Shown here one piece after another: positions 1 through 32,000 of a stretch of DNA of 32,000 nt. This DNA comes from Okeania sp. (GTDB lineage: Bacteria; Cyanobacteriota; Cyanobacteriia; Cyanobacteriales; Microcoleaceae). The position numbers and the translations under genes are program-made. The stretch is taken from positions 30,001 through 62,000 of the forward strand of contig NZ_JAYKGW010000090.1 in NCBI RefSeq assembly GCF_035285525.1, given 5' to 3'. Below the pieces are notes generated by a model, which saw nothing but the letters and a program-made list of their open reading frames with translations, was not told where the DNA came from and searched no databases. How positions within the stretch are numbered: the stretch's first letter is position 1; every line of letters begins with the position of its first letter.

Positions 1-62
1 CTAGCAAAAGTTAGGTCAGGATATAACCTGCTTTTTTGAAATCTTTTCCGGATCTACTAAAT

Positions 63-794
63 ATGACTCAAACTTTTTCTAACGGTTCCAATCCTAGCAA
101 AACACTTAGTCTCAATGGTCTGAAGACTGCTAGTACAAATGGAAATGGTAAAATTGCCTATAGACCTGACCGTAACTCCTCATCCAATGGTCATTCAATA
201 GTGCAACAACCTCCTGCTGAAGAGAGCAACGAGGAAATGATTGCAGCAGTAAGAACAATGCTACTTTCAGTAGGAGAAGATCCTGAGCGAGAAGGATTGC
301 TCAAAACTCCGAAGCGAGTAGCAGAAGCAATGCGGTTCCTGACAGGTGGTTACAATCAATCCCTAGAAGAAATTGTGAATGGTGCTATCTTTGATGAAGG
401 TCATAACGAAATGGTTTTAGTTAGAGATATTAATCTGTTTAGTCTTTGTGAACATCATATGCTACCCTTCATGGGAAAAGCTCATGTAGCCTATATTCCT
501 AATCAAAAAGTAGTTGGATTAAGCAAACTAGCTCGCATTGTGGAAATGTATTCTCGTAGATTACAAGTTCAGGAACGGCTAAATCGTCAAATTGCTGAAG
601 CAATCCAAACAGTATTAGAACCAAAGGGTGTAGCAGTTGTGATTGAAGCTACTCATATGTGCATGGTAATGCGGGGGGTACAAAAACCTGGTTCTTGGAC
701 TGTCACCAGTGCAATGGTTGGTGTTTTTGAAGAAGATCAGAAAGTTAGAGAGGAATACTTCAATTTAATTCGCCATCAACCCTCATTCTTTTAA
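63..794 (+). CDS. folE: GTP cyclohydrolase I (type I FolE)
   Basis: ORF 36..794. It has the conserved blocks [12 protein letters not shown] and [15 protein letters not shown] typical of FolE. The ATG at 63 is preferred over the in-frame TTG at 36. The N-terminal extension is Asn/Ser-rich. Confidence 0.9.
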
Positions 795-807
795 TAGCTA
801 TTAGTAG

Positions 808-834
808 GGTGCGTTAGCGGTAGCGTAACGCACC
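808..834. repeat. Hairpin repeat GGTGCGTTA-N9-TAACGCACC, 14 nt after the folE stop
   Basis: Perfect 9-bp stem read directly. A sister copy lies at 4441..4466. There is no U-tail, so a terminator role is uncertain. Confidence 0.6.
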
Positions 835-894
835 AATACCCTATATAGAGTTTTGGTGCGTTATAAAGTGCGCTTTTCATTTGAATAAACGATA

Positions 895-922
895 GTAGGG
901 ACGTTCCATCCAACGTCCCTAC
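895..922. repeat. GTAGGGACG...CGTCCCTAC palindromic dispersed repeat
   Basis: Stem GTAGGGACGT / ACGTCCCTAC. Related copies lie at 5403..5430, 9523..9551 and 11979..12006, with a half copy near 13830..13853. Confidence 0.7.
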
Positions 923-1116
923 TGGATTATCATTTTTTGAGCGTGGTTTATTGACCTGAAAACTGCTTTAAGCTACATAGGACTTACGCATTAACGCTAT
1001 CCGTAGGGTGCGTTTTCCGCGCTGGAGCGGACATGGAAAGCGAAGCATTCCGTCAGGAAAACGCTACGCGATATGAAAAGCCTATCTCGTAACGCATCGG
1101 TACTCCATATCTAGTG

Positions 1117-1167
1117 CCTCCCGTGTAAGTCCTGCGACATTTACTAATTTAGGACTTACACGGGAGG
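1117..1167. repeat. 17-bp perfect inverted repeat carrying the AGGACTTAC motif
   Basis: CCTCCCGTGTAAGTCCT and AGGACTTACACGGGAGG are separated by 17 nt. The AGGACTTAC core recurs near 981, 9401, 9597, 13298, 13328, 13663 and 13750. Confidence 0.7.
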
Positions 1168-1465
1168 AACCCGGTTTCTAAGATAAATTGTTGTTTTGAG
1201 CAATAGATATCTAGGCTCGTGCCGGGTTTCTGGGTTCACACGGCTTTAGTCCTGTAATTAATAAATTCCGACTCCTGAGTTCTTTTTAGTAACTTTTGTT
1301 ATTTTTTCCCTTCTTTTCTATAACTATAAACGGCAAAAGGAAAAAAAATAGAGTGAGAAAGTACAAAGTTTTTCATCAACTAATTATCCGGATTTGATTA
1401 TGAAAGGCTGAGATTTAAACTAAATAACTGAAACCAAAAAATATACACATCAAGAGATTTCTGAT

Positions 1466-2905
1466 ATGGCTAAACCAATCAAATTTGGAACAGATGGCTG
1501 GCGCGGTGTTATAGCTGATGATTTTACTTTTGAAAGAGTTGCTTTAGTAGCTCCTATTGCGGCTAGAATTTTAGAGAAAAATTATGCAGATTCTACTAAT
1601 AATAGTAAAACAATAATTGTCGGCTATGACCGTCGCTTTATGGCTGAAGAATTTGCTCAAGTAGCTGCGGAAGCTATTCAAAATGCAGGATTTGATGTTT
1701 TATTAACCGATGCTTACGCTCCTACTCCTGCTTTTAGTTTGGCAGCATTTCAAAAACAGGCTCTGGGGGCTATTGTGATGACTGCTAGTCATAATCCAGG
1801 AAAATATTTAGGATTAAAAGTTAAGGGCGCTTTTGGTGGTTCGGTACCTCCCGAAATAACTAAACAAATAGAAAGTTTATTAACAGTTGAAACTGAAAAA
1901 GATGGGGTAGAAAAAGGTAAAAGAGAAACTTTTAATCCTTGGCCGAGTTATTGCGAAACTCTGCAAAAAATGGTAGAGATTGAGAAGATTAAGTCGGCTA
2001 TTAATGAAGGAAAATTAAAAGTTTTTGTAGATGTAATGCACGGTGCTGCGGCTGGAGGTTTACAACAAATATTGGATGTAGAAGTTACAGAAGTTAATGG
2101 TAATAGAGACCCTTTATTTGATGGGGGAGCGCCCGAACCTTTACCCCGTTATTTGAGTAAACTTTTTAAGGAAATTAAAAGTTATCGAGCAGCAAATGAA
2201 GGGAGTTTAGCTATTGGGTTGGTGTTTGATGGAGATAGCGATCGCATTGCTGCTGTCGATGGTGAGGGTAATTTTCTCAGTTCTCAAATTTTAATTCCCA
2301 TTTTGATTGAACATTTGACTACTAGACATGGGTTTAGTGGGGAGGTGGTGAAGACTATTAGTGGTTCTGATCTATTTCCGAAAGTAGCAGAGTTATACAA
2401 GATGCCAGTATTTGAAACTGCTATTGGTTATAAGTATATTGCTGATAGAATGTTGTCAACTCAGGTGCTTGTGGGTGGTGAAGAGTCTGGGGGTATTGGT
2501 TACGGTACTCATATTCCAGAAAGGGATGCTTTATTGTCCGCACTCTATTTATTGGAAGCAGTCGTGATGTCTGGAGAAGATTTGAGTGTTATTTATCGTC
2601 AGTTGCAAGAAAAGACAGGTTTTAGTTCCGTTTACGATCGGATAGATTTGCCTTTGCCTAATATGGAAGTGCGATCGCGACTTTTGGAGGAGTTAGAAAA
2701 TAATCCTGTGACGGAGGTTGCTGGAGAAAAAGTGGTTGATTGTTTGACTATAGATGGGTATAAGTTTCGGTTAGCTGATGGTCGTTGGTTATTGATTCGG
2801 TTTAGTGGTACTGAACCTGTTTTGCGACTTTATTGTGAAGCTGCGGATATGCAGAAAGTGAAGCAAACTTTGGAATGGGCGAAAAATTGGGCAAATAGTA
2901 TTTAA
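1466..2905 (+). CDS. Alpha-D-phosphohexomutase (phosphoglucomutase/phosphomannomutase family)
   Basis: 479-aa ORF with the active-site loop TASHNPGKYLGLK, metal-binding DGDSDR and sugar-binding GEESGG. Substrate specificity cannot be assigned from the sequence alone. Confidence 0.9.
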   Translation: MAKPIKFGTDGWRGVIADDFTFERVALVAPIAARILEKNYADSTNNSKTIIVGYDRRFMAEEFAQVAAEAIQNAGFDVLLTDAYAPTPAFSLAAFQKQALGAIVMTASHNPGKYLGLKVKGAFGGSVPPEITKQIESLLTVETEKDGVEKGKRETFNPWPSYCETLQKMVEIEKIKSAINEGKLKVFVDVMHGAAAGGLQQILDVEVTEVNGNRDPLFDGGAPEPLPRYLSKLFKEIKSYRAANEGSLAIGLVFDGDSDRIAAVDGEGNFLSSQILIPILIEHLTTRHGFSGEVVKTISGSDLFPKVAELYKMPVFETAIGYKYIADRMLSTQVLVGGEESGGIGYGTHIPERDALLSALYLLEAVVMSGEDLSVIYRQLQEKTGFSSVYDRIDLPLPNMEVRSRLLEELENNPVTEVAGEKVVDCLTIDGYKFRLADGRWLLIRFSGTEPVLRLYCEAADMQKVKQTLEWAKNWANSI

Positions 2906-2945
2906 TGGTATGTGTCGAGGAGTCAGGAGTCAAGAGCTAGGAAAG

Positions 2946-3025
2946 GTATATAGATTGTAAATTTGATGGTGAGGGTTTGGAAACCAAACCCCTAGAGTTT
3001 TTTTCACAAATCATTTGATATGACT
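2946..3025 (+). repeat. MITE-like dispersed repeat, CACAAATCATT family, copy A (partial)
   Basis: Shares TTGTAA..GGTTTGG..CCAAACCCCTA..TTTTTTCACAAATCATTTGA with copies at 12556..12680 (+) and 20588..20716 (-). Internal hairpin GGGTTTGG/CCAAACCC. Confidence 0.6.
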
Positions 3026-3035
3026 TGATCTACAG

Positions 3036-3794
3036 CTACAACTGTTTTGGATCGACACCAAGGGAACGTAACATTTGTTTAAATTGTTCAGCACGTTGCC
3101 GCTCTTGTTGAGCTTCTTGTTCAAGTTTTTCAGCTCGTTGTCGCTCCTGTTGAAATCGTTGTCGTTCCTGAAGTTTTTCCTCTTCTGGGGTCATAAACCT
3201 GTTACCTTCAGACTCATACCAATACAACAACTCTCGTTGATAACGGTAATAATTATTAACTTCAGTTCCTATCGCCAGACCTATTTCTGGCATCCATACG
3301 GGATTTATTGGTAAACGTTGATATGTTCCATTGAACAAACGATACACCTGAAAACGCTCATGTTTGTCTCGGTGGAAATAGTCTGGGTTATAAATAACAT
3401 AATACAATACTCCCAACCGAGCGTAATCAGTCATTTTTTGCTCGTCTTCGTCGCCATAAGTTTTAGAAACAATCTCTAATACGAATATCGGAACAATATA
3501 ATTTTCCTCCCAAAGAATATAGGAGGAGCGCAATTTATCATTTTTTAGTTTGGGAACTCCCACACTGAGGAAAGCATCAGGAACAATAGCAACTCTAGGA
3601 TTTGATCCAGTGGTGTGGTAAATTCCCATATTTATGCCAAAAAATCAATCAGAGCGATCGCGCCATAAGCGATTTAAAATTATTCTGAGTAGGTTAGGAA
3701 TTAAGATTTGTATTTCATGGTCTACGGGTTTGTCGTCTGAATCTGGTAATTCGTCACTTGATGGTAGGTCGAGTAATTGATTGTAGTTTACCAT
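3036..3794 (-). pseudogene. Uma2-family (DUF820) endonuclease gene interrupted by one in-frame TGA
   Basis: The ORF 3036..3629 continues upstream in the same frame to an ATG at 3794..3792. That upstream part encodes MVNYNQLLDLPSSDELPDSDDKPVDHEIQILIPNLL...WRDRSD, the typical Uma2 N-terminus. The only break is a TGA at 3645..3647, in the context RSD-stop-FFGINMGIY, where family members have Trp (TGG). Confidence 0.8.
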
Positions 3795-3855
3795 AATAAT
3801 TTGACTGTAACATTTGAGTTGTTTTATTTTAGCAAATAAATATCTTTAGAAAATA

Positions 3856-3878
3856 GGGAACAGGGAACAGGGAACAGG
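3856..3878. repeat. Heptamer tandem repeat GGGAACA x3 (STRR-like)
   Basis: Read directly. The related complementary-strand heptamer TTCCCTA lies at 5524..5551, with shorter traces near 7993 and 17930. Confidence 0.7.
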
Positions 3879-4134
3879 CAATAGAGGAGAGTAATTAATG
3901 ATTTCTGGATAATAATTGATTATATTTTTAATTTTTGGAGTTCTCTAATAAATATCTCTAGAAAATAGAAAGTAGAGACGCATCGCTGCGCAAAACACAC
4001 TCTACTAGACTAAAATTTAGAAGTAGCAAGGTATCTAGCAACCTGTTGTCAATGTGATAAATTGATGCTATGGTATCTACCGTTGTCTATTTATATGGAT
4101 AGACTTACAAACAAAAAAACTAAGGAGATAGGAA

Positions 4135-4383
4135 ATGAAAAAGATTCTTGCTGTACAGATAGGAGCAACCTTGTTGTGGTTGTCTAGTGCCCCTGTCGCC
4201 CTTGCAGGTAAAGCTTCTTTTATAAAAAAATTTAACTCAGAGGACATTTCTTACAGGGAAAGTGGTAACTGGGTGTATTTGCATAATTTGAAACTGCTAG
4301 AGAAGTTTAAAAGAGTATGTGGAGAAGAAGGTGGAAGATATCAGCCTGGTAGGGTGGAAGCAGGGAGTTATTGTTGGTTCTAG
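4135..4383 (+). CDS. Small secreted hypothetical protein (82 aa)
   Basis: Strong Shine-Dalgarno AAGGAGA 6 nt upstream of the ATG. N-terminal signal peptide ending VALA-GK. No recognisable family. Confidence 0.55.
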   Translation: MKKILAVQIGATLLWLSSAPVALAGKASFIKKFNSEDISYRESGNWVYLHNLKLLEKFKRVCGEEGGRYQPGRVEAGSYCWF

Positions 4384-4440
4384 CTTAAATTTTGAGGTTG
4401 GGAGAATGTTGTTGTTGATTATATTAGTCTAGTCCAGTAG

Positions 4441-4466
4441 GGTGTGTTAGCGGAGCGTAACGCACC
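4441..4466. repeat. Hairpin repeat GGTGTGTTA-N8-TAACGCACC (sister of 808..834)
   Basis: Same stem sequence as 808..834 with one G-U pair. It lies downstream of the small secreted ORF. Confidence 0.6.
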
Positions 4467-4713
4467 GTCTTTACAGAAGCGTAACCAATCCCATAGATTA
4501 GCTGGCAATCAATTTCTTAACTGGACTTTTGAATTAGTAGTGGTGCGTTACGGAAGTTCGCCTTTTCATGTTGCGCAGCAAAACACATCCTACTAGACTG
4601 ATTGAGAGTAGTGCAGCGATCGCTTGTTCGGAAGATATTTTCCCGATAGCCATTCCCTTCCTTGACAAGTCAAAATTCAAAATTCAAAAGTAAGATTTGA
4701 TAAGTTTCAAACC

Positions 4714-4806
4714 TCAACTGATCTGATAACTAATAACTGATAACTGAATAGAGGGTAGGGGGATAGCCAAAGCCAAAATTATATTTGAGTCCGGTACAAT
4801 TTTCAT
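4714..4806 (-). pseudogene. Truncated PIN-domain (VapC-like) toxin remnant, 30 codons
   Basis: Its ATG at 4806..4804 overlaps the TGA of the upstream antitoxin-like gene (ATGA overlap). It encodes MKIVPDSNIILALAIPLP, a typical PIN N-terminus with the first acidic residue. It then runs into the heptamer repeat CTGATAA and stops. Confidence 0.6.
4723..4750. repeat. Heptamer tandem repeat CTGATAA/CTAATAA x4 (STRR-like)
   Basis: Read directly. It replaces the body of the PIN gene. Confidence 0.7.
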
Positions 4807-5117
4807 AATTCCCCTGTAATTATTTTTTCTATCTGCTCTTCTCGTTCGCTTCTGATTTCCGCAACTAGATCGCCAGAATAGATACCATGAGTTTGTTGAA
4901 TTTCTGCTCGGAGGGAATTTAAGCATTCTAAAGCTTTTTGAGGTTGGCGATCTCGCACATGAGAAGTTGTATCTTTTTGTTTAAGGGTTTCTAATCCCAG
5001 ACGTACCACTTCCACAGCGACTTCAGAGACTGTCTGATGTTTTTGAGTCGCTAACTGGAGTAGGGTGTCGTACTGTTCTGGTTCTAAAACCAATGGGGGA
5101 TATGTAGATTTTGTCAT
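4803..5117 (-). CDS. Ribbon-helix-helix type antitoxin-like protein (VapB-like)
   Basis: 104-aa ORF. The call rests on its size, its charged C-terminus, and its ATGA overlap with the downstream PIN remnant. The family assignment comes from context and general resemblance only. Confidence 0.55.
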   Translation of the reverse strand: MTKSTYPPLVLEPEQYDTLLQLATQKHQTVSEVAVEVVRLGLETLKQKDTTSHVRDRQPQKALECLNSLRAEIQQTHGIYSGDLVAEIRSEREEQIEKIITGEL

Positions 5118-5402
5118 CTTAATTCTGTGAACATAAATGTTTTGGAAACTTTTACTATTATATCATAATTTTGAAGAAATATTGACAATGGATAATGGAT
5201 AATTGAATACTTTTGGCATTCAAAAAGTTAGCTTGTTACTTAAAGTTTAAAATTTTAATCATTATCTATTGCTAAAATTTTAGAGTTATGAGTGGAAGTA
5301 TTGAGGTTTATCTACTGTTTTTTATCAGTATGACAGACAATAAAAATTTACCTACTCTACACTGTATTTTGTTATAGTTAGGAAAGGCTTTATTGCATGA
5401 AA

Positions 5403-5430
5403 GTAGGGAAGTTGTATGCAACTTCCCTAC
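5403..5430. repeat. GTAGGGAAGTTG-TATG-CAACTTCCCTAC hairpin (GTAGGGA family)
   Basis: Perfect 12-bp stem, located between sdhA and the antitoxin-like gene. Confidence 0.7.
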
Positions 5431-5523
5431 AGATTAGAGGAAAAAAAGCTAATAGTTATAGCACTATCGATTGAGGTTAGGACATTTCTAAATCCTGAAA
5501 TCCTATCCTTTCAAATTAAACTA

Positions 5524-5551
5524 TTCCTTGTTCCCTATTCCCTATTCCCTA
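5524..5551. repeat. Heptamer tandem repeat TTCCCTA x4 (first unit degenerate)
   Basis: Read directly, immediately downstream of the sdhA stop. Confidence 0.7.
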
Positions 5552-5567
5552 GCGCGTAGCGCTATAC

Positions 5568-7295
5568 TTAATACTTCCGCTCTTGGGGTTCAAACATAGT
5601 TATTGTTACAGGTCGATAACTAATATCAATTCCTGCTGAGGAATAATAAGTCAAAGTATGCCGTAAAAACTGCTCATCATTTCGTTGGGGAAAATCTTCC
5701 CGACTATGAGCGCCTCGACTTTCCTGACGATTGAACGCCGAACTTAAAATTGTTTCTCCCACAACAAAAATACTCCGCAACTCCAAAGCTTCAATAACTT
5801 CTGTATTCCAAGACTTGCCTTTATCATCTAAATAAACCCGCTGATATTGTTCCTGGAACTGCTCCAACTTTTTCAAACCCTGCTCCATGATATCTTGGGA
5901 ACGGAATACACCACAATGCTCGCTCATTGCATCTTGAAATTGTTGCCGTAAAAAGTCAATGCGATATTCTCCAGAACGGTCTAACAATTCTTGAACTTGT
6001 GACTGCGCCTCTTGTACATAACGTTCTTCCTCAATATCAGGTAACTTTCGACCCTCCACAAAATCAGCGATCGCTGCTCCAGTTCGTCGTCCATAAACCA
6101 CACATTCCAACAAAGAATTACTACCCAAACGGTTCGCCCCATGTACAGAAACACAAGCACATTCCCCGGCAGCAAATAATCCATCCACCAAACTATCAGC
6201 ACTCCCCCAAACTCTGCCATCAGTATTAGTAGGAATGCCACCCATAGAATAATGAGCAGTCGGACGTACTGGCATCGGATCGTTGACGGCATCAATACCA
6301 ACAAGACGATGAGCTTCTTCCCAAGCAAAAGGCACTCGACTCATAATCTTCTCCCGCCCCATGTGGCGCAGATCGAGATAAATAAACGGACCGCCAGCAC
6401 TACCATCCATATTGATTCCGCGACCAGCACGAAGTTCCAAAGTAATAGCACGGGAAGTGATATCCCTGGGTGCTAACTCCATCCGACTCGGAGCATAATT
6501 TTCCATAAAGCGATCGCCTTCACTATTTATGAGGTAAGCACCCTCACCGCGCACTGCTTCAGAAATTAAAACTCCTGCTGGATATAAACCTGTGGGATGA
6601 AATTGCACAAACTCCATATCTTGCAGAGGTAAACCTGCCATTGCTGCCATTGCCAAACCGTCGCCAGTGGAAGCATAATCATTGGAAGTGGTATTAAATA
6701 CTCGACCATAACCACCAGTAGCAAGCATTACCACTTTGGCTCGGAGTACAACTATTTCCCCATCCAAAATATGATACATAACCACACCTTTGGCTTGACC
6801 GTCTTCTAATATCAGACGCATCACATACCATTCCTGATATACTTTTACCCCATTACGCTGGAGGTTATTTACCAACTCATGCAAAATAGCGTGACCAGTT
6901 TTATCCGCAGCATAACAGGTGCGGTTGTGGGAATGACCGCCGAAAGCACGTTGAGCGATGCGACCATCTGGCAACCTGGAAAATAATACTCCCAAATGTT
7001 CCAAGTCAATGATTACATCTGGTGCTTCTTTGGCTAAAATTTCTACTGCGTCCTGGTCTGCTAAATAGTCGGAACCTTTTACTGTATCGTAGGCGTGGGC
7101 TTTCCAGCTATCTTCTGGGTCTACATTTTGGAGGGATGCTGCTATGCCTCCTTGAGCAGCGACGGAGTGGGAACGAATGGGGTGAGTTTTGGCAATTATC
7201 GCCACATTTAAACTAGGGTTTTTGCGGGCTATTTCTACAGCAGCGCGACAACCAGCAAGTCCGCCACCAACTATAATTATGTCGTGTTCTAGCAT
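5568..7295 (-). CDS. sdhA: Succinate dehydrogenase / fumarate reductase flavoprotein subunit
   Basis: 575-aa ORF. It has the N-terminal FAD fold IIIVGGGLAGCRAA, the covalent-FAD region RSHSVAAQGG and the catalytic block HPTG...EAVRGEG. Confidence 0.92.
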   Translation of the reverse strand: MLEHDIIIVGGGLAGCRAAVEIARKNPSLNVAIIAKTHPIRSHSVAAQGGIAASLQNVDPEDSWKAHAYDTVKGSDYLADQDAVEILAKEAPDVIIDLEHLGVLFSRLPDGRIAQRAFGGHSHNRTCYAADKTGHAILHELVNNLQRNGVKVYQEWYVMRLILEDGQAKGVVMYHILDGEIVVLRAKVVMLATGGYGRVFNTTSNDYASTGDGLAMAAMAGLPLQDMEFVQFHPTGLYPAGVLISEAVRGEGAYLINSEGDRFMENYAPSRMELAPRDITSRAITLELRAGRGINMDGSAGGPFIYLDLRHMGREKIMSRVPFAWEEAHRLVGIDAVNDPMPVRPTAHYSMGGIPTNTDGRVWGSADSLVDGLFAAGECACVSVHGANRLGSNSLLECVVYGRRTGAAIADFVEGRKLPDIEEERYVQEAQSQVQELLDRSGEYRIDFLRQQFQDAMSEHCGVFRSQDIMEQGLKKLEQFQEQYQRVYLDDKGKSWNTEVIEALELRSIFVVGETILSSAFNRQESRGAHSREDFPQRNDEQFLRHTLTYYSSAGIDISYRPVTITMFEPQERKY

Positions 7296-7544
7296 TTAGG
7301 TAAATATCAGGTATTTTGGTTCTGTTTCATAAAAAAGTGAGCATATTGCCCACCTTAATTAAACTATATTAAACTAGGAGTTTTACTAATGAAATCTAAA
7401 AAAAATCTTAAAAGTAGGGTCTATTTCCCATGACTTGAAAATAAATGTTTTTAAGTTGTTTTTTTCTATGAGTAACTATTATGATATAGCATTTCCCTTT
7501 TCTTGTAAGGTACATTGATAATCCCCCTAAATCCCCCTTTGAAA

Positions 7545-7575
7545 GGGGGACTTTTTGTTCACTTCCCCCCTTTCA
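7545..7575 (+). repeat. 31-nt direct repeat GGGGGACTTTTTGTTCACTTCCCCCCTTTCA, copy 1
   Basis: Identical 31-mer at 7771..7801. Both copies adjoin CCCCCTTTGAAAGGGGG-type palindromes. Confidence 0.8.
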
Positions 7576-7770
7576 CGCGCTATGCTTTATAAACATCTTT
7601 CTCTTTTCATAAAACTTGGGCATTATTGACAAGTTATGTATTTACCATTCGATGGGTATTCCCGGAGAGTGAAGTATTTAACTAGAGGCTTTTCTCCCCC
7701 CATCTCCCCCTATACCCATCCCCCCATCATCAGGGTTTCAGGAGTTCCTTATAAGGGATAGCGCATCATC

Positions 7771-7801
7771 GGGGGACTTTTTGTTCACTTCCCCCCTTTC
7801 A
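7771..7801 (+). repeat. 31-nt direct repeat, copy 2
   Basis: Identical to 7545..7575. ORF 7738..7923 (-) merely translates this repeat region. Confidence 0.8.
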
Positions 7802-8207
7802 AAGGGGGGATAGAAAACTGTACCTCGCGCTTGTTGGGAATTGCTATATAGTAATCCTATTTTATTTGTGTATAAAAATCTTAAGTGCTTATGCAAAATT
7901 AATTGTATAAGTCCATAAACCAAATTAATTGGAAATTACTATTATATTTCTCTAATCTGATCGAGAAATTATCAATTATTTCTTTCTTTTTCTAGTTAAG
8001 TGTTCCCTGTTCCCTTTTAATTAAAAAACTTAATAGATTTCTTCGTAAATAGGTGTGGAGCGATCGCTTGTCTAAGACTTTTTTCGACCTAGATTTGGTC
8101 AATTAAATCTTAAAAAAATCTTGATTTGGATAATTTTTTATACAAAAAGCTGGTTTAATAGTTATTAGTTATTTACCCCAATAAAAAAATTACCAGGAAG
8201 AAAAACT

Positions 8208-9371
8208 ATGAGTGAAAAATACCCTTTTAGAATCCTTAGTTTAGATGGTGGTGGTATGAGAGGAGCTTTATCAGCAAAGATTCTCGAACAAGTAGAGCAG
8301 CAGATTTTAGAAAAAGAAAATAAATCTTTGACAGAATACTTCGATCTAGTGGCTGGAACTTCTACAGGATCGATATTAGCAGCAGGTATTGCTCTTGGTT
8401 TAAAAGCAAGCGAGCTGTTTAAACTTTATGATGAGAATGGCAATCAAATATTTTCTAGTATAAAACGAAAGTTACGAAAGCTTATTCCTGGTGGTGGTGG
8501 ATATTTAATTCCTTTTACTCGATATTCAAACCAAGGGTTAAAAGAACTTCTCCAAGAAAAATTAGTTTTTTCTAACGACTTAATCGATCGCAAAACAGAC
8601 CAACTTCCCAGCCTTTTAGATGTAGAAAAATCGCCAAAATCACCAACTTTATTGATTCTTGCCTATAATACCACAGGTGGTTATACACAATATTTTGCTA
8701 GTAATGCTGCATACAAAGAAGGTGGTGAACCTGAATGGTTTACATATAAGTCTGTATCAGATTTTTGTCTATGTTCTTCTGCTGCGCCTACTTTTTTCCC
8801 TCCCTATAAATTAATTGATAGCTGTGGAAGAGAACAAAATTATATAGATGGGGGAGTAGCTGCAAATAACCCCGATCTGGCAGCAATAACTCATGCTATG
8901 TATACGAAAACGCGAGTAAATTCTCAAGAAGATAATTCTAATCCAGCGCTGCCAGCTCTTGACCTTTCTGATATCTCTGTATTTTCTATCGGAACAGGGA
9001 AAGTTGATTTTTCATTTGACTATAAAACAGTGGATAGTTGGGGACTTGTTGATTGGGCAAACAAAATTTCTGATATTTTTCTAGCAGCTCCTGCTCAGTT
9101 TGAAGAAGCAGTAACTAGACAATTAATATTAGGTTTAACTACACATCAACGATATAGACGTGTTAATCTTAATATAGAAGCATTACCCATAGACGATCCT
9201 GGTATAATTAAGAAGTTAGTTGAAACCTACAAAAAGCAAAAAGACTGTATTAAAAGTTTGGATTTTACAGACATGACAAATAAAGAATGGAAGTTAGAAG
9301 ATTTAGTTAACGATTTTATAGAGAAAAATAAGAGGGATGCCGATCAACATTTTAAAAATCGCTTTGACTAG
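8208..9371 (+). CDS. Patatin-like phospholipase
   Basis: 387-aa ORF with the oxyanion motif DGGGMRG, the nucleophile elbow GTSTGS and the catalytic Asp in IDGGVAANNP. Confidence 0.88.
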   Translation: MSEKYPFRILSLDGGGMRGALSAKILEQVEQQILEKENKSLTEYFDLVAGTSTGSILAAGIALGLKASELFKLYDENGNQIFSSIKRKLRKLIPGGGGYLIPFTRYSNQGLKELLQEKLVFSNDLIDRKTDQLPSLLDVEKSPKSPTLLILAYNTTGGYTQYFASNAAYKEGGEPEWFTYKSVSDFCLCSSAAPTFFPPYKLIDSCGREQNYIDGGVAANNPDLAAITHAMYTKTRVNSQEDNSNPALPALDLSDISVFSIGTGKVDFSFDYKTVDSWGLVDWANKISDIFLAAPAQFEEAVTRQLILGLTTHQRYRRVNLNIEALPIDDPGIIKKLVETYKKQKDCIKSLDFTDMTNKEWKLEDLVNDFIEKNKRDADQHFKNRFD

Positions 9372-9398
9372 CTAAAAATTTCAGTAGTTTTTGGAGAG

Positions 9399-9604
9399 CA
9401 GGACTTACACCAAGCCACCAAAAAATCGGGTTTATCAAGGACTTTTCTAGTTTTAGCCACAAGACTGTAGCCATACAGCGCTTTTCACTCTCGATGAACC
9501 ATATCGTCATAAGCAAAATCTTGTAGGGACGCCCTTATGCAACGTCCCTACTGTGGTTTACTGATATGAAAACTGCTGTAAACCCGGTTTCTGTGTAAGT
9601 CCTG
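9399..9604. repeat. MITE-like element with 12-bp perfect terminal inverted repeats CAGGACTTACAC / GTGTAAGTCCTG
   Basis: The terminal repeats lie at 9399..9410 and 9593..9604. The interior carries the GTAGGGACG hairpin (9523..9551) and the block TGAAAACTGCTGTAA, which is also seen near 957..973. There is no coding capacity. Confidence 0.55.
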
Positions 9605-9610
9605 GATTCC

Positions 9611-10840
9611 TCACAAAGAAGTTTCTACAATACTCAATAATTCGTTAATTTCTGTAATTGATGTTATCGCTGTATCTGCGATCGCACTATGAACATTAGC
9701 AGTAGGATGTACATTGTCAAAAAATAAAAAATTATCAACGTTATCCAGACCAGAATTTAAGAAATTATCTATGACATTCGTTAACTCAAAATCACCAGGA
9801 TTAGCAATTGCGTTATCAAATAAAGTTCCAATATCAAGATTAATAATATTAATATTTGGGTCTTGTTCCAATATTTGAGAAGTTGCTGCTAAGACACTAT
9901 TATGACCTTCAGTTAATAAAGTTAATCCCTGTTGTTGTTCTGGAGTAAGAGTTTGCGAAAATGGAGCTGCTCCTGAGTCTGGTAAATTCGGTAAAAGAAA
10001 ATTTCTGGATCCAATGCTGGCAAGTTTATTTACTGCTATTGATAGATTATCAACAGTTGACTGTGTATCTATTCCGCCAGTCAAATAATCACCTGCTCCT
10101 GCCCAGATAACATATAAAGCATTTGGATCGGTGGCTGGAGTTTCTGCAATAAATTCATCAATCTGTGTTTGTAAACCTAGCAATAGTGGAGGTGTACCGT
10201 CTGGTAGTGAATTGTTGAGAAAGTTGTCAACTCCTGTAGTTGCGCCACCAAATGCAAAATTAAGGTTAGGGTTAGCTTCTAATTCTAACTGAGATGCAAG
10301 AGTTTCTATCCATAGGGGACCATTACTAAAACGCCCCTTAAAATAGGGAGGACTTTCGGGCAACAAACCCCCAGTAGTTGCAAAAGCATTCCCTGTATCA
10401 GACAAACTATCGCCAAATACATAAATATCGCTAAATAACAAACGTGGCAATCGACCTTCAAATTGACCACTTTTGAGAAAGTGTTCTGTGGCAGTAAGTG
10501 TGCTATTCTCTATTGCTTCGGCGATATCTGGATAGCGGTCTAGGTAAAAACTGGTGTTAATTAAAGCACTAGGGTCTCGTTGTTCAAGCTGACCAAAATT
10601 TATAAAATGTTCCGTTGGAGTGAGAATATTTTGTTCTACAACAGTTGCAATGTCTGGGTTAGTAGCGAGATAAAAGTCAGTATTGAAAATCGCGCTGGGG
10701 TCACGATCTTCAAATTGACCAACTTCAATGAAATGGGAAAAAGCATCACCGATCGTACCATTGGCAACTCCTGCGGCTACTTCTGGATTGTTTTCGAGAT
10801 AGAATTGTTCGTCAAATAGTTCGTTTATTGTTAATGCCAT
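9611..10840 (-). CDS. SGNH/GDSL-family lipase/esterase with a triple N-terminal repeat
   Basis: 409-aa ORF. Block I is VFGDSLSDTGN and block V is FFDNVHPT. The N-terminal 130 aa consist of three repeats of about 45 aa with the pattern FYL..NPD.A......L...EHF...GQ.E.R.P. Confidence 0.85.
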   Translation of the reverse strand: MALTINELFDEQFYLENNPEVAAGVANGTIGDAFSHFIEVGQFEDRDPSAIFNTDFYLATNPDIATVVEQNILTPTEHFINFGQLEQRDPSALINTSFYLDRYPDIAEAIENSTLTATEHFLKSGQFEGRLPRLLFSDIYVFGDSLSDTGNAFATTGGLLPESPPYFKGRFSNGPLWIETLASQLELEANPNLNFAFGGATTGVDNFLNNSLPDGTPPLLLGLQTQIDEFIAETPATDPNALYVIWAGAGDYLTGGIDTQSTVDNLSIAVNKLASIGSRNFLLPNLPDSGAAPFSQTLTPEQQQGLTLLTEGHNSVLAATSQILEQDPNINIINLDIGTLFDNAIANPGDFELTNVIDNFLNSGLDNVDNFLFFDNVHPTANVHSAIADTAITSITEINELLSIVETSL

Positions 10841-11124
10841 AGTTTATTAAGTCAAAATTCATGCATTCAAAATTCAAAAGTAAGATTTTTCTAGCTTACA
10901 TTAATCAGGATTTAGACAACGACACTAATTATAGTAGCTATATTGGGAATTATGACCAAATGATAAGCTATATATAGCAGTAGTGTTTAACTTCTGTTAA
11001 TAACAGGTCGTCCTGCATAGTGATGTTATACAATAAAAAAGAATACTTGGCAAGGAAGTAAGGAATATTTAGTACGGGAGCAAGATGCTAGGATATTCAC
11101 AAAAATAATGATGATGCACCACCA

Positions 11125-12528
11125 TTAGAATGCAGCAGCTAATAATAACACAATTTCTGCTAATTTTTGGGCTGCACCTGGTTGACCTCGCAAACTGCGG
11201 AGGCGATCGCTCATTTCTGCCAATTTTTCTGGATGACTCAAAAAGTCTAACACCAATTCTGCTACCATTTCTGGTTGAAGTTTTCCCATCAACTCCGGTA
11301 CTATTTCATCTTTTGCCCAAATATTCGGCCAAGCAAATAGTTGTCCTTTGCGCACCACAAACCAATTAATGATGGTGGCAAAAGCAGCACCGACTCCTGG
11401 TAAATTTGCCAGTAATCCTGGTAAACCATCCCATGCTCTCATAATATCTAATTGTTGAGTGGGCAATAAAACTATCATTGGTACTGCTAAGGAACCAAGT
11501 TCAGCGGTGTTAGCACCAACAGTAGTCAGGCAAATGCGACATTGAGAAAGTAAATCATAAGCAGGAGTGCGGGCGATCAATTCTATTTCTACTCCTTCCG
11601 TTGTCACCAGTTTTGCATTTTGAATTTTCCCACTCTCTGTTTCCTGGGAAGGCATTAATAATTTTGCTCCCACACCACCCATTTTGGCAACTGCTGGATT
11701 TTTTTGCGGATCGGCAAAATTGGCTAAAGTAGGTAAGTCAAGGGTGGGAGCAACAGGAATTATAAATTTAGTTTGCGGACGAATTTTGTGGATGTGTTCA
11801 GCGATCGCTAAAGTTAAAGGTACACCTAAAGACAACTTGGTAGGTTTCGATCCAGGCAATAACCCAATTAACTCTAGACCACCCTCATCTTTTGAACCGC
11901 TCAAAAAATTACTTCCAACTTCCAACTCCTGACTTTCCCCCCTGGGATGGGTTAGGGGTGGGTTGAATTTTGACTCCTGTAGGGACGTTGCATGCAACGT
12001 CCCTACAAATTCTGACTTCCCCTCCTGGGAGGGGTTAGGGGTGGGTTGATTTCTGACTTCATTCATTAGGTCTCCCACTACAGTAAATTTATCAGCATAT
12101 TTTGGAGACACTTGAGCAACGACTTCCTGCTTCATCACCCCAAATTTATCTATCCAGCGCCACCATCTAGCATCCCACTCAGCATAAACAACAGTGCGAT
12201 AACCCAAACGTTTTCCTACCACCACCGTAAAAAATTGGTCGCCTCCTAAAAATAAAACTACCCCTTGAGGATACCAATGCCAATTTTCTGCCGTCTGACC
12301 CCAGAGCAAAAACCGCCAAAAATATTCAGGAGGTTGTACCCGATCTACTTCTGGATAGGAACCAGCGATCGCTACTTCTTTTCCAGTAGCATGAGGACAA
12401 GGGGAAAGAATAACAGAAATTCTGATATCTATATTTGTCTGTTGTCGCAACTGTTGGACAACAGGTCTTACCCAGGTAATTAATTCTCCCGGACCATTGG
12501 AGAGGATAACAATATCAACTTTTTCCAT
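11125..12528 (-). CDS. Lipid-A-disaccharide synthase-related protein (LpxB-like, cyanobacterial type) with an internal repeat-derived insert
   Basis: 467-aa ORF. The N-terminus IVILSNGPGELITWVRPV and the C-terminal glycosyltransferase-B-like region resemble the LpxB-related family. A central segment of about 44 aa is encoded by a dispersed repeat element. Confidence 0.7.
   Translation of the reverse strand: MEKVDIVILSNGPGELITWVRPVVQQLRQQTNIDIRISVILSPCPHATGKEVAIAGSYPEVDRVQPPEYFWRFLLWGQTAENWHWYPQGVVLFLGGDQFFTVVVGKRLGYRTVVYAEWDARWWRWIDKFGVMKQEVVAQVSPKYADKFTVVGDLMNEVRNQPTPNPSQEGKSEFVGTLHATSLQESKFNPPLTHPRGESQELEVGSNFLSGSKDEGGLELIGLLPGSKPTKLSLGVPLTLAIAEHIHKIRPQTKFIIPVAPTLDLPTLANFADPQKNPAVAKMGGVGAKLLMPSQETESGKIQNAKLVTTEGVEIELIARTPAYDLLSQCRICLTTVGANTAELGSLAVPMIVLLPTQQLDIMRAWDGLPGLLANLPGVGAAFATIINWFVVRKGQLFAWPNIWAKDEIVPELMGKLQPEMVAELVLDFLSHPEKLAEMSDRLRSLRGQPGAAQKLAEIVLLLAAAF
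11929..12060. repeat. 132-bp composite repeat element lying in frame inside the LpxB-related CDS
   Basis: Two direct units of about 49 bp, CTGACTT(T)CCCC..CTGGGA.GGGTTAGGGGTGGGTTGA.TT.TGACT, lie at 11929..11977 and 12012..12060. They flank the palindrome GTAGGGACGTTGCATGCAACGTCCCTAC (11979..12006). Confidence 0.75.
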
Positions 12529-12555
12529 ATCTAATAATATACTTACTAAATGAAA

Positions 12556-12680
12556 CTATAGCAATCCTAAATAGGTTGTAAGATTTTATCGTAGGGGTTT
12601 GGTATCCCAACCCAAGCACCGAGGGATTTGGTATCCCAACCCCTACAGTTTTTTCTCACAAATCATTTCATGTTGCTATA
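12556..12680 (+). repeat. MITE-like dispersed repeat, CACAAATCATT family, copy B (full length)
   Basis: Terminal TATAGCAA / TTGCTATA inverted ends. The internal hairpin GTAGGGGTTTGGTATCCCAACCC...GGTATCCCAACCCCTAC is followed by TTTTTTCTCACAAATCATTTCA. It sits in the divergent promoter region between the LpxB-like and ankyrin genes. Confidence 0.65.
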
Positions 12681-12699
12681 AATTATAGGAGAAAATTAA

Positions 12700-13185
12700 A
12701 TGACAGAATTAATAGATGCTGCTAAAATTGGAGATATTTCTCAAGTTGAAACCTTGTTGAGTGGGGGTGCGGATGTCAATGCTAAAGACTCCGAGGGTTC
12801 AACTGCTTTAATTGCTGCTGCCGAAACTGGCCATGTAGAAATGGTGAAAAAATTATTAACTGCTGGTTCAGATGTCAACAGTAATGATAATGATGGTTGG
12901 TTTCCTTTGATGGGTGCTGCTGCTAGTGGCAACCTAGAAATTTTGCAATTGTTGTTAGATGCTGGAGCTGATGTTAATGCTGCTACTAATTTTGGATTGA
13001 CTGCTTTGATGATCGCTGCTGGTAGTGGTCATATTAATGTGGTGCAAACTTTATTAGACAAAGGAGCAAACATTAAAGCTAAAGATAACAATAAATGGAC
13101 GGCTTTAATTTGGGCAAGTTCGGAAGATCATCAGGATGTAGTGGAGTTGCTCAATAAGGTGCGCGATAGAACTCTGTTTCACTGA
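12700..13185 (+). CDS. Ankyrin-repeat protein (about four repeats)
   Basis: 161-aa ORF with a reiterated G.TALI.AA..GH...V..LL..GADVNA consensus. Confidence 0.9.
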   Translation: MTELIDAAKIGDISQVETLLSGGADVNAKDSEGSTALIAAAETGHVEMVKKLLTAGSDVNSNDNDGWFPLMGAAASGNLEILQLLLDAGADVNAATNFGLTALMIAAGSGHINVVQTLLDKGANIKAKDNNKWTALIWASSEDHQDVVELLNKVRDRTLFH

Positions 13186-13294
13186 TACCTACCATACACT
13201 TTGCTGTAAGCATTTCCTGTGTAATGCTTACACTTGGCTATATTTAGGGTTGGCTAATTAAATATCAAACCTTTTACCGAATAATTAATAATCA

Positions 13295-13354
13295 ACAGGA
13301 CTTACACAAAGGTACTATATATAGACAGGACTTACACAAAGACAATATATATAG
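13295..13354 (+). repeat. 30-bp tandem repeat x2 (ACAGGACTTACACAAAG-N4-ATATATATAG)
   Basis: Read directly. It is part of a larger reiterated region, 13295..13490, that has a second repeat level with a period of about 90 bp. Confidence 0.7.
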
Positions 13355-13860
13355 CACATGCCAAATATAGCGATAACTATAATTTTTGAAGCGATCGCCT
13401 AAACAACTAAAATATGATAACTTATACCAAGACACTATATATAGTTACTGGTAAACCGAGCGATAGGTATAATTTTTAGAGAGCGATACGGCTAACGCCA
13501 CGCTCCGCGAACGCCAAGCATTTCTTTATTAATAAAAACTTAAAATAGCCGTCATTTTAATTGCAGGATATTTGAGTTCAGATACTAGATATTTAGATAA
13601 TAATTGATGTTTGAACTGAAGTATTGCTCAAGTGTAGCACTAATGCATGGGAATTGGTATAAGTCCTGTGAAAAATACTCCCCTACTCCCCTACTTCCTC
13701 GCTCCCGATCCTAGATACGGTTAGGGGTTCTATATCTATGGTCTATGGGTAAGTCCTACTTGAAAACTCTAAATTTTTCCTCACCAAACTAGGAGAAATG
13801 TAGAAAAATTAACATCTACAACCATGACGTTTTATGCAACCTCCCTACTGTTAATTTTTT

Positions 13861-16653
13861 TTATGTATACCGTATTGCCTGATATATTCGTAATACTTTA
13901 ATTAACTCTTGAATCTGGATAGGTTTACTTAAATAATCATTCATTCCAGCATCAAAACATAACTGTTTATCAGTTTCCATAGCATTAGCAGTTACTGCAA
14001 TAATATAAGGTATTTCTGTAGGCAAAAATTGTTGACAAATTTTCTTTGTTGCCTCCAAACCATCCATTTCTGGCATTTGCATATCCATCAGAATAATATC
14101 ATATTTCCGAAGTTTCAAAGCTTCTAAAACTTCTAAACCATTAGCAGCAACATCTGCCAAATAACCTAATCTTTTTAAAATATTTATGGCAACTTTTTGG
14201 TTAACTCTATTATCTTCTGCCAATAAAATTTGTAAAGGTAGTTCCTCAGCTAATTGAGGAATTTCTGTGTTTTTATCTTTGGATGTTTTTGTGGTTAACT
14301 TAATGGGTTGTTTCTGAAAAATAGCTAATAATACTTGATAGAGTTGAGATGATTTGATTGGCTTTTGTAATGTTGCTGCAAAATTTATTTGTGCTAGTAA
14401 ATCCGATGTTAATGGCAGACCACTTGAGCTAAGTAATATTAATGGTAAATCTTGACATTTTCTAAGTTTACGAATTTCTCCTGCTAACTGCAACCCATCT
14501 ATTTCTGGCATTTGTAAATCTAAAATAGCTAGAGAAAATGGGTTTTCTTGTTGTAGTAATTGTAAAGCTTCGGAACCCGATCCGACTGAGTGAGGTTCAA
14601 CTCCCCAAGACTGAGTTTGGAGATGCAAAATTTTGCGGTTAGTGGCATTATCATCAACAATTAAAATTTGCTTATCGTCAAATTTAGCCTCTCCTGGAAT
14701 TAAATTAATATTAGTAGGAATAACTCCAACTTTGGCTTTTATTGTAAAATAAAATGTTGAACCTTTTCCTAACTCGCTGTCTAGCCATATTTTTCCTCCC
14801 ATCATTTCACTGAGGCGTTTACTAATAACTAAGCCTAAACCTGTACCTCCATATTTACGAGTTGTCGAAGCATCTACTTGAGTAAAAGACTGGAATAAAA
14901 TTTGTTGTTTATCTTTAGCAATACCAATACCTGTATCTCTAACAGAAAATTCTATTTGATAAACTAAATCGCATTTTTCGCTATTTTTTAATTGGTTATT
15001 TTTTTGTGAAATATCTTCAGCATTAACTTGCAAAATTACTTCACCAACATCAGTAAATTTAATTGCATTGTTTAAAAGATTGGTCAAAATTTGTCTCAGT
15101 CTAGTAACATCTGTAATGATACATTTCGGTGTAACTGGACTTATATAATAAGCAACTTCTAAGCCTTTTTTCTGAGCTACAGGATATAATAAATCTAAGA
15201 CTTCTTCTATACAACTACTAATCAATACTGGTTGGTATTCTAGCTCTAGTTTCCCAGAATCTATTTTGCTAAAATCCAAGATATCATTAATAATTGTTAG
15301 TAAAGAATCACCACTTGTTCTGATGGTTTCCACAAAATCTTTTTGTCGCTCAGATAGTTCAGTATTTAACAATAAACTTGTCATACCAATTACCCCATTC
15401 ATAGGAGTCCGAATTTCATGGCTCATAGTTGCGATAAAATCACTTTTTGCCCTGGTAGCTGCTAAAGCATCATCTCGTGCTTTTTCTAATTCTTGATTAG
15501 TTTTAAATAATTCTTGAGTGCGTTCTGCCACTAATTTTTTGATTTTTTTAGTCTGGTTAATATTCGTATTTAGATAACTACTAATACCTGCTGTTAAGCA
15601 TAACCCTAATGATAAAAATAACCAACCATCCCAGCTTTCTTTATTTTTGATATATTTCTGATTTGGAATTAATAAAAACAACCATTCTCTCTCACCTACT
15701 TTAACTGTTTTGATAAAGTTTCTACCTAAATCATTAGTAGCTAGTTTTAATTTGGCTAAAGCATCTACTTCCGTAATATTATTTGAGTAATTATCCCCTT
15801 TCTTAGATGAGGAAAAATAGAGAAATTTTTCTGATTCTGTACTAGCTGAAGTATCGTAAATATAAATATCAAATTGCTCCCCTTCAGTAGAAAAATTATC
15901 TAAATAATTTTCAAATAAATTTTCAATACTAAATACTCCTACAACAAACCCTTGTAAATTTTGGCGGAAATCGGCAATTGAATTATTAATTGATTGTTTT
16001 TGATATATAGGTTGAAAAATCAAGAAACCATTTGTATTTTCTGTTTTTTCTACTAATTTAATTTTAGCAGTAGCGATCGCTTCCCCAGTATCGCGAGCTT
16101 TTTCTAAAGCTGCTAGACGATTAGAATTAGAAGACAAATCAAATCCTAAAGCTTTTTCATTACCTTGATATGGTTCGACAAAATATACTGGAAAATACTC
16201 AGCTTTGAGGTTAGCTCGGACTATTTTTCCGGCTTCGTTATGCTGGGTAAATTGAAAATTAGAATAACCATCTTTTTGTGCCATTAATTCATATTTTTCT
16301 CTTTCACCAGCAGTAACATAAGGAATCCATTCTAGAGCTTGAATACTTGGCATCCGAGCTAAAAAAGATGAAACAAATTGTTTAAATTCTTCTCGATTTA
16401 CTTCTTGTGAACTTTCATAGAAACTTTTAAGTGATAATAATACATTTATTTCTTCTCTGATTTTATCTTCGATATAATCTACTTTATCTAATGCTAAAGA
16501 TTGAAATTCTATGGAAATTTTTTTTGATTCCCAATTTCTAACTACAGTAAACCCAATACCAGATAATAAAATGCCAATAATTATAGTTAACCATACTGGT
16601 AAATATTGTCTGAATAAATTATTTTTAGCTTGTTCATATTTGTTGGTATTCAT
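13861..16653 (-). CDS. Hybrid sensor histidine kinase: TM-CHASE-TM, HisKA, HATPase_c and two receiver domains
   Basis: 930-aa ORF. H-box SHEIRTPMNG, N-box LLNNAIKFT, G-boxes DTGIGI and GGTGLGL. Two REC domains have DLQMPEIDG and MDMQMPEMDG. The periplasmic region between two hydrophobic segments resembles CHASE. Confidence 0.9.
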   Translation of the reverse strand: MNTNKYEQAKNNLFRQYLPVWLTIIIGILLSGIGFTVVRNWESKKISIEFQSLALDKVDYIEDKIREEINVLLSLKSFYESSQEVNREEFKQFVSSFLARMPSIQALEWIPYVTAGEREKYELMAQKDGYSNFQFTQHNEAGKIVRANLKAEYFPVYFVEPYQGNEKALGFDLSSNSNRLAALEKARDTGEAIATAKIKLVEKTENTNGFLIFQPIYQKQSINNSIADFRQNLQGFVVGVFSIENLFENYLDNFSTEGEQFDIYIYDTSASTESEKFLYFSSSKKGDNYSNNITEVDALAKLKLATNDLGRNFIKTVKVGEREWLFLLIPNQKYIKNKESWDGWLFLSLGLCLTAGISSYLNTNINQTKKIKKLVAERTQELFKTNQELEKARDDALAATRAKSDFIATMSHEIRTPMNGVIGMTSLLLNTELSERQKDFVETIRTSGDSLLTIINDILDFSKIDSGKLELEYQPVLISSCIEEVLDLLYPVAQKKGLEVAYYISPVTPKCIITDVTRLRQILTNLLNNAIKFTDVGEVILQVNAEDISQKNNQLKNSEKCDLVYQIEFSVRDTGIGIAKDKQQILFQSFTQVDASTTRKYGGTGLGLVISKRLSEMMGGKIWLDSELGKGSTFYFTIKAKVGVIPTNINLIPGEAKFDDKQILIVDDNATNRKILHLQTQSWGVEPHSVGSGSEALQLLQQENPFSLAILDLQMPEIDGLQLAGEIRKLRKCQDLPLILLSSSGLPLTSDLLAQINFAATLQKPIKSSQLYQVLLAIFQKQPIKLTTKTSKDKNTEIPQLAEELPLQILLAEDNRVNQKVAINILKRLGYLADVAANGLEVLEALKLRKYDIILMDMQMPEMDGLEATKKICQQFLPTEIPYIIAVTANAMETDKQLCFDAGMNDYLSKPIQIQELIKVLRIYQAIRYT

Positions 16654-16824
16654 TGGAGCAAAATATATACATTAAGAAATAGCGATTATTATTATAGCGC
16701 TTTTCATTAACATAGAATACAAAAATGTAAACCACTGTCATTTCAGTTATAAGTTATCAGTACCTCAATGGAATAGGGAGGCTTGAAATACTGAATCAAT
16801 TTTTTTCATCCCCTTGAAAAAGGA

Positions 16825-17166
16825 ATGGGAAGATTATTATCCATTATTTTATCAATTATGAATTTCCAAGGAGGAATAGTTTTAATTGATGAAATTGAAA
16901 ATGGCATACATTATTCAGTGATGGAAAAAGTTTGGCAGTCTATTGATGTAGCAACTATAAAACTTAATACTCAACTTTTTGCGACTACTCATAGTTATGA
17001 ATGTATTGGTGCAGCTCATCAAGCATTTTATAACTCCAACTCTGAATCATATAATTTTTGTTATTTAAGATTAGAGAGAGAAAAAGAAACTAATTCTATC
17101 AAGAGTTTAGTTTATGACAAAGATAATATTGAAACTTCTTTAGAACTTAATTGGGAGATGCGCTAA
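16825..17166 (+). pseudogene. 3' fragment of an AAA/ABC-type ATPase gene (AAA_21-like)
   Basis: Only 113 codons remain. They include the Walker B block VLIDEIENGIH and the downstream ATTHS motif. Only about 170 nt separate the fragment from the kinase gene start, so the Walker A half is absent. Confidence 0.6.
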
Positions 17167-17750
17167 ATGATTCAGAATCAAAAAACTGAAAATATTAAAA
17201 AATCGAAGCTTATTCTTGGTGAAGGAAAAGATGAATAATCTTTCTTTTCTGCACTAATTCAACATTTAGAAATTGATGATATTCAAGTTCTTAGTTATGG
17301 AGGAAAAACCAAGCTTAACGAGGGTTTAAAAACTTTGCATTTAGTCCAGGGTTTTCGGATTTGCGCTCTTTATTAATTACTAGAGATGCTGATGAATTAT
17401 TCAATAATGCTTCTCAAAGTATTGATGGTTTTATTAAACTAATAAAAGATCGTAAAAATTTAACAATCAAAACATATATCTTTGCAGACAATAAGTCTGC
17501 AGGAATGTTATACTACCTTTGTTTAAAAGCAATTGATAGTTATGAAATGAGTTGTATTGAAGATTTTTTTCAGTGCATTAATAAAAATACAAATAGAGAA
17601 CCAAATGAATTTTCTAAAGCTAAAATTTACGCTTGGTTATCTACTCAAACAAAACCAGATAAACGTTTAGATGAAGTTGCTAAAGCAGGATATATTGACT
17701 GTAATAACGAAAAATTTAACGAATTAATAAATTTTATAAAAAGCCTTTGA
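17167..17750 (+). pseudogene. DUF3226-like (Toprim-like) partner gene, disrupted by an in-frame TAA and a frameshift
   Basis: The ATG at 17167 directly follows the ATPase stop (TAAATG). It encodes MIQNQKTENIKKSKLILGEGKDE, then a TAA at 17236..17238. The same frame continues as SFFSALIQHLEIDDIQVLSYGGKTKL..., and a frame change near 17345..17360 leads into ORF 17361..17750 (RSLLITRDADE...). The family call comes from motif memory only. Confidence 0.5.
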
Positions 17751-18072
17751 ATCGAATTATTAATTACCATTCAAATATTCAGAATATGCTGCACTCCCTT
17801 AAGCACCTAAACAGAATTATTTACACAGTTAAGATTCCACCTTATAAAAGATTATCGTAGAAATCCTAAATAAGTCAGAATCAGGATTCATCTCAATATT
17901 GCAAAAAGACTTTTTTCTTCCATACATATTCCCTGTTCCCTAAAAATACTCACCAACTATTTATCAATTTCTTATATAAGTCTCATATTTTTCACAGAAT
18001 AAATTAATATTGATTCTCCATACTTTATACATAAGCGAAAATTAAATTTAATTAACTGGAAGGAACAACATT

Positions 18073-18348
18073 ATGAAAAACATCAACAAAAAGTTAGCTT
18101 TAGCTACTGCAATGACTGGTGTATTAGCTGTTGGTATTGCTACTCTAGGTAATAATCAAGAAGCTCTTGCTGAAAAAGAAGGTATGGAGAAATGTGCTGG
18201 TATTGTTAAAGCAGGTCAAAATGATTGTGGTGCTAATGGTCATAGTTGTGCAGGTCTAGCTAAGAATGATTCAGATCCTAACGAATGGATTTACGTTCCT
18301 GAAGGTACTTGTCAGAAAATTGTTGGTGCAAAAATTGTTAATAAATAG
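18073..18348 (+). CDS. bufA: DUF2282-family secreted Cys-containing peptide (bufferin BufA1-type RiPP precursor)
   Basis: 91 aa with a Sec signal peptide ending QEALA-EKEG. The core [23 protein letters not shown]...[11 protein letters not shown] has four Cys spaced C-x10-C-x6-C-x20-C, matching the DUF2282 pattern. It lies directly upstream of DUF692 and DUF2063 genes. Confidence 0.8.
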
Positions 18349-18726
18349 GCTAAAACATATAAGTTAAAAATTTAGGTAATGATTGTCAGGCATTTTTGAA
18401 TAAAGTCATGGTTTAAGAATAATAAAAATAGGAAAGGGGGTGATTTTTTGGAATATATATAAACCCCTTTTCTTCTATTTATTGTTCGTTAATTAAATCA
18501 ACTGAAAATTTAAGAATGCCATATTTTTTCATAAAAATAGCTTATACCAAGTGTGATAAATATTTGTTACAAATGGAAGAAGGAAGAAACATTTAACAAA
18601 AAGGAATAAATGATAGAGATAAATATCTAAAATTAATTGGAGCAGCTATTTTTGAGGATTTCCGATAAACATCTATATTTTTGTAGCATTCTTTTTTCCA
18701 ATCAGTAGAAGGTACTAATAACTGAA

Positions 18727-19626
18727 ATGGCAACCTATTTAAAATCTAAAAATTTAGAAATTGATATTAGTTCTAAATTGCAAACAAATCCAAACATTCC
18801 CTATATTAATTCACGCTCTATTAAAGGTGCAGGAATTGGATTACGTTCTGTACATTATCAATATATTCTTAGTCAAAAACCCAAAATAAATTGGTTTGAA
18901 GTTTTATCAGATAACTATCTTTGTGCAGGTGGTTTACCACTATTTAATTTAGAAAAAATTCGTCAAAATTATCCAGTTACTCTACATGGAGTAGGAATGT
19001 CTCTGGGTTCAACAGACCCATTAAATTTAGATTATTTAACTAGATTAAAAAAATTAGCAGCAAAAGTTGAACCAGATTTAATTTCCGATCATTTATCTTG
19101 GATATCTGTTAATGGTCACTATCTTAATGATTTAATTCCTTTGGTTTATACAGAAGAGGTAATGGATTTTGTGGCATCTAGAATTTTGCAAGTACAAGAA
19201 TTTTTAGGCAGACAAATTTTGATTGAAAATCCCTCCCCGTATTTAACTTTTACAGATTCAACTATGTCAGAATGGGAGTTTATTGAAGGATTACTTAAAA
19301 CAGCAGATTGTTATTTACTTTTAGATGTAAATAATCTTTATGTCAATGCCATAAATAATAAAATTGACCCCCTACAATATTTAGATAGTATTCCTCCGAA
19401 TAGAGTTAAACAAATTCATTTAGCAGGTTACGAAGCAAAAGAAAATTATCTATTAGATACCCACGGTTATCCTGTACATTCTCCAGTTTGGGAATTGTAT
19501 AAAGAAGCATTAACTAGGTTCGGTGCTGTACCAACTTTAATAGAATGGGATACTAATATTCCCTCTTTTGAAGTATTAATGGCAGAAGCAAATAAAGCTG
19601 AAAAATTATTAGAAAATATAAAGTAA
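18727..19626 (+). CDS. bufB: DUF692 / MNIO-family (MbnB-like, BufB-type) multinuclear non-heme iron oxidative enzyme
   Basis: 299 aa. It has the DUF692 blocks GIGLRSVHY, NWFEVLSDNY, LHGVGMSLGS, ISDHLSW, LIENPSPY, LLLDVNNLYVNA, HLAGY, LDTHG and PTLIEWDTNIP. Confidence 0.88.
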   Translation: MATYLKSKNLEIDISSKLQTNPNIPYINSRSIKGAGIGLRSVHYQYILSQKPKINWFEVLSDNYLCAGGLPLFNLEKIRQNYPVTLHGVGMSLGSTDPLNLDYLTRLKKLAAKVEPDLISDHLSWISVNGHYLNDLIPLVYTEEVMDFVASRILQVQEFLGRQILIENPSPYLTFTDSTMSEWEFIEGLLKTADCYLLLDVNNLYVNAINNKIDPLQYLDSIPPNRVKQIHLAGYEAKENYLLDTHGYPVHSPVWELYKEALTRFGAVPTLIEWDTNIPSFEVLMAEANKAEKLLENIK

Positions 19627-20423
19627 TGGAAGCGATAACTCTACAAAATTTATTTCTACAAGCTGTTTTGGAAAAAGATAGTTTTAGTATAGAAAAATTA
19701 AGTCAACATATTAAAGCACCGAATAATTTAACACCTGCCGAAAGTTTGGCAATTTACCACAATAATGTTGTGGGAAATTTAAGTAATACATTAGTCTCAA
19801 TTTATCCTGTTTGTTGTCAGTTATTAGGTGAAAAATTTTTTAATGCTACGGGATTAAAATTTATTGAAAAGTTTCCTTGTTTATCACCAGACTTAGGAGA
19901 TTATGGGGAAGAGTTTGCAGATTTTTTGGCTAATTTTGAACCTGTAAAAGATTTACCATATTTGTCAGATGTAGCCCGTTTAGAATGGCATTGGCATCGT
20001 ATTTTTGCTGGTGAAAATACAAATGGTTTAGATTTCCAAACTTTAGGAGAAATTCCTCAAGAAAAATGGGGGGAATTGATTTTTTATTTACCAAAAAATA
20101 GTGTTTTATTAGAGTCTATCTATCCTATTCATAGAATTTGGCAAGTTAATCAATCTGATTATCAAGGGGATGAAGTAGTTAGTTTAGATGAAGGTGGAGT
20201 AAAAATATTTTTGTGGCGACAAGGTTATGATATGCGAATTGATTTACCTAAAGATGATGAGTGGGAATTATTAACAGTTTTTCAAGGAAATTATCCAGTT
20301 GAAATTATCTGTGAAAAATTAGTTGATGTTGAATCTGAAGTGGATGTTGGTTTGTTACTGCCATTGTTTGTGCAACGAGGTTGGATTACTAATTTTTCTA
20401 TAGTAGGGGTGGGTTTTAACTAG
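19626..20423 (+). CDS. bufC: DUF2063-family partner protein (BufC-type)
   Basis: 265 aa. Its start overlaps the bufB stop (TAATG). It has DUF2063-like features: IYHNNVVGNLSNTL..IYPV, DLGDYGEEFADFL and YLSDVARLEWHWHR. Confidence 0.8.
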   Translation: MEAITLQNLFLQAVLEKDSFSIEKLSQHIKAPNNLTPAESLAIYHNNVVGNLSNTLVSIYPVCCQLLGEKFFNATGLKFIEKFPCLSPDLGDYGEEFADFLANFEPVKDLPYLSDVARLEWHWHRIFAGENTNGLDFQTLGEIPQEKWGELIFYLPKNSVLLESIYPIHRIWQVNQSDYQGDEVVSLDEGGVKIFLWRQGYDMRIDLPKDDEWELLTVFQGNYPVEIICEKLVDVESEVDVGLLLPLFVQRGWITNFSIVGVGFN

Positions 20424-20567
20424 AATTTCCATACTTATTCTAAGATTTATATAAACCCACCTTTTCATTTATCAAATAATTAATAGTAGGGGTGGGTTTT
20501 AACTAAAATTTCCATACTTATTCTAAGATTTATATAAACCCACCCTTTCATTTATCAAATAATTAAT
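20401..20567 (+). repeat. 83-bp tandem duplication x2 that starts inside the last codons of bufC
   Basis: Unit TAGTAGGGGTGGGTTTTAACTAGAATTTCCATACTTATTCTAAGATTTATATAAACCCACC(C)TTTTCATTTATCAAATAATTAA. The copies at 20401..20483 and 20484..20566 differ at about 2 positions. Each has GGGTGGGTTT...AAACCCACC inverted arms. Confidence 0.85.
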
Positions 20568-20587
20568 CATCCATTCAACTGTTATTT

Positions 20588-20716
20588 TGTAGCCATAAAA
20601 ATCATTTGTGAGAAAAAAAACGGTAGGGGTTTAATCTCCAAATTCCTTGGCACTTCCCTTGAGAAACCAAACCTACCCCTACCATAAAATCTTACAATCT
20701 ATTTAGGATTGCTATA
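20588..20716 (-). repeat. MITE-like dispersed repeat, CACAAATCATT family, copy C (inverted)
   Basis: Reverse complement of the 12556..12680 architecture: AAATCATTTGTGAGAAAAAAAA, then GGTAGGGGT...ACCTACCCCTACC, then AAATCTTACAATCTATTTAGGATTGCTATA. Confidence 0.65.
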
Positions 20717-20739
20717 TATTAGAACATAGACTTATGTAA

Positions 20740-20800
20740 TTTCCTTCTTCCTTCTTCCTTTTTTCTTCTTTATTCTTCCTTCTTTACTTCTTTTTTCTTT
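20740..20800 (+). repeat. Polypyrimidine (CTT/CCTT-rich) tract of about 60 nt upstream of the 671-aa gene
   Basis: TTCCTTCTTCCTTCTTCCTTTTTTCTTCTTTATTCTTCCTTCTTTACTTCTTTTTTCTTT, with only two purines. It is complementary in composition to the tract at 22893..22960. Confidence 0.8.
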
Positions 20801-20884
20801 AGTGTGATAATAAATTAATAACTCAAAGCTAATAGCTAATAGCTGAGAGCTAAATGTTTACCTTAAGTTCTTAAAAAAGAATAG

Positions 20885-22900
20885 ATGAAAGAAATCCTTT
20901 ACTTAGAAGTACCAACGCCAGATACGAAAACTGTTTGTCAATGGCTACAATCTCAATTTCAACCTGGTTTTGGCCAAAAAAATATAACTCCAGATGGCTT
21001 TATTCTCAAACTTCCTGAAGACCCTACTCAGGAAATATCTGTCTTTTTATGGTCATTACAACGAACTACCTATCTGAAAGTATTTGCTGAAGGAAATATA
21101 TCTTCAATACAGCAAAAATTTACCTCAAATTTAACTAACAATTTACGAAAAGAATTTCCTCTAAACTATCCAGAACCTCCCCAAATTGATCTATCTAATC
21201 AGTCAATTTTTACAGCTTTAGCATCTGATTATCCCTTGACAGTTAAATACTTTCAAAAAATGCCTAAAGGAGAGTATTATCTCAACCGTTTATATTGGTG
21301 GGAAAAACGTTGGCGAGAATCAGTTAAAAATCCTCAAAAACCTAAACAGGTGCTTTGGAAAAAAGAGTCAGAAACTAATAATAATTCAGTTGAATATGAC
21401 TTAATTTATGTTGGTGGCGCTCTGGGAATAGTTCATGCAGCAGTCATGGCAAGATTGGGATATAAAGTATTATTATTAGAACGTTTACGTTTCGGTACAA
21501 TGAATCGAGAATGGAATATTTCTCGCTCCGAAATTCAAGGTTTAATTGATTTAGGTTTATTTACAAATACAGAAGTAGAAAACTTAATTGCCAGAGAATA
21601 TAAAGATGGATTTAATAATTTTTTTGATGCTAATAATCCGGATTTTTGTAAAGCAGAAATTCTCCATACTCCCACAGTTTTAAATTTGGCATTAGATTCA
21701 GAAAAATTATTAACTTTATGTGGAAATAAACTCCTAGAAGCTGGTGGAAAAATCGTCGATGAAACAGAATTTATTAAAGCTGATATTGAACCAGAAAAAG
21801 TAGTAGTTTACACTCAAAATCTATCTACCAAAACTGAACAAATTTTCTCTGGTCGTTTGTTAATAGATGCTATGGGTACTGCTTCTCCTATCGCTTGGCA
21901 ATTAAATGGAAAACGAGCTTTCGATAGTGTTTGTCCCACAGTCGGAGCTGTAATAGATGGTGGATTTGAACCAGGTGTTTGGGATTCAAATTATGGAGAT
22001 GTTCTCAATAGTCATGGAGATATTTCTCGCGGGAGACAATTAATTTGGGAGTTATTTCCTGGTAAAGATAATGAGTTAACAATTTATCTATTTCATTATC
22101 ATCAAGTTCATCCAGAAAACCCTGGTTCTCTGTTAGAAATGTATGAAGATTTTTTCACTATTTTACCAGAATATCGACGCTGTGATCTGGATAAATTAGT
22201 ATGGAAAAAGCCAACATTTGGTTATATTCCTGGGCATTTTAGTATTAAAGGTAGCGATCGCCAAGTTGCTTTTGACCGTCTAGTTTGTATTGGTGATGCT
22301 GCTTCTCTCCAGTCTCCCTTAGTATTTACTGGTTTTGGTTCTTTAGTGAGAAATTTACCTCGTTTAACTGAACTTTTAGATACTGCTTTAAAATATGATT
22401 TACTCAGTGCCAATAACTTAAATAAAATTCGTGCTTATCAAAGCAATATTGCCATTACTTGGTTATTTTCTAAAGGTATGATGGTTCCTACTGGTAAGTT
22501 TTTACCTCCCCAAAAAATCAATTCTATTTTGAATACATTCTTTGGCTTATTAGCAGATTCTCCCCCAGAAGTAGCAGATACTTTTATTAAAGATAGGGCT
22601 GATTGGTGGACTTTTACAAAACTAGCTCTCAAAGCAGCCAGAATCAATCCTTATCTTTTATTCTGGATTCTAGACTTTATTAATTTCCAGGAAATATTAC
22701 TGTGGATAACCAGTTATATTAATTTCACTTTGTTTAGTTTAATAAGTTGGTTATTCGGATGGTTCCCTAGTTTTGCTCGTTCGATTCAACCTTGGTTAGA
22801 ACCTCGTTTTCCTGGTTTATGGTTTTGGATATTAGCTAATAGTTATGCTTTAACTTATAATGTCGGTCAACCACAGATGAATTTCCAATTACAAAAGTAA
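20885..22900 (+). CDS. FAD-dependent oxidoreductase with a hydrophobic C-terminus; possibly a CruA/CruP-type lycopene cyclase family protein
   Basis: 671-aa ORF. It has a dinucleotide-binding fold, YDLIYVGGALGIVHAAVMARLGYKVLLLER, after an N-terminal domain of about 170 aa. C-terminal hydrophobic segments include LLFWILDFINF...LFSLISWLFGWF. The CruA assignment comes from size, architecture and memory, not from a search. Confidence 0.45.
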   Translation: MKEILYLEVPTPDTKTVCQWLQSQFQPGFGQKNITPDGFILKLPEDPTQEISVFLWSLQRTTYLKVFAEGNISSIQQKFTSNLTNNLRKEFPLNYPEPPQIDLSNQSIFTALASDYPLTVKYFQKMPKGEYYLNRLYWWEKRWRESVKNPQKPKQVLWKKESETNNNSVEYDLIYVGGALGIVHAAVMARLGYKVLLLERLRFGTMNREWNISRSEIQGLIDLGLFTNTEVENLIAREYKDGFNNFFDANNPDFCKAEILHTPTVLNLALDSEKLLTLCGNKLLEAGGKIVDETEFIKADIEPEKVVVYTQNLSTKTEQIFSGRLLIDAMGTASPIAWQLNGKRAFDSVCPTVGAVIDGGFEPGVWDSNYGDVLNSHGDISRGRQLIWELFPGKDNELTIYLFHYHQVHPENPGSLLEMYEDFFTILPEYRRCDLDKLVWKKPTFGYIPGHFSIKGSDRQVAFDRLVCIGDAASLQSPLVFTGFGSLVRNLPRLTELLDTALKYDLLSANNLNKIRAYQSNIAITWLFSKGMMVPTGKFLPPQKINSILNTFFGLLADSPPEVADTFIKDRADWWTFTKLALKAARINPYLLFWILDFINFQEILLWITSYINFTLFSLISWLFGWFPSFARSIQPWLEPRFPGLWFWILANSYALTYNVGQPQMNFQLQK

Positions 22901-22960
22901 AGAAAGAAGAAAGAAGAAAGAAGGCTTTAGTTATCTAGGAGAGAAGGAAGAAGGAAAGAG
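22893..22960 (+). repeat. Polypurine (GAA/GGAA-rich) tracts straddling the stop codon and 3' end of the 671-aa gene
   Basis: AAAAGTAAAGAAAGAAGAAAGAAGAAAGAAGG and AGGAGAGAAGGAAGAAGGAAAGAG. A 15-nt stretch, GAAGGAAGAAGGAAA, is the exact complement of part of 20740..20760. Confidence 0.8.
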
Positions 22961-22979
22961 CGAATGTAATTCGCTCTTT
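22955..22979 (+). terminator. Candidate intrinsic terminator of the 671-aa gene
   Basis: 11-bp perfect stem AAAGAGCGAAT / ATTCGCTCTTT with loop GTA. The U-tail is only short. Confidence 0.5.
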
Positions 22980-22980
22980 C

Positions 22981-23043
22981 ATTATCAATTATCAATTATC
23001 AATTATCAATTATCAATTATCAATTATCAATTATTAATTATTC
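22981..23043. repeat. Heptamer tandem repeat ATTATCA x6, plus 2-3 degenerate units (STRR-like)
   Basis: Read directly. Shorter versions of the same motif (TCATTATCAATTATC, TTATTATCAATTA) recur at 24102..24116 and 27928..27940. Confidence 0.85.
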
Positions 23044-23091
23044 ATTGAAAAAGGCGATCGCTCCCGATCAAAACCAGATTTAGGGAAAGCC

Positions 23092-23126
23092 AGAAAGCAG
23101 ATTTTTTTTCAAAAAACCGGGTTTCT
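23092..23126. repeat. Island hairpin repeat, copy R1 (left arm degenerate)
   Basis: AGAAAGCAGATTTTTTTTCAAAAAACCGGGTTTCT, preceded by the shared leader ATCAAAACCAGATTTAGGGAAAGCC. It lies immediately 3' of the 150-aa gene on the minus strand. Confidence 0.7.
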
Positions 23127-23133
23127 TAAACAA

Positions 23134-23586
23134 TTAAATCGGAGCAGTTACTAACTCTTTCTCTACTATTTCTGTTGCTTCTGGAGGTTTTTCTGCTTCT
23201 ATATCCATGAGTGCTTTTATCCTTTTAAATAAATCGACTTCTGCCGGTTCTTTGTCTGTTAATTTTTCGTAAAAATAGGGGTCATTTAACCAGTGGGGAA
23301 AAGCTATTTCTAATAAACCATTTTCCCAGAGTTTAAAACGCCAGTATTTTGATACTCGATCATCGACTATCTCAAATAATGGGGCACAATGTTTCTGAGG
23401 ATAATAGATAAAATTGTCATCGCAAATGTAGTACCAAAACTTTCCTTCTGCTTGATCGATAGCATAGACAATATATTCTTTACCTACTGTTAATCTAAAG
23501 AGGGTTTCTGTGGTTCGATTAACAGCTGGATCGAGATAATTTTCTGGAAGAGATGCGCCAGTGTTGGCAATACAACGAATTTTCAT
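23134..23586 (-). CDS. Uncharacterised 150-aa protein, protector/immunity-like member of the duplicated cassette (copy 1)
   Basis: The ATG at 23586..23584 (MKIRCIANTGASLPE...) lies 13 nt after the stop of the upstream ORF and follows AAGGAAAA. The longer 191-aa reading in the ORF track overlaps the upstream gene out of frame. By manual alignment, 100 of 150 residues are identical to the paralog at 25912..26364. Confidence 0.7.
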   Translation of the reverse strand: MKIRCIANTGASLPENYLDPAVNRTTETLFRLTVGKEYIVYAIDQAEGKFWYYICDDNFIYYPQKHCAPLFEIVDDRVSKYWRFKLWENGLLEIAFPHWLNDPYFYEKLTDKEPAEVDLFKRIKALMDIEAEKPPEATEIVEKELVTAPI

Positions 23587-23599
23587 GGGTTTATTTTCC

Positions 23600-23908
23600 T
23601 TATTGATTTCTTGGTGCTGCTTTGGGATATTCTCGTTTGAATTTAAACTCAACGTCTTGAGCAGTTTTGCGGTTTCTGTACCAGTGGACTTGTACCGCTG
23701 CTCCATCAAGTATTAAACTATTCGTACTTGACATTTTAACCCAGTCTCCTGGTTCGCCGCCATAATTTTCGACGAGTCGGGGAGAACATCTCAAAGGTTT
23801 TAATGGCGTTCCTTGAATTTCTATGGCTATCCCAGCCTTAGCCTGTTCTAAAAGCAGTTGCTCTTCTAAGTTATTGGGAGTTTCATCGGGAATCGGGCCA
23901 GTTGTCAC
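23600..23908 (-). CDS. Uncharacterised 102-aa protein, toxin-like member of the duplicated cassette (copy 1, intact)
   Basis: GTG start; an in-frame TAG lies 13 codons upstream. It encodes VTTGPIPDETPNNLEEQLLLEQAKAG...ENYGGEPGDWVKMSS...VQVHWYRNRKTAQDVEFKFKREYP. The paralog at 26378..26685 is inactivated. Confidence 0.6.
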   Translation of the reverse strand: MTTGPIPDETPNNLEEQLLLEQAKAGIAIEIQGTPLKPLRCSPRLVENYGGEPGDWVKMSSTNSLILDGAAVQVHWYRNRKTAQDVEFKFKREYPKAAPRNQ

Positions 23909-23947
23909 AGTGTTGTTTTTTTTGCTTGGTAAAAAAGGTTGATTCTA

Positions 23948-23953
23948 ATTATA
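23948..23953 (-). promoter_or_regulatory. Candidate -10 box (TATAAT) of the cassette, conserved in both copies
   Basis: TATAAT on the minus strand, about 40 nt upstream of the GTG. The same box lies at 26723..26728 in copy 2, inside a conserved stretch GCGATC.CT...TTTTATTTTATAATTAGAATCAACCTTTTTTACCAAGC. Confidence 0.3.
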
Positions 23954-23999
23954 AAATAAAAGCGATCGCTCCTTATCAAAAGCAGGTTTAAGGAAAGCC

Positions 24000-24032
24000 A
24001 GAAACCCGGTTTTTCCGAAAAACCGGGTTTCT
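24000..24032. repeat. Island hairpin repeat, copy R2
   Basis: AGAAACCCGGTTTTTCCGAAAAACCGGGTTTCT: 14-bp perfect arms with a 5-nt loop. Confidence 0.8.
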
Positions 24033-24117
24033 CAAAGGGCTGGGTTGACATAAAATTAATAGAAACCTGTAGGAGTTTATGGTCATTAACCCCCACTCTT
24101 TCATTATCAATTATCCA

Positions 24118-24879
24118 TTAAAAAGATACCCAAGATTTAACATCATCAAAACTCCAAGGCGAAGGCGGATTCTTATTGTAGTCAATAAAATATTCGTATC
24201 CGAGTTGCTCGTATAACTCAGATACTAATTGCTGTAAATCTAATATCGGTTCGATATCTGTTGGCAAAAGGGGAAAAGGGAAACTGGGAAGGCGATCGCC
24301 TACGTTAAAACTGTACAAATCTGGGGTGGGGCGAGTATTACCACGACTAACTAATATACGATAGTGTTTTGATTTGCTATTGTGGAAAACTGGCATGGCA
24401 GAGCCACCTCGTAATAAATCTATTTCTACTAAGTGAGTCATACTTTCTAAGATTTGTTGTCGTTTGGCTAGATACTTCTGGTGACCTTCTCCTGTTTTAT
24501 TAGCAGGGGAGAGAACTTCTACAACCGCGACTACTTCTTTTGTGGCTGTATCTTTGACTTCAATGTAGGATTGCCGGACTTCTTCTCGTAGGGGAATGGC
24601 TACTTTCACGGGTTTGACTGAGAGTTTTTGGGCAGTAATGGTTGCTGCCAGCGTAGTTTTTGATTCTCGATTATTTTGTACGCTAACGTCTGGTCTACCG
24701 ATAGTAATGGAGGTTGAGTTGCCGATTTTATAAACCCACTTGTCAGTGACGACTCGGTATTTGGGAGCGAGCGGTGGAACCAGGTTTCTAGCTATGGCAG
24801 CAACCAGTTGATTGTGGAAGTCAGACCAATATTCAGGTTGTTCGAGATAAGGATTCATTCCGGGAAATGGATTGGGCAT
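24118..24879 (-). CDS. DUF4058-family protein
   Basis: The start at the internal ATG gives MPNPFPGMNPYLEQPEYWSDFHNQLVAAIA, the characteristic DUF4058 N-terminus. The upstream extension in the ORF track (MFKKPGFLEKTGFL) only translates hairpin repeat R3. Confidence 0.8.
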   Translation of the reverse strand: MPNPFPGMNPYLEQPEYWSDFHNQLVAAIARNLVPPLAPKYRVVTDKWVYKIGNSTSITIGRPDVSVQNNRESKTTLAATITAQKLSVKPVKVAIPLREEVRQSYIEVKDTATKEVVAVVEVLSPANKTGEGHQKYLAKRQQILESMTHLVEIDLLRGGSAMPVFHNSKSKHYRILVSRGNTRPTPDLYSFNVGDRLPSFPFPLLPTDIEPILDLQQLVSELYEQLGYEYFIDYNKNPPSPWSFDDVKSWVSF

Positions 24880-24949
24880 GGTTTTTCTGAGGTAGTTGGT
24901 TTTATTTAATGTAGCAGAATGGGTGGCGATCGCTTTCTGAAGACTATCC

Positions 24950-24983
24950 AGAAACCCGGTTTTTTCCAAAAAACCGGGTTTCT
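24950..24983. repeat. Island hairpin repeat, copy R3
   Basis: AGAAACCCGGTTTTTTCCAAAAAACCGGGTTTCT, followed by the same TAAACAATTAAGCGGGAG sequence found after R4. Confidence 0.8.
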
Positions 24984-24990
24984 TAAACAA

Positions 24991-25022
24991 TTAAGCGGGA
25001 GTTGTTGCTAACTTTTTCTCTA
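24991..25022 (-). pseudogene. 3'-terminal remnant of a third copy of the 150-aa cassette gene
   Basis: TTAAGCGGGAGTTGTTGCTAACTTTTTCTC reads on the minus strand as ...EKKLATTPA-stop. This parallels ...DKELATAPA-stop of copy 2 (25912..) and has the same spacing to the hairpin repeat. Homology ends near 25022. Confidence 0.55.
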
Positions 25023-25078
25023 ACGATATGATAACATAATTTTGAGAAAATAAATTCACTTCTTGATTGGAGGACAAA

Positions 25079-25330
25079 ATGCAAATTACTTTGGAAATTC
25101 CTGATGAGATGCTTCAAGGAAAAGGATTAAACGAAGGAGAATGGTTGCAGGAAATAGCGATCGCTCTATTTCAAAAAGAATTAATAACTCTCGCTCGTGC
25201 TAGCAGGATTGCCCGAATGCACCAAATGGATTTTCAAAAGCTAATTGCCAGTCGCGGTATCTGCATTCATTACGATGTTGAAGAGTTTGAACAAGACATT
25301 CGGCATTTAGAAGAGCGGGGTTGGTTATGA
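25079..25330 (+). CDS. UPF0175-family antitoxin-like protein
   Basis: The ATG at 25079 follows GGAGGA. It encodes MQITLEIPDEML...LITLARASRIARMHQMDFQKLIASRGI, typical of UPF0175. Its stop overlaps the next start (ATGA). Confidence 0.8.
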   Translation: MQITLEIPDEMLQGKGLNEGEWLQEIAIALFQKELITLARASRIARMHQMDFQKLIASRGICIHYDVEEFEQDIRHLEERGWL

Positions 25331-25725
25331 TTATTGTTAGCGATACTTCACCTTTATGTAATCTACAACTGGTTAATTCTCTCTGGTTATTGCGAGAACT
25401 TTATGGTATAGTTATAATTCCTCATGTTGTGGCTGAGGAACTTGCTGCTGCTAGCAATCTGGATATTCAAAATATTTGCCACCTAGAATGGATACAAATC
25501 CGAACTCTTAGTTTAACAAAGGTTGCTGAAAGCCTTCAGAGGAAGCGGGGATTATATCCAGGAGAAGCCAAGGCCATAGCTTTAGCAATCGAGCTTAAGG
25601 CAGACGATCTGCTTATTGATGAGCGACTCGGAAGACGAGAAGCTTTGCAACTCGGATTATCTGTTATTGGTGTATTGGGGATTTTAGTCGCTGCCAAACA
25701 AAAAGGTTTAATTCCAATGGTATAA
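25327..25725 (+). CDS. DUF3368-family PIN-like toxin-like protein
   Basis: IIVSDTSPLCNL..., GEAKAIALAIELKADDLLIDERLGRREA and GVLGILVAAKQKGLI are typical DUF3368 blocks. It is paired with the UPF0175 gene. Confidence 0.8.
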   Translation: MIIVSDTSPLCNLQLVNSLWLLRELYGIVIIPHVVAEELAAASNLDIQNICHLEWIQIRTLSLTKVAESLQRKRGLYPGEAKAIALAIELKADDLLIDERLGRREALQLGLSVIGVLGILVAAKQKGLIPMV

Positions 25726-25870
25726 CCTGTTATGGATACCCTTATTGAGGAGGCTGGTTTTAGAGTAAGTGATCGTTTATACCAGCGAATTATTACTTGA
25801 TCTAGTGAGTGAAGTGTTAAAAAGGGAAGGTTGCGATCGCTCCACATCAAAACCAGATTTAGGGAAAGCC

Positions 25871-25904
25871 AGAAACCAGGTTTTTTTGAAAAAACTAGGT
25901 TTCT
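25871..25904. repeat. Island hairpin repeat, copy R4 (slightly degenerate)
   Basis: AGAAACCAGGTTTTTTTGAAAAAACTAGGTTTCT with the same leader as R1. It lies immediately 3' of cassette copy 2. Confidence 0.75.
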
Positions 25905-25911
25905 TAAACAA

Positions 25912-26364
25912 TTAAGCGGGAGCAGTTGCTAACTCTTTATCCTCTGTTTCTGTTGCTTCTGGCGGTTTTTCTGCTTCTCTATCCATGAGGTATCTTATCC
26001 TTTTAAACAAATCGACTTCTGCCGGTTCTTGGTCTGTTAATTTATCATAGAAATAGGGAATGGTAAACCATTGAGAAAACGCTACTCTTAACAAGCCGTT
26101 TGGCCTTAAATTAAAGCGCCAATATTTAGATAGTCGATCGTCTACTACCTCAAACAACGGGGCGGGATTTTGCATCGGGTAATACATATAATGGTCGTCA
26201 GCAATGTAGTACCAAATTTGTCCTTTCCATTCATAAAAAGCATAAACAACATACTCTTTGCCAATAGTTAATCCAAATTCTAGGTCTCTAGTGTAACCTC
26301 CATTAGGATCGAGATCATGCTCTGGCAGAGATGCGCCAGTGTTAGCGATACAACGAATTTTCAT
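25912..26364 (-). CDS. Uncharacterised 150-aa protector/immunity-like protein (cassette copy 2, intact)
   Basis: ATG at 26364..26362 (MKIRCIANTGASLPEHDLDP...). It is the paralog of 23134..23586. Confidence 0.7.
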   Translation of the reverse strand: MKIRCIANTGASLPEHDLDPNGGYTRDLEFGLTIGKEYVVYAFYEWKGQIWYYIADDHYMYYPMQNPAPLFEVVDDRLSKYWRFNLRPNGLLRVAFSQWFTIPYFYDKLTDQEPAEVDLFKRIRYLMDREAEKPPEATETEDKELATAPA

Positions 26365-26377
26365 GGGTTGATGTTCC

Positions 26378-26685
26378 TTATTGATTTTTAGGTGCTGTTT
26401 TGGGATATTCCCGTTTAAATTTGAACTCAACGTTTTGAGCTGTTTTGTTGTTTCTATACCAATGGACTTGTACGGAAGCTCCATCAATTAATACAGACTG
26501 TTTAGTTGTCATTTGATCCCAGTCTTCGAGAGAACCGCCATAGTTGGCCACAAGTTGCGAAGCGTATCTTAGCGGTTCTTTACTGCCATTAAAGATGGTC
26601 TTACTTTGCCCTTTTTGGCATCTTCTAGAAGTAGTTGCTATTCTAAGTTATTGGGTGTTTCATCGGGAATCGGGCCTGTTGTCAC
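26378..26685 (-). pseudogene. Inactivated paralog of the 102-aa toxin-like gene (cassette copy 2)
   Basis: Same GTG start context (VTTGPIPDETPNNLE). An in-frame TAG at 26638..26640 replaces the Glu codon of copy 1. The gene is 308 nt against 309 nt, with a 1-nt loss near the A/G run at 26605..26620. After the shift the frame reads ...GSKEPLRYASQLVANYGGSLEDWDQMTTKQSVLIDGASVQVHWYRNNKTAQNVEFKFKREYPKTAPKNQ. Confidence 0.75.
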
Positions 26686-26774
26686 AGTGTTGTTTTTTGC
26701 TTGGTAAAAAAGGTTGATTCTAATTATAAAATAAAAGCGATCACTCTTGATAAAAACCAAACTTAGGGAAAGCC

Positions 26775-26807
26775 AGAAACCCGGTTTTTCGGAAAAACCG
26801 GGTTTCT
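26775..26807. repeat. Island hairpin repeat, copy R5
   Basis: AGAAACCCGGTTTTTCGGAAAAACCGGGTTTCT, followed by CAAAGGGC as in R2. Confidence 0.8.
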
Positions 26808-26826
26808 CAAAGGGCATAATTAACAT

Positions 26827-27858
26827 TAGAGTTGTTGGGAAATAACTTAGGTTAGAAAAAAACTCAAACGAAAACTGATAGATTTCCTGAGTAATTTGAT
26901 TACTTATGCTGCCATCAGATATAAGTTCCACGGGTACAGTTGCTGTTAGCATTAATTTGTCATCAAAATCATACTTATGATTACGATAAATCTGACTGAC
27001 AACTCCATAACGTTTCATACCCTTGATATGCGTTTTCACATACTACCCTTGATTGGCTCAATTTCCGATTTTCTAATTTTTGTTGCTCACTTAACTCTCC
27101 CCCTTTTGGTTTTTTATGGGGAATGCGGATATTTTCATACTGATGCGTGGATACCTTGGAAACCACTGTCTACTTGAATCGGAATCTCTACAGGTATATT
27201 TCAAGCGCAATTTCTCCTGATCATGGAACTTCTTATCATGTAGCTTTCCTTCTCGTGCCTGGCTCAATACCAGTACTTTCTGGTTTTGATTGACTGCAAC
27301 TAAATGTTTACGAGTGTGACGCTTTTTTTTTCCCGAATAATTCAGTTTTGGTTTTTCTGAGTCAGTTAGTCGTTGCACTGGCCGCTGAAGTGCCATCCAT
27401 TATCACTCGTTTTACTCCAGGGAAACGTTCTATGAATCCTTGGACACTGTTAACTTGACGCTCTGGTAGCACCTTTTTTTCTTCCAGAGCTGCTTCTAAT
27501 GCTAGGGGTTGTCAGCGATGAACCCAATAATGTGCCTGACTACGGTCGATATCAAATAAGATACCAGCTCAATCAAAAGTTGGGTAACACTTAAAGTAGA
27601 ATAGAATGTCAAACAATTTGTCTTGATTGGTGCGTAAACGAGCCTTACGGCCTCCTCCAATAGAGCGTTGACGAGGTTTTGAGTGCAATGTTTGCTCATA
27701 CATTTGAGCAAAGGACTCCAACAAAGATTCAAATGCTTTACGGTTTAATCCCGTTAATCCTCTGAGTAACCTGTCTGGTTTTAAGGCTCGTTCAATATTT
27801 AGCATTTTTATGGCCAATTTCTTCTTGAATCATTTTACCTTATTTCCCAACAACTCTA
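26827..27858 (-). mobile_element. Degenerate IS element (IS5-family / Harbinger-like, DDE_Tnp_4-type transposase) with 19-bp perfect terminal inverted repeats
   Basis: TAGAGTTGTTGGGAAATAA at 26827..26845 is the exact reverse complement of TTATTTCCCAACAACTCTA at 27840..27858. The interior encodes transposase pieces in three frames. Confidence 0.8.
26890..27817 (-). pseudogene. IS transposase gene, multiply frameshifted (approximate 3' limit)
   Basis: HTH_Tnp_4-like N-terminus LTGLNRKAFESL...GGGRKARL...LFYFKCYPTFD (27569..27817). DDE_Tnp_4 core NYSGKKKRHTRKHL...GKLHDKK (27091..27396). C-terminal pieces IPHKKPKGGELSEQQKLENRKLSQSRVVCENA and IKGMKRYGVVSQIYRN lie in other frames. There are several stops and an A9 run at about 27326. 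Confidence 0.75.
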
Positions 27859-27938
27859 TTAAATGAATAGAAAACCTGTAGGGGGGTTTCATGTCGCGCA
27901 GCAAAATGCTATTCGCCCTTAACCTTTTATTATCAATT

Positions 27939-27975
27939 AAAAAAACGCCCCGGTCGTAATATCGGGGCGTTTTTT
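27939..27975 (-). terminator. Bidirectional intrinsic terminator downstream of the RTX gene
   Basis: AAAAAACGCCCCG-GTCGTAATAT-CGGGGCGTTTTTT: an 8-bp GC-rich stem flanked by an A-run and a T-run. It is followed by a second palindrome, GGGAGCGATCGCTCCC, at about 27982..27997. Confidence 0.8.
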
Positions 27976-28027
27976 GGTTGGGGAGCGATCGCTCCCAACT
28001 ACTAAACTGGTTTACTCACCGCAGTTT

Positions 28028-31000
28028 CTAAAGCTGAATCCTAAAATCCGTGACACCAATATCCGGCGCACCCTCTAATTTAACAAACAAACCGCCATTC
28101 CCCAAACCAGCTTTGTTACCATTACTATTGTAAAACAGTTCTCCGCTCTCGTCATTGTAAACAATAAATGCTTTGCTGCTAGCAACCTCGGCAGCATCAT
28201 CAACAACTGCAAATTCCCGTTTGCGACTGAAACTATTACCTTGAAGACTCTTGATAACTTTAAACGCGCTTTTGTCGAGAATAAGTTTGTCTTCACCCAA
28301 TATAAAGTCAGTTATTTCATCGGTTTCTGTTTTCTTAAAGTCAGCAAAAATAAAGGAATCTCTGCCTTTGCCTCCAGTTAATATATCCTCCCCTTTACCG
28401 CCATTGAGTTTGTCTTTACCCTTGCCTCCAAGTAGGGTGTCGTTGCCGTTTTTCCCCAACAGTTTGTCGTTACCGCCCTTGCCATCTAACACATCGTCTA
28501 GATTACTGCCTCTGAGAGTATTTCTACGATTGTTGCCGTTTTTAATAATGCCTTGGTTTGGGTTATTTAAGGAGTCAATTATTTCCTGACCCGTGAGGTT
28601 ATCCACAGTCTCAATGAAACCTTCACCTTTGTTGCCTTTTTCGTCGAAAAAGTTGTTAATAGTCAGTTCTTTAGTAATTACTATCTTACCATTTTTCTCC
28701 TCCAATAATTGGGAAGACTCTCCACTAAAGAGTTCCATCAGTTCTTTGTCGATATTTTGCTTGATCGTAGCGATCTTCCCATTTCCATCAATATCTATTA
28801 CTAGATCGGTACCTTGACGCAAAAAGCCAGTCTTGCCTTTAGCTAAACCACCTTCAGAAAGATCGACATCTTCTAGTTCGAGACGATCTTTACCACCAGT
28901 ATCAATGATCTGACTACCAGATGCGTTTTTAGCTTGGAGTATGTATAAATCATCTCCATCACCACCGTTCAAAATATCAGCATCGCCTCCACCTTCGAGA
29001 GTATCTTTCCCATCACCACCTTCGAGACTGTCGTTTCCAGTACCACCATCTACTTCATCATCACCTACACCACCAGATATAATGTCTTGACCATCACCAC
29101 CACTAATCACATCTGCTTGATTTCCTGAAGTTGATTTCAGTTGAAAATCTCCCAAGATAAAATCGTTTCCAGTACCACCAAACATTGTGTCAGCACCTTC
29201 ACCTCCAGACATAATATCTTCTCCAGCATTACCCCAGATTTGGTCGTCACCACCTTTGGCATAAACTGCATCATCTCCATCAAGAGACCTGATAACATCT
29301 GCCTCATCTTGACCAACCAAATGATTATCTTGACTGGTATCAACTAATTTTTTGCTGTTCTGTGCGACTCCAAAAATTGTTTCTAACTCCTCTATGTCTG
29401 TTATATTTGTAGGATTCAAAACCAAGTGAGTTAAATGAGAATATCCTTCGGGTTCAGCGATGGTGTAGGTGACATCAATGGTTGCGGATGTGGCAGTTAC
29501 AGTTTTAGGTAGTTTGACTTTCCAAGCATCTTTGGCGCTGTTGACGGTAATAGTTTTACCATCCTGAGTTACTTCTAGATTGCTAATTACTAGATCGTCT
29601 AAAGTGTAGAGATTTTTTACTTCTATATCGGGATCGCTAAAGTTCTGGAGGAGAAATTCTTTGGGCAGGCTAAATTCTTTTAAACCACTGGGTAGATCGT
29701 AATCCCAGCGAGCTGGTGTTTGACCAGGTTGACGAATATTACCCTCAGCCAAATCTACGCGATCGACTGCCCATTCGTTATCAAGTTGTATTTGAGCAGT
29801 TTGGCCGTCAGTTGTAATAGCTTCCGAATAAAAGAGACGCGATCGCTGGTCGTTACCAAAGGGATCGAGAATAGGCTCGTTAGCTTTTTTACTCTTGTTA
29901 TAAACTGAGTCTGGTACGAGGATGGAGTTAACATCTTCTGTCTCAAACTTAATCAAACCAATTCCAAATAGCAGATCGACTGTACCATCTGGTTTTGTTA
30001 CTTCTACTGCATTTTCATAAGTTTCGGAAGCTCGGATCGCATAATCCTGAGAACTACCTTCCGTGTAAACTACCACATCGCTCAAGAATGGAGAAGTAAA
30101 ACCATCGAAAGCTACAGGCTCCCCAGTAGTTGAAGTAGAAGCAGACATTATAAAAACGTTTTCCCCAGGGCTAATAATAGTATTGTTACCCCCGCCGGAA
30201 TAAATAAAATTATAGGTGTTGGCATCGGCAACTAATTTATCATCTCCTTCTCCTAAGTGGTAGCTAACCATCGGTACATATTGAGCATAAGATGTTTTTG
30301 GGAAATTACTCTCTAGAGGTTGAGAGGTAAATGGTTTAACTTTTTGTAAATCATTTTTAGTGAAATTGAAATCAGAGCTTATGTTTGCGTATTCAGCATT
30401 TAAGATTGTGTCTGCTTTATCAGTAAATATAACTTCAGGAATGTAGCTGCTATATACTCCGCCTACTCCTCCTGGTAGTTCTGTATTGTCAAAGGCATCT
30501 TTTAAACTACTGAAGTCAACCCTGTTCACTTTTCCTAATGCGAACCAATGGGTTCCATCCAGAACTTTTGTACTTTCAAAAACAACCTCATCAAATATAT
30601 CGTCATCTATTCCTAAGGTTAGCGCACTCCTAATATTATCTTTGAGAATAACTTTCCGATAGGCGTCATCTTGATTAGGTTGTCTCCCACGAATTAAAAT
30701 GTTTTCTACAAGAGACCAACCAATAGTAAAGGTTTGTTTTGACGGTGACTGCAAGGAATAGCGTTCGTCGCTACCTACTTCTTTTCTAGCTGAAGATCCC
30801 GCCAAGTCAGCAGAAGCTATAATCAAAGATTTTAAGTCAGCATCAATGCGATCGAGAGTGAAGAAAGGTCCACTGCGACTTTCTCGGGGATCGTAATATT
30901 TAATAAAGTTAGAGTCATCAATTTCAACTTCCACTTCTGATAAGTCGGAAACACCTATCTTTCTCTCAAGTGCTTGAGTTTCCAAGACAAGAGTATATTC

Positions 31001-31942
31001 TGAGTCTTTGAGATTACCTGAAGGATTTAAGTCATTGCCACCAGCACTAAAAATACCGTAGATTCTGCCATCTGTGGGGTGGGTTACTAAATGGTTTAAT
31101 CCTACCTCTCCCCCTAAGTTGACAATCCTCAGAGTATGGGGAGACTTACTCAAGTCTCCACTCAGGGCAGTAATTTCACCAGGGTTAACAGCAGAAATAA
31201 AGGCATCGTAAGTACCTGGAGCGCTTTCAAAATAGACAGAATTAGTGCCACCACCCAAGTCTATAATATCCTGGTAAATAGACGAACCTTCTGGCAGTAA
31301 AAACAACTCACCTCCATGAATATTTTTCTTAAGATAGGGATTTTTCCAACGCAAAGCATCAGTAAGAGTAATATTTGCTTCTGTTTCATTGGTGTGTAGC
31401 TGTAGGGTATCATTTCCCGAACCTAAAATATAAGGCGCTCCTCTATTATACCCAATCGGAACCTTCAGCCGATCGGGACCTTGGGTTCCAGTTAAAACCC
31501 CCACTGGTAGGTCAATAGCATAAACATCTGGGGGTGAACCGCCTAAGAAAAGATCGGGTTGGCGATCGCCAACATCACCTAAACTGGTAAAGTCCATCTT
31601 TATTCCTTCGGTGCTTGCTTGCAGCTCATCGGAAAGAATAATTCTTTCTATGTTGTCAAGTTTAGTGTTATTATTCTTGTTATCAACTTTGAGATTATAA
31701 GATACATCTGTTCGATCTAATGATATGTCTGTGCCATTGAAATTTTTTCCATTATACACATCTGAGTCTAAGATAAATACATCTCCAGCACTTGCAGTAA
31801 ATTCACTGATAGGGTTGTCAAAAGGATCTTTGTAAGTTCTGGGCTTTACTTGGTTGCTCTCGTCTCCCCCATCAACAATATCATTACCAAGACTCAGTTG
31901 ACCAGCATCAGGACTATCAGGACAACAAGTCAGGTAGTGCAA
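28028..31942 (-). CDS. Large RTX-type calcium-binding protein with a type I secretion C-terminal target domain
   Basis: 1304-aa ORF. There are two blocks of GGxGxD nonapeptide repeats, at about 28960..29340 and 28352..28520 (e.g. GGDGQDIISGGVGDDEVDGGTGNDSLEGGDGKDTLEGGGDADILNGGDGDD). The C-terminus is DEITDFILGEDKLILDKSAF...LFYNSNG...VTDFRIQL. The 5' end is uncertain: the only start candidate is a TTG at 31942, preceded by an in-frame TGA. Confidence 0.8.
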   Translation of the reverse strand: MHYLTCCPDSPDAGQLSLGNDIVDGGDESNQVKPRTYKDPFDNPISEFTASAGDVFILDSDVYNGKNFNGTDISLDRTDVSYNLKVDNKNNNTKLDNIERIILSDELQASTEGIKMDFTSLGDVGDRQPDLFLGGSPPDVYAIDLPVGVLTGTQGPDRLKVPIGYNRGAPYILGSGNDTLQLHTNETEANITLTDALRWKNPYLKKNIHGGELFLLPEGSSIYQDIIDLGGGTNSVYFESAPGTYDAFISAVNPGEITALSGDLSKSPHTLRIVNLGGEVGLNHLVTHPTDGRIYGIFSAGGNDLNPSGNLKDSEYTLVLETQALERKIGVSDLSEVEVEIDDSNFIKYYDPRESRSGPFFTLDRIDADLKSLIIASADLAGSSARKEVGSDERYSLQSPSKQTFTIGWSLVENILIRGRQPNQDDAYRKVILKDNIRSALTLGIDDDIFDEVVFESTKVLDGTHWFALGKVNRVDFSSLKDAFDNTELPGGVGGVYSSYIPEVIFTDKADTILNAEYANISSDFNFTKNDLQKVKPFTSQPLESNFPKTSYAQYVPMVSYHLGEGDDKLVADANTYNFIYSGGGNNTIISPGENVFIMSASTSTTGEPVAFDGFTSPFLSDVVVYTEGSSQDYAIRASETYENAVEVTKPDGTVDLLFGIGLIKFETEDVNSILVPDSVYNKSKKANEPILDPFGNDQRSRLFYSEAITTDGQTAQIQLDNEWAVDRVDLAEGNIRQPGQTPARWDYDLPSGLKEFSLPKEFLLQNFSDPDIEVKNLYTLDDLVISNLEVTQDGKTITVNSAKDAWKVKLPKTVTATSATIDVTYTIAEPEGYSHLTHLVLNPTNITDIEELETIFGVAQNSKKLVDTSQDNHLVGQDEADVIRSLDGDDAVYAKGGDDQIWGNAGEDIMSGGEGADTMFGGTGNDFILGDFQLKSTSGNQADVISGGDGQDIISGGVGDDEVDGGTGNDSLEGGDGKDTLEGGGDADILNGGDGDDLYILQAKNASGSQIIDTGGKDRLELEDVDLSEGGLAKGKTGFLRQGTDLVIDIDGNGKIATIKQNIDKELMELFSGESSQLLEEKNGKIVITKELTINNFFDEKGNKGEGFIETVDNLTGQEIIDSLNNPNQGIIKNGNNRRNTLRGSNLDDVLDGKGGNDKLLGKNGNDTLLGGKGKDKLNGGKGEDILTGGKGRDSFIFADFKKTETDEITDFILGEDKLILDKSAFKVIKSLQGNSFSRKREFAVVDDAAEVASSKAFIVYNDESGELFYNSNGNKAGLGNGGLFVKLEGAPDIGVTDFRIQL

Positions 31943-32000
31943 ATATCACAGTAGAAGCAACATCCAACGGTCAAACCGTTACTGATACTTTCACTGTCTC

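Follow-up and report, generated by a model that had tools for sequence, protein, structure and literature searches.

A three-gene, apparently functional Buf1-type bufferin cluster in the cyanobacterium Okeania sp., with a candidate operator upstream

The bufA-bufB-bufC genes of Okeania sp., a marine filamentous cyanobacterium, very probably form a self-contained and apparently functional Buf1-type bufferin cluster, as judged by homology with Buf1 of Caulobacter. An earlier note on this DNA had proposed a cluster of this type in a cyanobacterium, and every sequence and fold test that we ran bore this out; its three open reading frames (ORFs) were confirmed in position and strand. The cluster is an ordinary addition to the known bufferin family, since the absence of a DoxX gene is normal among its relatives, and it leaves our understanding of the family unchanged. 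The one new item at the locus is a direct repeat upstream of bufA. The window, by which we mean the whole stretch of DNA analysed, is 32,000 nucleotides long and contains the following features:

17945-18072, + strand: conserved bufA upstream region, a probable promoter/operator followed by a short leader
17970-17986, + strand: direct hexamer repeat, 11 bp from start to start, a candidate transcription-factor binding site
18073-18348, + strand: bufA, 91 aa, Buf1/DUF2282 precursor
18349-18726, + strand: bufA-bufB spacer, 378 bp, a hairpin and then a T-rich tail
18727-19626, + strand: bufB, 299 aa, MNIO (DUF692) bufferin maturase
19626-20423, + strand: bufC, 265 aa, DUF2063 + RRE-type partner protein
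20400-20565, + strand: two tandem copies, 98% identical, of an 83-nt hairpin-containing repeat that overlaps the bufC 3' end

We establish the gene identities here by profile: DUF2282, DUF692 and DUF2063 (PF10048, PF05114 and PF09836) all match, above their curated cutoffs. BufA matches PF10048 over positions 1-51 of the 53 in the profile (E 1.6e-23; 82.9 bits, cutoff 22.4) and scores 19.5 bits with the BufA2 model (cutoff 60). The precursor is 100% identical to an NCBI protein from Okeania sp. and is named "BufA1 family periplasmic bufferin-type metallophore" in UniRef, and the cluster is already machine-annotated in public databases. The cysteines lie at 41, 52, 59 and 80, in the C-x10-C-x6-C-x20-C pattern previously described for this protein, and align with those of proteobacterial BufA; all four are invariant across 38 homologues, as are E39, K40, H57, W72 and A33. 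Inspection, rather than a dedicated predictor, identified residues 1-33 as a Sec-type signal peptide: the n-region is rich in Lys, residues 8-25 form a hydrophobic stretch, and the invariant A33 closes an A-L-A motif. Predicted cleavage after ALA33 would leave a core of 58 aa (34-91). The AF2 model of BufA, of moderate confidence (pLDDT 70.8), has a helix at 5-26 and strands at 38-42 and 72-76; a fold search with it found no meaningful PDB match, in a structure library in which no bufferin could be detected.

BufB belongs to the MNIO family (PF05114, E 2e-107) and is recovered by the NCBIfam equivalog model NF050167, MNIO_BufB (372.4 bits, cutoff 310), while remaining below cutoff for each of the HvfB, ApyH, MbnB and ChrH models. 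Its closest structure is 3bww (E 1e-48). The orthologue alignment shows no variation at H87, D121/H122, E167, D200/N203, H231, D244/H246 or E273. Of these positions, which we take from MbnB structures to be the MNIO Fe ligands, all except E273 have the identical residue in MbnB 7tcr; E273 aligns to a Glu in MbnB 7dz9 and in 3bww. The bufB and bufC genes overlap by one base, as had been noted, the stop TAA and the start ATG sharing position 19626 in GTAATGG.

BufC matches PF09836 at residues 6-101 (E 4.9e-22), and its length fits the DUF2063+RRE class, which spans 250-260 aa (PMC12452194). A fold search was needed because sequence and profile searches of the PDB gave marginal chance matches only: the BufC sequence profile found no PDB match, and marginal hits to a TALE-repeat protein and a hemagglutinin-esterase were rejected as chance. 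The AF2 model of BufC (pLDDT 91.7) matches TglI 8hi7_A (probability 1.00, E 4e-6, TM 0.60) and NGO1945 3dee (E 4e-5, TM 0.70 on the target), in both cases across both domains, which points to an MNIO partner fold for the modelled protein. The last six codons of bufC and its stop come from the downstream repeat. Orthologues align to BufC only up to residue 259, the conserved end ...QRGWIxxFxI is intact, and the tail past ...FSI varies in every genome, which should make an end derived from the repeat harmless.

In Caulobacter, modification requires BufA1, BufB1 and BufC1, and these three suffice for it (PMC11626156). In Buf1, 5-thiooxazoles form on the two central cysteines only, and the first and last are joined in a disulfide (PMC12452194). 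The earlier note had expected conversion of Cys to 5-thiooxazole without this distinction; by analogy with Buf1 its expectation would stand for the two central cysteines and fail for the outer pair, and we therefore predict that C52 and C59 are modified and that C41 and C80 are bridged. By the same analogy, the Okeania BufA core (34-91), whose unmodified average mass is about 6078 Da, would be lighter by 8 Da when reduced, or by 10 Da with the disulfide formed, instead of by 16 Da. It is plausible that BufA is synthesised as a 91-aa precursor, that BufB, as a cytoplasmic, iron- and O2-dependent MNIO held on its substrate by the DUF2063/RRE protein BufC, would oxidise C52 and C59 to 5-thiooxazoles (-4 Da each), and that the Sec signal peptide (residues 1-33) would then direct export and be cleaved after Ala33. 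A C41-C80 disulfide would follow, and the folded 58-aa product would bind copper through its thiooxazoles, buffering excess metal outside the cytoplasm. The chemistry, the copper specificity and the compartment in this scheme are those that we infer from Buf1.

The absence of DoxX and of a sigma/anti-sigma pair, which the earlier note had presented as a departure from the usual operon, holds at the locus by profile scan and, for DoxX, also by six-frame search; as a peculiarity of this strain it does not hold, as about 22 relatives are the same. Across Buf1 clusters DoxX is frequent without being a defining feature, and a linked ECF sigma/NrsF pair occurs in a subset. Pfam scans of 24 ORFs in the window, each 90 aa or longer, gave no match to DoxX, sigma-70 (Sigma70_r2/r4) or NrsF. 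These 24 include the three buf genes and all neighbours, the four ORFs left out being overlapping shadow frames. Two bufferin-linked DoxX seeds, searched against all six frames of the window, likewise gave no match. Beyond Okeania, no DoxX gene lies within about 6 kb of the buf genes in about 22 other cyanobacterial loci, whereas in proteobacterial control loci it follows bufC immediately; Sigma70_r2/r4 and NrsF are also missing among the families that matched at least two of 83 flanking ORFs, in a listing of 25 families that need not include every singleton. Unlinked DoxX genes are common in other cyanobacteria (Table S2 of PMC12452194). DoxX would not be required for the Okeania bufferin: the Caulobacter DoxX protein (BufD1) is dispensable for function and modification, and the Caulobacter buf2 operon naturally lacks DoxX (PMC11626156), so the A-B-C genes suffice.

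About 22 other cyanobacterial genomes share the A-B-C order, establishing clade-wide synteny of the three genes, and their flanks are not conserved. As the order is identical and the flanks are unrelated, the three genes are the unit under selection. Carriers include Okeania, Dapis, Trichodesmium, Moorena, Symploca, Oscillatoria and a Synechococcus, and most of the named sources are marine or benthic cyanobacteria. A literature search for cyanobacterial bufferins found nothing specific in main texts or in the accessible supplement, and model cyanobacteria appear without bufferins in the accessible part of a 2025 survey table. Our work thus extends a recently described and very widespread copper-buffering class to a coherent cyanobacterial group (Okeania, Trichodesmium, Moorena and relatives) and shows its minimal module to be A-B-C. 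The carriers are ecologically important, and copper is both essential for them, in plastocyanin and cytochrome oxidase, and toxic. The practical value lies in a prediction of which cysteines are modified and by what mass, and in a candidate operator from which the regulator and its signal might be traced.

The region of about 130 bp before the bufA ATG aligns across Okeania, Dapis and Trichodesmium, with unrelated sequence farther upstream, and its leader carries a Shine-Dalgarno-like GGAAGG about 8-13 nt 5' of the ATG. Within it lies the direct repeat, a conserved motif of the clade with the consensus TCTCAG-N5-TCTCAG. Each of 18 loci has exactly one TCTCAK-N5-TCTCAK; it lies on the + strand in every case, about 85-155 nt 5' of bufA, and recurs nowhere else in these loci, a count made over the loci rather than over whole genomes. 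The motif is kept in Oscillatoria and Moorena and was not found upstream of bufA in Synechococcus RSCCF101 or Thiomargarita. The Okeania copy reads TCTTAT-ATAAG-TCTCAT; its first hexamer has diverged from TCTCAG, and its second is shared with Moorena. The upstream region was rejected as an RNA element, as an Rfam scan of the window gave no match and RNAalifold found no conserved structure and essentially no covariation (-3.9 kcal/mol, 1/16 pairs compensatory); a DNA operator is therefore favoured. TCTCAG-N5-TCTCAG is probably the operator for a regulator encoded elsewhere, which would replace the usual ECF sigma/anti-sigma control. We infer both the type of this regulator and an attenuation at the Okeania locus. 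As to known cyanobacterial copper regulators, the PetR motif GAC-N5-GTC (bioRxiv 10.1101/2020.07.31.226407) is not present, and no CopR box is given in the paper on the Synechocystis copper transcriptome. A generic promoter and terminator scan gave matches at or near shuffled expectation, the terminator matches falling inside coding sequence.

Among known systems, the closest is buf1 of Caulobacter vibrioides (bufA1B1C1D1, CCNA_03363-03366; PMC11626156), which shares the DUF2282 precursor with its Sec signal and four cysteines, the BufB-type MNIO, the DUF2063+RRE partner and the A-B-C order. The Okeania cluster differs in lacking bufD (DoxX) and a nearby SigF/NrsF pair, in its 378-bp bufA-bufB spacer, in its clade-specific upstream direct repeat, in a predicted mature peptide of 58 aa rather than 68 aa and in a host with thylakoids. 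Bufferins had been described as characterised in both Caulobacter and Bordetella; this holds for Caulobacter vibrioides, whereas for Bordetella the operon is mentioned only as being under BvgAS control (PMC11626156). Caulobacter buf2 (CCNA_02999-03001) is likewise a three-gene, DoxX-free operon, but its precursor is of the 6-Cys Buf2 family and that of Okeania is DUF2282. The oxazolin system of Haemophilus influenzae, hvfABC(X) (PMC11252979; bioRxiv 10.64898/2026.06.05.730506), also has a Sec-exported, MNIO-modified peptide and an RRE partner. Its modified cysteines, too, are now assigned as 5-thiooxazoles, its product binds copper, as the Okeania peptide would by analogy, and 3bww, the structure closest to Okeania BufB, is a DUF692 protein. 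In contrast, the oxazolin precursor has repeated EGKCG motifs instead of a DUF2282 fold, the hvf operon has a DoxX-like gene, and Okeania BufB is no HvfB equivalog (255 bits against a cutoff of 360). In the methanobactin system MbnABC, an MNIO and its partner oxidise cysteines to copper-binding heterocycles, a likeness to BufB and BufC that extends to the aligned metal-ligand positions of MbnB. However, MbnB is a distant MNIO subfamily (Okeania BufB reaches 62 bits against a cutoff of 325), the methanobactin precursor is short, leader-dependent and without the Sec signal seen in BufA, and the oxazolone-thioamide chemistry, dedicated exporter and copper-acquisition role are unlike the Okeania cluster.

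The cluster could be what we propose and still do another job, as a thylakoid-lumen buffer or supply of copper for plastocyanin and cytochrome oxidase, in marine copper scavenging, or with another thiophilic metal. Sec signals in cyanobacteria serve both membrane systems and do not distinguish periplasm from thylakoid lumen, so that BufA could be targeted to either. Control apparently runs through a clade-specific operator and not through the proteobacterial metal-stress ECF sigma/NrsF pair, the named carriers are mostly marine or benthic, and published fusions of bufferins with MerC hint at other metals (PMC12452194). Against this, BufA bears no lumen-specific signal, no plastocyanin or copper-transport gene is linked in any locus, and the core around the modified cysteines is strongly conserved between Okeania and proteobacterial Buf1 (BufA of Litoribrevibacter is 62% identical), which argues for the same ligand chemistry. 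We consider such another job unlikely, and give slightly less weight still to its more specific form, a phototroph-specific use (lumen copper for plastocyanin, or marine copper) rather than stress detoxification, placed under a TCTCAG-repeat circuit with a response-regulator-type factor. On that reading the cluster may also have been exchanged with large sulfur bacteria, because BufC of Thiomargarita and Parabeggiatoa is 58-61% identical to that of Okeania. A thylakoid-related role unlike the proteobacterial one, as the earlier note had suggested, is purely speculative.

That the Okeania cluster is instead an inactive relic decaying in a degraded, repeat-invaded region seems improbable. Truncated AbiL/PDC-M38 genes lie directly upstream, a repeat element substitutes the last bufC codons and the first operator hexamer has diverged. 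Loss is also tolerated in the lineage, as decayed clusters indicate: in a Trichodesmium MAG (L023) bufB is frameshifted and bufC stops early, and a Microcoleaceae MAG (L006/P0035) has a bufC stop and a precursor minus two cysteines. However, all three Okeania ORFs are full length and keep every invariant residue of BufA, BufB and BufC, the bufC tail is variable everywhere, and Moorena shares the TCTCAT hexamer. Older database names suggest a different reading altogether, in which peptide modification plays no part: DUF2282 would be an integral membrane protein, and DUF2063 a transcription regulator that binds DNA. JGI calls the first protein an 'uncharacterized membrane protein' and NCBI the third a 'DNA-binding domain-containing protein'. 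This reading is already contradicted, and we regard it as highly improbable. The sole hydrophobic stretch of BufA is its predicted cleavable N-terminal signal, BufC matches MNIO partner proteins in fold, a group to which NGO1945 has been reassigned (PMC12452194), and Caulobacter genetics and in-vitro reconstitution show the precursor, enzyme and partner roles (PMC11626156). We therefore retain the functional Buf1-type cluster as the preferred reading.

The 378-bp spacer between bufA and bufB was absent from the earlier note. Spacers of 154-717 bp separate the two genes in 20/20 other loci. The Okeania spacer holds an extended hairpin at 18410-18499 with an inner 12-bp stem at 18430-18474; the fold of 18349-18500 (-31 kcal/mol, z = -2.3) is modestly better than shuffled, and the terminator scan did not call the hairpin. 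Several Okeania loci have a similar hairpin and a TATTTAT-type tail 60-100 nt past the bufA stop. The hairpin is possibly a partial terminator, and together with the long spacer it would probably let precursor mRNA exceed enzyme mRNA. A second precursor gene in the spacer was rejected, as no ORF of at least 20 aa looks like one and there is no Cys-rich small ORF.

The surroundings agree with the earlier description of a decayed ATPase module upstream and repeat elements downstream. The ORFs at 16825-17166 and 17361-17750 preserve only C-terminal parts of a two-gene defence system of the AbiL/PDC-M38 type. Neither the CHASE hybrid histidine kinase (13861-16653) nor the 671-aa ORF (20885-22900) adjoins buf genes in any other locus, and both were rejected as linked neighbours. 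The two tandem 83-nt units at 20400-20565 are the only full copies in the window; this repeat (family D1) contains the internal inverted repeat GGGGTGGGTTT/AAACCCACC (I14), and it is possibly the operon's terminator or a small mobile repeat. The right arm of the spacer hairpin resembles it.

The three co-directional open reading frames that the earlier note took for a bufferin-type cluster are all borne out:

18073-18348, + strand, bufA, precursor of 91 aa
18727-19626, + strand, bufB, MNIO (DUF692) enzyme of 299 aa
19626-20423, + strand, bufC, DUF2063 partner of 265 aa

As described there, bufB and bufC share a single base in the window sequence, and the precursor Cys at positions 41, 52, 59 and 80 give the spacing C-x10-C-x6-C-x20-C. 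Pfam profile searches assigned the precursor to PF10048 DUF2282 (E 1.6e-23; the family is now labelled BufA1), the enzyme to PF05114 MNIO (E 2e-107) and the partner to PF09836 DUF2063 (E 4.9e-22), and since all three proteins fall into the expected families, the observation is confirmed far beyond chance. The enzyme, the sole protein of the three above an NCBIfam equivalog cutoff, scores 372 bits against MNIO_BufB (cutoff 310) and lies below the cutoffs of the NCBIfam HvfB, ApyH, MbnB and ChrH models. The cluster shows all the testable features that define a Buf1-type bufferin BGC, and the bufferin reading is supported; the only Buf1 features missing are DoxX and the sigma/anti-sigma pair, both of which are accessory. 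The cluster is already machine-annotated as a bufferin, with UniRef naming the precursor "BufA1 family periplasmic bufferin-type metallophore". NCBI records a 100% identical precursor as a DUF2282 protein of Okeania sp., and a short Logan contig carries the same three genes together with the same gene remnants upstream.

Invariant positions in an alignment of 38 precursor homologues comprise the four Cys, E39, K40, N50, D51, H57, W72 and A33, the last being the final residue of an A-L-A signal-peptidase motif. An AlphaFold model of BufA (pLDDT 70.8) contains an N-terminal helix (residues 5-26), a sheet of two strands and a short helix, in agreement with the published description of BufA1 (PMC11626156); a fold search with the model found no counterpart in the PDB. 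The best-scoring precursor homologues are tandem two-domain Buf1-Buf1 proteins of about 150 aa (P0001, P0003-P0009, P0012). Among solved structures, BufB is closest to the DUF692 protein 3bww (E 1e-48), and H87, D121/H122, E167, D200/N203, H231, D244/H246 and E273 are invariant across the aligned orthologues. MbnB 7tcr has identical residues at all of these positions except E273, which aligns with a Glu of MbnB 7dz9 and of 3bww. Following the MbnB structures, we take these His, Asp, Glu and Asn positions to be iron ligands.

Sequence and profile searches of the PDB gave no credible match for BufC; a high-confidence model built from 49 homologues (pLDDT 91.7) resembles TglI (8hi7_A), the partner of the MNIO TglH (probability 1.00, TM 0.60), and NGO1945 (3dee; TM 0.70 on the target), the archetype of DUF2063+RRE proteins. 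The modelled BufC fold and the published genetics contradict the older labels "membrane protein" and "DNA-binding protein". In length, BufC agrees with the full DUF2063-RRE partners, which a 2025 survey describes as a narrow class of 250-260 aa (PMC12452194). Its six final codons and stop derive from the first of two tandem copies of an 83-nt hairpin-containing unit (20400-20565; 98% identical), the downstream repeat elements of the earlier note, of which no further full copies occur in the window. The orthologue alignment stops at residue 259. Because the conserved ending ...QRGWIxxFxI is complete and the residues beyond it vary in every genome compared, window BufC should be functional despite its repeat-derived end. 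Loss of function would be in keeping with the degraded neighbourhood around the cluster and with decayed clusters elsewhere: in a Trichodesmium MAG (jk18x7bins.61, locus L023) bufB is frameshifted and bufC stops early, and a Microcoleaceae MAG (MO_207.B10, locus L006) has a bufC stop at codon 145 and a precursor (P0035) from which two Cys have been lost and in which an internal duplication has arisen, although MAG assembly error is possible in each instance. Against this, the window cluster retains every invariant residue, and we consider it very unlikely to be a decaying relic.

By homology with Caulobacter Buf1, BufB and BufC would act in the cytoplasm, turning C52 and C59 (CysII and CysIII) into 5-thiooxazoles; the peptide would then be exported by Sec and cleaved by signal peptidase after A33, C41 and C80 (CysI and CysIV) would form a disulfide, and the folded 58-aa product would bind copper. 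A Sec signal in a cyanobacterium does not distinguish the periplasm from the thylakoid lumen, and for the cyanobacterial peptide we infer chemistry, metal specificity, induction and localisation alike. A different physiological role, be it lumenal copper supply, scavenging or the handling of another metal, seems unlikely; genes for plastocyanin or copper transport are linked to the cluster in none of the compared loci. For the proposed copper-binding product, the survey describes Buf1 with central Cys modified and the outer pair bridged (PMC12452194), Caulobacter BufB1 and BufC1 are both required and together suffice, with -4 Da per modified Cys (PMC11626156), and later work strengthens the assignment as 5-thiooxazole and extends it to oxazolin (bioRxiv 10.64898/2026.06.05.730506).

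The comparison covered 18 loci taken from species-representative cyanobacterial genomes (eight Okeania, three Dapis, three Trichodesmium, Symploca, Oscillatoria, a Microcoleaceae MAG and two other MAGs), two Moorena genomes and Synechococcus sp. RSCCF101. Gene order and orientation, bufA-bufB-bufC, are identical in every cyanobacterial locus compared, and the flanks are unrelated to one another and to the window. A Pfam scan of 83 flanking ORFs revealed no recurrent neighbour family, and DoxX, sigma-70 and NrsF are absent from the families matching at least two of them. A six-frame DoxX search with two bufferin-linked seeds (Litoribrevibacter L026:7123-7578, annotated as DoxX by Pfam, and Massilia L024:2288-2719) recovered both proteobacterial control loci, with E as low as 1e-97, and gave nothing better than E = 0.12 in the window and the cyanobacterial loci other than Synechococcus RSCCF101, for which a precomputed Pfam gene list contains no DoxX, sigma-70 or NrsF within 5 kb. 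The lack of DoxX that had been singled out as a departure from the usual operon is real, but it is shared by all compared cyanobacterial loci and is not unusual. Since BufD1/DoxX is dispensable for copper protection and for modification in Caulobacter, whose second operon, buf2, naturally lacks it (PMC11626156), and since core bufferin genes occur "in various combinations" according to the survey (PMC12452194), the missing gene is unremarkable. The survey's genome table, as far as accessible, lists model cyanobacteria without Buf1, MNIO and DUF2063 genes and frequently with one or two unlinked DoxX genes (PMC12452194); bufferins therefore occur in only part of the phylum Cyanobacteriota, and an unlinked DoxX elsewhere in this Okeania genome is plausible.

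The nearest non-cyanobacterial BufC proteins belong to the large sulfur bacteria Ca. Thiomargarita (61% identity) and Ca. Parabeggiatoa (58%), and the sequences hint at horizontal exchange of genes between such bacteria and filamentous cyanobacteria. The cluster of Ca. Thiomargarita nelsonii encodes a 149-aa precursor (L027 1112-1561), probably a tandem two-domain Buf1, with a DUF302 gene before it.

A block of about 130 bp directly 5' of bufA (window 17945-18072) can be aligned across Okeania, Dapis and Trichodesmium, and sequences farther 5' are unrelated. The core of this block is the direct repeat TCTCAG-N5-TCTCAG, 11 bp from start to start, which is retained in Oscillatoria and Moorena though the rest of the block has diverged. 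The pattern TCTCAK-N5-TCTCAK has exactly one occurrence in each of 18 cyanobacterial loci, with no further copy in any of them; it always lies on the coding strand, about 85-155 nt 5' of the bufA ATG. Copies of the direct repeat include:

17970-17986 of the window, + strand, direct repeat TCTTAT-ATAAG-TCTCAT, first hexamer diverged
5424-5440 of comparison locus L007, coding strand, direct repeat
5327-5343 of comparison locus L021, coding strand, direct repeat
7928-7944 of comparison locus L004, coding strand, direct repeat

No such repeat was found 5' of bufA in Synechococcus RSCCF101 or Thiomargarita. Direct repeats spaced one turn apart are typical of winged-helix response regulators, and a protein of this type may bind the TCTCAG repeat, a candidate operator, probably for a regulator encoded elsewhere. 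Because a literature search found no discussion of cyanobacterial bufferins in the available text of bufferin papers, the clade-wide three-gene architecture and the conserved candidate operator are modest additions, not surprises. An RNA-element reading of the block gained no support from Rfam or RNAalifold, and the repeat does not match the published PetR motif.

In every locus, bufA is followed by a spacer of 154-717 bp. The window spacer contains a hairpin (inner stem 18430-18474, T-rich tail, z = -2.3), comparable hairpins lie 3' of bufA in several Okeania loci, and such a structure would fit partial termination that raises precursor mRNA over enzyme mRNA. The window hairpin (18430-18475) is a degenerate relative of the 83-nt repeat, the right arm ATATATAAACCC being common to both. 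The one-base bufB-bufC overlap recurs in eight loci besides the window; gaps of 94-607 bp separate the two genes in most Okeania, one Dapis and Symploca (L008, L010, L012-L017, L020, L022), and gene calls give gaps of about 100-340 bp in the two Moorena loci. In L008 (Okeania sp. SIO3I5), a partial bufC duplicate (residues 1-120) precedes the full gene, and several BufC tails among split loci end KKEEGRGKKEE, from purine-rich simple repeats like window 20732-20800. Purine-rich GGAAGAAGGAAG-type simple sequence in the bufA-bufB spacer (18571-18609) is 76-77% complementary to pyrimidine-rich 20732-20784, an imperfect complement that brackets bufB and bufC and may be a low-complexity coincidence.

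Elsewhere the window resembles ordinary cyanobacterial chromosome, with genes for GTP cyclohydrolase I, phosphoglucomutase, a flavoprotein of the succinate dehydrogenase/fumarate reductase type, a patatin-like protein, a CHASE hybrid histidine kinase, a DUF4058 protein and a large RTX protein, besides transposase fragments. The decayed ATPase module reported upstream is indeed there: 16825-17166 and 17361-17750 preserve C-terminal parts of a two-gene anti-phage system of the AbiL/PDC-M38 type (AbiLi-like AAA ATPase and AbiLii/DUF3226 partner). In Dapis sp. BLCC M229 an intact pair (L011 7880-9565, - strand) lies on the opposite side of the buf genes. A 671-aa ORF (20885-22900, + strand) with a hydrophobic C-terminus and the FAD/NAD Rossmann motif DLIYVGGALG belongs to no Pfam family, has only weak geranylgeranyl-reductase-like matches in NCBIfam, and adjoins buf genes in no other genome compared. 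G+C is 0.28-0.34 over window ~14000-23000, against about 0.37-0.47 elsewhere in the window; this is not a discrete island of the buf genes alone, since the stretch spans the histidine kinase, the defence remnants and the 671-aa ORF as well as the buf cluster (0.30).

Follow-up and report, generated by a model that had tools for sequence, protein, structure and literature searches.

A 5-kb stretch of the genome of Okeania, a marine filamentous cyanobacterium, is filled with decaying copies of selfish modules, with hairpin repeats between them. This interval (22901-27940, numbered within the window, the whole stretch of 32,000 nucleotides that was analysed) is probably a species-variable dump for small selfish gene modules. 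Its backbone would be what decay has left of an array in which an uncharacterised two-gene cassette (102 aa, then 150 aa) was repeated head to tail, the presumed survivors being an intact type A, a type B whose upstream gene is dead and a third copy reduced to a 12-codon stub; a DUF4058 gene, a UPF0175/DUF3368 pair and a dead IS5-like element may later have interrupted or partly replaced the array. The hairpin would belong to the spacer between cassettes, where it lies 7 nt beyond the 150-aa gene's stop codon, and its recurrence at every junction would reflect spacers copied from each other as the array duplicated and the flanks underwent gene conversion. We propose neither five separate arrivals of the hairpin nor that it defines the module borders.

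Genomic context and features

The original prediction described two segments between two conserved genes in a member of the Nostocales. The contents of both segments match that description; the organism is Okeania-like (Microcoleaceae), and the two genes are not a conserved pair, since in relatives the RTX gene is not the neighbour of the oxidoreductase gene. The oxidoreductase gene, which has only weak GG-reductase/FAD matches, anchors the island on the left; an RTX gene beside it was found in no relative examined. An RTX paralogue on contig C75 carries the motif and a leader-hairpin (LH) element at its 3' end, without a cassette. G, C and L numbers are our handles for genomes, contigs and loci. 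The features are:

20885-22900, + strand: conserved gene for a 671-aa FAD-oxidoreductase-like protein, anchoring the island on its left (579 relatives in genome contigs)
22954-22980, no strand assigned: terminator-like hairpin GAAAGAGCGAAT-GTA-ATTCGCTCTTTC where the oxidoreductase gene and cassette A converge (terminator scan)
22974-23041, + strand: motif copy 1 (CTCTTTCATTATCAATTATC), grown into a heptamer array of ATTATCA units
23054-23126, + strand: LH1, HIP1-containing leader and hairpin H1, ending 7 nt short of the stop codon of 150-aa gene A
23134-23586, - strand: cassette A 150-aa gene, intact and of unknown function (159 homologues, from filamentous cyanobacteria)
23600-23908, - strand: 102-aa gene of cassette A, intact, function unknown (AF2 model, pLDDT 82)
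23962-24032, + strand: LH2, leader and perfect H2 (dG -25), upstream of the promoter-like region of cassette A
24033-24120, + strand: tail and motif copy 2, with the 26-mer ACTCTTTCATTATCAATTATCCATTA, a genus-wide dispersed repeat
24118-24882, - strand: DUF4058 gene, a lineage-specific insertion (Pfam PF13267, E 2e-89)
24950-25020, + strand: hairpin H3 (24950-24983, without leader) and 12-codon 3' stub of a third 150-aa gene (repeat family D4)
25079-25330, + strand: UPF0175 antitoxin-like gene (Pfam PF03683, E 3e-21; PADLOC PDC-S70)
25327-25725, + strand: DUF3368 (PIN-like) toxin-like gene, shortened (PADLOC PDC-S70, E 2e-46)
25833-25904, + strand: LH4, leader and decayed H4, ending 7 nt short of the stop codon of 150-aa gene B
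25912-26364, - strand: cassette B 150-aa gene, intact; its type is ancient and shares 67% aa identity with A
26378-26688, - strand: cassette B 102-aa gene, now a pseudogene (TAG in frame, 1-nt frameshift)
26737-26807, + strand: LH5, leader and perfect H5 (dG -24)
26827-27858, - strand: degenerate IS (DDE_Tnp_4, IS5-like) inserted into the unit B tail and bearing perfect inverted repeats of 19 nt (I11)
27859-27940, + strand: remainder of the unit B tail and diverged motif copy 3 (aligns with 24054-24120 after removal of the IS)
27945-27975, - strand: intrinsic terminator of classical form (GC stem, U-run) for the RTX-like gene (dG -19.9, z -5.6, followed by UUUUUUU)
28028-31942, - strand: gene for an RTX-type repeat protein, bounding the island on the right in this genome only (ORF listing)

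According to the terminator scan, the stem of the hairpin at 22954-22980 has 12 pairs and runs into a T-rich tail on the - strand; motif copy 1 supplies its 3' arm (CTCTTTC). The terminator at 27945-27975 has homologues in G009, G006 and contig C88.

Cassettes and inserted modules

The 150-aa gene A, 88-91% identical to its A-type orthologues, has no match in Pfam, NCBIfam, PADLOC or PDB, and a PDB fold search with the AF2 model of the 102-aa gene A gave no match; neither homology nor fold backs the 'toxin-like/protector-like' label previously given to the cassette. The 150-aa gene B shares 85% identity with B-type genes of G023 and G034, and its 102-aa partner was called a pseudogene by three-frame translation and alignment with cassette A. 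The block at 24950-25020 is 88% identical to the end of cassette B. Once the IS is taken out, unit A can be aligned with unit B from 23050/25829 to 24120/27945, with hairpins and motif both inside the duplicated unit. Recent duplication of A and B was ruled out: they are ancient cassette types, each with nearer relatives in other genomes. Arrays of two or more cassette copies occur at 14 of 80 related loci, mostly with a spacing of 838-906 bp.

The DUF4058 gene has no close orthologue among 40 relatives (top DNA identity 67%) and has 2 paralogues in this genome (45%). UPF0175 orthologues in G009 and G006 are 92-94% identical, and homology of the toxin-antitoxin (TA) module to these genomes begins at 25021-25041; that to G009 stops inside the HIP1 site of LH4. 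The DUF3368 gene covers positions 1-132 of the 162 in the PADLOC PDC-S70 profile and ends at a nonsense codon (25723-25725; TAA here vs CAA in G009), past which the frame is conserved. One fragment of the IS matches Pfam PF13359; numerous stops and frameshifts interrupt it, as they do three other copies (77-80% identity), and its empty site is seen in unit A.

Repeat families in the spacers

Three copies of the ATTATCAATTA motif lie within 1 nt of their predicted positions, far above chance (the motif core has 10 matches in the window vs 1.2 expected); CTCTTTCATTATCAATTATC starts at 22974 and 24096, each 1 nt off, and the diverged form occupies 27923-27939. The array of 8.7 ATTATCA units at 22981-23041 is a local microsatellite expansion, since the orthologous flank in G006 and G032 has only ~3 imperfect units. 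The motif belongs to a second intergenic repeat, dispersed genus-wide, with the 26-mer at 22 sites in this genome (<=2 mismatches) and 100% copies at many sites in G001, G002, G004 and G006-G009; the motif-copy-2 sequence also borders the A-type cassettes of G006 and G032. The motif would travel with the cassette flank, local slippage giving rise to the heptamer array.

The five predicted palindromes of 33-35 nt were likewise recovered within 1 nt (H1 23092-23126, H2 24000-24032, H3 24950-24983, H4 25871-25904, H5 26775-26807), far above chance: the arm AGAAACCCGGTTTTT (<=2 mismatches) occurs 11 times in the window vs 0.11 expected, 9 of these inside the island. H2, H3 and H5 are perfect, with dG of -24 to -25 kcal/mol (a range also given as -21 to -25 kcal/mol, z -4 to -5); the left arm of H1 is decayed (-9 kcal/mol) and H4 has two mismatches (-13 kcal/mol). 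The leader (GCGATCGCTCC..ATCAAAA.CAG.TTTAGGGAAAGCC), expected on most copies, precedes four of the five, H3 being the exception. A hairpin at every module junction had been claimed, and one is present at 5 of 6, the IS/RTX junction having a classical terminator in its place. LH4 is 90% identical to LH1 (family D3), and LH2 is 89% identical to LH5 across 134 nt (family D5); the five hairpins are ~2-3 independent elements, because LH1/LH4 and LH2/LH5 are paralogous parts of one duplicated unit. LH1 is absent from the orthologous position in G006, G032 and G009.

At LH5, the block of LH, tail, motif and terminator has an 89% identical counterpart in G006:C372 and a paralogous one in contig C88. 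The block is conserved to that degree in another species, beside a different small module, and it may do more than fill space passively, a point against the explanation preferred here.

Hairpin and motif do not delimit the island, as had been thought; both are genome-wide intergenic repeat families (144 hairpins; 22 motif sites). The hairpin is a subfamily of a genome-wide palindromic repeat (AGAAACCCGGTTT[C/T]T-loop-A[G/A]AAACCGGGTTTCT), the 144 full copies being counted with <=2 mismatches per arm. Arms number 812, a mean of 0.63 per 5 kb vs 7 per 5 kb in the island (~11x), and loci on C138, C36, C3 and C18 surpass the island in density; the island's excess over the mean counts against the explanation preferred here. 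Only 4 of the 144 lie inside ORFs of >=150 aa (97% intergenic), which make up 64% of the genome, and compensatory cells in the stem number 30 vs 6.2 +/- 2.1 in shuffles. Exact copies number 75 in this genome, 268 in G023, 508 in G061, 26 in G014 and 0-18 in others (reversed-pattern control, 0). The hairpin appears to spread as a mobile element; no mobilising enzyme for it was identified, the Y1 transposase genes having no flanking repeat. Of 89 genes scored, only 3 have an arm no more than 160 nt from the 150-aa stop codon. L137 of G061 has T-rich hairpins at every cassette junction, likewise placed 7 nt from the stop codon. Hairpin and cassette may conceivably share an old or functional link, which counts against the explanation preferred here, though G061 is the genome with 508 copies.

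Rearrangement of the interval

The only syntenic relative found, Okeania sp. SIO3I5, has the order oxidoreductase, TA pair, cassette X, cassette A', remnant, hydrolase, with homology stopping at the stop codon of the oxidoreductase gene; two of its junctions lack the LH hairpin and a third has a different hairpin element. Breaks in homology between the two loci mostly coincide with hairpin edges or HIP1 sites. In Dapis the hydrolase gene directly follows the oxidoreductase gene. The interval thus varies in module number and order, as the original prediction anticipated, and the Dapis site is empty. Breakpoints against G009, G006 and G032 fall at a hairpin edge (23131-23132), at two HIP1 sites (23956 and 25842) and at the stub end (25021-25041). 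That they would coincide with the repeats was partly borne out: most are within ~10 nt of a hairpin edge or HIP1 site, but most orthologous junctions elsewhere have no hairpin. The original prediction of growth by duplication or recombination at the repeats is partly supported: the variable interval and these breakpoints agree with it, the age of A and B does not.

Cassette coding cores sort by type (A 90-98%, B 85-87%, X 83-88%), whereas the 62 nt upstream sort by genome, at 92% within G000 and within G009 vs 69-83% between A orthologues, a contrast drawn from those 62 nt and two within-genome pairs. This clustering, by ancient type in the cores and by genome in the flanks, points to concerted evolution, and homologous recombination or gene conversion between the repeated flanks is the likely source of the rearrangements.

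We consider it unlikely that the flank blocks (leader-hairpin, tail and motif) are homologous-recombination handles by which ancient polymorphic cassette types and small modules are swapped or permuted between fixed slots. Such handles would fit cores that sort by type across genera and flanks by genome, the same block of LH, tail, motif and terminator adjoining cassette A, cassette B, the C88 TA paralogue and a different two-gene module in G006, the breakpoints at hairpin edge, HIP1 sites and stub end, and an order here (A, stub, TA, B) that can be rotated into the one in SIO3I5 (TA, X, A', remnant). Intergenic repeats are, however, where breakpoints would be expected in any case, because modules can break only in spacers, and ~13% of random four-module orders would be cyclic permutations by chance; the block is low-copy (three in this genome), the hairpin is missing from cassette arrays in most genomes, and the recombination would be deduced from sequence comparison, with no event directly observed. 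Handles of this kind would be integron-like but without an integrase. A true integron-like cassette array with the hairpins as attC-type sites is exceedingly improbable. TA-type cassettes are common in chromosomal integrons, and each small cassette has a palindromic element at its 3' end; but the array is already contradicted by the lack of any hit when the 97%-complete genome was compared with the integron integrase model, by a hairpin that is a perfect 33-35-nt palindrome without extrahelical bases or R/L boxes, and by its genome-wide spread, copies of it lying at hundreds of unrelated intergenic sites. The cassettes also have their own conserved promoter-like region and mixed orientations.

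Terminators and insulators were the original proposal for the hairpins; that they are functional module parts, whether bidirectional terminators, 3'-end mRNA stabilisers or insulators between selfish modules, we regard as improbable. H1 and H4 follow the stop codons of the two intact 150-aa genes by 7 nt, an offset shared by the L137 hairpins, the folds of H2, H3 and H5 are stable, and compensatory changes keep the stem genome-wide; REP elements are reported in PMC3733652 to be active in termination and mRNA stabilisation. Yet no U-tract follows the stems, H2 alone passed the terminator scan (- strand), and terminator-like sites total 7, near the 4.9 averaged by shuffles. Decay has struck just those two copies that occupy terminator position, H1 and H4, through changes that do not compensate each other; the hairpin is absent from orthologous cassettes in G009, G006, G032 and G023 and from 86 of 89 elsewhere, and classical terminators already stand at 22954-22980 and 27945-27975.

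Relation to known repeats

In the reading that we prefer, a species-variable dump built on a decayed cassette array, the island hairpin is akin to REP/REPIN elements and to the 'small dispersed repeats' of cyanobacteria, being almost wholly intergenic, with a compensatory stem and with copy numbers that jump between related genomes.

Architecture of the island

The island (window 22901-27940) lies between the gene for a 671-aa oxidoreductase and an RTX gene. Its genes match those listed in the original prediction, and sequence reading together with a repeat scan confirmed the five palindromes (hairpins H1-H5) and the motif copies, with positions good to 1 nt.

Features of the island, in window coordinates
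22954-22980, terminator-like hairpin separating cassette A from the convergent oxidoreductase gene, its 3' arm being the CTCTTTC of the motif
22974, start of the first copy of the 20-mer motif CTCTTTCATTATCAATTATC
22981-23041, 8.7 ATTATCA heptamers into which this copy continues
23092-23126, hairpin H1, left arm lost, -9 kcal/mol
23134-23908, cassette A (102-aa gene and 150-aa gene)
24000-24032, hairpin H2, perfect palindrome
24096, start of the second motif copy
24950-24983, hairpin H3, perfect, -21 kcal/mol on the + strand
25079-25330, UPF0175 gene
25327-25725, DUF3368 gene
25871-25904, hairpin H4, two non-compensated mismatches, -13 kcal/mol
25912-26688, cassette B (102-aa gene and 150-aa gene)
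26775-26807, hairpin H5, perfect palindrome
26827-27858, insertion sequence (IS)
27923-27939, diverged form of the motif
27945-27975, terminator

With up to two mismatches allowed, the hairpin arm AGAAACCCGGTTTTT has 11 occurrences in the 32-kb window (0.11 expected), nine of them inside the island. A leader of about 38 nt, starting with a HIP1 site (GCGATCGC), stands before every hairpin except H3. When the IS is removed, 23050-24120 aligns over its full length to 25829-26826 plus 27859-27945, at 78% overall. The repeated unit thus comprises leader and hairpin (LH), 150-aa gene, 102-aa gene, promoter-like region, a further LH, a tail and the motif. Within it LH1 pairs with LH4 (90% identical) and LH2 with LH5 (89% over 134 nt), so the five hairpins represent about two to three independent elements. 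A third unit survives as a stub made up of H3 and 12 codons of a 150-aa gene.

The IS, which splits the tail of unit B, is 1032 bp long, with 19-nt inverted repeats and a DDE_Tnp_4 domain. All four copies of this IS5-like family in the genome (the island copy, C2:1804-2830, C13:27049-28071 and C71:21368-21821) are 77-80% identical and full of stops and frameshifts; the family is extinct here.

LH blocks also occur outside the island. On contig C88 of the same genome an LH-tail-motif-terminator block adjoins a paralogue of the toxin-antitoxin (TA) pair, and at C75:3972-4100 the motif ATTATCAATTAAAAAAG is joined directly to a full LH at the 3' end of an RTX paralogue, without a cassette, in what may be either a paralogous 'empty' right end of the island or a deletion product. 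The related genome G006 carries a full LH, tail, motif and terminator block, 89% identical to LH5, beside a different small two-gene module. A MITE reading of this block of about 230 nt was not adopted: the apparent terminal inverted repeats are mostly self-complementary HIP1 sites and A/T runs, and there are about three copies.

Genome-wide distribution of the repeats

Fuzzy matching across the entire 6.5-Mb assembly returned 144 full hairpins and 812 single arms. The common form is AGAAACCCGGTTTCT-NNN-AGAAACCGGGTTTCT, which frequently sits inside a larger GGACTTACGCAA...GTAAGTCC element, and the island form, with its TTTTT/AAAAA inner stem, is a minor subfamily of about 10 exact sites. Only four of the 144 copies (2.8%) are inside ORFs of at least 150 aa, though such ORFs make up 64% of the genome. 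Compensatory cells in the stem number 30, compared with 6.2 +/- 2.1 in 500 shuffles (maximum 14), and 18 when the subfamily-defining pair is left out. Exact copies number 75 in this genome, 268 in G023, 508 in G061, 26 in G014 and between 0 and 18 in about 40 further relatives, with zero for a reversed-pattern control. Arm density in the island is 7 per 5 kb against a genome mean of 0.63 and is surpassed at C138 (12 arms), C36, C3 and C18. No Rfam family matched at the gathering score, the weak matches all falling on the RTX terminator. Elsewhere in the window, at 1150-1261, a common-subfamily hairpin is nested in a GGACTTAC...GTAAGTCC composite, 82% identical to an element at one cassette junction (A'/remnant) of Okeania sp. 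SIO3I5.

The motif is similarly dispersed. Its 20-mer, with at most two mismatches, has 22 sites in the genome, usually as ...AAAAAAACTCTTTCATTATCAATTATCCATTA beside gene ends, and the 26-mer around 24095-24120 has numerous 100% identical copies in each of at least seven genomes of the genus. In the relatives G006 and G032 the motif sequence directly follows A-type cassettes and there runs into only about three imperfect heptamers (ATTATCA, ATTATTA, ATTATCC); the 8.7-unit array is therefore a local slippage expansion. The window holds more than ten other heptamer arrays. Arrays of CTTCTTT and of TAATAGC, upstream of the oxidoreductase gene, follow two tandem copies of an 83-nt sequence (97% identical) at 20400-20567, themselves directly after a DUF2063-like gene of the bufferin cluster.

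Hairpin and motif, proposed as delimiters of the island, are thus generic members of genome-wide intergenic families, and these eye-catching sequences give no ground for reading the island as a new mobile or cassette system.

Position and possible role of the hairpins

The proposal that the hairpins terminate transcription found no support in the sequence. An intrinsic (Rho-independent) terminator has a GC-rich stem followed immediately by a U-run; no U-run follows the stems of H1-H5, unlike the site at 27945-27975. A lenient scan flagged only H2, on the - strand, while H1, H3, H4 and H5 failed, and the region has 7 terminator-like sites against 4.9 expected. On the - strand H2, H3 and H5 fold at -24 to -25 kcal/mol; H1 and H4, the copies placed to terminate intact cassettes, are the decayed ones. 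The real terminators sit at 22954-22980 and 27945-27975. A stabiliser or terminator role for the hairpins is conceivable, but their sequence gives it no backing.

Nor is the hairpin a regular companion of the cassette. Among the 89 150-aa genes in the best 80 loci, three have a hairpin arm within 160 nt of the stop codon. The exception is locus L137 in G061, the genome richest in exact copies, where T-rich hairpins stand at every junction, 7 nt past the stop codon as in the island; Okeania genomes with hairpin-less cassettes have 0-8 exact copies. In the G023 arrays the spacer has no hairpin but is homologous to the leader; the hairpin is therefore an addition to an older spacer. One MAFFT alignment hinted that the hairpin had originated in situ out of the ancestral spacer, an idea set aside because the hairpin has unrelated flanks elsewhere.

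The 102-aa and 150-aa gene cassette

Neither cassette protein has a match in Pfam, NCBIfam, PADLOC or PDB sequence profiles, and their AF2 models (pLDDT 82 and 72) retrieved no PDB fold at E < 0.1 with Foldseek; the label 'toxin-like/protector-like' is thus backed by neither homology nor fold. The 150-aa family has 159 protein-database matches and is present in 15 of 61 related genomes. Two or more cassette copies occur in 14 of the best 80 loci, mostly head-to-tail and 838-906 bp apart, a period matched by the 904-908 bp spacing of the island hairpins. For the 89 scored 150-aa genes of these loci the 102-aa partner is full in 61, partial in 10 and missing in 18, a count seeded with the 150-aa gene, which samples 150-aa genes without a 102-aa gene and not the reverse. 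In this genome three intact 150-aa genes stand against one intact 102-aa gene, the B copy of the latter having an in-frame TAG and a frameshift. The third cassette copy, at C117:34286-34843, has an intact 150-aa gene (54% identity) and only the last ~38 codons of the 102-aa gene, which abut a small ORF that by eye may be HicB-like. Loss of the upstream gene with retention of the downstream one is seen in toxin/immunity pairs, and by this analogy the asymmetric decay is the only support for a toxin/immunity label.

PMC4143802 describes a highly expressed tandem array of 736-973 bp in Trichodesmium erythraeum; a link to the cassette was dropped, there being no T. erythraeum locus among the best 80 cassette loci.

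The toxin-antitoxin pair and DUF4058

The UPF0175 and DUF3368 genes are adjacent with an ATGA overlap, and were recognised by PF03683 (E 3e-21) and as the PADLOC candidate PDC-S70 (E 2e-46). The PIN-like DUF3368 gene has a TAA at 25723-25725 (codon 133) where SIO3I5 has CAA, which removes about 27 residues; its Pfam DUF3368 match is partial and below cut-off. The frame after the TAA is still conserved, so the toxin gene is a recent pseudogene. In G006 the UPF0175 gene is present and the toxin partner is deleted after 30 nt. A palindrome-like box, GATATGATAACATAATT, lies upstream of UPF0175 both here (25022-25040) and in G006, where an unrelated small two-gene module has the box upstream as well (G006 copies at L129 6860-6880 and 5680-5700). 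TA-type modules may share it as a promoter or operator.

For the DUF4058 gene (PF13267, E 2e-89), 40 relatives offered no close orthologue by which to define the ends of its module; none is closer than 67% DNA identity.

Synteny and module order

The oxidoreductase-like gene has hundreds of cyanobacterial relatives, of which the closest are from Okeania, 'Trichodesmium' MAGs and Dapis; the genome is therefore Okeania-like, in the Microcoleaceae, and the earlier placement in the Nostocales was wrong. The oxidoreductase gene of eight close relatives (L001-L007 and L016) has neither an island gene nor an RTX gene within 10 kb. The only syntenic locus is that of Okeania sp. SIO3I5 (a 6348-bp contig), which reads oxidoreductase (92%), UPF0175/DUF3368 (92%), cassette X, cassette A' (89-96%), a cassette remnant, a hydrolase-like gene and a terminator homologous to 27945-27975. 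Its TA/X junction holds an ordinary terminator, X/A' has no hairpin, and A'/remnant has a common-subfamily hairpin in a composite element. In Dapis the hydrolase gene directly follows the oxidoreductase, giving an empty site; the hydrolase gene is absent from the present genome.

Ends of homology blocks in comparison with SIO3I5, G006 and G032
22898, oxidoreductase stop codon
23131-23132, at 5 nt from the H1 edge
23956, immediately ahead of the HIP1 site in LH2
25021-25041, end of the stub
25842, HIP1 site of LH4

Variable module content and order in the oxidoreductase-to-RTX interval, with breakpoints at the repeats, had been predicted. Content and order do vary and the breakpoints do fall at repeat blocks, but these blocks are the only non-coding places available. 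The island order (A, stub, TA pair, B) is a cyclic permutation of the SIO3I5 order (TA pair, X, A', remnant) with all orientations kept, which with four modules has a chance of about 13%; this would fit a history in which the whole block was duplicated in tandem and then lost sequence at both ends. With its truncated toxin, dead B copy of the 102-aa gene and degenerate IS, the island is largely a graveyard, and this variable hotspot beside a conserved gene shows small selfish modules (TA pair, DUF4058, IS, cassette) accumulating and decaying.

Cassette cores and flanks

Grouping of cassette parts (G000, this genome; G009, SIO3I5)
150-aa coding DNA, groups by type: A 90-98%, B 85%, X 83%
Variable part of the 102-aa gene, groups by type: A 95-96%, B 87%, X 88%
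62 nt upstream of the 102-aa gene, groups by genome: G000 A/B 92%, G009 X/A' 92%
The same 62 nt between A orthologues: G000 and G009 83%, G000 and G006 69%

Cassettes A and B are not recent duplicates, as their cores cluster by type across genomes. In this small sample, either the flanks appear to have been homogenised within each genome by concerted evolution, or cores exchanged between constant flanks; likeness of the flanks within a genome explains why all junctions of one genome look alike. Because flanks group by genome and cores by type, the flanks (HIP1-leader-hairpin, tail and motif) could be recombination handles through which an uncharacterised two-gene toxin/immunity-like cassette, in its ancient, trans-specific types (A, B, X and others), is swapped and permuted along with other small modules. 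We consider this unlikely; if true, it would amount to an integrase-free cassette-exchange system in filamentous cyanobacteria.

Comparison with known systems

STRR-type heptamer tandem repeats were reportedly described from filamentous cyanobacteria by Mazel et al. in 1990. The 8.7 copies of ATTATCA resemble them as a tandem heptamer array in an intergenic spacer, and differ in a unit unlike the classical STRR1-3 and in being an expansion of a pre-existing three-unit motif. An integron attC site is an imperfect palindrome of 57-141 nt with R/L boxes and extrahelical bases. The integron reading was ruled out by this structure, the island hairpins being perfect palindromes of 33-35 nt, and by the absence of an IntI integrase, the 97%-complete genome having no TIGR02249 match.

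Polymorphic toxin systems (CdiA-CT/CdiI, Rhs-CT) carry arrays of orphan toxin-immunity modules. The cassettes are like these in being small two-gene units of several ancient types, arranged head-to-tail, in the frequent loss of the upstream gene with the downstream one kept (28 of 89 without a full 102-aa partner), and in their patchy distribution, the array in this genome lying downstream of a secreted-repeat-protein gene. They differ in that neither protein resembles a known toxin or immunity protein in homology or fold, every unit has its own promoter-like region, and the 102-aa protein has no similarity to the RTX C-terminus. With its ancient types and homogenised flanks, the uncharacterised cassette can reasonably be put forward as a candidate new toxin-immunity-like family. 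The overlapping UPF0175/DUF3368 pair shows both family domains of a type II TA system (PDC-S70), with a toxin short of full length.

Small dispersed repeats SDR1-8 were reportedly described in Nostoc and Anabaena by Elhai et al. in 2008 (Genome Res 18:1484). The hairpin shares with them a tiny size, a dispersed intergenic position, the lack of its own transposase, nesting in other repeats (here the GGACTTACGCAA...GTAAGTCC composite) and close association with HIP1 sites. The island element is a longer perfect palindrome, likened to SDR1-8 by description and not by sequence, and a full-text literature search found no paper with its core 13-mer. SDR1-8 of Nostoc/Anabaena are cited in PMC3116915 and PMC5861425, the latter reporting SDRs from Nostocaceae only, outside which the present host, Okeania (Microcoleaceae), lies. 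The REP/REPIN family, as treated by Bertels & Rainey 2011 (PMC3116915) and Di Nocera et al. 2013 (PMC3733652), resembles the hairpin family in being made up of short (~33 nt) palindromes outside genes, with copy numbers from tens to hundreds. A pair of near-identical arms in inverted orientation, frequent position directly after stop codons, stem-preserving compensatory change and copy numbers sharply unequal between related genomes are common to both. PMC3733652 gives a conserved GTAG (or CGTC) tag at one palindrome end as the REP criterion; this tag is absent from the hairpin consensus AGAAACCCGGTTTCT.... A RAYT-driven REPIN was ruled out: none of the five Y1_Tnp (PF01797) matches in the genome is flanked by the repeat, arms lying within 2.5 kb only at C23 (1.4 kb off), and counts of Y1_Tnp (IS200/RAYT-type) do not follow hairpin counts in five genomes.

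By these analogies the hairpin behaves as a REP/REPIN or cyanobacterial SDR-type repeat, and palindromes of this sort in Microcoleaceae, ranging from 0 to ~500 exact copies between relatives and without a RAYT partner, offer a clean system for studying repeat spread. The island is a hotspot of TA-type modules with REP/SDR-like repeats, both of known kinds.

Follow-up and report, generated by a model that had tools for sequence, protein, structure and literature searches.

Two minus-strand cassettes of identical gene arrangement occupy positions 23134-23908 and 25912-26685 of the window, the 32,000-nucleotide stretch of Okeania sp. DNA analysed here. As judged from sequence comparison, each is quite likely an operon of two genes, toxin and immunity, that descends from polymorphic toxin systems. 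The first gene would encode a stand-alone toxin of the polymorphic-toxin type and the second its cognate immunity protein, the two probably acting like a toxin-antitoxin (TA) module. The initial annotation had proposed either a TA pair or an orphan toxin-tip/immunity pair, a reading supported by the position of the toxin domain, the linkage of the two genes, their one-sided decay and the selection acting on them.

Organization of the cassettes

The region contains the following features, the terms toxin and immunity being used in their predicted sense:

23091..23125, minus strand: degenerate hairpin directly 3′ of the copy 1 immunity gene (D3, D5; z-score −0.55)
23134..23586, minus strand: copy 1 immunity gene, 150 codons (ORF; WP_324236247.1)
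23587..23599, minus strand: 13-nt spacer between the copy 1 genes (sequence)
23600..23908, minus strand: copy 1 toxin gene, 102 codons with stop, GTG start (ORF)
23909..24051, minus strand: copy 1 conserved upstream region with hairpin, HIP1 and TATAAT (repeat families D3, D6)
24118..24879, minus strand: unrelated DUF4058 gene between remnant and copy 1 (Pfam PF13267, E = 3.5e-89)
24948..25022, minus strand: third-cassette remnant, last 10 immunity codons and a perfect hairpin (D5)
25067..25725, plus strand: unrelated pair UPF0175 (87 aa) and DUF3368/PIN-like (134 aa) (Pfam)
25872..25903, minus strand: mismatched hairpin directly 3′ of the copy 2 immunity gene (−12.5 kcal/mol, z-score −2.5)
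25912..26364, minus strand: copy 2 immunity gene, 150 codons, intact (ORF; WP_324236252.1)
26378..26685, minus strand: copy 2 toxin pseudogene with in-frame TAG and 1-nt deletion (tblastn, alignment)
26686..26826, minus strand: copy 2 conserved upstream region with perfect hairpin and TATAAT (repeat family D6, 89% identity)

The like gene order of the two cassettes, reported in the initial annotation, was confirmed from the open reading frames. Copy 1 displays the described succession of a GTG-started 102-codon ORF, a 13-nt spacer with AAGGAA and a 150-codon ORF. This AAGGAA, which shares bases with the toxin stop codon, is likely the ribosome-binding site of the immunity gene. The copy 1 toxin is 100% identical to WP_324236248.1, annotated as 'hypothetical protein [Okeania sp.]', and its gene has a dN/dS of 0.07 against its closest orthologues; the immunity protein is acidic (pI 4.8). 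The TATAAT box noted ahead of each cassette is present at 23948-23953 in copy 1 and at 26723-26728 in copy 2. Since both boxes lie 20 nt from the best −35-like hexamer, they were not flagged by a promoter scan. The upstream region of copy 1 also contains a HIP1 site (GCGATCGC) at 23962-23969.

As claimed earlier (100 of 150 residues identical), the 150-aa genes are intact in both copies, and their products share a measured 67% identity over 149 residues. At the DNA level the cassettes form direct repeats 2778 nt apart. Their coding parts are 79% identical, the upstream region together with the first 26 codons 89-90%, and the first ~180 aligned columns about 95% by eye. Rather than recent duplicates, copies 1 and 2 represent diverged subtypes within a single cassette family.

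The toxin gene of copy 2 is disrupted twice. At codon 16, which encodes a family-invariant Glu, the GAG of copy 1 is replaced by TAG (26638-26640), the in-frame stop that had been pointed out before. In tblastn, toxin residues 1-26 match 26685-26608 and residues 37-102 match 26578-26381 in a different frame, indicating a 1-nt deletion between 26578 and 26608 and a pseudogene. The existence of this deletion had been correctly predicted, but its position lies slightly downstream of the proposed 26605..26620. The immunity gene of copy 2 has a dN/dS of 0.16 against its nearest relative, found at a locus (L115) where the toxin gene has decayed as well. Copy 2 now amounts to an orphan immunity gene.

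Border hairpins and neighbouring genes

The initial annotation had placed a GAAACCCGG...CCGGGTTTC hairpin after each 150-codon ORF. An element is indeed present there, but it is degenerate in both complete cassettes, with a single arm intact at 23091..23125. The strong hairpins are located upstream of both cassettes and after the remnant. All three are perfect, with folding energies of −24 to −25 kcal/mol and z-scores between −4 and −5.7 (24000-24032, copy 1 upstream, −25.1 kcal/mol, z −4.1; 26776-26806, copy 2 upstream, −24.1 kcal/mol, z −5.2; 24951-24982, remnant, −24.8 kcal/mol, z −5.7). The window contains 12 instances of the hairpin half-site, against 0.48 expected by chance. The border hairpin is a dispersed cyanobacterial palindromic repeat and no obligatory part of the cassette.

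The proposed third copy, surviving as the last ten or so codons of the 150-aa gene, is real: 24991-25020 reads EKKLATTPA*, and 24948-25020 matches the 3′ end of copy 2, immunity gene and hairpin included, at 88% identity. The place of most of this third cassette is occupied by the UPF0175 and DUF3368/PIN-like pair (PADLOC PDC-S70, E = 1.8e-46), an unrelated TA pair by which the cassette would have been largely replaced. The chromosomal island that carries the cassettes has another TA pair as well as transposase debris. In the DUF4058 gene, the PF13267 match covers residues 38-288 of the listed ORF; translation likely starts at the ATG at 24877-24879, the longer listed ORF reading through the hairpin.

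The 102-aa domain in polymorphic toxins

A profile search with the 102-aa protein (E ≤ 1e-3) retrieved 885 representative protein clusters. The family comprises at least 885 clusters at 50% identity, from cyanobacteria, Actinobacteria, Leptospira, phages and one giant-virus record. In 98% of the matches the domain ends no more than 25 residues from the C-terminus, and it is preceded by 0 to 2053 residues. These N-terminal parts include RHS_repeat, DUF6531, PT-HINT, eCIS_core and LysM. The domain is found in RHS arrays on Leptospira plasmids, one family member is located within an eCIS operon, and the same tip is borne by a 520-aa protein of cyanobacterial type. The initially suggested resemblance to C-terminal tips of polymorphic toxins is borne out by the terminal position of the domain in RHS, PT-HINT and eCIS_core proteins. 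In one RHS protein the HINT part ends ...HN|C directly before PKGPIPDQ, and the Okeania ORF starts M-TT-GPIPDE. Comparison identifies the 102-aa protein as the exact C-terminal, putatively toxic fragment of RHS/PT-HINT toxins. The window protein itself is a bare domain with its own start codon and has no RHS, HINT or trafficking part.

W56, K58, H75 and K89 are invariant in the family, and R44, N79 and E87 are nearly so. In an AF2 model of the toxin (pLDDT 82) the conserved residues lie on strands 2, 4 and 5. The pI of the domain is about 9.1 in the broad family, and the cyanobacterial toxins are near-neutral (pI 6.8).

Neither the 102-aa nor the 150-aa protein had been recognised as a named family, and the profile libraries agree: Pfam, NCBIfam, PADLOC and PHROGs contain no family for either one, and neither matches a Pfam Ntox, Tox or Imm model. 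A sequence search of the PDB gave no significant match for either protein. Foldseek searches of both models against the PDB remained at E > 0.1, so that no fold-based enzymatic mechanism emerged, and the toxin model is not structurally similar to the solved members of the BECR-fold RNase toxins (barnase/EndoU/colicin E5-D/RelE). Both protein families lack a name as well as a solved structure. Two named toxins were rejected as identities. Leptospira RHS-array proteins ending in the 102-aa domain are annotated 'polymorphic toxin type 10'; the window protein and 50 relatives do not match the Ntox10 model (PF15520), whose Leptospira match corresponds to positions 1-88 of 193, upstream of the 102-aa domain. 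PT5 (WP_084153669.1) is the sole polymorphic toxin (PT) that Nachmias et al. (bioRxiv 10.1101/2021.10.19.465003) report in cyanobacteria (Microcoleaceae), and they give no PIM for it. Peptide stretches back-translated from their mutagenesis primers (...REWFDSDAIRHEALTGNPVGGKFHTTKGEQYA) do not align with our protein.

Linkage, decay and selection

Downstream of the long toxins the partner is found as well. In three of the four examined, two RHS toxins and the 520-aa protein, the gene directly behind encodes a 150-aa-type homologue (hhalign probability 99.9%; hmmsearch E = 2e-40, 2e-32 and 1.5e-69), and next to the eCIS-embedded homologue no adjoining immunity homologue was found. The immunity proteins are acidic, with a pI of about 4.5. 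By the same kind of comparison, the acidic 150-aa protein is recognised as the predicted cognate immunity protein.

A decay census covered 95 cassettes from species-representative genomes, the loci being picked by the 150-aa gene. Intact pairs account for 62. The toxin gene is decayed in 12 and has left no trace in 18, so that 30 cassettes retain an intact 150-aa gene alone. The immunity gene is broken in only three, none of which has an intact toxin gene either. In none of the 95 did an intact toxin gene stand without its intact immunity partner. The decay pattern deduced from copy 2 alone, i.e. loss of the upstream gene with retention of the downstream one, recurs across these cassettes (30 immunity-only versus 0 toxin-only). 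The toxin gene was used to pick a further 34 loci, from metagenomes. In 33 of them it is followed at once by the 150-aa gene; the remaining one (L119) is a distant match of 31% identity. Together with the 62 intact pairs, this answers the suggested co-occurrence survey: the two genes are almost always adjacent. Their spacing at other loci is mostly 9-18 nt, and double and triple tandem cassettes are common. Some observations count against the toxin-immunity reading. Besides the eCIS-embedded homologue and its missing neighbour, there is the case of Hormoscilla, in which an immunity gene 84% identical to that of copy 1 stands behind an unrelated upstream ORF, a pairing that a strictly cognate pair would not predict.

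Across 82 distinct pairs, the toxin had a median dN/dS of 0.18 and the immunity gene one of 0.17. Both genes are under purifying selection (dN/dS about 0.18). It acts strongly on the 102-aa frame, whose conservation the initial annotation had named as a test. Solo immunity genes are still constrained (median dN/dS 0.17). In view of these data, swapped roles or a function outside toxicity, with a 102-aa antitoxin, adaptor or chaperone encoded ahead of an active or toxic 150-aa protein as is customary in antitoxin-first TA operons, are very improbable: a small upstream and a larger downstream gene fit many type II TA operons and neither protein has a recognised catalytic fold, but the 102-aa domain takes the toxin position in RHS/PT-HINT proteins and the 150-aa homologue the immunity position, and the 150-aa gene stands alone under purifying selection in 30 cassettes, where a toxin without antitoxin would not be tolerated.

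Proposed mode of action

A single transcript, assumed only from the 13-nt gene spacing, would give rise to both proteins in the cytoplasm. The immunity protein would bind the toxin and block the polar face of its β-sheet, which bears the invariant W56, K58, H75 and K89 together with R44, N79 and E87, the candidate catalytic residues of this putative new toxin family. The toxin may be an enzyme acting in the cytoplasm. A nuclease is our best guess, held with low confidence and weakened by the near-neutral pI of the cyanobacterial toxins. Copy 2 would have lost its toxin through stop codon and frameshift and kept its immunity gene under selection; this orphan may protect against related toxins.

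Whether such pairs serve as an intracellular TA-like module, an exported effector or a recombination reservoir is a choice that we infer from their context. The lack of a trafficking domain, the conserved start codon of their own and islands with TA genes most probably point to an addiction, TA-like module in filamentous cyanobacteria. Export of effector-immunity pairs for competition or kin discrimination between filaments, by contractile injection or other delivery and with orphan immunity genes as defence, is somewhat unlikely. Relatives carry eCIS_core domains, one of them within an eCIS operon, and diversified cassette arrays with selected orphan immunity genes resemble T6SS effectors, for which orphan immunity loci are on record (PMC10539506, PMC10470768). 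However, the stand-alone protein lacks a domain for trafficking or packaging, the Pfam-scanned window ORFs near the cassettes include no CIS, VgrG or PAAR-type gene, and no secretion-system genes turned up in the six cyanobacterial loci whose genes had been called and tabulated (L001-L006).

It is quite unlikely that the cassettes are silent tip/immunity modules, a reservoir from which tips would be joined by recombination to a complete polymorphic toxin gene at another genomic site. Arrays of free-standing tip/immunity cassettes are a typical feature of polymorphic toxin loci (PMC3482391), the 520-aa protein bears the same tip, and the 5′ region with the first 26 codons, 89-95% identical versus 79% for the remainder, is reminiscent of a recombination handle. 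This conserved handle, however, does not correspond to a carrier gene's end but to non-coding promoter-like DNA with a hairpin. Furthermore, a start codon at the domain boundary and the fixed length of 102 aa are kept in more than 80 loci, the dN/dS of the toxin is 0.07-0.18, and tblastn of the whole window with the toxin returned the two cassettes only and no full-length gene bearing this tip. A 1304-aa ORF in the neighbourhood encodes an RTX-repeat protein that lacks the 102-aa domain.

Relation to known systems and significance

Several known systems come close to the TA-like toxin-immunity module favoured here. In Rhs/YD-repeat PT-HINT toxins (Zhang et al. 2012, PMC3482391) the 102-aa domain is terminal and the 150-aa family is encoded by the next gene, whereas the window protein is free-standing. 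With CDI/Rhs/T6SS orphan cassettes (PMC10539506, PMC10470768) the family shares tandem diverged arrays and immunity genes kept without toxin. Unlike these, the Okeania arrays do not follow a full-length toxin gene or secretion locus (window tblastn and the ORFs near the cassettes yielded none), and selection acts on toxin ORFs that are complete. Type II TA systems are likewise small bicistronic operons, here in an island next to a TA pair, and asymmetric loss likewise leaves the protective gene. In contrast to them, the toxin gene comes first, the 150-aa protector has no recognisable DNA-binding domain and TA and defence profile libraries gave no match. The PT/PIM pairs of Nachmias et al. were found by the same architectural logic and likewise have short, previously unannotated C-terminal toxin domains; PT5 occurs in the Microcoleaceae, where the cassette is common.

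With this pair we describe a putative new family of toxin domains and the immunity family that goes with it; the boundaries are clear, and natural variants number in the hundreds. As the 102-aa Okeania ORF would be the minimal natural form of the toxin, the pair is directly testable by expression and rescue. A systematic toxin screen had revealed a single new toxin family in cyanobacteria (10.1101/2021.10.19.465003). The tandem arrays and selected orphan immunity genes suggest that polymorphic-toxin-derived conflict or addiction systems are common in mat- and bloom-forming cyanobacteria (Microcoleus, Okeania, Trichodesmium-like, Hormoscilla). It is possible, and we put this forward tentatively, that the domain represents a widespread, hitherto undescribed toxin fold with a new enzymatic activity, which multicellular filamentous cyanobacteria have domesticated from injected polymorphic toxins into free-standing suicide or kin-recognition modules diversified in tandem, solo immunity genes providing a shared shield.

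Organisation of the cassette array

Two copies of a cassette, each composed of an ORF for a 102-aa protein (named the putative toxin by comparison) followed by an ORF for a 150-aa protein (the putative immunity protein), lie on the minus strand in the region 23040-26826. They have an identical layout and form direct repeats with a separation of 2778 nt. The main features of the array and its surroundings, in window positions, are:

23134-23586, minus strand: copy 1 immunity ORF, 150 codons
Between the copy 1 ORFs, minus strand: spacer of 13 nt containing AAGGAA
23600-23908, minus strand: copy 1 toxin ORF, 102 codons, GTG start
Between the cassettes: DUF4058 gene
24948-25022: remnant of a third cassette, with the last 10 immunity-gene codons and a hairpin
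25067-25725, plus strand: overlapping ORFs for UPF0175 (87 aa) and DUF3368/PIN-like (134 aa) proteins
25912-26364, minus strand: copy 2 immunity ORF, 150 codons, intact
27091-27396, minus strand: DDE_Tnp_4 transposase fragment
27569-27817, minus strand: 82-aa ORF
28028-31942, minus strand: RTX ORF, 1304 aa

The immunity proteins of the two copies are 67% identical. At the DNA level, identity is 79% in the coding part and 89-90% in the upstream region plus the first 26 codons. A broken homologue of the toxin gene precedes the intact immunity ORF of copy 2; its codon 16, GAG in copy 1, has become TAG (26638-26640), and one nucleotide has been lost somewhere in 26578-26608. These details confirm the initial annotation, which had described a duplicated cassette with one upstream gene destroyed. 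The rest of the third cassette is gone, and the UPF0175 and DUF3368/PIN-like pair, which matches the candidate defence system PDC-S70 in PADLOC (E 1.8e-46), occupies its former site as an insertion. Database entries WP_324236248.1 (toxin), WP_324236247.1 and WP_324236252.1 (immunity proteins of copies 1 and 2) match the three proteins of the window exactly; they belong to a 68-kb contig and are labelled 'hypothetical protein [Okeania sp.]'.

Between the array and the RTX gene lie the transposase fragment and the 82-aa ORF; this ORF has no Pfam match and is perhaps another piece of IS debris. The RTX gene, which shares the strand of the cassettes and is upstream of them, carries calcium-binding nonapeptide repeats (PF00353) but shows no homology to the toxin domain. 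Immediately beyond the end of the array, at 22981-23053, the heptamer ATTATCA is repeated in tandem in about 10 copies, and the motif CTCTTTCATTATCAATTATC (22967-22997 and 24089-24119) is repeated beside the DUF4058 stop codon. It may be a marker of joints in the rearranged array.

A C-terminal domain of polymorphic toxins

When the toxin alignment was used to search 1.84 billion representatives with HMMER, 885 proteins reached E<=1e-3, and 126 reached E<=1e-10. In 98% of the best 149 matches, no more than 25 residues follow the toxin domain; the part ahead of it is 0 to 2053 residues long. The N-terminal parts of long members comprise RHS repeats, DUF6531, Teneurin YD-shell, PT-HINT, eCIS_core (DUF4157) and LysM, and one member is encoded within an eCIS operon that also contains genes for sheath and tube. 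In one RHS protein (P0218), the PT-HINT end ...HN|C immediately precedes PKGPIPDQ, and the Okeania ORF begins M-TT-GPIPDE...; the Okeania ORF therefore corresponds to the fragment that the predicted HINT processing would release. Homologues of the 150-aa protein are encoded directly downstream of two RHS members and one 520-aa low-GC member (hhalign probability 99.9%; hmmsearch E 2e-40, 2e-32 and 1.5e-69). On Leptospira plasmids, the toxin domain occurs in classical RHS arrays and is followed by 129-aa distant immunity homologues. Polymorphic toxin systems are defined by such an architecture and gene-neighbourhood template (PMC3482391), and the toxin-domain family with its immunity neighbours fits it. 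Databases name the family members 'hypothetical protein' throughout, apart from an occasional label of 'RHS' or 'filamentous hemagglutinin' that stems from the N-terminal parts.

In the broad toxin alignment, W56, K58, H75 and K89 are invariant and L14, R44, L45, G50, G69, N79 and E87 nearly so. The AF2 model of the toxin (pLDDT 82) shows a helix-strand-helix arrangement followed by four strands, with the conserved polar residues on strands 2, 4 and 5. In that of the immunity protein (pLDDT 76), beta structure predominates; it also has a long C-terminal helix and an acidic, disordered tail. The immunity proteins are acidic throughout, with a pI of about 4.5. The toxin domain has a basic median pI of 9.1 across the broad family but one close to neutrality, 6.8, in the stand-alone forms from cyanobacteria.

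Neither protein gave a significant match in Pfam, NCBIfam, PADLOC or PHROGs, and 50 diverse members of the toxin-domain family scanned singly against Pfam and NCBIfam gave none either. Sequence-profile searches of the PDB returned no match for the toxin and only noise at E>0.7 for the immunity protein. As the best Foldseek hits of the two AF2 models in the PDB had E-values of 0.17 and 0.52 and TM-scores of at most 0.34, no fold was assigned to either protein. Foldseek against BFVD recovered viral toxin-domain homologues (A0A1V0SD22 from Indivirus; A0A8S5LX18, A0A8S5M8W8 and A0A8S5QZ36 from Siphoviridae) with 25-32% identity and E-values of 1.9e-5 to 4.6e-2. Their annotations, 'putative hemagglutinin' for the Indivirus protein, 'minor capsid protein' for one and otherwise uncharacterised, yield no function for the domain.

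Two described toxins were considered and rejected. Proteins of two Leptospira plasmid loci (L123, 2807-4171, and L124) are called 'polymorphic toxin type 10', but they match Ntox10 (PF15520) only over positions 1-88 of 193, and the toxin domain comes after the matching segment. The Ntox10 model may thus describe, in its N-terminal half, a linker or pre-toxin module that is not part of the toxin. PT5 was a candidate because it is the sole PT that Nachmias et al. report from cyanobacteria, in Microcoleaceae (preprint 10.1101/2021.10.19.465003); the primer-derived PT5 peptide stretches do not align with the toxin domain. Systems of this kind are well known, but neither the toxin family nor the immunity family seems to have been described in the resources searched.

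Linkage, one-sided decay and selection

Same-length homologues of the 102-aa protein occur in Okeania, Crocosphaera, Oscillatoria and many metagenomes; for the 150-aa protein, at least 159 homologues were retrieved. Scanning species-representative genomes with the 150-aa profile gave 78 loci from Microcoleus, Okeania, a Trichodesmium-labelled MAG, Hormoscilla, Oscillatoria, Tychonema, Floridaenema and others, which were analysed with six-frame HMMs together with the window and earlier loci. Intact pairs numbered 62, the toxin ORF mostly having exactly 102 codons and a stop 9-18 nt ahead of the immunity start. An intact immunity gene followed a visibly decayed toxin gene in 12 cases, through frameshifts, stops, truncations or in-frame deletion of the HW...EFKFKR motif, and the toxin gene was traceless in 18. 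All three broken immunity genes lacked an intact toxin gene. Conversely, a scan with the toxin profile gave 34 loci on metagenome contigs, of which 33 had the immunity gene directly downstream; the exception is a distant match with 31% identity (L119). Apart from two contig-end cases, neither scan contained an intact toxin gene without an intact immunity gene. Tandem double or triple cassettes are common (L008, L025, L030, L044, L054, L059, L062, L073, L084, L104).

Across 82 distinct intact pairs, the toxin gene had a median dN/dS of 0.18 and the immunity gene one of 0.17; copy 1 of the window gave 0.07 and 0.16, respectively, against its closest orthologues. Solo immunity genes are still constrained (median 0.17 against the nearest relative), including that of copy 2 (0.16), whose nearest relative likewise has a decayed toxin gene. 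Toxin and immunity distances correlate (r = 0.79), which we do not count as evidence for co-evolution since both genes are inherited together anyway. The linkage and dN/dS values therefore run counter to the two sequence-based outcomes named in the initial annotation as grounds for abandoning its proposal, namely that the genes usually occur apart and that the 102-aa frame is unconserved.

Several loci showed individual features. In Hormoscilla (L012, about 3555-3983; L013; L019), the immunity gene is 84% identical to copy 1 of the window, and an unrelated 142-aa ORF ending in ...GRVHGFLNNRIFYIVWLDPHHNLYS lies 17 nt ahead of it. This ORF has no match in Pfam and could be a toxin replacement, which strictly cognate pairing does not predict. 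A cassette of Iningainema tapete (L005, 4650-5650) retains a toxin remnant of only 31 codons and is flanked by a direct repeat of about 200 bp, in which the 5' end of the following 299-aa gene is duplicated and a short GAGAAACCGGGTTTCTC palindrome occurs. Conflict-system genes neighbour this locus, for CHAT-EAD1-VMAP and an AAA protein, and also that of Argonema galeatum (L006), for caspase-nSTAND1-WD40; both loci have an unannotated gene of about 300 aa after the immunity gene. In Microcoleus vaginatus (L002-L004, 4449-6012), a solo immunity gene without any trace of a toxin gene is found between two KGK-domain (PF08872) genes. These KGK genes and the DUF3095 gene upstream in another locus (L001) are only neighbours, as tblastn and HMM searches detected no homology to the toxin.

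A dispersed palindromic repeat at the cassette borders

The palindrome GAAACCCGGTTTTT...AAAAACCGGGTTTC is perfect upstream of both cassettes (24000-24032 and 26776-26806) and after the remnant (24951-24982), with folding energies of −24 to −25 kcal/mol and z of −4 to −5.7. A hairpin after each 150-codon ORF had been noted before; directly 3' of the complete immunity genes, the element is indeed present, but in two degenerate copies. The hairpin belongs to a repeat of about 62 nt with GCGATCGC at its end, which brackets each cassette, and in the window its full form occurs at cassette borders only. A cassette-specific recombination site comparable to integron attC was rejected as an obligatory feature: only about 10 of 129 cassettes elsewhere carry the hairpin 3' of the immunity gene, and the same 31-33-nt palindrome is found kilobases from cassettes at other cyanobacterial loci. 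For these reasons we regard it as a dispersed palindromic repeat, copied together with this array or marking its joints, that does not define the system. Elsewhere in the window, the inverted repeats aggacttaca...aaaatcgggttta and taaacccggtttct...gtaagtcct (9401-9434 and 9579-9606) flank about 150 bp and contain AAACCCGGTTT, a core common to the cassette hairpin; the pair looks like a miniature inverted-repeat element.

Proposed mode of action

By comparison, the putative pair fills the toxin and immunity positions, is tightly linked and under selection, and decays on the toxin side only. Position, linkage, selection and one-sided decay together offer strong comparative support for the toxin and protector originally proposed. 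The toxin would act in the cytoplasm, and the immunity protein sequence has no evident signal peptide or membrane segment. The toxin may be an enzyme that uses the His/Lys/Glu cluster; a nuclease is our best guess, but no fold or profile match points to a specific activity.

For its use in Okeania, we favour a toxin-antitoxin-like addiction module: a conserved start codon of its own opens the ORF at the domain boundary, no trafficking part is present, and the cassettes share the island with another toxin-antitoxin pair and transposase debris. Delivery as a cargo effector, as the architecture of the long family members would allow, is the chief rival; the window contains no full-length carrier gene, and secretion genes are missing among its Pfam-scanned ORFs and six cyanobacterial loci with gene tables, which again argues for the addiction module. 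A silent recombination reservoir is less likely, and a reversal of the toxin and immunity roles is very unlikely.

The existence of more unnamed polymorphic-toxin tips would be no surprise to specialists. The pair described here is a minimal, clean and widely distributed putative toxin/immunity system suited to experiments, and its cassettes hint at a reuse of polymorphic-toxin tips by filamentous cyanobacteria.
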